Shown piece by piece: positions 1-24,000 of a stretch of 24,000 bases of DNA. Origin of the DNA: Frankiaceae bacterium (lineage in GTDB: Bacteria; Actinomycetota; Actinomycetes; BP-191). Position 1 is the stretch's first letter. The number at the start of each line of letters is the position of its first letter. The position numbers and the translations under genes are program-made. Under the pieces are notes generated by a model. That model had not been told where the DNA came from, did no database searches, and saw only the letters and a program-made list of their open reading frames with translations. The DNA lies in assembly GCA_030840645.1 (NCBI GenBank), contig JAVEEC010000050.1:10846-34845 (forward strand), in the 5' to 3' direction.

Positions 1-470
1 GCGGCCTCGACCCCGTTGCGGCGCAACGGATCGGGCCCGCCAACGTCCGCCGCACCGTTCGCGCGCTGGAGGTCATCGAGCTGACCGGCCGGCCGTTCTC
101 GGAGGGGCCGGGGATGGAGACGTACGCCGCCTCCGTCTACGACACGTCGTACGTCGGGATCGCCCCGGAGATGGCGACCCTCGACGAACGCATCGAGGCC
201 CGCGTCGACGAGATGTGGGAACGCGGTCTCGTCGCCGAGGTCGCGCACCTCGCCGAGGCCGGCCTGCGCGACGGCGTCACCGCGCGCCGCGCGCTCGGCT
301 ACCAGCAAGTCCTCGCGTTCCTCGACGGCGCCACCACCGAGGAGCACGCGCGGGAGCACACCAAGCAGGCGACGCGGCGCTTCGCGCGACGGCAGCTCTC
401 GTGGTTCCGGCGGGACCCGCGGATCGCGTGGTTCGACCAGGCGGCGGGAGCGGTCGCGGCCGCGACGTAG
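1..470 (+). CDS. miaA: tRNA dimethylallyltransferase, C-terminal part (5' end lies outside the window)
   Basis: The frame is open from base 3. It reads ...RTVRALEVIELTGRPFS...RALGYQQVLAFLDG...ATRRFARRQLSWFRRDPRIAWFD, a typical MiaA C-terminus, with a stop at 468-470. It sits in the expected miaA-dapF-hflX neighbourhood. Confidence 0.85.
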   Translation, partial: GLDPVAAQRIGPANVRRTVRALEVIELTGRPFSEGPGMETYAASVYDTSYVGIAPEMATLDERIEARVDEMWERGLVAEVAHLAEAGLRDGVTARRALGYQQVLAFLDGATTEEHAREHTKQATRRFARRQLSWFRRDPRIAWFDQAAGAVAAAT

Positions 471-678
471 GCCGTTCGGCCGCGCGAAGTTGCGCTCCGC
501 GGCTCTGTGGAACGGCGTGGGCGCGGGCCGATACGTAATGCGGGTTCAGCAGGTGAGCCCGCAGGGAGACGTCGATCCGCGCCGGGTATGCCGGTCACCT
601 GTCCTTCGGGACGCCGGGTGCGGGGAGTCAGTGGTGAGACCGCCCCTGAACGTGTTCACGACGTTTGGGTGGAGTCGC

Positions 679-2400
679 ATGCTCGCCACGAGACCGCTAC
701 GCATCCGGGTGGCCACCCGGGTCGCGCCCGTCCTCGTCCTCGCCGGGATGGCACTCACCGCCGTGCCCGCGCGCGCCGCCGTGACCAGGCAGGCCGTGAT
801 CGTCTCCGGCACGAGCGACGCCATGACCGTCACCGCGGCCGTCCGCGCCGCCGGCGGCCGGGTCACCAGGACGCTGCCCATCGTCAACGGCGTCGCCGCC
901 GTCGTTCCCGCCTCCGCCGTCCCGGGGCTGCGCCGCGCGAACGGCGTCCGCGCCGTCACCGCCGACGCGACCGGCCGGCTCTTCGCCGTCGACCCGGCGC
1001 TCGGCTACGACGTCGCCGAGGACGACGGCTCGGTCTACAACGTCGCGCAGGTCACCAAGGCGAAAGACGCGTGGGCCAAGACGACCGGCAAGGGCGTCGA
1101 CGTCGCGCTGATCGACAGCGGCGTCTCGCCGGTGCCCGGCCTGGCCAGCGGCAACGTCGTGCACGGCCCGGACCTGTCGTTCGAGTCGCAGAGCCCGCAG
1201 CAGATCCACCTCGACACCAACGGCCACGGCACGCACATGGCCTCGATCATCGCGGGCCGCGACGCGGTCGGGACCGGCGCCGACTACGCGAACGCCCCGA
1301 GCACCCACCGCTTCACGGGCATCGCGCCCGACGCGCGGATCGTCAGCGTCAAGGTCGCGTCGAACGACGGCGCGACCGACGTCTCGCAGGTCATCGCCGC
1401 GATCGACTGGGTGGTCGCGCACCGCGCTGACCCCGGCTTCAACATCCGCGTCCTGAACCTCTCCTATGGCACCGACTCGCGGCAGGACCCGAGCATCGAC
1501 CCGCTCTGCTTCGCGGTCGAGAACGCCTGGCGCGCAGGCATTGTGGTCGTCGTCGCGAGCGGCAACGACGGCGCCAACCGGCAGCGGCTGTCCAACCCGG
1601 CGCAGGACCCGCTCGTCATCGCGGTCGGCGCCGAGGACCCGATGGACACCGACAACGTCGACAACGACACCGTCCCGGCCTGGGTCCAGACCGGCACGAC
1701 CCGCAAGGTCGACCTGATCGCGCCCGGCATGCACGTCCTCGGGCTGCGCGTCCCCGGCTCGCGGATCGACCAGACGCACCCGAGCGCGGTCGTCGGCAGC
1801 CGGTTCTTCCGCGGGTCGGGCACCTCGCAGTCGGCGGCCGTCGTCTCCGGCCTCGCGGCGCTGTACCTCGGCAAGAACGCGGGCGCCACACCCGACCAGG
1901 TCAAGCGCGCGCTGATGTCGACGTCGGTGGTGCCGGTGGCCGCCAAGGCGCTCGGTGCCGGCGTTCCCGACATGGTCAAGGCGGTCGGCACCAGGCCGCT
2001 GCTGGCCCTGCAGCTCGGGTTCGCCACCGGCCTCGGCTCCCTCGAAGCGTCGCGCGGCAGCGTCCACGTCACCGACGGCACGTCCACGCTGACCGGCGAG
2101 CGCGACATCTTCGGCAACGCGTGGAACGCCGCGACGTGGGCCGTCGGCTCGGCCACCGGCACCTCGTGGAACGGCGGCGACTTCAACGGTGCCGCCTGGT
2201 CCGGCGCGGCCTGGTCGGGCAACGCCTGGAGCGGCGCCGCCTGGTCGGGCAACGCGTGGTCGGGCAACGCCTGGTCCGCGACCGCCTGGAGCGGCAACGC
2301 CTGGTCGGGCAACGCCTGGAGCGGGAACGCGTGGTCGGGCAACGCCTGGTCCGGCAATGCGTGGTCGGGCAACGCCTGGTCCGCGACGGACTGGGGCTGA
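679..2400 (+). CDS. Secreted subtilisin-like serine peptidase (S8 family) with C-terminal Trp pentapeptide repeats
   Basis: Lies in ORF 490..2400. The ATG at 679 gives a signal peptide MLATRPLRIRVATRVAPVLVLAGMALTAVPARA/A, followed by an I9-like propeptide. Triad motifs are VALIDSGV (Asp), NGHGTHMASIIAG (His) and GTSQSAAVVSG (Ser). The start could be an upstream GTG/TTG. Confidence 0.85.
   Translation: MLATRPLRIRVATRVAPVLVLAGMALTAVPARAAVTRQAVIVSGTSDAMTVTAAVRAAGGRVTRTLPIVNGVAAVVPASAVPGLRRANGVRAVTADATGRLFAVDPALGYDVAEDDGSVYNVAQVTKAKDAWAKTTGKGVDVALIDSGVSPVPGLASGNVVHGPDLSFESQSPQQIHLDTNGHGTHMASIIAGRDAVGTGADYANAPSTHRFTGIAPDARIVSVKVASNDGATDVSQVIAAIDWVVAHRADPGFNIRVLNLSYGTDSRQDPSIDPLCFAVENAWRAGIVVVVASGNDGANRQRLSNPAQDPLVIAVGAEDPMDTDNVDNDTVPAWVQTGTTRKVDLIAPGMHVLGLRVPGSRIDQTHPSAVVGSRFFRGSGTSQSAAVVSGLAALYLGKNAGATPDQVKRALMSTSVVPVAAKALGAGVPDMVKAVGTRPLLALQLGFATGLGSLEASRGSVHVTDGTSTLTGERDIFGNAWNAATWAVGSATGTSWNGGDFNGAAWSGAAWSGNAWSGAAWSGNAWSGNAWSATAWSGNAWSGNAWSGNAWSGNAWSGNAWSGNAWSATDWG
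2191..2397 (+). repeat. In-frame 15-bp tandem repeat (about 13.8 copies) encoding (N/A)AWSG pentapeptides at the protease C-terminus
   Basis: Unit is gcc/aac-gcc-tgg-tcS-ggc. Translation is AAWSG AAWSG NAWSG AAWSG NAWSG NAWSA TAWSG (NAWSG)x5 NAWSA TDWG. Degenerate copies (NAWN, TSWNG) start near 2118. Confidence 0.95.
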
Positions 2401-2404
2401 GCAC

Positions 2405-3169
2405 ATGACCTCGCTCCTCGAGCTCCCCGTTCCCACCCGCTCCGCGCCCGCCGGCTGGGCGGACGTCGCCGACGAGCTGACCCGCTCCTGCGCGGCCCGC
2501 GCCGACGCCGCGACGCTGCTGCTCCGCCCGGGCGTCGTCGGCGTCCTCGCCGGCGCGGCGCCGATCGTCTGGGTCCACGGCCCGGTCGACACCGATGCCC
2601 TGGTCCGTACGCTCGCCGCCTCGCCCGAGGTGGTCGAGGTGAGCGTCCGCGCCGACGACCTCGTCACGACCCGCGCGCTGGAGGCCGCGGGCTGGTGGAC
2701 CGAGTCGGTCATGGCGCAGCTCGTCCACCCCGGCCGCGACACCGAGCCGCACCGGGCACCCGAGGGGTACGCGGTCGAGGCGCTCACCGTCGCCGACCTG
2801 CCCGAGCTGCGTGCCGTGCTGCTGGCGTCCGGCAACGCCTCGGCCGCGCTGGTCGAGTCGTGCTACGGCGACGACTTCTTCGTCCGGGCCGCGCCCGCGT
2901 GGCTGTTCGGGGCCCGCGACGCGAACGGCCGGCTGGTCGCGACCGTCGGCGTACGCCGCCAGCAGCGCAGCGCGATGCTCTTCGGGCTCGTGGTCGAGCC
3001 CGCTCACCGGTCGGCCGGGCTCGGGCGCGCGCTGGTCGACGCCGCGATCGGCGCCGGGCGCGCGGCGGGCGCCGAGTTCGCCCACGCCTCCGCCGAGCAG
3101 GACGCGCTGCCGCTCGCGCTGTCCTGCGGCTTCCACCGCGTCGGCGCGTGGCGGAGGCTCTCGCGCTGA
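2405..3169 (+). CDS. GNAT-family N-acetyltransferase (two-lobed)
   Basis: ATG lies 5 nt after the protease stop. The C-terminal half has the acetyl-CoA motif LFGLVVEPAHRSAGLGRALVDAAI (R/QxxGxG/A). Codon bias is as in neighbouring genes. Confidence 0.7.
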   Translation: MTSLLELPVPTRSAPAGWADVADELTRSCAARADAATLLLRPGVVGVLAGAAPIVWVHGPVDTDALVRTLAASPEVVEVSVRADDLVTTRALEAAGWWTESVMAQLVHPGRDTEPHRAPEGYAVEALTVADLPELRAVLLASGNASAALVESCYGDDFFVRAAPAWLFGARDANGRLVATVGVRRQQRSAMLFGLVVEPAHRSAGLGRALVDAAIGAGRAAGAEFAHASAEQDALPLALSCGFHRVGAWRRLSR

Positions 3170-3268
3170 CGCCGTCGGGCACCGCGGCTGCGGACTAGTC
3201 AGTCCGGATGGTGACGCGGGGGCCACAAAGGCGGCACACTCTCGTCACGGTGCCGACGGGAGAACCGA

Positions 3269-4153
3269 ATGACGGCGTACGACGTCGATCTGGTCGCGGC
3301 CATGCGCGCAGCCCTGGACGCGGGCGAGTTCGTCCTCCACTACCAGCCCGAGGTGGACCTCGCCTCCGGCGAGGTCGTGGCCATGGAGGCGTTGATCCGC
3401 TGGCAGCACCCCGACCGCGGCCTGCTCTGGCCGGCCGAGTTCCTGCCGGCCGCCGAGGCGAGCGGCTTCATCGTCGAGCTGGGTCGCTGGGTCGTGCAGG
3501 AGGCGTTGCGCGAGGCGCTGCTCTGGCAGCGGCTGCCCGCCGCGCGCGCCGCGGCCGGCAAGCAGCTCTGGCTGAACATCTCCGCCACCGAGCTCGCCGC
3601 TCCGGGCTTCGCCGACTACGCCGTCGCGCTGGTCCGCGCCTCCGGCCTGCCGGTCGGCCGGCTCGGCTTCGAGGTTCGCGAGACCGCGCTCGGCTCCGAC
3701 CTGGCCGCGATGGGCGGCGTGCTCGCCGCGCTGAAGCAGGCCGGCATCCTGATCGCGCTCGACGACTTCGGCACGTGGTACTCCGCGCTCTCCCACCTCG
3801 ACGAGCTGCCCCTGGACACCGTGAAGCTGGACCAGCGGTTCGTCCGCGGCGTCGGCCTCGACGTCGAGGACGACGCGATCGTCGCCTCGGTCATCCGCCT
3901 CGCCCACGCCCACGGCCTCCAAGTCGTCGCCGAGGGCGTCGAGTCCTGGTCGGAGGGCGCCCGCCTGTGCGAGCTCGAGTGCGACCGCGCGCACGGCTAC
4001 CTGTTCGCCGGGCCGCAGCTGCCCGAACGTGCCCGCGTGCTGCTCGCCCGCGGCGTCGGCTGGATCGCGCCCGGCCACCCCGAACGCCTCGCCGTCCCCG
4101 ACGCGCGGCTGGCCGTGGCCGACGACCTGGAGCCGCCCCACCTCGTTCTGTGA
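3269..4153 (+). CDS. Stand-alone EAL-domain protein (putative c-di-GMP phosphodiesterase)
   Basis: Motifs are YQPEVDL, MEALIRW (EAL), DDFGTWYSALSHL (DDFGTGYS-like), VKLDQRFV, VAEGVES and AHGYLF. GGGAGA lies 8 nt upstream of the ATG. No sensor or GGDEF domain is fused. Confidence 0.85.
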   Translation: MTAYDVDLVAAMRAALDAGEFVLHYQPEVDLASGEVVAMEALIRWQHPDRGLLWPAEFLPAAEASGFIVELGRWVVQEALREALLWQRLPAARAAAGKQLWLNISATELAAPGFADYAVALVRASGLPVGRLGFEVRETALGSDLAAMGGVLAALKQAGILIALDDFGTWYSALSHLDELPLDTVKLDQRFVRGVGLDVEDDAIVASVIRLAHAHGLQVVAEGVESWSEGARLCELECDRAHGYLFAGPQLPERARVLLARGVGWIAPGHPERLAVPDARLAVADDLEPPHLVL

Positions 4154-4289
4154 AGATCACCACGCGTGAGAGGGGCGCCTGGGCTGCACAGAACGCGAGG
4201 AACGGGCGGCGTCGGAAATAGTCCGTTCTCGCCATGTTCGTGCCCGCGGTCGCGGTTGATGCTTCTCGGTAGCCGCTGGGAGGCAATCC

Positions 4290-4751
4290 GTGACCACTAC
4301 CGACCGCCGCACCGTCGTCGAGACCGCCGTGACGGGCGGCGCGGTCGCCGCGACGTTCGTCCTCGGCCTCGAGGCCGTGACCGGCAGCCTCACCATCGGC
4401 GACTACCAGGTCGCGGTGCAGCGTCTCGAACGCGCCATCCGCCCGTGGGACAGCGTCGTCGCCGTCGCGCCGCGCACCGTCGGCGTGCTCTGCTCCGCCC
4501 TCATCAACGAGCGCGAGGTCGAGGCGATCGCCGAACGCCTCGCCGACGTCGTCCGCGCGCCGATGGCCGTCGGCGACGAGGTACGCCAGGTCGGTGTCTG
4601 CGTCGGCGCCGCGATCGTGCACGACGGCGAGACGCGCGACGCGGCGTTCGACCGGGCCCGCGAGGCGATGCGGCACATGCGCCAGGCCCGCGCGCTGCTC
4701 GTCGCGCCGGACGTCCCGAGCCAGCGCGCGTCCGTCGTCCTGCCGGGGTAG
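4290..4751 (+). CDS. Degenerate GGDEF-like domain protein (active-site motif lost, RxxD I-site-like motif retained)
   Basis: GTG start preceded by GGGAGG. Reading by eye against the PleD GGDEF core: TFVLGLEAV (beta1), IGDYQVAVQRLERAI, RPWD (4440-4451) five residues before APRTV where GG(D/E)EF is expected, AIAERLADVV, and VGVCVGAAI. Confidence 0.5.
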   Translation: MTTTDRRTVVETAVTGGAVAATFVLGLEAVTGSLTIGDYQVAVQRLERAIRPWDSVVAVAPRTVGVLCSALINEREVEAIAERLADVVRAPMAVGDEVRQVGVCVGAAIVHDGETRDAAFDRAREAMRHMRQARALLVAPDVPSQRASVVLPG

Positions 4752-4771
4752 CCGCCCCGTACGATCCCCGC

Positions 4772-5572
4772 GTGCGGTTCACCAAGGGGCACGGCACCGC
4801 GAACGACTTCGTGCTGCTGCCCGACCCCGACGCCTCGCTGGCGCTGACGGACGCGCTCGTCGCCGCCGTCTGCGACCGCCGCCGTGGGGTCGGTGGCGAC
4901 GGCGTCCTCCGCGTCGTGCCCACCGCGCTCGTCCCCGAGGTCGCCGCCCAGGCGCGCGAGGCCGAGTGGTTCATGGACTACCGCAACGCCGACGGTGGCG
5001 CCGTGGAGATGTGCGGCAACGGCGTCCGCGTCTTCGCCCGCTACCTCGTCGCCCACGGCCTCGCGTCCGGCGACGCGCTCGCGATCGCGACCCGCGACGG
5101 CGTCAAGCACGTCCGCCTCAACGACGACGGCACCGTCACGGTCGACATGGGTACGCCGGCGTTCGAAGGACCGGCGCCGGAGGGGGCGACGTTCGTCTCG
5201 ATGGGCAACCCGCACGTCGTGTTCTTCGTGCCGTCCGTCGACGCCGCACCCGTCGCGACGCGCGGTCCCGACATCGAGGCGGCGACGCCGGGCGGCACCA
5301 ACGTCGAGTACGCCGCCGTGTCTCCGCGAGGGCTCGCCATGCGCGTCTGGGAGCGGGGCGTCGGCGAGACGATGTCGTGCGGCACGGGCGCCTGCGCGGT
5401 TGCCGTCGCGGCGTCGTTGCGCGGCCTGTCGGGGCGGGCCGTCGACGTGACCGTTCCGGGCGGGCTGCTCGGCGTCGAGTGGCGCGCCGACGACCGGGTG
5501 TACCTCACCGGGCCCGCCGTCCTCGTCGCCGACGGGACGCTGTCCGGCGCCTGGCTGGACGCCAACGCGTGA
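4772..5572 (+). CDS. dapF: Diaminopimelate epimerase
   Basis: GTG at 4772 gives VRFTKGHGTANDFVLLPDPD. Both catalytic Cys contexts are present (EMCGNGVR and TMSCGTGACAVA). Conserved position after miaA. Confidence 0.9.
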   Translation: MRFTKGHGTANDFVLLPDPDASLALTDALVAAVCDRRRGVGGDGVLRVVPTALVPEVAAQAREAEWFMDYRNADGGAVEMCGNGVRVFARYLVAHGLASGDALAIATRDGVKHVRLNDDGTVTVDMGTPAFEGPAPEGATFVSMGNPHVVFFVPSVDAAPVATRGPDIEAATPGGTNVEYAAVSPRGLAMRVWERGVGETMSCGTGACAVAVAASLRGLSGRAVDVTVPGGLLGVEWRADDRVYLTGPAVLVADGTLSGAWLDANA

Positions 5573-6825
5573 CGCGGGTCGTCCTCGCGGCCGTGGCCGC
5601 GCTGATGGTCGCTGGCACCGCGTTCGGTTGGGGGGTCGAGGAGGCGTTCCGGCTGCGGCGGACCGACCGCCGCTGGCTCCGCGCGGGCCCGCCGCGCCGG
5701 GCGTACCGCCGGTGGCGGGCGTTCTGCGGCTCGTACGCCCTGTGGTGGTGGAGCTGGCCGCACCTGTTCGACGTGCTGCTCGGCTCGCGCCGGGTCGCCG
5801 TCGCGACCATCCCGCGCGTGGACCTCTGGTGGCGCGGGACCGCGACGCTGGCGCGGCTCGGCACGTGGCGCGCGGCGGGCGAGCCGGTCGTCCTGGTGCA
5901 CTCCGTCGTCACCCGGCCGTGGATCCTCGACCTGCTGCCAGAACGCAGCCTGGCCGGTGCCCTGATCGGCGCGGGCCACGACGTGTACCTGTTCGACTGG
6001 GGCGACCCCGGCCGGGCGCAGGCCGGGCTCGGCCTCGACGGCCACGTCCGCCTGCTGGCCGAGGCCGTCAACGTCGCCGCCGCGCGTTCGCCGACGGGCC
6101 GCGTCCACCTCGTCGGCTACTGCATGGGCGCCACCGTCGCGTTCGCCTCGGTCGGCGCGTGGGGGCCAGGACCCGTCGCGTCGCTGACGCTGATCGCGCC
6201 GCCGTTCGACGCCGAGGTCCCCGGCGGCATGGCGGCCTTCCTGACCAGGCCGGAGCTGACCCCGGTCCTCGCGCTCGACGGCGACGGCTGCGTGCCGGCG
6301 GCGTTCGTCCGCGAGGGGTTCCACCTGCTGCGCCGCAAGGCCGTTCGCTACGCGTGGGGCCGGCTCCGCCGCCGCCGCGACCGCGACTTCCAGCGCGTCG
6401 CGTCGGCGCTGTCGCGCTGGGCGTGGGAGCAGCGGCGGCTGCCCGGCGCTCTGTGGTTCGACCTGGTCGACCTGTTCCGCGGCAACGCCCTGCTGCGCGG
6501 GACCCTGCGCGTCGAGGGCCACCCGGTCCGCGCGGCGAACGTCACGATCCCGACCCTGGTCCTGGTGACCGACCGCGACCACATCGTGCCCATCGCGTCG
6601 TCGCTGGCGCTGACCCGGCAGGTGCCGCACGCCGAGGTCGTCCGCTGCCCCGCAGGCCACGTGTCGATGCTGATGGGCCACGAGTCGCGAATGGTGCTCG
6701 TCCCCGCTCTCGACGCGTTCCTGCGCCGCGCGTCAGCCGGTGACGACGACCTTGACCCGCCAGGACCGGTCCGGCGCGCCGCACGACGGGCGCACGTCGC
6801 GGCACCGCGGGTGCGCCGCCGCTGA
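5569..6825 (+). CDS. Membrane-anchored alpha/beta-hydrolase resembling class III PHA synthase (PhaC-like, Cys nucleophile)
   Basis: The GTG overlaps the dapF stop (GTGA). N-terminal TM segment is VVLAAVAALMVAGTAF. Motifs are DVYLFDWGDPG, HLVGYCMGATVAF (G-x-C-x-G box), DRDHIVP and CPAGHV. The last ~30 codons overlap the convergent gene, so the real C-terminus is uncertain. Confidence 0.6.
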   Translation: MTRVVLAAVAALMVAGTAFGWGVEEAFRLRRTDRRWLRAGPPRRAYRRWRAFCGSYALWWWSWPHLFDVLLGSRRVAVATIPRVDLWWRGTATLARLGTWRAAGEPVVLVHSVVTRPWILDLLPERSLAGALIGAGHDVYLFDWGDPGRAQAGLGLDGHVRLLAEAVNVAAARSPTGRVHLVGYCMGATVAFASVGAWGPGPVASLTLIAPPFDAEVPGGMAAFLTRPELTPVLALDGDGCVPAAFVREGFHLLRRKAVRYAWGRLRRRRDRDFQRVASALSRWAWEQRRLPGALWFDLVDLFRGNALLRGTLRVEGHPVRAANVTIPTLVLVTDRDHIVPIASSLALTRQVPHAEVVRCPAGHVSMLMGHESRMVLVPALDAFLRRASAGDDDLDPPGPVRRAARRAHVAAPRVRRR

Positions 6826-7290
6826 CAGGTTGGCGGTGCCGTCGCCCACGGCGCGGAACGTCGCCCGCGACGACCCCTCGCCCGTCGTGGCCGAGGTGCG
6901 GCGGACGACGGTGCCGTCGGAGGTGTCCGCGGCGCTCCACGGCGCGACCTGACCGCCGTCGAGCCGGACCACGATCGTCGTGCCGCGGGCGACGCGCACC
7001 GTCCGGCCGCTGTCCTGCTCGGTCAACGTCACCAGCCCCGCGCTCGGCGCGGACGTCGTCGCCCGGGGTGCGCTGGTGGTCGGGGGGTGGGTCGCCGCGC
7101 GGGTGGCGGGGGGCGTCGTACCGGCCGGCGCCGTGGTCGCCGGCGCGGCGGACGGCGTAGGGCTCGGCGTCGCGCTCGCCGGCACCGGCGGCGTGGGCGT
7201 CGGGGACTGCGTCGGCCGGGCCTGGCGCGCGCCGTTGCTGCAGCCGGCGGCGAGGAGGAGCAGCGCGACGGCGTACGTCCTTCGGTTCAC
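6733..7290 (-). CDS. Hypothetical lipoprotein with Pro/Thr/Ala-rich linker and a small beta-rich C-terminal domain
   Basis: GTG start gives VNRRTYAVALLLLAAGCS (lipobox LAAGC), then a PT-rich linker of about 70 aa and a ~95-aa domain (VTLTEQDSGRTVRVARGTTIVVRLDGG...). The rest of ORF 6733..8757 upstream is a shadow of hflX. Confidence 0.6.
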   Translation of the reverse strand: MNRRTYAVALLLLAAGCSNGARQARPTQSPTPTPPVPASATPSPTPSAAPATTAPAGTTPPATRAATHPPTTSAPRATTSAPSAGLVTLTEQDSGRTVRVARGTTIVVRLDGGQVAPWSAADTSDGTVVRRTSATTGEGSSRATFRAVGDGTANLSAAAHPRCRDVRPSCGAPDRSWRVKVVVTG

Positions 7291-7365
7291 GCTGTCGAGC
7301 CTAGCGGCGCGTGCCCGCGCCCCCGCCGGGTAATGGGTGTGTGGCCGCGCGTCGCGGGTGGGACG

Positions 7366-8838
7366 ATGAGGGTGATGACCGAGCCGAGCGGTACGACGGA
7401 CGACGACCTCCGCGACGCGGAGGCCGTTGCCGTTCCCGAGGACGACGGCGAGTACGCGTTCCACGCCATCGAGGGCGAGGGCTTCGAACGCGAGGCGCGC
7501 GAGGGGCTGCGCCGCATCGCCGGGCTGCGGACCGACCTCGAGGACGTCACCGAGGTCGAGTACCGCGCCCTGCGGCTCGAACGCGTCGTCCTCGTCGGCG
7601 TCTGGACCGACGGCACCGCCGACGACGCCGCGAACTCCATGCAGGAGCTGGCCGCGCTCGCCGAGACGGCGGGCTCCGAGGTGCTGGAGGGCGTCGTCCA
7701 GCGGCGGTCGCGGCCGGACTCCTCGACGTACATCGGCCGCGGCAAGGCCGACGAGCTGCGCGACGTCGTCGTCGAGACCGGCGCGGACACCGTCGTCTTC
7801 GACGGCGAGCTGTCGCCCGCCCAGCTCCGCAACGTGGAGAAGGTCGTCAAGGTCAAGGTCATCGACCGGACCGCATTGATCCTCGACATCTTCGCCCAGC
7901 ACGCGACCAGCAAGGAGGGCAAGGCACAGGTCGAGCTGGCGCAGCTCTCCTACCTGATGCCGCGACTGCGCGGCTGGGGCGAGTCGATGTCGCGCCAGGC
8001 CGGTGGCCGCGTCGCGGGCGGTGGCGGCATCGGCACCCGCGGCCCCGGCGAGACGAAGATCGAGACCGACCGCCGCCGCATCCGCGCCCGCATCGCCAAG
8101 CTGCGCCGCGAGATCGCCGCGATGGGCACCGTCCGCGAGACCAAGCGCCAGGAGCGGGTCCGCAACGAGACCCCGTCCGTCGCCATCGCCGGCTACACCA
8201 ACGCCGGCAAGTCCTCGCTGCTCAACCGGCTCACCGGCGCCGGCGTGCTGGTCGAGAACGCGTTGTTCGCGACCCTCGACCCGACCGTGCGCAAGGCCGA
8301 GACGCCGGACGGCCGGACGTTCACGCTGACCGACACCGTCGGGTTCGTCCGTCACCTGCCGCACCAGCTCGTGGAGGCGTTCAAGTCGACGCTGGAGGAG
8401 ATCAGCCGGGCCGATCTGATCCTGCACGTCGTGGACGGCTCGCACCCCGACCCGGAGAGCCAGCTCGCGGCGGTGCGCGAGGTGTTCCGCGAGATCGGCG
8501 CGTCGAACGTTCGCGAGCTGGTCGTCGTGAACAAGGTCGACGCCGCCGACGAGGTCGTCCTCGGCCGCCTGCGCCGCCGCGAGAAGCACTCCGTCTTCGT
8601 CTCCGCCAAGACCGGCGAGGGTCTCAACGACCTGGTCGCCGCGCTGGAGCGCGACCTGCCGCGGCCGGAGATCGACGTGACCGTGCTGCTGCCGTACAGC
8701 CGCGGCGACCTCGTCTCGCGGCTGCACGACGACGCGACGATCCTCACCGAGGCGCACACCGGCGAGGGCACGCTGCTGACCGCGCGGGTCAAGCCCGACC
8801 TCGCGGGCGAGCTTGCGGCGTACGCCACGGCTCCGTAG
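7366..8838 (+). CDS. hflX: GTPase HflX
   Basis: G1 motif is GYTNAGKSSL, G3 is DTVGF and G4 is NKVD. The HflX N-domain reads YIGRGKADEL...LSPAQLRNVEK...DRTALILDIFAQHA. An alternative ATG lies at 7375. Confidence 0.9.
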   Translation: MRVMTEPSGTTDDDLRDAEAVAVPEDDGEYAFHAIEGEGFEREAREGLRRIAGLRTDLEDVTEVEYRALRLERVVLVGVWTDGTADDAANSMQELAALAETAGSEVLEGVVQRRSRPDSSTYIGRGKADELRDVVVETGADTVVFDGELSPAQLRNVEKVVKVKVIDRTALILDIFAQHATSKEGKAQVELAQLSYLMPRLRGWGESMSRQAGGRVAGGGGIGTRGPGETKIETDRRRIRARIAKLRREIAAMGTVRETKRQERVRNETPSVAIAGYTNAGKSSLLNRLTGAGVLVENALFATLDPTVRKAETPDGRTFTLTDTVGFVRHLPHQLVEAFKSTLEEISRADLILHVVDGSHPDPESQLAAVREVFREIGASNVRELVVVNKVDAADEVVLGRLRRREKHSVFVSAKTGEGLNDLVAALERDLPRPEIDVTVLLPYSRGDLVSRLHDDATILTEAHTGEGTLLTARVKPDLAGELAAYATAP

Positions 8839-8865
8839 CCCACTGGTAGCGCTCGCGGGACGTTG

Positions 8866-10605
8866 CTAGCCCTTCGCGTTGACGGCGGCGAGCGCGTCGA
8901 CCAGGCCGTCCCCGTAGAAGCCGTTGTGCTCCTTGGTGCCGCGGCAGGTCGCCGTGTAGTCGGCGTTGCGGCCCGGGTAGGTGAACGTCGCGCTGCTCGG
9001 GCAGGCCTTCGGCGTCGCGCTGCCGCGCAGCAGCGCCGCGACCCGCGCGGGATCCATCCGCAGGGTGCCTGGATGCGCCGGGTCGGCCGTGCCGAACCTG
9101 CTCACGATCATCGCCGCCACGCCCGCCGCGTGCGGCGACGCCATCGACGTCCCGGTCAGGTAGCGGTAGTACGCGCACGTCGTGCCCTTGCAGTACTGCA
9201 CGACGTACGGCGTGCGCGGGCGGCCGTTCGGCCCGACCGAGCCGTCCGCCTTCGCCAGCGCGGCCGGCCAGGTCGACAGCGTCATGTACGACGGGTCGGG
9301 GCCCGAGCCGTCGGCGAGGTACGTGCTGCCGCCGGGCGCGGTCACGGTGATGTGGTTCAGGCCGTAGTCGGAGTAGTCCGCCTTGATGCCGTCGCGCGCC
9401 ACCGCGCTGATCTGGATGACGTGCGGCAGCTCGCTCGGCAGGACGAGGCAGGAGGCGTTGACCCGGCGCAGCCGCGCGGCGGTGTCGGGGAAGTCGGGGC
9501 TGGTCGTGTCCGTCCGCGGGGTGTCCAGGTCGAGGTGCTCGTTGCCGGCGGCGGCGACCAGCGTGACGCCCTTCGCGTACGCGTACTCCGTCGCCCGGCG
9601 CACACCCTCGATCAGGGCGCGCTGCTCGTAGCGTTCGTCGGCGGTGTCGTCGATGCCGTTCGGGCAGTTGAACAGCCACGGGTCGACGTAGTAGCTCATG
9701 TTCGCCACGTCGACGCCGATGTCCCCGGCGTACGTCAGCGCGTCGACCGTCGGCATCAGGAAGAACAGCCCCGAGTCCTGGCCCGCGCGCAGCCCGACGA
9801 GGCGGACGCCGGACGCGACGCCCGCCATGCCGAAGCCGTCGCCCGCCGCGCTCGCGACGGTGCCCGCGACGTGCGTGCCGTGGCCGTCGTCGTCCGCCGT
9901 CACCGGGTCGACGCAGGTCGGGGTCTCGCACGGGCCGTCCGCTCCCGGGTAGTCGGTGACGAAGTTCCGCGACAGGTCCTTGTCGTACGCCGCCGCCAGG
10001 TCCGGGTGCGTCCCGTCGACGCCGGTGTCGATGATCGCGACGAGGACGCCGCTCTTGCCGCCGTGCGCCTTGCGTGCCTGCGGCGCGTGGATCACGTCCA
10101 TGTCCCACTGGAGGTCGGCGAGCGGATCGGGGCCCGCGTTGCTCCGCCGGGACCCGACGCCCTGGGGTGCGTCGCGGTGTTTCTCGACCGCCGGCGGCAG
10201 GCCGACGGCACGGTTGGTGACGACGCCGTAGATCGCGGACTGCTTCCGCGCCCGGGCGACGAAGTCGCGGCCGGCCTTGACGGTCACGACGCCGACCTTG
10301 GCGTTCGCGTGGATGACCTCGCCGCCGGCCTGCGCGACGGCGACCTCGCCGGCGCCCATCGACACGCCCGCGACGTACACGACGTCGAACACCCGGTCCC
10401 GCGGCGTCGTCCCCACCGGCGTCGGCTTGGCCGAGGTGGGGGCCGGGGTCGGTGCGGTGGTCGTCGGCGCCGCGCTCGTGGGTGCGGCAGTGGTCGGCGC
10501 CGCGTGCGGCTTCGGGTCCTTTCGGTCGTGCCTGGCGACGGCCGCGCCGACGCCGGTGACGAGGACGGCCGCGGTGGCCAGGGCGACGACGCCGGAACGC
10601 TGCAT
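8866..10605 (-). CDS. Secreted/anchored S8 family serine peptidase
   Basis: ATG at 10605 gives MQRSGVVALATAAVLVTGVGAAVA, then a Pro/Thr linker and an I9-like propeptide. Triad motifs are IIDTGVDGTHPDL, DDDGHGTHVAGT and GTSMASPHAAGVAA. Confidence 0.85.
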   Translation of the reverse strand: MQRSGVVALATAAVLVTGVGAAVARHDRKDPKPHAAPTTAAPTSAAPTTTAPTPAPTSAKPTPVGTTPRDRVFDVVYVAGVSMGAGEVAVAQAGGEVIHANAKVGVVTVKAGRDFVARARKQSAIYGVVTNRAVGLPPAVEKHRDAPQGVGSRRSNAGPDPLADLQWDMDVIHAPQARKAHGGKSGVLVAIIDTGVDGTHPDLAAAYDKDLSRNFVTDYPGADGPCETPTCVDPVTADDDGHGTHVAGTVASAAGDGFGMAGVASGVRLVGLRAGQDSGLFFLMPTVDALTYAGDIGVDVANMSYYVDPWLFNCPNGIDDTADERYEQRALIEGVRRATEYAYAKGVTLVAAAGNEHLDLDTPRTDTTSPDFPDTAARLRRVNASCLVLPSELPHVIQISAVARDGIKADYSDYGLNHITVTAPGGSTYLADGSGPDPSYMTLSTWPAALAKADGSVGPNGRPRTPYVVQYCKGTTCAYYRYLTGTSMASPHAAGVAAMIVSRFGTADPAHPGTLRMDPARVAALLRGSATPKACPSSATFTYPGRNADYTATCRGTKEHNGFYGDGLVDALAAVNAKG

Positions 10606-10763
10606 CGCCGAAGCGTACGTCGCCGCTCCCACTGCCGTCCGGCCCTGCCGGTGTGCCCTGCCCGGCGTAGTCCTTTCGGAGGGTTTCGCCCGATCTCGGT
10701 GTTTCGTGCCCCGCGGGTAGGCGAGGCTCAGTTCGGGGACCCGACTCGCGAGGAGTGAACGGC

Positions 10764-10910
10764 ATGCGCCAGAAGACCGTGCGTCGCACAGCGGCGTTCG
10801 TGGCGCTGGCGGTGGTGCTGCTCACGCTCGGCGCCGCCGTGATGGGCGCGGCGCGCGCCGACGAGTGCGCGACGCCCGCCGCCCGGCTCTCGCTGCACCA
10901 GTCCTGCTGA
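10764..10910 (+). CDS. Small secreted peptide precursor (48 aa; not in the supplied ORF track)
   Basis: GAGGAG lies 8 nt upstream of the ATG. Translation is MRQKTVRRTAAFVALAVVLLTLGAAVMGAARA/DECATPAARLSLHQSC. The signal-peptide architecture (n-h-c with AxA) is clear. 45 of 48 codons end in G/C, as in real genes here. The predicted mature 16-mer has Cys at positions 3 and 16. Confidence 0.45.
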   Translation: MRQKTVRRTAAFVALAVVLLTLGAAVMGAARADECATPAARLSLHQSC

Positions 10911-10923
10911 CCGGCGTTGCCAG

Positions 10924-11601
10924 CTAGACCTTCCGCAGCACCGTCACGACCCGGCCGAGGATGGTCGCGTCGTCGCCGGGGATGGGGGCGTACGCGGGGT
11001 TGTGCGGCATCAGCCAGACGTGGCCGTCGCGGCGCTTGTAGGTCTTGACCGTCGCCTCGCCGTCGATCATCGCGGCGACGATGTCACCGTTGTCGGCGCT
11101 GGGCTGCTGGCGCACGACCACCCAGTCCGCGTCGGCGATCGCCGCGTCGATCATCGAGTCGCCGACCACCCTGAGCAGGAACAGCGTCCCCTCGCCGACC
11201 AGCTCGCGCGGCAGCGGGAACACGTCCTCGACCAGCTCCTCGGCCAGCACCGGCCCGCCGGCCGCGATCCGGCCGACGACGGGCACGTACGTGGGCGTCG
11301 GGCGGGCGTCGTTGGCGGCCGCCTCGTCCTCCACCGCGCTCGGCGCGAACACCTCGACCGCGCGGGGGCGGTTCGGGTCGCGGCGGAGGAACCCCTTCTT
11401 CTCCAGCGTCGCGAGCTGGTGGTGCACGCTGCTCGAGCTCGTCAGCCCGACCGCCTCGCCGATCTCGCGCACGCTCGGGGGGTAGCCGCGGCGCTCGACG
11501 GCGGCGCGGATCACCTCGAGCACGCGGCGCTGGCGCGGGGTCAGCCCGCTCGCGTCGGGCGGGCCGTCGGGGAAGTCGTGTACTTGCGCCTCGTCCGACA
11601 C
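10924..11601 (-). CDS. lexA: SOS repressor LexA
   Basis: wHTH region is [32 protein letters not shown], the cleavage region is RIAAGGP, the catalytic Ser is in GDSM and the Lys is in [11 protein letters not shown] start. SOS boxes lie upstream. Confidence 0.95.
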
Positions 11602-11664
11602 GTGCGCTCCCTTGGCTCGTTCCCTCGTTCCTGTCGCTCACCGTAGCGGCGCCGGGCGTCCCAT

Positions 11665-11680
11665 TCAAACATGTGTTCGA
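11665..11680. promoter_or_regulatory. SOS (LexA) box upstream of lexA
   Basis: tcaaacATGTgttcga matches the actinobacterial TCGAAC-N4-GTTCGA consensus at 11/12 specified positions. It lies 64 nt upstream of the lexA start. Confidence 0.75.
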
Positions 11681-11716
11681 TTTTTCTTGACAGCGCGCCG
11701 CGATCTGCGGCACTGT

Positions 11717-11748
11717 TCGCACAGACGTTCGATCGAACACCCGTTCGG
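11717..11748. promoter_or_regulatory. Two abutting SOS boxes upstream of the LysM gene
   Basis: tcgcacAGACgttcga (11717-11732) is immediately followed by tcgaacACCCgttcgg (11733-11748). Each matches 11/12 specified positions. They end 23 nt upstream of the ATG at 11771. Confidence 0.7.
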
Positions 11749-11770
11749 CTTGTCACACCCGGGAGGCAGC

Positions 11771-12097
11771 ATGACGGCCATGACCTACGACACGCCCCGT
11801 GCGCCCCATCCCTCCGTGCGCCTCACCCGCCGCGGCCGGACGCTGATCGTCCTCACGCTCGTCGCCCTGGTGCTGCTCGCGTTCTCACTGGGCCGCACGT
11901 CGGCGGGCGCAACGGGTTCCGGGACGCCCGTGGCGCGGCCGACCACCGTCGTTGCGCCGGGGGAGACGCTCTGGGCCATCGCCCGCCGCGTCGCGCCCGG
12001 CACCGACCCTCGGGCGACCGTTGCACGACTCACCCAGCTCAACGACCTCGGCTCGACACCCATCGTCGCCGGCCAGCGGCTGGTGCTGCCCCGGTAA
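11771..12097 (+). CDS. Membrane-anchored LysM-domain protein (SOS-regulated, ChiZ/Rv2719c-like position)
   Basis: GGGAGG is followed by ATG. TM segment is LIVLTLVALVLLAF. LysM region is VVAPGETLWAIARRVAPGTDPRATVARLTQLNDLGSTPIVAGQRLVLP. The gene is divergent from lexA, as in mycobacteria. Confidence 0.8.
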   Translation: MTAMTYDTPRAPHPSVRLTRRGRTLIVLTLVALVLLAFSLGRTSAGATGSGTPVARPTTVVAPGETLWAIARRVAPGTDPRATVARLTQLNDLGSTPIVAGQRLVLPR

Positions 12098-12149
12098 CCG
12101 CTTCCCCGCTTCCCCAAGCGCGCGCGGGCCCCGGACGCGCGCGACGCCC

Positions 12150-12175
12150 CCGGCCGTCACCACCCTGACGGCCGG
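12150..12175. terminator. Bidirectional hairpin between convergent genes
   Basis: ccggccgtca / ccaccc loop / tgacggccgg forms a perfect 10-bp stem. It sits between the LysM gene stop (12097) and the minus-strand gene stop (12186). The T-tract is weak (tt). Confidence 0.5.
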
Positions 12176-12185
12176 TTCGGCGTGC

Positions 12186-13085
12186 CTACCCGCCGACCAG
12201 TTCCGCGCGCGCCTCGCGCACGTCGATGGTGCGGGTGACGTCGGGGGCGTTCACGCCGTTGCCGGGTACGTCCAGCGGCCCGACCGGGCCGAACCCGACG
12301 TCGAACGTGTACGTGCCCGCCCACGTCGTGCGCAGCCGTACCGCCGCCGTGCCGGGTGCCGTGTAGACGTGCGCGACGCGGGTGTCGCAGCGTTCTGCCG
12401 GTGCCGTCTGGTCGTACGGCCCGCCCGGTGTCGCGGTCTCGCACGTGGCGCCGTCGCCGAACGTCCAGCCGTACCGGCTCGGCGCGATCTCGACGTCGAG
12501 CGTCGCGGGGCCGGCCGGGGTGGTGACGTTCAGCGTCGTGCGGTCCTGCGCCGGACCGTTCGCGAAGAAGAACGTGGGCAGCCGCGTCACGGCCCGGCCC
12601 TCCGGCTGGACGCCGATGCGGGTCGCCGGCGGCGCGAGGGCGGTCAGGTACCGCGCTGCATCGATGGCAAGGTCCGCGGGCGTGAGGATGCGCCGCGTTC
12701 GGGTCAGGCAGATCGTGTCGAGGTACGCGGGCCCCGGGTCGCCGGGACGTTGCAGGAACAGCCGGAACAGCGCTCCGTCCGGGCACCGTACGGCGCCGCA
12801 CTTGACCTGCGACGGCGCCTCGACGGTGTTCTGGTCGCAGTTCAGAACGAGCGTCCAGACGCAGCCGGGACATCCATGGCTGCGCGCGACCGCAGCGTTC
12901 GCGGCATCCGAGCCGGGCACGATGATCGTCCCGCGAAAGTCGTTAGGAGACTCGATGACCGACCCCGCCCCACACTGCAACGCGTTCCGCTTACACAAGT
13001 CCCCGGGCACGGGGTCCGCAACGGCGGGCCGGCCGATGCCGAGGGCGCACAGAGCCGCGAGAAGGGCTGTTGCAATCCGAGTCAC
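12186..13085 (-). CDS. Secreted Cys-rich protein with C-terminal PKD-like domain
   Basis: Signal peptide is TRIATALLAALCALGIGRPAVA/D. The N-terminal half is Cys-rich. The C-terminus has WTFGDG...VAHVYTAPGTAAVRLRTTW (PKD signature WxFGDG..HxY..G). Its GTG start overlaps the upstream stop (GTGA). Confidence 0.6.
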   Translation of the reverse strand: MTRIATALLAALCALGIGRPAVADPVPGDLCKRNALQCGAGSVIESPNDFRGTIIVPGSDAANAAVARSHGCPGCVWTLVLNCDQNTVEAPSQVKCGAVRCPDGALFRLFLQRPGDPGPAYLDTICLTRTRRILTPADLAIDAARYLTALAPPATRIGVQPEGRAVTRLPTFFFANGPAQDRTTLNVTTPAGPATLDVEIAPSRYGWTFGDGATCETATPGGPYDQTAPAERCDTRVAHVYTAPGTAAVRLRTTWAGTYTFDVGFGPVGPLDVPGNGVNAPDVTRTIDVREARAELVGG

Positions 13086-13621
13086 TTCGTGACCACATCG
13101 AGACGGTCGAGGAGCCAGGCATCCCCATGGCGACGAAAGTGCACGGAGTACCGCGCTCTGCTTTCGCCGAATGTCTCGATGATCTTGCCGTCAAGAGTCC
13201 GTTCGTGCCCAGCGGTCTGATCGGCCACGTAAGTAGCCGATCCGCCGAGTTCGCCGACCTGCTGTACCGAGACTCCGGAGACTGAGTACGAGTAGTCCAA
13301 GTAACGACCCTGGCGGGCTTCGCTCCGCAGAAGTCCGAGAACACTCGTGCAGGGGCAGTCGGGAGCGATGAGGCGGCTGAGCGCGTCCGTCGACCTCGCC
13401 GGGTGCAGAAGTGCCTCGTTCAAGGCCGAGATGTACGCGGCGATCGCCTGCTTTACCTGAGTATTTGGCGAGAGTGATGGCCGACTGGACGTGGTCGCTG
13501 ACACCGAGGTCGACATTGACGGTGGGCCGGTTGGCAGCGTGCCCCCGTGCGGGTGGGAGCAGGCAACGGCAGCCACCGTGCCCACCACGAACGCCACCCA
13601 GACGTCCCCCGTACGACGCAT
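13082..13621 (-). CDS. Hypothetical lipoprotein / secreted protein
   Basis: ATG at 13621 gives MRRTGDVWVAFVVGTVAAVAC/S (weak lipobox), then a Ser/Thr/Pro linker and a domain containing a DCPC motif. Local GC is visibly lower than in the flanks. Confidence 0.55.
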   Translation of the reverse strand: MRRTGDVWVAFVVGTVAAVACSHPHGGTLPTGPPSMSTSVSATTSSRPSLSPNTQVKQAIAAYISALNEALLHPARSTDALSRLIAPDCPCTSVLGLLRSEARQGRYLDYSYSVSGVSVQQVGELGGSATYVADQTAGHERTLDGKIIETFGESRARYSVHFRRHGDAWLLDRLDVVTK

Positions 13622-13699
13622 GTGACGAGTGTAAAGAACGCGCCAACTGGCGTGAATACGCCACCCACAACCTGTGGATAACGATGGGGGCGGACGCCG

Positions 13700-14389
13700 T
13701 CAGCCGACGTCGTACTCCGGCAGCGTCCGCGGCGCCTTCGAGGCGTCGAACGGCGCGCCCGTCGAGTGCCGGATCGTCACGCTCATCCGCGGCCCGACCG
13801 GCCGGGCGGTCTTGGGCACGCAGTGCTCCCAGTCGTGCTGGCACGCGCCGCACATCACCACGAGGTCGCCGCACCCGGGTTCGAGCACGAGCGCGATCCG
13901 CCCGCCGCCGCGCGGCCGGAGCCGGAACTTCCGCCGTGCCCCCAGCGACACCGTCGCCACGAGCGGGTCACGGTGCACCTTGCCGTTGCGGTCGGGGTGC
14001 CAGGCGACGCTGTCGCGGCCGTCGCGGTAGAGGTTCACCCAGACGCGGTCCAGGAGGACGTCGTACCGCTCCGACAGCGCCGCGCACATCGACGGCAGCG
14101 CAAGGGGTGTCCCGCGAGCGCCAGGGTCGGTCGACCAGCCCGCCGTAAGGCGGGGTTCGAGCACTGTGCCGTCGTACATGCGGCGCTCGCGCTGCTTCCA
14201 GGCGCCTCGTTCGAGCAACGAGAGGAACAGCCCGTCCGCGCCCCGCAGCCAGCCCGGGCAGTAGTCGATCCACGACGTCGCGTCGAGCTCGTGGCGGACC
14301 AGGCCGTCGAATGACACGTCGATCGCCGGCGCCGCCGCGATGTCGAGCAGCGACGGCTGGAACGCCACGTCAGGCTTCACGCTCACCAT
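13700..14389 (-). CDS. alkB: Alpha-ketoglutarate/Fe(II)-dependent dioxygenase AlkB (oxidative DNA dealkylation)
   Basis: ATG at 14389 (MVSVKPD). The 2OG-Fe(II) motifs are VAWHPDRN (HxD), HDWEHCVPK (distal His) and RMSVTIRH (RxS). The upstream part of ORF 13700..14797 is non-coding. Confidence 0.8.
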   Translation of the reverse strand: MVSVKPDVAFQPSLLDIAAAPAIDVSFDGLVRHELDATSWIDYCPGWLRGADGLFLSLLERGAWKQRERRMYDGTVLEPRLTAGWSTDPGARGTPLALPSMCAALSERYDVLLDRVWVNLYRDGRDSVAWHPDRNGKVHRDPLVATVSLGARRKFRLRPRGGGRIALVLEPGCGDLVVMCGACQHDWEHCVPKTARPVGPRMSVTIRHSTGAPFDASKAPRTLPEYDVG

Positions 14390-14471
14390 CGTAAGAACAC
14401 CCTGCGACACGTTTTCGGCCCCCGTGTAGGACGATGCGCCCGGACGACCGCGAACACCACTTGGAGCAACG

Positions 14472-14945
14472 ATGCGCTGCCCGTTCTGCCGGCACCCCGA
14501 CAGCCGGGTCGTCGACTCCCGCGAGGCGGACGAGGGCACGGCGATCCGCCGCCGCCGCGAGTGCCCGGAGTGCAACCGCCGGTTCACCACGATGGAGACC
14601 GCGAGCCTGGTCGTCGTGAAGCGCAACGGCACCAAGGAGGCGTTCAGCCGCGCCAAGGTCGTCGTTGGCGTCCGCCGCGCCTGCAAGGGCCGGCCCGTCG
14701 ACGACGACCAGCTTGCCGCACTCGCGCAGGACGTCGAGGACCACGTCCGCGGCCAGGGCGCGGCCGAGGTGACGAGCCAGGATGTCGGACTGGCCATCCT
14801 CGGGCCGCTGCGCGACCTGGACGAGGTGGCGTACCTGCGGTTCGCCAGCGTCTACCGCGGCTTCGACTCCCTCGCGGACTTCGAACGTGAGGTCAACGGG
14901 CTCAAGTCCATGCGCGCCGACCCCGAGCCCGACCCGCAGCCGTAG
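14472..14945 (+). CDS. nrdR: Transcriptional repressor NrdR
   Basis: The Zn ribbon is [17 protein letters not shown]...[14 protein letters not shown]. The ATP-cone follows ([16 protein letters not shown]...[11 protein letters not shown]). Confidence 0.95.
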
Positions 14946-15057
14946 CCAGCCGCCGGGGGCGACCCCGCTGACCTGCGCTTGCAGAATCTCCCGCCCCTCC
15001 GGCGTCGCGACACGCCCGGAACCGCTTGCGCACCCCTGGGACCAGGTGCAGACTCCA

Positions 15058-15073
15058 CCACTGCATCTAGTGG
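15058..15073. promoter_or_regulatory. Candidate NrdR box in the nrdJ leader
   Basis: ccacTGCATCTAgtgg is palindromic (ccac...gtgg) and resembles the published acaCwAtATaTwGtgt consensus in about 11/16 positions. I could not find a convincing second box at the usual ~31-bp offset. Confidence 0.35.
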
Positions 15074-15088
15074 TTACAACGGTGTCAT

Positions 15089-15142
15089 TCGTCCACATGT
15101 AGTTCCACAGGCTGTGCACAGGTTATCCGCACCTTGTGCACC
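15089..15142. promoter_or_regulatory. Cluster of five DnaA-box-like 9-mers upstream of nrdJ
   Basis: tcgtccaca (15089; 8/9 vs TTGTCCACA), agttccaca (15101; 6/9), ctgtgcaca (15112; 7/9), ttatccgca (15123; 8/9 vs TTATCCACA) and ttgtgcacc (15134; 7/9). Confidence 0.25.
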
Positions 15143-15238
15143 GACTCGTCCCCAGAAAACTGTCACACCCGGCCTGTTCCATAGGGATCAGACCGACGAC
15201 CCGGGGTGTTGCAACCTCACGTGAGCAGGGAGCACGGC

Positions 15239-18076
15239 ATGACCGAGACGGCGAACGGCGCGACGGCCAAGACCTCGAAGAAGGCGGCCGGGCTGCGCCT
15301 GCAGCGCGTGTTCACGACCGAGGGCGTGCACCCCTACGACCAGGTCCTGTGGGAACGCCGCGACGTCGTCATGACCAACTGGCGCGACGGCTCGGTCAAC
15401 TTCGAGCAGCGCGGCGTGGAGTTCCCTGACTTCTGGTCGGTCAACGCCACCAACATCGTCACGACGAAGTACTTCCGCGGCGCCGTCGGCACCGAGGCGC
15501 GCGAGTGGTCGCTCAAGCAGGTGGTCGACCGGGTCGTCGACACCTACACCCAGGCCGGCGTCGCCAACGGCTACTTCGCCACCCCCGCGGACGCCGAGAT
15601 CTTCGAGCACGAGCTCAAGCACATGCTCGTGCACCAGATCTTCAGCTTCAACAGCCCCGTCTGGTTCAACGTCGGCACCACCGCCCCGCAGCAGGTCAGC
15701 GCCTGCTTCATCCTCTCGGTCGACGACCAGATGGACTCGATCCTCAACTGGTACAAGGAGGAGGGGATCATCTTCAAGGGCGGCTCCGGCGCCGGCCTCA
15801 ACCTCTCCCGGATCCGTTCCTCGAAGGAGCTGCTCTCCTCGGGCGGCACCGCGAGCGGTCCCGTGTCGTTCATGCGCGGCGCGGACGCCTCCGCCGGCAC
15901 CATCAAGTCCGGCGGCGCCACCCGCCGCGCCGCGAAGATGGTGATCCTCGACGTCGACCACCCCGACATCGAGGAGTTCATCGAGACGAAGGCGCGCGAG
16001 GAGGACAAGATCCGCGTCCTGCGCGACGGCGGGTTCGACATGGACCTCGGCGGCCGCGACATCGTCAGCGTGCAGTACCAGAACGCCAACAACTCGGTCC
16101 GCGTCACCGACGAGTTCATGCGCGCCGTGGAGGCGGGCACCGAGTTCGGCCTCAAGGCCCGCAAGACCGGCGAGGTCATCGAGACCGTCGACGCCAAGGC
16201 GCTGTACCGCAAGATCGCGACCGCCGCGTGGGAGTGCGCCGACCCCGGCATCCAGTACGACGACACGATCAACGACTGGCATACCTGCCCGGAGACCGGC
16301 CGCATCACCGCATCGAACCCGTGCTCCGAGTACATGCACCTCGACAACTCCTCCTGCAACCTTGCCTCCCTCAACCTGATGAAGTTCCTGCGCGAGGACG
16401 GCTCGTTCGACGCCAAGACGTTCGCCAAGGTGGTCGAGTACGTCATCACCGCGATGGACATCTCGATCTGCTTCGCCGACTTCCCGACCGAGAAGATCGG
16501 CGAGACCACCCGCGCCTACCGCCAGCTCGGCATCGGCTACGCCAACCTCGGCGCCCTGCTCATGGCCAACGGCCTGCCGTACGACTCCGACTCCGGCCGC
16601 GCGATGGCCGGCGCGATCACCTCGCTCATGCAGGCGACGGCGTACAAGCGCTCCGCCGAGCTGGCCGCGATCGTCGGCCCGTACGACGGCTACGCCCGCA
16701 ACGCCGACGCCCACCAGCGCGTCATCCGCAAGCACGCCGCCGCCAACGACGGCCTTCGGCCGTTCGGCGCCGACGACGCGCGGATCCTGCACGAGGCCAC
16801 CCGCGCGTGGCAGGAGTGCCAGAAGGCCGGCGTCGCGAACGGCTACCGCAACAGCCAGGCGTCGGTCATCGCCCCGACCGGCACCATCGGCCTGATGATG
16901 GACTGCGACACCACCGGCCTCGAGCCCGACCTCGCGCTGGTCAAGAACAAGAAGCTCGTCGGCGGCGCGTCCATGAAGATCGTCAACGGCACCGTTCCGG
17001 CCGCCTTGCGCAAGCTCGGCTACGACGAGGAGATCGTCGAGGCGATCGTCGAGTACGTCGCCGAGCACGGCCACGTCGTCGACGCGCCCGGCCTGCGCCC
17101 CGAGCACTACGCGGTTTTCGACTGCGCGATGGGGGAGCGGTCCATCTCCTGGATGGGCCACATCCGGATGATGGCCGCGATCCAGCCGTTCATCTCCGGC
17201 GCGCTGTCCAAGACCGTCAACCTCCCCGAGACCGCGACCGTCGAGGACATCGAGAAGGCGTACTTCGAGGGGTGGAAGCTCGGCCTCAAGGCGATCGCGG
17301 TCTACCGCAACAACTGCAAGGTCGGCCAGCCGCTGTCCGACATCAACGACACCAAGAAGGCCGCGGCCGCCCTTGCGGCGGCCGGGATGCCGGTCGACGC
17401 TGGCGAGATGCGGCCGATCCGCAAGCGCCTGCCGAAGAAGCGCCCGTCGCAGACGGTGTCGTTCTCCGTCGGTGGTGCCGAGGGGTACATGACCGCGGGC
17501 TCGTACCCCGACGACGGCCTCGGCGAAGTGTTCATCAAGATGTCGAAGCAGGGCTCGACCCTGGCCGGCGTGATGGACGCGTTCTCCGTCGCCATCTCCA
17601 TCGGTCTGCAGTACGGCGTGCCGCTGGAGGCGTTCGTCGCGAAGTTCACGAACATGCGCTTCGACCCGGCCGGCCTGACCGACGACCCCGACGTGCGGAT
17701 GGCCCAGTCCGTGATGGACTACATCTTCCGCCGCCTCGCGCTGGACTACCTGCCCGTGGAGAAGCGGGCGGAGCTCGGCATCTTCACCGCGGAGGAGCGC
17801 GCTGCGCAGGTCGCGTCGTCGTCATACGGGTCCGCGCCCGCGGACGCGGCGGCCGAGCTCGGCGACGTCGAGGGGCTCGCGCAGTCCGTTCCGGTCGAGC
17901 CGCAGCCCGCGGCGCCGGCGACCGCACCCGCGAACCGCGGTGGCGGCTCCGGCATCGAGGTCACGGCCCAGACCGCCCAGGACGCGCCGCTATGCATGAA
18001 CTGCGGCATCAAGATGCGTCCCGCGGGCTCCTGCTACGTCTGCGAGTCCTGCGGCAGCACCAGCGGTTGCAGTTAG
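15239..18076 (+). CDS. nrdJ: Adenosylcobalamin-dependent ribonucleoside-diphosphate reductase (class II)
   Basis: AGGGAG lies 7 nt upstream of the ATG. The 945-aa product has class II RNR motifs (TNIVTTKYFRG, SACFIL, ASNPCSEY, NSSCNLASLNL, APTGTIGL) and a C-terminal CxxC...CxxC tail (CMNCGIKMRPAGSCYVCESCG). Confidence 0.95.
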   Translation: MTETANGATAKTSKKAAGLRLQRVFTTEGVHPYDQVLWERRDVVMTNWRDGSVNFEQRGVEFPDFWSVNATNIVTTKYFRGAVGTEAREWSLKQVVDRVVDTYTQAGVANGYFATPADAEIFEHELKHMLVHQIFSFNSPVWFNVGTTAPQQVSACFILSVDDQMDSILNWYKEEGIIFKGGSGAGLNLSRIRSSKELLSSGGTASGPVSFMRGADASAGTIKSGGATRRAAKMVILDVDHPDIEEFIETKAREEDKIRVLRDGGFDMDLGGRDIVSVQYQNANNSVRVTDEFMRAVEAGTEFGLKARKTGEVIETVDAKALYRKIATAAWECADPGIQYDDTINDWHTCPETGRITASNPCSEYMHLDNSSCNLASLNLMKFLREDGSFDAKTFAKVVEYVITAMDISICFADFPTEKIGETTRAYRQLGIGYANLGALLMANGLPYDSDSGRAMAGAITSLMQATAYKRSAELAAIVGPYDGYARNADAHQRVIRKHAAANDGLRPFGADDARILHEATRAWQECQKAGVANGYRNSQASVIAPTGTIGLMMDCDTTGLEPDLALVKNKKLVGGASMKIVNGTVPAALRKLGYDEEIVEAIVEYVAEHGHVVDAPGLRPEHYAVFDCAMGERSISWMGHIRMMAAIQPFISGALSKTVNLPETATVEDIEKAYFEGWKLGLKAIAVYRNNCKVGQPLSDINDTKKAAAALAAAGMPVDAGEMRPIRKRLPKKRPSQTVSFSVGGAEGYMTAGSYPDDGLGEVFIKMSKQGSTLAGVMDAFSVAISIGLQYGVPLEAFVAKFTNMRFDPAGLTDDPDVRMAQSVMDYIFRRLALDYLPVEKRAELGIFTAEERAAQVASSSYGSAPADAAAELGDVEGLAQSVPVEPQPAAPATAPANRGGGSGIEVTAQTAQDAPLCMNCGIKMRPAGSCYVCESCGSTSGCS

Positions 18077-18111
18077 CGCTACGTCGCCTAACGCGGCTTA
18101 GTTCAACGAGG

Positions 18112-18117
18112 TATAAT
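18112..18117 (+). promoter_or_regulatory. Perfect TATAAT -10 hexamer at the left edge of the low-GC island
   Basis: ggTATAATtattc lies 37 nt upstream of the GTG at 18154. No good -35 is seen at 17-bp spacing. Confidence 0.3.
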
Positions 18118-18153
18118 TATTCTCTCAGCGTCTCAAACTCGAAGCGGGGGACC

Positions 18154-18771
18154 GTGGCTGACCTGCCGTATGTGATCAACACTGGAACACTCTCAAAGTT
18201 TTTCGACAGTATCCAGACCACAGGAGTGCCTGGCAAGGTTACAATTCAGTATCTTGGCTCCATAGGCTTCAAGAGTTCCAACGATCGGTATCTACTTCCA
18301 TTCTTGAAGGCGGTCGCATTCGTCGATACCAGCGGCACGCCTATTGACAATTGGAAGAATTATCGCCACACAGGTCAATCGAAGTCGGTGATGGCGCAGG
18401 CTGTTCGTACGGGCTGGGCGAAGTTGTTTGATCTATACCCGGACGCCCACCGCAAGGACGATGAAGCAATCCGAAACTGGATGCGCAGTCACTCACCTGG
18501 CGCCTCTCCTACCACGGTCGATCGATCTCTAAAGACTTTTCGGGCCGCGTGCTCCTTCGCAGATTTCGGGGCACCTGTCGAATCGGTAACCATTTCGACG
18601 CCTGATGTTACGGCTTTGACAACAGTGCCAACGCCAGCAGCTCCCGCACGAGTTGCACCTGAGGTTGTGATCAACATCCAACTCCAGATACCTGCAACCG
18701 ACGATCCGAACGTGTACGATCGCTTCTTCGCTGCGATGCGTAAGCACCTATATAGCGAGCCTGCGGAGTAG
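18154..18771 (+). CDS. Island gene A: DUF5343-like protein with PT-rich linker and short conserved-looking C-terminal module
   Basis: GTG follows GCGGGGG. N-terminal region is ADLPYVINTGTLSKFFDSIQTTGVPGKVTIQYLGSIGFKSSNDRYLLPFLKAVAFVDTSGTPIDNWKNY. From memory of DUF5343 starts (PY...l.k.l..i...g.P.k.....L...G......LkfLglvd..g.pT) this resembles that family, but it is unverified. The linker is TPDVTALTTVPTPAAPARVAPE and the tail is VVINIQLQIPATDDPNVYDRFFAAMRKHLY. Codon usage is A/T-rich. Only the last 618 nt of ORF 15505..18771 are coding. Confidence 0.7.
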   Translation: MADLPYVINTGTLSKFFDSIQTTGVPGKVTIQYLGSIGFKSSNDRYLLPFLKAVAFVDTSGTPIDNWKNYRHTGQSKSVMAQAVRTGWAKLFDLYPDAHRKDDEAIRNWMRSHSPGASPTTVDRSLKTFRAACSFADFGAPVESVTISTPDVTALTTVPTPAAPARVAPEVVINIQLQIPATDDPNVYDRFFAAMRKHLYSEPAE

Positions 18772-19307
18772 TGGACTCACATGTGGCGCGTTCTTGGCAG
18801 ATAGTTGTAGGTCGTTTCGGGAGAGAAGCTAACTCGATTCTGAGTAAAGCTGAAACTGCCCCATCGCGTATCATTACGCTTGATGATAGCTACGCTAAAC
18901 TCGCCAAACTTTCGCTCGCCCAGGACGAACTGCTGCGGCAGGCGTTGAGGTGTGTCGAGCATCAGCTTTATCGTGCAGCACACGTCATGGCGTGGTCGGC
19001 GCTAATGGATTTTCTTGAAGAAAAGTTGGCCTCGGATGGTTTGCGCGCAGTCGCGACGGCACGCCCAAAGTGGCCGACGCAGAACATCGAGGCGCTACGT
19101 GAGCAGGTCAACGAATTCCAGTTGATCGAGGTTACGCACGTGGTGGGCCTGTGCAGCAAGAATGAGGTCAAGGCGCTCCACGGATTACTTAACAGGCGAA
19201 ATGAGTGCGCCCATCCAAGCCCGTACTTCCCAAACTTGAACGAAGCACTCGGGTACGTTACCGAGGTAATGCAACGAATCAAGCACCTTCAACCAAAGTC
19301 AGTTTGA
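18771..19307 (+). CDS. Island gene B: HEPN-superfamily protein (RNxxxH motif), putative RNase toxin/effector
   Basis: The GTG shares its G with the TAG of gene A (TAGTG). The protein looks all-helical. LLNRRNECAHPS contains R143-N-E-C-A-H148 (19197-19214), the Rx4H HEPN signature with the typical Asn after Arg. It uses rare codons, including one TTA (19185-19187). An alternative GTG lies at 18783. Confidence 0.7.
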   Translation: MDSHVARSWQIVVGRFGREANSILSKAETAPSRIITLDDSYAKLAKLSLAQDELLRQALRCVEHQLYRAAHVMAWSALMDFLEEKLASDGLRAVATARPKWPTQNIEALREQVNEFQLIEVTHVVGLCSKNEVKALHGLLNRRNECAHPSPYFPNLNEALGYVTEVMQRIKHLQPKSV

Positions 19308-19350
19308 CTGAGCCGCCAACAGGATGTGCAGCGTGTCACGCCGCAGCCTC

Positions 19351-19818
19351 TCAGAAGAGCGTCCCGGCCTCCAGGTCAAGCAGGGCCCGCTTCGCCGCCA
19401 TACCGCCGCCGAACCCGGTCAACGACCCGTCCGCGCCGATGACCCGGTGGCACGGGACGACGATCGCGATCGGGTTCCGCCCGTTCGCCAGACCGACCGC
19501 GCGCGCCGCGCCCGCGTCGCCTACCCGCCGGGCGAGCTCGCCGTAGGAGACCGTGGTGCCGTACGGGATCAGCCGCAGCTGCTCCCACACAGCGCGCTGG
19601 AACGACGTCCCCACCGGCGCTAGCGCCACGGTGAACGACCGCCGCTCACCGGCGAAGTACTCGGCGAGCTGCTCGACAGCCGAGACCAGCACCGGGTCGT
19701 CGTCGGCGCGGTCGCCGGCGGCCGGGCCGGAGCCGAACCGCAGGCCGGTCAGGGCATCGCCTGCGGCGGTCAGGTGCAACGGACCGACGGGCGTCGGGTC
19801 GAGGACGGTCCAGGTCAT
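19351..19818 (-). CDS. ogt: Methylated-DNA--protein-cysteine methyltransferase
   Basis: ATG at 19818 (MTWTVLDPTPVGPL). Motifs are YGELARRVG..AARAVGLANGRNPIAIVVPCHRVIGADGSLTGFGGG, including the PCHRV active site. Its start overlaps the upstream stop (ATGA). Confidence 0.9.
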   Translation of the reverse strand: MTWTVLDPTPVGPLHLTAAGDALTGLRFGSGPAAGDRADDDPVLVSAVEQLAEYFAGERRSFTVALAPVGTSFQRAVWEQLRLIPYGTTVSYGELARRVGDAGAARAVGLANGRNPIAIVVPCHRVIGADGSLTGFGGGMAAKRALLDLEAGTLF

Positions 19819-21257
19819 GCGTTCGCTCCCAACGAGGTCCACAGATGCATGAGCGCGTACGAGCGCCACGGCCGCCAGGCCTCCGCGAGGACGGCCGGGA
19901 CGGCCCCCGACGCCAACGCGGCCACCGCATGCCGCACGCCGAGGTCGGTCGGCAGGAACGCGTCCGGGTCGCCGAGCGCGCGCATGGCGACGTAGGAGGC
20001 GGTCCACGGTCCGATGCCCGGCAACGCCAGCAGCGATGCGGACACGGCCGCGCGGTCGACGCCGCGGTCCAGGTCGAGGGCACCTGCGGCAACGGCGCCG
20101 GCCAGCGCCACCAGCGCCCGCGCCCGGGCGCCGGGCATCGGCAGCGACTCGGCGACCGCCAGCGCGGGCGCCGACGGGAACAGGTGGGTCAACGACCCGT
20201 CCGTCACCGGCTCGCCGTACGCCAGGACGAGCCGGCCCGCCAACGTGCGCGCCCCCGCGACCGAGACCTGCTGGCCGAGCACGGCGCGGACCGCGAGCTC
20301 GAAACCGTCGACGTGACCCGGCACCCGCAGGCCCGGCCGCTTGCGGACCAGCGCGCCCACCACCAGGTCGTCGCCCAACGCGTCCAGCACGGCCAGCGGA
20401 TCGGCGTCGAGGTCGAGCAGCCGGCGGCACCGTTCGACGGCCACCGGCAGGTCGGCGAGGTCGTGCAGCCGCAGTACGCAGCGCACGTACGACGGCAACG
20501 GCGTGAGCGCGACGACGCCCGGGCCGTGGGGGAGCCGCAGCGTCCGCCGGTACGTGCCGCCGACGACCTCCTCGACGCCGGGCACGGCGCGCGCGCCGAG
20601 GAAGTCGAGCAACGCCGCCCCGTCGAACGGCTCCCGCACCGCGAGCCGCAGCTCGACGTCGCCGCCCGTCGCCACCGGCGCGCGGCTGCGACCCCGCAGG
20701 TCTGACGGCGTGACGGCGTACGTCTCCCGCATCGTCGCGTTGAACTGCCGGACGCTCGCGAACCCGGCCGCGAACGCCACGTCCGCCAACGGCATCGCTG
20801 TCGTCTCGACCAGGATCCGCGCGGTGTGCGCGCGGCGCGCGCGGGCCAGCGCGATCGGGCCGGCCCCGAGCGCGGCGACGAGGACGCGGTTGAGCTGGCG
20901 CTCGCTGTAGCCGAGCCGCGCGGCGAGGCCGGGCACGCCGGAACGCTCCACGACGCCGTCGTTGATCAGCCGCATCGCGCGGCCGGCGACGTCGGCGCGG
21001 ACGTCCCACTCCGGCGACCCGGGGGTGGTGTCGGGCCGGCACCGCTTGCAGGCCCGCAGCCCGAAGGACTGCGCCGCCGCGGCCGAGACGAAGAAGCGCA
21101 CGTTCTGCCGCCGCGGCGTGACGGCCGGGCAGCTCGGCCGGCAGTAGATGCCGGTCGTCAGCACGCCGGTGTAGAACACGCCGTCGAAGCGGCGGTCCCG
21201 GCTGAGAACCGCGCGGTAGCAGCGGTCCTGGTCCTCGATCACCTGCTCATCCTGCAC
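19815..21257 (-). CDS. Bifunctional Ada regulatory protein / DNA-3-methyladenine glycosylase II (AdaA-AlkA fusion)
   Basis: GTG at 21257 (alternative at 21242). The Ada Zn site is YCRPSCP...ACKRCRP. The AraC HTH is GYSERQLNRVLV...VAFAAGFASVRQFNATMRETY. The AlkA HhH-GPD region is LLALPGIGPWTASYVAMRALGDPDAF. The architecture and ogt coupling match the M. tuberculosis adaA-alkA/ogt operon. Confidence 0.85.
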   Translation of the reverse strand: MQDEQVIEDQDRCYRAVLSRDRRFDGVFYTGVLTTGIYCRPSCPAVTPRRQNVRFFVSAAAAQSFGLRACKRCRPDTTPGSPEWDVRADVAGRAMRLINDGVVERSGVPGLAARLGYSERQLNRVLVAALGAGPIALARARRAHTARILVETTAMPLADVAFAAGFASVRQFNATMRETYAVTPSDLRGRSRAPVATGGDVELRLAVREPFDGAALLDFLGARAVPGVEEVVGGTYRRTLRLPHGPGVVALTPLPSYVRCVLRLHDLADLPVAVERCRRLLDLDADPLAVLDALGDDLVVGALVRKRPGLRVPGHVDGFELAVRAVLGQQVSVAGARTLAGRLVLAYGEPVTDGSLTHLFPSAPALAVAESLPMPGARARALVALAGAVAAGALDLDRGVDRAAVSASLLALPGIGPWTASYVAMRALGDPDAFLPTDLGVRHAVAALASGAVPAVLAEAWRPWRSYALMHLWTSLGANA

Positions 21258-21307
21258 CCGTAACAGGCGAGCGTCTGGCGGGAATCGGACACGACCGTCC
21301 GGCCGGA

Positions 21308-22210
21308 TCAGCCTGCTGCGCGGAAGTCCTCGTACCGCTCGGCGAGCCCCGCGGCGTCGGGGTGGTTGTACCGGGACCGGGGCACGACGAGCCGGCCGCC
21401 GTCCATCTCCTGCAGGCCGTGGCGCAGCATCGGGCCGTCGACCTCGCGCAGGATGTCGGCGCGCACCTCGATGCCGAGGTCGGGGCGGACACCGACGATG
21501 TTCTGGTCGTACGCGGCGTGGTGGATCTTGCACAGCGCGAGGCCGTTCGGGACGACGGGCAGTCCCCGGGGGTGCGTGTCGCGCAGGATGTGCGCGGCGT
21601 CGAGCAGCTCCGGGTGGCGCAGCCGGCACATGGCGCAGGTGCCGTCGTACGCCCGCAGGACGAGGACGCGGAACTGCTCCTGGTGCAGCCGCGCCCGGGT
21701 CGTGCGCTCGACCCACCGGCGCCGGTCCTCGGTCAGGTGGTCCAGGTCCACCAGCAGCTGGCTCTCGTCGACGGCGACGGAGAACTCGTGGCGGGCGCGG
21801 TCCTCGGCGACGAGGTACACCGGCCAGATCGGCATGTACACGCCCGGCGCGACGCCGACGAAGTACGCCATCGGCACGCGCAGCTCCATGGCGCGGCGCA
21901 GCGCGCGGTTGTCGGCGTGGTCGGGGTCGGTGCCGCGGTACTTGTACCGGAGCAGGCCGTCCGGGCCGATGCCGTCCTCGTACGGTCGTGCCGCGCCCGG
22001 CGCCCGGAAGACGGTCGTGAACGAGAGCGCGGCGTCGAGGCCGGCAACGCGCCGGATGCCGGACTGGCCGATGACCTGGAACGTCCGGCCGTCGACCTCG
22101 AGCTTGTTCACGTCGGCCGAGCGGACGGTGCGGTCGACGCTGGTTCCGGCGAGGGCGTCCAGGCGCGCGAACAGCGTGCTGCGCAGCGCCGCGTCCCGGT
22201 CGCCGACCAT
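21308..22210 (-). CDS. SRA(YDG)-like domain + HNH nuclease (candidate modification-dependent, type IV-like restriction endonuclease)
   Basis: ATG at 22210 (MVGDRD). The N-terminal half reads GIRRVAGLDAALSFTTVF...YEDGIGPDGLLRYKYRGTDPDHADNRALRRAMELRVPMAYFVG...VYLV, following the SRA pattern (GI...a.Siv..g.Y.dD...l.Y.G.g......N.AL......PVrv). The C-terminus CAMCRLRHPELLDAAHILRD...NGLALCKIHHAAYD is an HNH motif. The upstream part of ORF 21308..22585 is non-coding. Confidence 0.65.
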   Translation of the reverse strand: MVGDRDAALRSTLFARLDALAGTSVDRTVRSADVNKLEVDGRTFQVIGQSGIRRVAGLDAALSFTTVFRAPGAARPYEDGIGPDGLLRYKYRGTDPDHADNRALRRAMELRVPMAYFVGVAPGVYMPIWPVYLVAEDRARHEFSVAVDESQLLVDLDHLTEDRRRWVERTTRARLHQEQFRVLVLRAYDGTCAMCRLRHPELLDAAHILRDTHPRGLPVVPNGLALCKIHHAAYDQNIVGVRPDLGIEVRADILREVDGPMLRHGLQEMDGGRLVVPRSRYNHPDAAGLAERYEDFRAAG

Positions 22211-22307
22211 GGCCACCGGACCGTTGTAGCAGCTGCGGGGTGTCCCGCGACGGCGCGAGCCCGGCGCGTCGCTCACGCGCTTCGCCACGAGCAGCCCCCA
22301 GAATGAA

Positions 22308-22342
22308 CGAGGCCCCTCGAGGTATGAGCTCGAGGGGCCTCG
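22308..22342 (-). terminator. Strong hairpin, candidate intrinsic terminator (minus strand)
   Basis: cgaggcccctcgag / gtatgag loop / ctcgaggggcctcg forms a perfect 14-bp GC-rich stem. On the minus strand it is followed by TTCATTCT. It lies about 350 nt downstream of the SWIM gene stop and about 100 nt upstream of the HNH start. Confidence 0.45.
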
Positions 22343-22410
22343 CCAGGTCCCGCTGCACCGGCGCCCGATCGCTCGGACACCGTGCGTCGCGGTACCAACC
22401 TCCGGTGCCT

Positions 22411-22482
22411 CGGACCCGTCAGTGCGGGACGGTTGCCCGTCCTGCTCCGGCGTTCCCGGGGGTCTCCCCCCGGGGCGGTCCG
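22411..22482 (-). ncRNA. Candidate structured RNA element (three-way junction with two GNRA-capped hairpins)
   Basis: The outer stem is cggacc(22411-16)/ggtccg(22477-82). It encloses an 8-bp hairpin (22455-22475 region) and a 6-bp hairpin (22427-22442). On the minus strand the loops read GAGA and GCAA; on the plus strand they read TCTC and TTGC. No coding potential. Not matched by eye to a known family. Confidence 0.3.
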
Positions 22483-22566
22483 TGCGCGCCGTTGGCGTGT
22501 GCACTTTGTAGTGCGTCCCGGCGGCTGCCACAAGGGGTTTCGGCGAGGAACTTCCGGATTTTTCGG

Positions 22567-22639
22567 GCGTCCACAGGATGTCCACCGAAAGCCGTGAGTT
22601 GTCCCCCGGGACGGCCGGTTTTCCACCGCGCTGTCCACA
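22567..22639. promoter_or_regulatory. Five same-orientation GTCC(A/C)C motifs (DnaA-box-like) in the non-coding gap
   Basis: gcgtccaca (22567), atgtccacc (22578), ttgtccccc (22599), ttttccacc (22619) and ctgtccaca (22631). They match 7-8 of 9 positions of TTGTCCACA, all on the plus strand. Confidence 0.25.
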
Positions 22640-22691
22640 GCGAGCCGGGCGGGGTGCAGGCGTCGGCGGACCCGCCGGTCGAACGGATTGG

Positions 22692-23855
22692 CTACGACGC
22701 GGGCTCGGTGAGCGCCGCGCGGGGGTCGGCGTTGCCGGGGCCGGCGAGCTTCCACGCGCCGCCCGTCCGCCGCAACGGGTACCAGAGCCCGTCGCGGCCG
22801 AGCCGGAGCTGGCGCGAGTCGGACGCGTCGCTCACCTGGTTGCGCCAGACGTGCGCGCCGCCGCCGAGCACCGCGACCGCCTCGGCGACGTCGGCGTCGT
22901 CCGGCGCCCACGTGTCGTCGAGGATGCCGAGCGCGCCGCGGCCGCCGCGCGCCCACGCCTCGGCGCGGCGCGACAGCATCCGCGCCGGGATGCCGGCGCG
23001 CTTCGCCAGCCGGTCGATCTTCGGCGTGCCGAGCAGGGCCGCGGCGCGCCGCGCGAGGTCCTCGTCGTACGTCAGCGTGAGGCCGCCGTCGCCGGTGCCG
23101 GTGAGCAGGTCGACGGCCCGCGCGGCGGCGTCGGCCGCGAGCGCGGTGAGGTCGGCCAGCGCGACCGAACCCGTTGGGGGAGAGCCGACGAGCAACGTCG
23201 GGCGGCCGGGACGCGACGGCGGCAGCGGCAGGTCGGGGAGCGGCGCGACGGCGCGCGCGTACGCCTCCCGCGCGTCGACGTCGTCGGCGTCCGGCGGCGC
23301 GGCGACGGCGCCGACGGAGCCTCCGGAGCGCCGCGCGCGCAGCGCCGTGAGGATCTCGTCGCGGGTACGGCCGCGCAGCAGCAGCAGCTCGAACGGGTCG
23401 TTGTCCAGCAGGTCGGCGACGAGGAAGCAGACGGCGGCGGCGTGCTTGCACGGGTCGGCGTCGTCGGGGCAGGAGCAGTGCGGCCGCACGTCACCCGCGA
23501 CCGGCAGCAGTGACAGCCCGGCGGCCGCGACGTCGGCGACGAGGGCCGGCGGCAGCTCGCCGTCGAGCAGCGCGGCGGCGTGCGCGATCCGCGACGACAC
23601 GACGTCGAGGACGCGTTCCCACTCCGCGTCGCCGAACGTCCGCAGGGTGACGTTGACGTCGTACGGCGAGGGCCGCGTCCCCGTGACGAGAGCGGTGACG
23701 TGTCCAGGCCCGACGTCCAACGACAGGACGGCACCGCTGCGCGCGTACGCGCGGCCGCGGGCCAGGCGGTTCGAGTCGAGGCCGGCGCGGGTCTCCAGGG
23801 CGTCGATCCACTCGCGGCCCCACCAAGTGGTCCCGAACGGGCGGCGGGTGTTCAC
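22692..23855 (-). CDS. SWIM zinc-finger protein (partner of the upstream SNF2 helicase)
   Basis: GTG at 23855 overlaps the SNF2 stop (GTGA). The N-terminus is NTRRPFGTTWWGREWIDALE. The SWIM motif is PHCSCPDDADPCKHAAAVCF (CxC...CxH). Confidence 0.8.
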   Translation of the reverse strand: MNTRRPFGTTWWGREWIDALETRAGLDSNRLARGRAYARSGAVLSLDVGPGHVTALVTGTRPSPYDVNVTLRTFGDAEWERVLDVVSSRIAHAAALLDGELPPALVADVAAAGLSLLPVAGDVRPHCSCPDDADPCKHAAAVCFLVADLLDNDPFELLLLRGRTRDEILTALRARRSGGSVGAVAAPPDADDVDAREAYARAVAPLPDLPLPPSRPGRPTLLVGSPPTGSVALADLTALAADAAARAVDLLTGTGDGGLTLTYDEDLARRAAALLGTPKIDRLAKRAGIPARMLSRRAEAWARGGRGALGILDDTWAPDDADVAEAVAVLGGGAHVWRNQVSDASDSRQLRLGRDGLWYPLRRTGGAWKLAGPGNADPRAALTEPAS

Positions 23856-24000
23856 GTCAACGTCACCAGCTCGGCCAGCTCGGCGTCGGACAGCTCGGAC
23901 AGCCACGCCTCGCCGGCGCCGACGACGGACTCGGCGAGCGCGCGCTTGCGGTCCATGAGCTCCGCGATCCGGTCCTCCAGCGTGCCCTCCGCCATCAGGC
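23852..24000 (-). CDS. SNF2-family helicase, C-terminal end (5' part outside the window)
   Basis: Minus-strand translation is ...LMAEGTLEDRIAELMDRKRALAESVVGAGEAWLSELSDAELAELVTLT*, a typical tail of actinobacterial SNF2/HelZ-like helicases. The frame is open to the window edge. Confidence 0.7.
   Translation of the reverse strand, partial: LMAEGTLEDRIAELMDRKRALAESVVGAGEAWLSELSDAELAELVTLT

Follow-up and report, generated by a model that had tools for sequence, protein, structure and literature searches.

Several described systems resemble parts of the locus reported here. The HEPN-MNT (HepT-MntA) type VII toxin-antitoxin system is a two-gene operon in which the partner gene precedes that of the toxin, an all-alpha HEPN protein of small size that bears an Rx4-6H motif. 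Abortive-infection systems often employ HEPN effectors, and Abi HEPN families were reportedly treated by Anantharaman et al. in 2013. Two genes (FAM_01148>>FAM_01657) also make up the PADLOC cassette PDC-M34, a phage-defence candidate only, which lies inside BREX, DISARM or type I R-M loci, and HEC-08, a single-protein HEPN defence whose motif histidine is needed, has been validated in the same work (Payne et al., bioRxiv 10.1101/2024.01.29.577857). Sedentary chromosomal integron cassettes carry toxin-antitoxin or phage-defence genes (bioRxiv 10.1101/2024.07.02.601719; PMC12614218). Isolated cassettes are also placed outside integrons by IntI, as SALINs or attG insertions, and it has been proposed that loss of the attC through replication slippage can 'domesticate' such cassettes (Loot et al., bioRxiv 10.1101/2022.09.11.507474). 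Actinobacteria are essentially without integrons, and the phylum has been reported to lack complete integrons (PMC9024848).

The locus was analysed within a window of 24,000 nt from a Frankiaceae bacterium (contig JAVEEC010000050.1), to which all coordinates refer, and is an island of ~1.2 kb between two housekeeping genes of this high-GC actinobacterium. Island GC is 0.535, compared with a mean of 0.73 in all other windows of the same size (sd 0.03, minimum 0.66; z = -6.6), confirming the sharp low-GC island proposed in the initial annotation, whose hand counts of 42/60 (17941-18000), 29/60 (18181-18240) and 27/60 (18841-18900) were all exact on recount. GC is 0.52-0.57 in 300-nt windows across about 18050-19350 and 0.64-0.79 on either side. 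In 60-nt bins it falls on the left from 0.68 (18017-18076) to 0.48 (18077-18136) and rises on the right from 0.50 (19277-19336) to 0.72 (19337-19396), placing the edges at the nrdJ stop (18076) and roughly between the gene B stop (19307) and the ogt stop (19351), much as had been proposed from the stops of the two flanking genes. The contrast between island and host is clearest in GC3, which is 0.97 in nrdJ, 0.92 in ogt and 0.92-0.99 in host genes, compared with 0.57 in gene A and 0.60 in gene B. Codons ending in A or T, correctly recognised at the outset as rare for this host, make up 43% of A and 40% of B versus 2.7-7.1% in five host genes. The island contains exactly two genes, A (18154..18771) and B (18771..19307), both on the + strand. 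The classical features of a genomic island (integrase or transposase, tRNA target and flanking direct repeats) were not found, again as first reported: there is no integrase or transposase among the called genes within ±10 kb, no convincing direct or inverted repeats flank the island, and the sole tRNA call (22288-22358, ARAGORN) lies 3 kb away and was unconfirmed by Rfam. These data support a foreign origin for the island DNA as a minimal, self-promoted two-gene cassette.

The left host flank is nrdJ (15206..18076, + strand), encoding a B12-dependent ribonucleotide reductase identified from its ORF and translation and from Pfam Ribonuc_red_2_N, Ribonuc_red_lgC and TSCPD on the source contig; NrdJ is 94% identical at the amino acid level to its orthologue at locus L001. 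On the right lies ogt (19351..19818, - strand), encoding a methylated-DNA-protein-cysteine methyltransferase with Pfam Methyltransf_1N and DNA_binding_1 domains, and Ogt amino acid identity is 76% to L001 and 83% to a second locus, L174. The neighbourhood is a DNA-repair/DNA-damage cluster (lexA, alkB, nrdRJ, ogt, ada). Immediately 3′ of the nrdJ stop is a host-like intergenic stub (18077..18095, + strand) with 3 mismatches in 19 nt relative to L174, a host-like rate, followed by the cassette leader (18096..18153, + strand) with 1 mismatch in 58 nt. The leader carries the TATAAT -10 box noted initially (18112-18117) and a purine-rich ribosome-binding site, GGGGGA (18146-18151), and its mismatch with L174 falls in the -10 box itself (TATAAT in the window, TAGAAT in L174). 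For want of a -35 hexamer the box went unflagged in a sigma-70 consensus scan; across the family, leaders are enriched in -10-like boxes (17/55 loci vs 7.1±2.4 in shuffles). A structured leader RNA was ruled out, as no notable RNA structure was detected (z = 0.24). The spacer from the gene B stop to the convergent ogt stop (19308..19350, no strand assigned) is host-like, with 6 differences in 44 alignment columns relative to L174, and has no attC-model match; L001 has a different spacer, of 497 nt, at this position.

Gene A, with a GTG start, encodes a 205-aa DUF5343 protein, as determined from Pfam, PADLOC, alignment and AlphaFold analyses. Its match to Pfam PF17278 (DUF5343) has an E-value of 1.4e-37 and 129.5 bits (cut-off 27) over profile positions 1-137 of 140, and the PADLOC model PDC-M34A (PDLC04589) is matched at full length (positions 5-207 of 208; E = 8.4e-42). 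DUF5343 was the only Pfam family matched, with no match to an NTase family. Searching the PDB with the sequence gave nothing significant, and the AlphaFold model (pLDDT 88) had no structural neighbour in the PDB or BFVD. In the alignment the N-terminal domain (residues 1-135) and a C-terminal strand-plus-helix motif are conserved, and the linker between them (about 140-175) is hypervariable and disordered. The C-terminal motif (~residues 170-199; 18661..18750, + strand), with the consensus VNINIQLQxPATxDxxxYDxFFAAMKKHL, is conserved family-wide, and N174, Y188 and F192 are invariant across the family.

Gene B encodes 178 aa from a GTG start at 18771; the source annotation starts it at GTG 18783, giving 174 aa. 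The protein belongs to Pfam AF_1680 (PF27235), according to precomputed annotation, which the identical protein P0001 shares with all homologues listed. B has 1140 homologues, and mean column identity is 56%. The codons at 19197..19214 (+ strand) specify R143-N-E-C-A-H148, a candidate Rx4H HEPN catalytic motif without variation at any of the six positions (R143, N144, E145, C146, A147, H148) across 45 diverse homologues and fitting the HEPN pattern of Rx4-6H, often with a polar residue after the arginine. The AlphaFold model of B is all-alpha (pLDDT 89.9), and its top Foldseek matches in the PDB are all HEPN proteins (2hsb, Csm6 and HepT toxins), though individually weak (best E 0.17). The match to 2hsb has a probability of 1.0 and TM scores of 0.48/0.64, and the HepT structures 6m6w, 7ae8 and 5yep are among the best fold matches. 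None of the curated HEPN Pfam models reached threshold against B, and a sequence search of the PDB gave nothing significant. The invariant R-N-x3-H motif marks B as a probable metal-independent RNase, and motif and model together point to a probable HEPN-superfamily RNase acting as an effector or toxin. These features of B and the PDC-M34A match of A agree with the early impression of defence or toxin cargo.

The B GTG start overlaps the A TAG stop as TAGTG. Across ~85 loci the pair is strictly conserved and translationally coupled: in nearly all of them A directly precedes B in the same orientation, the gap between them measuring -11 to +19 nt. The pair has the gene layout of type II toxin-antitoxin systems (small, adjacent, co-oriented, overlapping or coupled, partner first). 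DUF5343 and AF_1680 are fused in 8/10 longer relatives scanned against Pfam, and a family-profile check of 15 longer relatives identified 11 fusions and one truncated copy (P0336). One fusion relative weakly matches HEPN_RiboL-PSP (2.5e-4). The motif arginine and histidine of B are kept in most fusion proteins, and the C-terminal motif of A is missing from all of them. The natural fusions imply that A and B associate physically, and the pattern of conservation suggests that the C-terminal motif of A may be a docking segment for B. The best reading of the pair is a toxin-antitoxin or abortive-infection type module with a candidate HEPN RNase effector.

The operon form, gene order and predicted all-alpha Rx4-6H protein of the pair are those of HEPN-MNT systems, but A is a DUF5343 protein rather than a minimal nucleotidyltransferase, and since it has no NTase match, neutralisation by AMPylation is not expected. 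The pair differs further in having natural partner-HEPN fusions and in that B belongs to a separate sequence family. PDC-M34 shares component A and the two-gene form, but neither B nor three scanned homologues (P0119, P0095, P0065) matched the PDC-M34B models at E <= 1, and the window copy lies outside BREX, DISARM and type I R-M loci. The fused DUF5343-AF_1680 proteins recall single-protein HEPN defence and Abi proteins such as HEC-08, which also combine an Rx4-6H effector with a variable N-terminal domain; B is nevertheless of another sequence family, and A and B are here split into two genes with a putative dedicated docking motif. No text naming DUF5343, PDC-M34, AF_1680 or PF27235 was found in the literature.

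The A-B pair was found at unrelated loci in unrelated phyla and within integron arrays. Of the places in which the initial annotation had proposed to look for the cassette, unrelated taxa thus yielded it, whereas neither IMG/VR nor a set of 50,697 phage records contained a B homologue, and plasmids held only relatives at about 27% identity. A pair on an Ochrobactrum plasmid matched no Pfam family, and its B-like protein had only a weak, sub-threshold PADLOC match (PD-T7-3, E = 0.0012). In about 10/55 non-redundant loci the pair is carried as an integron cassette with attC sites, which were detected with covariance models and an inverted-repeat test in place of a strict regular-expression finder that overlooked most of them owing to degenerate R boxes. 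The sites have the canonical R′′/L′′/L′/R′ fold with 10/25 pairs covarying, and the covariance models identified arrays at L120 (9 sites), L089 (at least 6), L093, L098, L131, L157, L145 and L164. Inverted repeats of 9-13 nt (GTTRR...) bracket the pair in six of the 55 loci. Neighbouring HicAB and TumE toxin-antitoxin cassettes are held in the same arrays, and at L093 the pair is inverted relative to the array. The distance from cassette boundary to A start is 35-72 nt in integron-borne copies, with which the length of the window leader agrees. In several genomes the pair lies among housekeeping genes and not in defence islands.

Like these integron cassettes the window copy carries its own promoter, but it differs from them in its surroundings. 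The attC covariance models R1/R2 had no match anywhere in the window or in L003, and attC is absent from the L001, L174, L172 and L002 copies as well. With filters off, the best match in the window (18085-18109, minus strand) reached 10.9 bits (E 0.067) with 46/67 model positions deleted and the R-box ends alone matched. The mini-palindrome at this site, GCCTAAC...GTTCAAC, was rejected as a vestigial attC, the score not being significant and the element not being conserved in L174. Its GCCTAAC, which lies in the stub and fits the RYYYAAC inverse-core consensus (L174 has GCCTAAT), probably matches by chance. No inverted repeat of >=8 nt between leader and 3′ flank marks a GTTRRRY core boundary in the window, L001 or L172, no IntI or cassette array is present among the called genes within ±10 kb, and the gap from the B stop to ogt is 43 nt. 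Like a SALIN, the window copy is a single cassette-sized unit between host genes with a predicted promoter for its expression, but the definition of a SALIN calls for a detectable attC, and the host lineage has no known source of IntI; the 5′-GWT-3′ target of attG insertion is too short to recognise here. Because these copies lack attC and Actinobacteria are virtually free of integrons, integron-mediated arrival of the window copy is unproven. An insertion mechanism is thus invisible within the window, as had been stated, but not among relatives that carry the same pair with attC.

Two further genomes, L001 and L174, carry the cassette at this same nrdJ|ogt junction, and the three alleles are mutual nearest relatives forming a clade of their own. 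Between the window and L001 the cassette dN is 0.19-0.22, compared with 0.185 for ogt, the cassette dS is saturated, and the cassette proteins are 73-75% identical; the cassette is as diverged as the host genes, indicating long-standing occupancy of the junction. Relative to L174, a 1,966-bp metagenome-assembly contig that could be chimeric, the island is 4.0% diverged and the flanks 16.6%, about four times more (p = 5.6e-21). The right edge of the high-identity tract is soft, and the cassette dS is 0.08-0.14 vs 0.49 for ogt. The window allele was therefore moved or replaced recently relative to host divergence. Simple vertical co-inheritance, first suggested by L001, was ruled out as the whole story by the L174 comparison. 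Taken together these findings indicate that the junction is long occupied, that the cassette was later exchanged, and that its history differs from that of the adjoining genes; the recent acquisition claimed in the initial annotation holds for the allele and not for the occupied junction. Contrary to the expectation of an empty junction in the closest genomes, none was found: in the 80 nearest reference loci, retrieved in a single scan of genome contigs with the C-terminal half of NrdJ, ogt never lies downstream of nrdJ, and the 6 kb around nrdJ contain none of A, B, ogt and ada. The nrdJ|ogt adjacency is clade-specific, and so an empty junction could not be defined.

Two other histories have to be set beside this one. 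The unameliorated composition, the small distance to the L174 allele relative to its flanks and the lack of both cassette and ogt after nrdJ in the 80 nearest reference genomes would all fit a history in which this genome gained a defence or toxin cassette once only and recently, by some unrecognised mechanism. Such an event is nonetheless rather improbable, since the host-like divergence of the L001 allele and the separate clade of the three alleles argue for long site occupancy or repeated targeting and not for a one-off recent event. Native, vertically inherited genes, kept low in GC by selection (rare-codon or xenogeneic-silencer control) and having a housekeeping role tied to DNA-damage genes, would account for the junction being conserved in three genomes, for the host-like divergence from L001 and for the surrounding DNA-repair cluster. 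This reading is largely refuted and retains very little probability: the L001 and L174 comparisons give ratios of cassette to flank divergence that are six- to ten-fold apart, the same pair is found at unrelated loci, in unrelated phyla and in integron arrays, and cassette GC (0.32-0.61 across ~85 loci, while flank GC spans 0.29-0.76) does not track that of the host. Conservation of the genes at this locus across the family, which had been named at the outset as the finding that would speak against acquisition, was likewise not seen, the pair being absent from the 80 nearest reference loci.

As to function, the pair might be a toxin-antitoxin system for self-maintenance only, for example one that stabilises cassette arrays, with no anti-phage function. 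The adjoining HicAB and TumE cassettes, the pair's own promoter, its overlapping, partner-first layout, the inverted copy at L093 and its solitary position among housekeeping genes are all consistent with such a role, which we consider unlikely but by no means negligible. A-B fusions, however, are poorly suited to a labile-antitoxin mechanism, relatives of A are embedded in R-M, BREX or DISARM loci, and HEPN effectors are frequent in abortive infection. Addiction and defence roles are not mutually exclusive.

The account that we favour, and hold to be moderately likely when all of its parts are taken together, is that of a horizontally acquired A-B HEPN operon that is an integron cassette elsewhere and here has held its junction for long, with later exchange. 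In this model the island would be a two-gene operon expressed from its own promoter, and B, an AF_1680 protein of the HEPN superfamily, would be a metal-independent RNase serving as effector or toxin. A would work physically with B, its C-terminal strand-plus-helix probably docking, likely on the N-terminal helices of B, and its N-terminal domain, of no recognised fold, would act as a regulator, sensor or antitoxin restraining the RNase. A trigger, such as phage infection or loss of A, would free the RNase and growth would stop. The pair would then be a widespread selfish or defensive module, occurring as a bona fide attC-bounded integron cassette in many environmental bacteria and, in a Frankiaceae-like actinobacterial clade, as a cassette without attC between nrdJ and ogt. 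This junction would have been occupied before the three sampled lineages split, with the cassette later being swapped, as a discrete unit, among lineages. Counted against this explanation were the fusion proteins, which a classical labile antitoxin would not usually form, the weak HEPN matches, the missing PDC-M34B match, the position of the window copy outside a defence locus and the occurrence of the pair among housekeeping genes.

The finding brings two uncharacterised domains together in a single system whose proposed mechanism can be tested: a candidate RNase of the HEPN type bearing an Rx4H motif, a putative docking motif recognised by its absence from fusions, and a partner domain of unknown fold. 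DUF5343-AF_1680 is common integron-cassette cargo in environmental bacteria, and the nrdJ|ogt junction offers a concrete case of a cassette persisting without attC in Actinobacteria and exchanged between species as a discrete unit. If upheld, this bears on how integron cargo escapes from integrons and becomes fixed in chromosomes, and it would add an uncharacterised HEPN module to the candidate defence and toxin-antitoxin systems. A bolder and doubtful extension is that DUF5343 and AF_1680 constitute a new HEPN-based immunity or addiction family whose ~1.2-kb unit also moves or replaces itself as an attC-less cassette between core genes, even in an integron-less phylum. If true, mobilisation or allele exchange would need neither a nearby integrase nor attC, and might proceed, for example, by cassette-internal gene conversion from circulating copies or by a form of targeting not yet recognised. 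In favour of this possibility, precise embedding recurs: the pair follows nrdJ here, and at L172 it sits exactly between carA and carB.

The DNA between nrdJ and ogt differs sharply in composition from its surroundings. In 300-nt windows, GC is 0.52-0.57 from about 18050 to 19350 and 0.64-0.79 outside, and the island as a whole has a GC of 0.535 against a mean of 0.73 ± 0.03 (minimum 0.66) for other windows of the same size (z = -6.6). Third-codon-position GC is 0.57 and 0.60 in its two genes, A and B, compared with 0.97 in nrdJ and 0.92 in ogt, and codons ending in A or T make up 40-43% of the island genes versus 3-7% of five host genes. The sharp GC discontinuity and host-rare codons described in the initial annotation are thus borne out; its hand counts (42/60, 29/60 and 27/60) were exact on recount, and its TATAAT hexamer lies precisely at 18112-18117. 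The left-hand break in composition coincides with the nrdJ stop (18076), and the right-hand one falls in the interval from the B stop (19307) to the ogt stop (19351). As also described there, no integrase, transposase or convincing flanking repeat was found at the island, and the sole tRNA call, which lacks Rfam confirmation, is 3 kb away.

The island lies within a DNA-damage and dNTP-supply cluster (about 11000-21300, viewed together with L003) comprising lexA, alkB, nrdR, nrdJ, the A-B pair, ogt and ada/alkA. A second variable spot (21308-22358, minus strand), between ada and a SWIM/SNF2 gene pair, carries an HNH_2 gene (21308-22210) together with a tRNA-Met called by ARAGORN (22288-22358), which Rfam does not confirm at its gathering threshold; in L001, a genome with the cassette at the same junction, a TfoX_N gene replaces HNH_2 and the tRNA is absent. 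Distant from the island, Rfam matched the c-di-GMP-II-GAG riboswitch aptamer at 556-654 on the plus strand (59.4 bits, gathering score 40, E = 1e-9).

Gene A (18154-18771, GTG start, 205 aa) encodes a DUF5343 protein (1.4e-37) that the PADLOC model PDC-M34A matches over its full length (8.4e-42). Gene B (18771-19307, 178 aa) begins at a GTG overlapping the A stop as TAGTG, while the source annotation places its start at GTG 18783. Scans of B against local copies of Pfam, NCBIfam and PADLOC gave no match; a precomputed Pfam label, PF27235 'AF_1680', is carried by a protein identical to B and by the homologues, which number over 1,100. Aligning 45 diverse homologues gave a mean column identity of 56% and an invariant block, R143-N-E-C-A-H148-P, which is the Rx4-6H signature that marks HEPN domains. 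AlphaFold gives an all-alpha, confident model of B (pLDDT 89.9), and the solved structures that resemble it most are HEPN proteins without exception: AF_0298, the Csm6 HEPN domain, Sulfolobus and Thermus HEPN proteins, and HepT, the toxin of HEPN-MNT systems. Individually these matches are weak (best E 0.17, TM 0.48/0.64), so that the modelled fold is suggestive; because of the invariant motif together with these HEPN-only matches, B was treated as a putative HEPN-superfamily member. In protein A, a disordered, hypervariable linker joins an N-terminal domain of about 135 residues to a C-terminal strand-plus-helix motif, both of them conserved; the fold of A had no neighbour in the PDB or the viral structure library.

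None of the papers searched mentions DUF5343, AF_1680 or PDC-M34. The PDC systems are 145 predicted, untested phage defence candidates, a prediction based on their location inside BREX, DISARM or type I R-M loci, and PDC-M34 is a two-gene cassette with 97 occurrences (Payne et al., bioRxiv 10.1101/2024.01.29.577857). Since gene A belongs to the PDC-M34A family but gene B matches no PDC-M34B model, the island holds a related cassette whose partner is different or much diverged.

In some 85 loci, drawn from metagenomes and genomes that are unrelated, A directly precedes B on the same strand with a gap of -11 to +19 nt, except that A was not found at two loci and is truncated at a few. When 1.84 billion representative proteins were searched with a profile, 977 relatives of B were returned. 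Eight of ten longer relatives scanned against Pfam are natural fusions of N-terminal DUF5343 to C-terminal AF_1680, and a family-profile check of 15 longer relatives identified 11 such fusions and one truncated copy. A and B are therefore one system. All of the fusions lack the C-terminal motif of A, and one class also lacks the first ∼45 residues of B. As a covalent link between the proteins makes these parts dispensable, we infer that they likely form the non-covalent interface of the two-gene form. AF_1680 is also found fused to DUF7669 (P0305) and behind an unassigned 220-aa N-terminal region (P0387), which argues that it acts as a modular effector; P0384 has a partial copy behind a TAT-signal-like N-terminus.

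HEPN RNases are usually dimers that pair two Rx4-6H motifs. B is probably such an RNase and the effector of the system. A would be held to B by its C-terminal motif, and its N-terminal domain would control B as an antitoxin-like inhibitor, a sensor, or both. Upon infection or loss of A, the freed RNase might cleave cellular or phage RNA and thereby arrest growth. The initial annotation was right to see in the island a foreign minimal cassette of toxin or defence type. Its architecture, gene partnership, motif and mobility are shown by the data, and its enzymatic activity, toxicity, trigger and defence role are predicted.

Inspection of the flanks of family loci revealed GTTRRRY 5′ of A and the complementary RYYYAAC just 3′ of the B stop. 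Five such sites fold as canonical attC, with an R''/R' stem, a bulge and an L''/L' stem, and with compensatory changes at 10 of 25 pairs. Covariance models built from these five sites and run on the family loci identified arrays of nine sites of ∼160 nt (L120), at least six (L089) and four each (L093, L098), as well as two sites each in L131 and L157 and one each in L145 and L164. In L089 (8543-11228) and L090, attC sites part A-B from HicA/HicB, TumE and HVO_A0114 genes; since HicAB and TumE in L089 lie between successive sites, they appear to be separate cassettes, and IS elements occur further along. In L093 (670-3480) the best scores of the four sites are on the strand that does not encode A-B, which suggests that the pair is inverted with respect to the array; such an arrangement has been described for toxin-antitoxin cassettes with their own promoters. 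A model-free test found perfect 9-13 nt inverted repeats starting GTT(A/G)G in six loci, 35-72 nt 5′ of A and 0-36 nt 3′ of B, which adds L085 and L136. By the arrays and bracketing repeats, about 10 of 55 non-redundant loci are integron-borne. This count is a minimum, given how narrow the model is and how short many of the contigs are. Cassette leaders are enriched for a -10-like box, present in 17 of 55 versus 7.1 ± 2.4 in shuffles and 2/48 in a control region, and therefore the cassette often has its own promoter. Beyond the host, where the initial annotation had also proposed to search, the pair occurs in unrelated metagenomes and genomes; none of the phage genomes or viral contigs searched contained the pair, and plasmids gave only distant relatives. 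On Ochrobactrum plasmid pLM19O1 (L084, 4042-5408), next to DUF4238, IS66 and VapBC genes, a B-like protein of 250 aa (27% identity) has an overlapping 204-aa ORF upstream. Neither has a Pfam family, and the only PADLOC signal of the two is a weak PD-T7-3 match to the B-like protein (E = 0.0012); they may be a remote variant of the two-gene layout.

Neither covariance model found attC in the window or in L003, L001, L174, L172, L173 or L002. With filters off, the best match in the window (10.9 bits, 18085-18109) agrees only in its R-box-like ends, GCCTAAC…GTTCAAC, and the site is mutated in L174, the other genome with the cassette at this junction; just 43 nt separate the B stop from ogt. The insertion mechanism, reported initially as not visible, is indeed not visible in this copy, but relatives reveal an integron cassette. 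Complete integrons are reportedly missing from Actinobacteria, where one In0 and a few CALINs were recorded (PMC9024848). IntI can place cassettes in genomic sites that share no more than a 5′-GWT-3′ consensus, and these could be domesticated because replication slippage readily deletes attC hairpins (Loot et al., bioRxiv 10.1101/2022.09.11.507474). Such an insertion followed by attC loss would be a plausible route to the state seen here. Another attC-less pair, at L172 (6001-7172), sits in a pyrimidine operon between carA and carB, with a GC of 0.39 versus 0.66 for genome and flanks, B ending 3 nt before the carB start and no mobility gene. In Nocardioides anomalus (L002, CP049257, 9800-11900) a second actinobacterial copy occupies an unrelated locus, in a low-GC island of ∼2 kb with an XRE-family HTH gene and no attC. 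The pair belongs to an established type, both as a two-gene HEPN conflict module and as cargo of integrons, with an uncharacterised partner domain and, here, in an unusual attC-less actinobacterial state.

Among reference genomes, the nearest are MAGs of Frankiaceae and Mycobacteriales. The lexA-LysM-nrdR-nrdJ synteny is conserved across Actinomycetota and breaks directly downstream of nrdJ. An empty nrdJ|ogt junction, from which the initial annotation had hoped to define the insert ends, was not found among 80 nrdJ loci: none has A, B, ogt or ada downstream of nrdJ. The exact arrangement recurs in L001 (1.24-Mb contig) and L174, a short contig (1,966 bp) from a metagenome assembly, and for A and B alike the three alleles are one another's closest relatives. 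The cassette had been called recently acquired, a reading that is partly supported. Against L001 the cassette dN (0.19-0.22) is close to that of ogt (0.185); amino acid identity is 75% for A and 73% for B, compared with Ogt 76%, Ada 81%, SNF2 76%, SWIM 65% and NrdJ 94%, and cassette third positions are near saturation (identity 0.40, 0.26 by chance) versus 0.65-0.83 in host genes. Against L174, divergence is 4.0% (49/1212) in the cassette (18096-19307) versus 16.6% (126/758) in the flanks (Fisher p = 5.6e-21). On its right side this high-identity tract has no sharp limit, since the conserved 3′ end of ogt is ∼90% identical to about 19456. Non-coding mismatches number 1/58 nt in the cassette leader versus 9/63 nt in host sequence, and dS is 0.08-0.14 versus 0.49 for ogt. 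The inner-to-outer divergence ratio, 0.4-0.8 in host genes, is ∼0.1 in the cassette, so that no single shared history fits both comparisons. They are explained most economically by an old insertion at the junction and a later replacement or exchange, confined to the cassette, between the lineage of the window and that of L174; alternatively, site-specific acquisition may have occurred repeatedly, drawing on a pool restricted to the clade. The spacer between B and ogt is 43-44 nt in the window and L174 versus 497 nt in L001 (10538-11034), where it is GC-rich and contains a strong hairpin (CGAGGCCCCGCGAGG...CTCGCGGGGCCTCG).

Follow-up and report, generated by a model that had tools for sequence, protein, structure and literature searches.

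A candidate two-gene conflict module coupling a DUF5343 protein to a predicted HEPN RNase in bacteria and archaea

In many toxin-antitoxin (TA), abortive-infection, and CRISPR-ancillary systems, the part that kills or arrests the cell is a HEPN RNase; the systems vary in how this RNase is held inactive and later activated, and this control is also what is least understood about them. By published criteria (PMC3710099), such proteins are up-down bundles of four helices, interrupted by an insert between helices 2 and 3, and carry an Rx4-6H motif with a polar residue (N, D, or H) after the arginine, located where helix 3 ends or the loop to helix 4 starts; DUF4145 is one of the recognized HEPN families (PMC3710099). 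HEPN RNases have also been described as backup effectors in BREX loci (PMC12839542). Finally, embedding in BREX, DISARM, or restriction-modification (R-M) loci has been used to predict the PDC systems, with PDC-M34 entered in that source as a candidate two-family cassette, FAM_01148>>FAM_01657, with a count of 97 (Payne et al., bioRxiv 10.1101/2024.01.29.577857).

Here, we describe a cassette of two forward-strand genes found in a window of 24,000 nucleotides (the whole stretch of DNA analyzed) from a Frankiaceae bacterium. Gene A (18154..18771; GTG 18154 to TAG 18769-18771) encodes 205 amino acids and gene B (18771..19307) encodes 178; they are the only genes inside a low-GC island (18077..19350) bounded upstream by nrdJ (plus strand, 15206/15239-18076) and downstream by ogt (minus strand, 19351-19818), within a lexA-nrdR-nrdJ-ogt-ada region. 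We consider it reasonably likely that the two genes are a self-contained conflict module, acquired by horizontal transfer and of the abortive-infection or toxin type, with B as the HEPN endoribonuclease effector and A as its obligate binding and controlling partner, most likely triggered by phage.

The earlier note on this DNA had assigned a HEPN signature to B, and this was borne out: the residues R143-N144-E145-C146-A147-H148, a predicted RNase active-site motif encoded at 19197..19214 (plus strand), are present in B, and the RNxxxH pattern is invariant across 80 aligned homologues. The AF2 model of B is confident (pLDDT, 90.6) and all-helical, with two N-terminal helices (residues 3 to 42), a four-helix core (49 to 63, 67 to 89, 130 to 147, and 156 to 173), and a helical insert (92 to 124) between core helices 2 and 3; R143 to A147 end helix 3, and H148 opens the loop to helix 4. 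Motif position, polar residue after the arginine, and helix 2-3 insert are thus as described for HEPN proteins (PMC3710099). D80 and E83, in helix 67 to 89, are invariant among the 80 homologues, as is expected of the conserved acidic residue of HEPN helix 2; an exact Ex3[KR] spacing was not seen. The best Foldseek matches in the PDB were HEPN proteins (2q00, 2hsb, Csm6, and HepT), with probabilities of up to 1.0, a TM score of 0.63 normalized to the target, and weak E values (0.07 to 1). Sequence profiles yielded marginal matches only, to DUF4145 or HEPN_RiboL-PSP; DUF4145, the sole Pfam model matched in the set searched, scored below the gathering threshold (E=0.063) and was matched in 4 of 20 relatives. 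Homologues of B carry the Pfam family PF27235 (AF_1680). Against PHROGs, B gave a weak match to phrog_27609 (function unknown; E=2e-4), and no PADLOC system model was matched by B and 19 relatives, which returned scattered weak hits only. With a confident model, HEPN proteins as top PDB matches, and a topology in line with the published one, B is a predicted HEPN RNase whose modeled fold and motif fit that assignment.

The product of gene A is, as had been suggested before, a DUF5343 protein (residues 5 to 140; E=1.4e-37 in a Pfam profile search). An alignment of 97 sequences divides it into three parts, namely, a globular DUF5343 domain (residues ~1 to 135), a low-complexity linker rich in Pro, Ala, and Thr (~136 to 170), and a conserved strand-helix tail at the C terminus (~171 to 200; VVINIQLQIPATDDPNVYDRFFAAMRKHLY). 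Replicons of Ochrobactrum and Ralstonia encode distant B-like HEPNs whose unrelated partner proteins have a similar strand-helix peptide at the N terminus. The AF2 model of A, with a mean pLDDT of 88.7 (57 to 72 in the linker), is all-helical. That A is not a minimal nucleotidyltransferase (MNT) was confirmed, as no nucleotidyltransferase, ATPase, or nuclease signature was matched in Pfam, NCBIfam, PHROGs, or PADLOC, and an MNT-type antitoxin identity was therefore ruled out. The additional claim that A has no helix-turn-helix (HTH) is not certain, because the model starts with three helices and a hairpin (residues 11 to 22, 31 to 36, 42 to 53, and 57 to 63) that may represent a winged helix; profiles against PDB chains and Foldseek against PDB and BFVD gave no match to an HTH or other DNA-binding fold, and Foldseek found nothing above noise for A among solved (PDB) or viral (BFVD) structures. 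PDB chains searched with A and B, both by sequence and by profile, likewise gave no informative match, and NCBIfam returned nothing useful for either. Among the papers searched, none mentions DUF5343 and none is relevant for PF17278, PF27235, AF1680, or PDC-M34.

The reported one-base overlap between the two genes (TAGTG, 18769..18773) turned out to depend on the choice of start codon. The reading frame of B opens at 18756, and its first start codon, GTG 18771, shares one base with the stop codon of A; however, the public gene call for an identical contig uses GTG 18783, which leaves an 11-nucleotide gap and a protein of 174 amino acids. In the closest relative (L002), B has 178 amino acids and starts immediately after the stop codon of A. 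Throughout the family, candidate starts of B lie between ~17 nucleotides inside A and 14 nucleotides past its stop codon in nearly all of ~76 loci, many junctions being 4-nucleotide ATGA or GTGA overlaps, and close coupling is therefore a property of the family rather than a matter of chance. Upstream, the 77-nucleotide spacer between nrdJ and A contains a TATAAT hexamer (18112..18117, plus strand), a possible -10 element of a promoter belonging to the cassette itself; for want of a good -35 element, it was missed by a consensus promoter scan.

Coupling extends to co-occurrence, which the earlier note had proposed to examine. Of the B-seeded genome loci with upstream DNA, all 78 have a DUF5343 gene directly upstream of B and in the same orientation; these loci come from ~10 phyla of bacteria and from several lineages of archaea. 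Conversely, a metagenome scan seeded with a 13-sequence alignment of A found B in 69 of the 72 loci with room for it; in the other three, a tail-bearing A is followed, in the place of B, by a DpnII/MboI-type restriction endonuclease (REase_DpnII-MboI; two loci; E=1.5e-47) or a pP_pnuc_1 nuclease (one locus; E=1.3e-15), both of which match PADLOC models of Argonaute-associated effectors. Such replacement of B by other nuclease families downstream of DUF5343 shows that DUF5343 is one of the partners that can be combined with interchangeable conflict-system effectors. Across 71 loci, the pairwise identity of A proteins tracks that of B proteins (Pearson r=0.73), and no conserved third gene accompanies the pair across loci. 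Moreover, natural fusions of DUF5343 to a B-type HEPN domain form at least 11 distinct clusters at 50% identity; all 11 are without the A tail, and 7 (P0281, P0291, P0306, P0354, P0376, P0379, and P0387) are also without the N-terminal helices of B.

Two small, adjacent, codirectional, and coupled genes that are inherited together, as found here, are a generic trait of type II TA pairs, and the cassette might be read as a classical addiction module. In that case, A would be a labile antitoxin, binding an operator through its N-terminal domain and neutralizing B through its tail, while B would be a constitutively toxic HEPN RNase, freed by degradation of A, with a role in stabilizing genomic regions or in the stress response rather than in phage sensing. 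The antitoxin-first gene order, overlapping junction, and small gene sizes, the make-up of A (in which a disordered linker joins the folded domain to a short C-terminal element that is conserved), its faster evolution (mean pairwise identity, 0.39, versus 0.50 for B), the scattering of the pair among housekeeping genes, and the precedent of HEPN toxins in HepT-MntA, itself represented among the fold matches of B, all fit this reading. On the other hand, the multiple natural A-B fusions are hard to square with release by differential degradation, no DNA-binding fold was confirmed for A, and the A family also pairs with DNases, a pattern seen more typically in sensor-effector immune modules. Also, A had no match (tblastn) on 72,556 plasmids, where B found distant HEPN cores only (~27% identity), and one locus (L062) has a frameshift-split A next to an intact B, a weak argument that comes from a single metagenome-assembled genome. 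We therefore regard an addiction module as rather unlikely, and the fusions favor a role of A as a sensor or regulator over one as a labile antitoxin.

As to the defense islands that had been proposed as a check, some copies of the pair lie in BREX or R-M operons. In three loci (L073, L042, and L049), the pair is embedded in type 3 BREX, flanked by PglXI and BrxHI in L073 and by homologous neighbors in L042 and L049; with their shared neighbors, the three may stem from a single transferred island. In a fourth (L069), the pair directly follows a type IIG R-M gene. At the same time, most immediate neighbors are housekeeping genes, with only a few percent being defense genes. An accessory or backup effector that works only alongside DNA modification-based systems (BREX or R-M, for example), with no function of its own, would account for these four placements, for three immediate neighbors across loci being N6/N4 methyltransferases, and for the published account of HEPN RNases in BREX loci (PMC12839542), but such a restricted role is very improbable, given that most loci, including the window (nrdJ/ogt), are without a BREX or R-M neighbor and that no other conserved gene travels with the pair.

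Several observations point to mobility. The GC content of the cassette is 0.54, against 0.72 for the window; that of the island is 0.51 to 0.58, against 0.68 to 0.78 for its flanks, and GC3 is 0.57 to 0.60 in the pair and 0.97 in nrdJ. In Nocardioides anomalus, the pair is present at a site different from that in the window. Between the window and L002, synonymous sites of the pair are saturated (pS, 0.80 to 0.82), whereas flanking genes show a pS of 0.23 to 0.37; the conservation of the pair despite this saturation, at a pN/pS of ~0.2, ruled out a gene-calling artifact. The distribution is very patchy: a scan of 185,579 species representatives gave at least 88 confirmed hits, a minimum figure since sequence patterns were used to find them. 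Judged by these sequence features, the cassette is horizontally moving and of foreign composition. No relatives of A were found in a scan of IMG/VR viral contigs, neither A nor B matched phage records (tblastn), and the island borders showed no convincing mobile-element scars, flanking direct or inverted repeats, tRNA, or terminator.

B itself is highly conserved across bacteria and archaea (~50% mean pairwise identity), which is unusual for a defense gene. If the pair instead served RNA metabolism in a housekeeping or regulatory capacity, possibly with a link to the metabolism of nucleotides or of DNA damage, this would suit this conservation, the many housekeeping neighbors, the ribonucleotide reductase genes of three classes that adjoin the pair in separate loci, and the location of the window copy near lexA, nrdR, nrdJ, ogt, and ada, but such a role seems highly doubtful in view of the patchy distribution, the foreign base composition, the varying location among related genomes, the saturation of synonymous sites relative to the flanks, the exchange of the HEPN partner for DNases, and the BREX-embedded copies.

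We return, then, to a conflict module in which a phage trigger is the most likely one. A and B would be transcribed together, with coupled translation, so that A is made alongside B. B would be a metal-independent HEPN endoribonuclease with R143, N144, and H148 as its active site, probably dimeric like other HEPN RNases. A would bind B and control its activity, either as a sensor or regulator or as a neutralizing antitoxin, with the strand-helix tail on its flexible linker as the probable docking interface, in which the N-terminal helices of B may also take part. Retention of the tail by A proteins with non-HEPN partners argues against an interface specific to B. The similar peptide in the partners of distant B-like HEPNs hints that the strand-helix peptide may be a general HEPN-docking element. 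The RNase would be released upon a trigger, for which phage infection, sensed through the DUF5343 domain, is the most likely candidate, and RNA cleavage by B would then lead to cell arrest. More tentatively, we speculate that DUF5343 might be an unrecognized bacterial and archaeal family of immune sensors or adaptors that gates interchangeable nucleases (AF_1680-type HEPN, pP_pnuc_1, and DpnII/MboI-like restriction endonucleases), recruiting them by means of a strand-helix docking peptide that is portable and carried on a flexible linker; its dominant form would then be the AF_1680 HEPN pair, from which the single-chain fusions would be derived.

The cassette joins a very conserved HEPN family to DUF5343, a partner that never stands alone, that in some proteins is fused to the RNase, and that is also used with DNase effectors. 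If validated, it would represent a new way of controlling HEPN enzymes as well as a compact defense or toxin system (~1.15 kb) common to bacteria and archaea, and it would assign a function to Pfam families PF17278 and PF27235, while the natural fusions and the split form offer a ready comparison for studying communication between sensor and nuclease.

How new is this pairing? The claim that it is absent from named defense systems stands for validated systems but needs amending for candidates, as the A family is listed as PDC-M34A. Gene A fits this PADLOC model (PDLC04589) end to end (model positions 5 to 207 of 208; E=8.4e-42), and the BREX and R-M context that led to the PDC predictions is found here in L073, L049, L042, and L069. 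In contrast, neither B nor 19 relatives matched PDC-M34B in the models searched, even at E values of up to 10, and the locus therefore cannot be called as PDC-M34 with the PADLOC models used; A is a PADLOC candidate and B matches no PADLOC model. With HepT-MntA (HEPN-MNT), a type II/VII TA system, the cassette shares two small adjacent genes and an Rx4-6H HEPN RNase as the toxic component, predicted in the case of B, and HepT structures (5yep, 6m6w, 7bxo, and 7ae8) are among the fold matches of B. However, the partner is an all-helical DUF5343 protein here, and since it has no nucleotidyltransferase signature, neutralization by AMPylation is not expected; B, for its part, has two extra N-terminal helices and a separate Pfam family. 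DUF4145-type HEPNs (Pfam clan CL0291) resemble B at the marginal level given above, but B scores below their gathering threshold and belongs to PF27235. The Argonaute-associated nucleases (pP_pnuc_1 and Aga_Helical-REase/DpnII-MboI REase) stand in for B after DUF5343 in the three metagenome loci, although neither the window nor the loci of the pair contain an Argonaute or PIWI gene. Finally, from the single-chain sensor-HEPN effectors, namely, CARF-HEPN Csm6/Csx1 proteins and HEC-08 (DUF3644-HEPN), the cassette differs by the absence of a CARF or zinc ribbon domain (which ruled out a CARF-HEPN identity), by a sensor that is usually a separate polypeptide, and by the absence of CRISPR or cyclic-oligonucleotide genes near the pair, but the HEPN domain of Csm6 is among the fold matches of B, and the layout in which an N-terminal noncatalytic domain governs a HEPN RNase is shared by the DUF5343-HEPN fusions.

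The actinobacterial DNA of the window is high in GC (0.72), and the 1.27 kb between the end of nrdJ at 18076 (+) and ogt (19351 to 19818, −) forms a low-GC island (GC, 0.51 to 0.58), with a GC3 of 0.57 to 0.60 compared with 0.97 in nrdJ. The island contains exactly two genes, both on the plus strand: gene A (205 aa), from a GTG at 18154 to a TAG at 18769 to 18771, and gene B (178 aa), the frame of which is open from 18756, has its first start, a GTG, at 18771 and ends at 19307. With that start, the G of GTG is shared with A's TAG, giving the one-base overlap (TAGTG) described in the earlier note; the public gene call on an identical JGI contig, however, starts B at the GTG at 18783 (174 aa), leaving an 11-nt gap, so the literal overlap varies with the start chosen. 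The broader point, tight coupling of the two genes, holds up: across about 76 related loci, start candidates for B lie between about 17 nt inside A and 14 nt past its stop codon, and ATGA/GTGA 4-nt overlaps are common, so that close translational coupling, as judged from junction spacing, belongs to the family. Separately, a 1,088-aa open frame (15505 to 18771, +) that passes through nrdJ in another frame and runs in frame into gene A is a high-GC artifact that could mislead ORF-based calling of A's start.

The product of gene B belongs to a family that recent Pfam lists only as uncharacterized. Its sole match in local Pfam was marginal (DUF4145; E = 0.063), and PADLOC and NCBIfam gave no meaningful match. 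A search of 5.8 billion proteins yielded over 1,140 relatives. Of these, the 120 listed span 161 to 204 aa (mostly 172 to 183 aa), share about 55 to 65% identity with B, and all belong to PF27235 ("AF_1680"), a newer Pfam family. Alignment of 80 sequences shows R143-N144-E145-C146-A147-H148 to be invariant, along with D80 and E83. AlphaFold2 yielded a confident model (pLDDT, 90.6) made up entirely of helices, and the solved structures closest to it in Foldseek are HEPN proteins, namely, SsR10 (2q00), AF_0298 (2hsb), the HEPN domain of Csm6, and HepT toxins (probability up to 1.0 and TM of 0.63 normalized to the target, with weak E-values of ≥0.07). In the published description (PMC3710099), HEPN domains are four-helix up-down bundles in which the Rx4-6H motif ends helix 3 or opens the loop to helix 4; the R is followed by a polar residue, helix 2 contains a conserved acidic residue, and a variable insert separates helices 2 and 3. 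[quoted passage not shown] The HEPN catalytic signature noticed earlier is thus borne out, and a non-HEPN fold, against which the claim was to be checked, is favored neither by the structure matches nor by the topology. On the basis of the invariant motif, the model, the fold matches, and this agreement, we consider B an HEPN-fold protein with an intact predicted site for a putative RNase activity.

Gene A matches DUF5343 in Pfam (residues 5 to 140; E = 1.4e-37) and, end to end, the PADLOC model PDC-M34A (E = 8.4e-42). An alignment of 97 homologues divides it into three parts: a conserved globular domain (about residues 1 to 135) with the motifs GFKSSNDR and YPDAHRKDDEALRN; a variable, Pro/Ala/Thr-rich linker; and a conserved C-terminal strand-helix element (VNINIQLQLPATxDxxxYDxFFAAMKKHLL), referred to here as the tail. 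The AF2 model (pLDDT, 88.7; linker, 57 to 72) agrees with this division. As had been proposed, signatures of nucleotidyltransferases (and hence of an MNT), ATPases, and nucleases are all absent. The accompanying claim that A lacks an HTH stands less firmly: Foldseek against PDB and BFVD gave nothing above noise and the profile search against PDB sequences was uninformative, but the first elements of the model's globular domain, three helices and a hairpin, could constitute a winged helix.

That the two genes occur together beyond this genome was amply confirmed. A B-seeded pattern scan, run on a single genome for each GTDB species, yielded 88 confirmed loci, and 80 of these were fetched; with the window's own contig and that of its closest relative (L002), this gave 82 loci with B, four of them cut off at the start of B. 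In every one of the 78 loci that extend upstream of B, the gene directly before it, on the same strand, encodes a DUF5343 protein. The pair's hosts include, among bacteria, Acidobacteriota, Chloroflexota, Planctomycetota, Actinomycetota, Pseudomonadota, Bacillota, and Thermodesulfobacteriota and, among archaea, Archaeoglobi, Methanoregula, Methanoperedens, Methanomassiliicoccales, and Pacearchaeota; no conserved third gene accompanies the pair across the loci compared. Conversely, B is present in 69 of 80 A-seeded loci on metagenome contigs, and eight others have less than 90 nt after A. The last three have a different, overlapping downstream gene, encoding a REase_DpnII-MboI protein in two (PF18742, E = 1.5e-47; PADLOC Aga_Helical-REase) and a pP_pnuc_1 protein in one (PF18165, E = 1.3e-15; PADLOC Aga_Nuclease), and A's tail is kept in these variants. 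Over 71 loci, pairwise identity in A correlates with that in B (r = 0.73), and B is the more conserved (mean, 0.50 versus 0.39).

The two genes are also found fused. An exhaustive B profile search of 1.84 billion cluster representatives gave 993 matches at E ≤ 1e-3 (86 at ≤1e-30), and the best 150 of these include at least 11 distinct proteins (239 to 335 aa) with a DUF5343 domain ahead of a B-type HEPN, the former confirmed by Pfam in all four scanned (P0281, P0291, P0294, and P0306). All fusions lack A's linker and tail; seven (P0281, P0291, P0306, P0354, P0376, P0379, and P0387) also lack B's first 36 to 55 residues, and four (P0294, P0297, P0363, and P0337) keep full-length B. These sequences provide "Rosetta-stone" evidence that A and B would act as one unit, and the missing parts suggest that the tail, and perhaps B's N-terminal helices, may form the noncovalent link in the split form. 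The same HEPN core also occurs behind other N-terminal domains (P0304 has DUF7669; P0388 and P0389 have an unknown domain). In addition, distant B-like HEPNs (about 27% identity; motif RNMAAHPS) on Ochrobactrum plasmid pLM19O1 (L168, 3042 to 4408) and the Ralstonia solanacearum Po82 megaplasmid (L170, 2931 to 4393) each have an overlapping upstream gene of about 205 to 240 aa. The N termini of these partners (KIRFIMVEAEIADGDIGQITQAIQNALR and KVRIIEFELEGSDISLQESLKSIAAAL, respectively) resemble A's tail and are followed by a low-complexity linker and a globular domain; although not detected by the A profile, each partner may, judging by this order, be a permuted version of A.

The best-supported reading, and in our view a probable one, is that of a self-contained, horizontally moving conflict module, in which B would be the effector, a predicted HEPN RNase, and A an obligate partner that would dock on B and control it as sensor/regulator. 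A classical type II toxin-antitoxin module, with A as labile antitoxin, would fit the gene order and the way A is built, with a folded domain, then a disordered linker, then a short C-terminal element; we nevertheless hold it unlikely, favoring a sensor/regulator because of the single-chain fusions, the effector swapping, and, weakly, a gammaproteobacterial MAG (L062) in which A is frameshifted and B intact. At that locus (9349 to 9977 and 9929 to 10558), the division of A between two frames reflects either an assembly error or tolerance of B without A.

Immediate neighbors of the pair are heterogeneous and mainly housekeeping genes. In Desulforudis (L073), however, it lies within a type 3 BREX operon (BrxC, OLD/GajA-like gene, PglXI, A, B, BrxHI, PglZ, and BrxA), and neighbor families are the same in L049 and L042; in L069, a type IIG R-M gene stands immediately before the pair. 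The OLD/GajA-like ATPase-nuclease gene of L073 (4434 to 6500), embedded between BrxC and PglXI, makes two accessory modules nested in one locus. Such placements might make the pair a BREX-dependent accessory, to which, as most loci, the window's included, have no BREX or R-M neighbor, we assign little probability. Ribonucleotide reductase genes of three classes directly adjoin the pair in separate loci (class II nrdJ in the window, at 15206 to 18076, and in L002; an NrdD gene; and a small-subunit gene), and in L046 nrdJ (1 to 1563) lies 2.4 kb away; by a rough estimate, this adjacency exceeds chance expectation; a hot spot for insertion or some functional link could lie behind it. A housekeeping role is similarly improbable, the pair occurring at an unrelated site in Nocardioides anomalus.

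For the favored mobile module, the comparison with L002, a related actinobacterial contig, is informative. There, the pair (A, 75% identical; B, 73%) occupies the same nrdJ|ogt site (9374 to 10537) beside an NrdJ 93% identical to that of the window. Synonymous sites of A and B are saturated (pS, 0.80 to 0.82), compared with 0.23 to 0.37 in flanking lexA, nrdR, nrdJ, ogt, and ada, whose extreme GC3 limits their pS, and both alleles have low GC3 in host genomes of about 97% GC3. The A-B alleles are either far older than the host split or were acquired independently at this site, and the pattern suggests that the cassette was replaced, that insertions occurred independently at one site, or that a polymorphism was long retained. 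With a pN of 0.17 to 0.20 beside saturated pS, both genes are under purifying selection. Searches of phage records, IMG/VR contigs, and plasmids did not recover the pair. Elsewhere in the window, an HNH_2-like gene (21308 to 22210, −; weak Pfam match) is absent at the same position in L002, which makes this a second site of variation, about 2 kb away from the cassette; just upstream of the gene, ARAGORN calls a tRNA-Met (22288 to 22358, −), but the Rfam gathering scan reports no tRNA. A full-length c-di-GMP-II-GAG riboswitch aptamer (RF03169; 59.4 bits versus gathering 40) lies at 556 to 654 (+).

As for novelty, the earlier note had placed the pairing outside the named defense systems. This holds only for validated systems. 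In the model set searched, B matches no PADLOC system and no PDC-M34B model, but A already belongs to a predicted candidate, PDC-M34 (cassette FAM_01148>>FAM_01657; count, 97), one of 145 phage defense candidates, all predicted from embedding (Payne et al., bioRxiv 10.1101/2024.01.29.577857), the kind of context seen here in the BREX and R-M loci. DUF5343 was not mentioned in the literature searched. We see in the pair a predicted HEPN effector joined to a partner of a new class, the family of which is catalogued as a PADLOC candidate. The module differs from HEPN-MNT systems in lacking the defining nucleotidyltransferase and from Csm6-type proteins in lacking a CARF domain. As a candidate, it is strong and well delimited and occurs naturally both split and fused. 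Its general logic is familiar, and it would work like HEPN toxin systems, HepT-MntA for example, and like sensor-HEPN effectors such as Csm6 and HEC-08.
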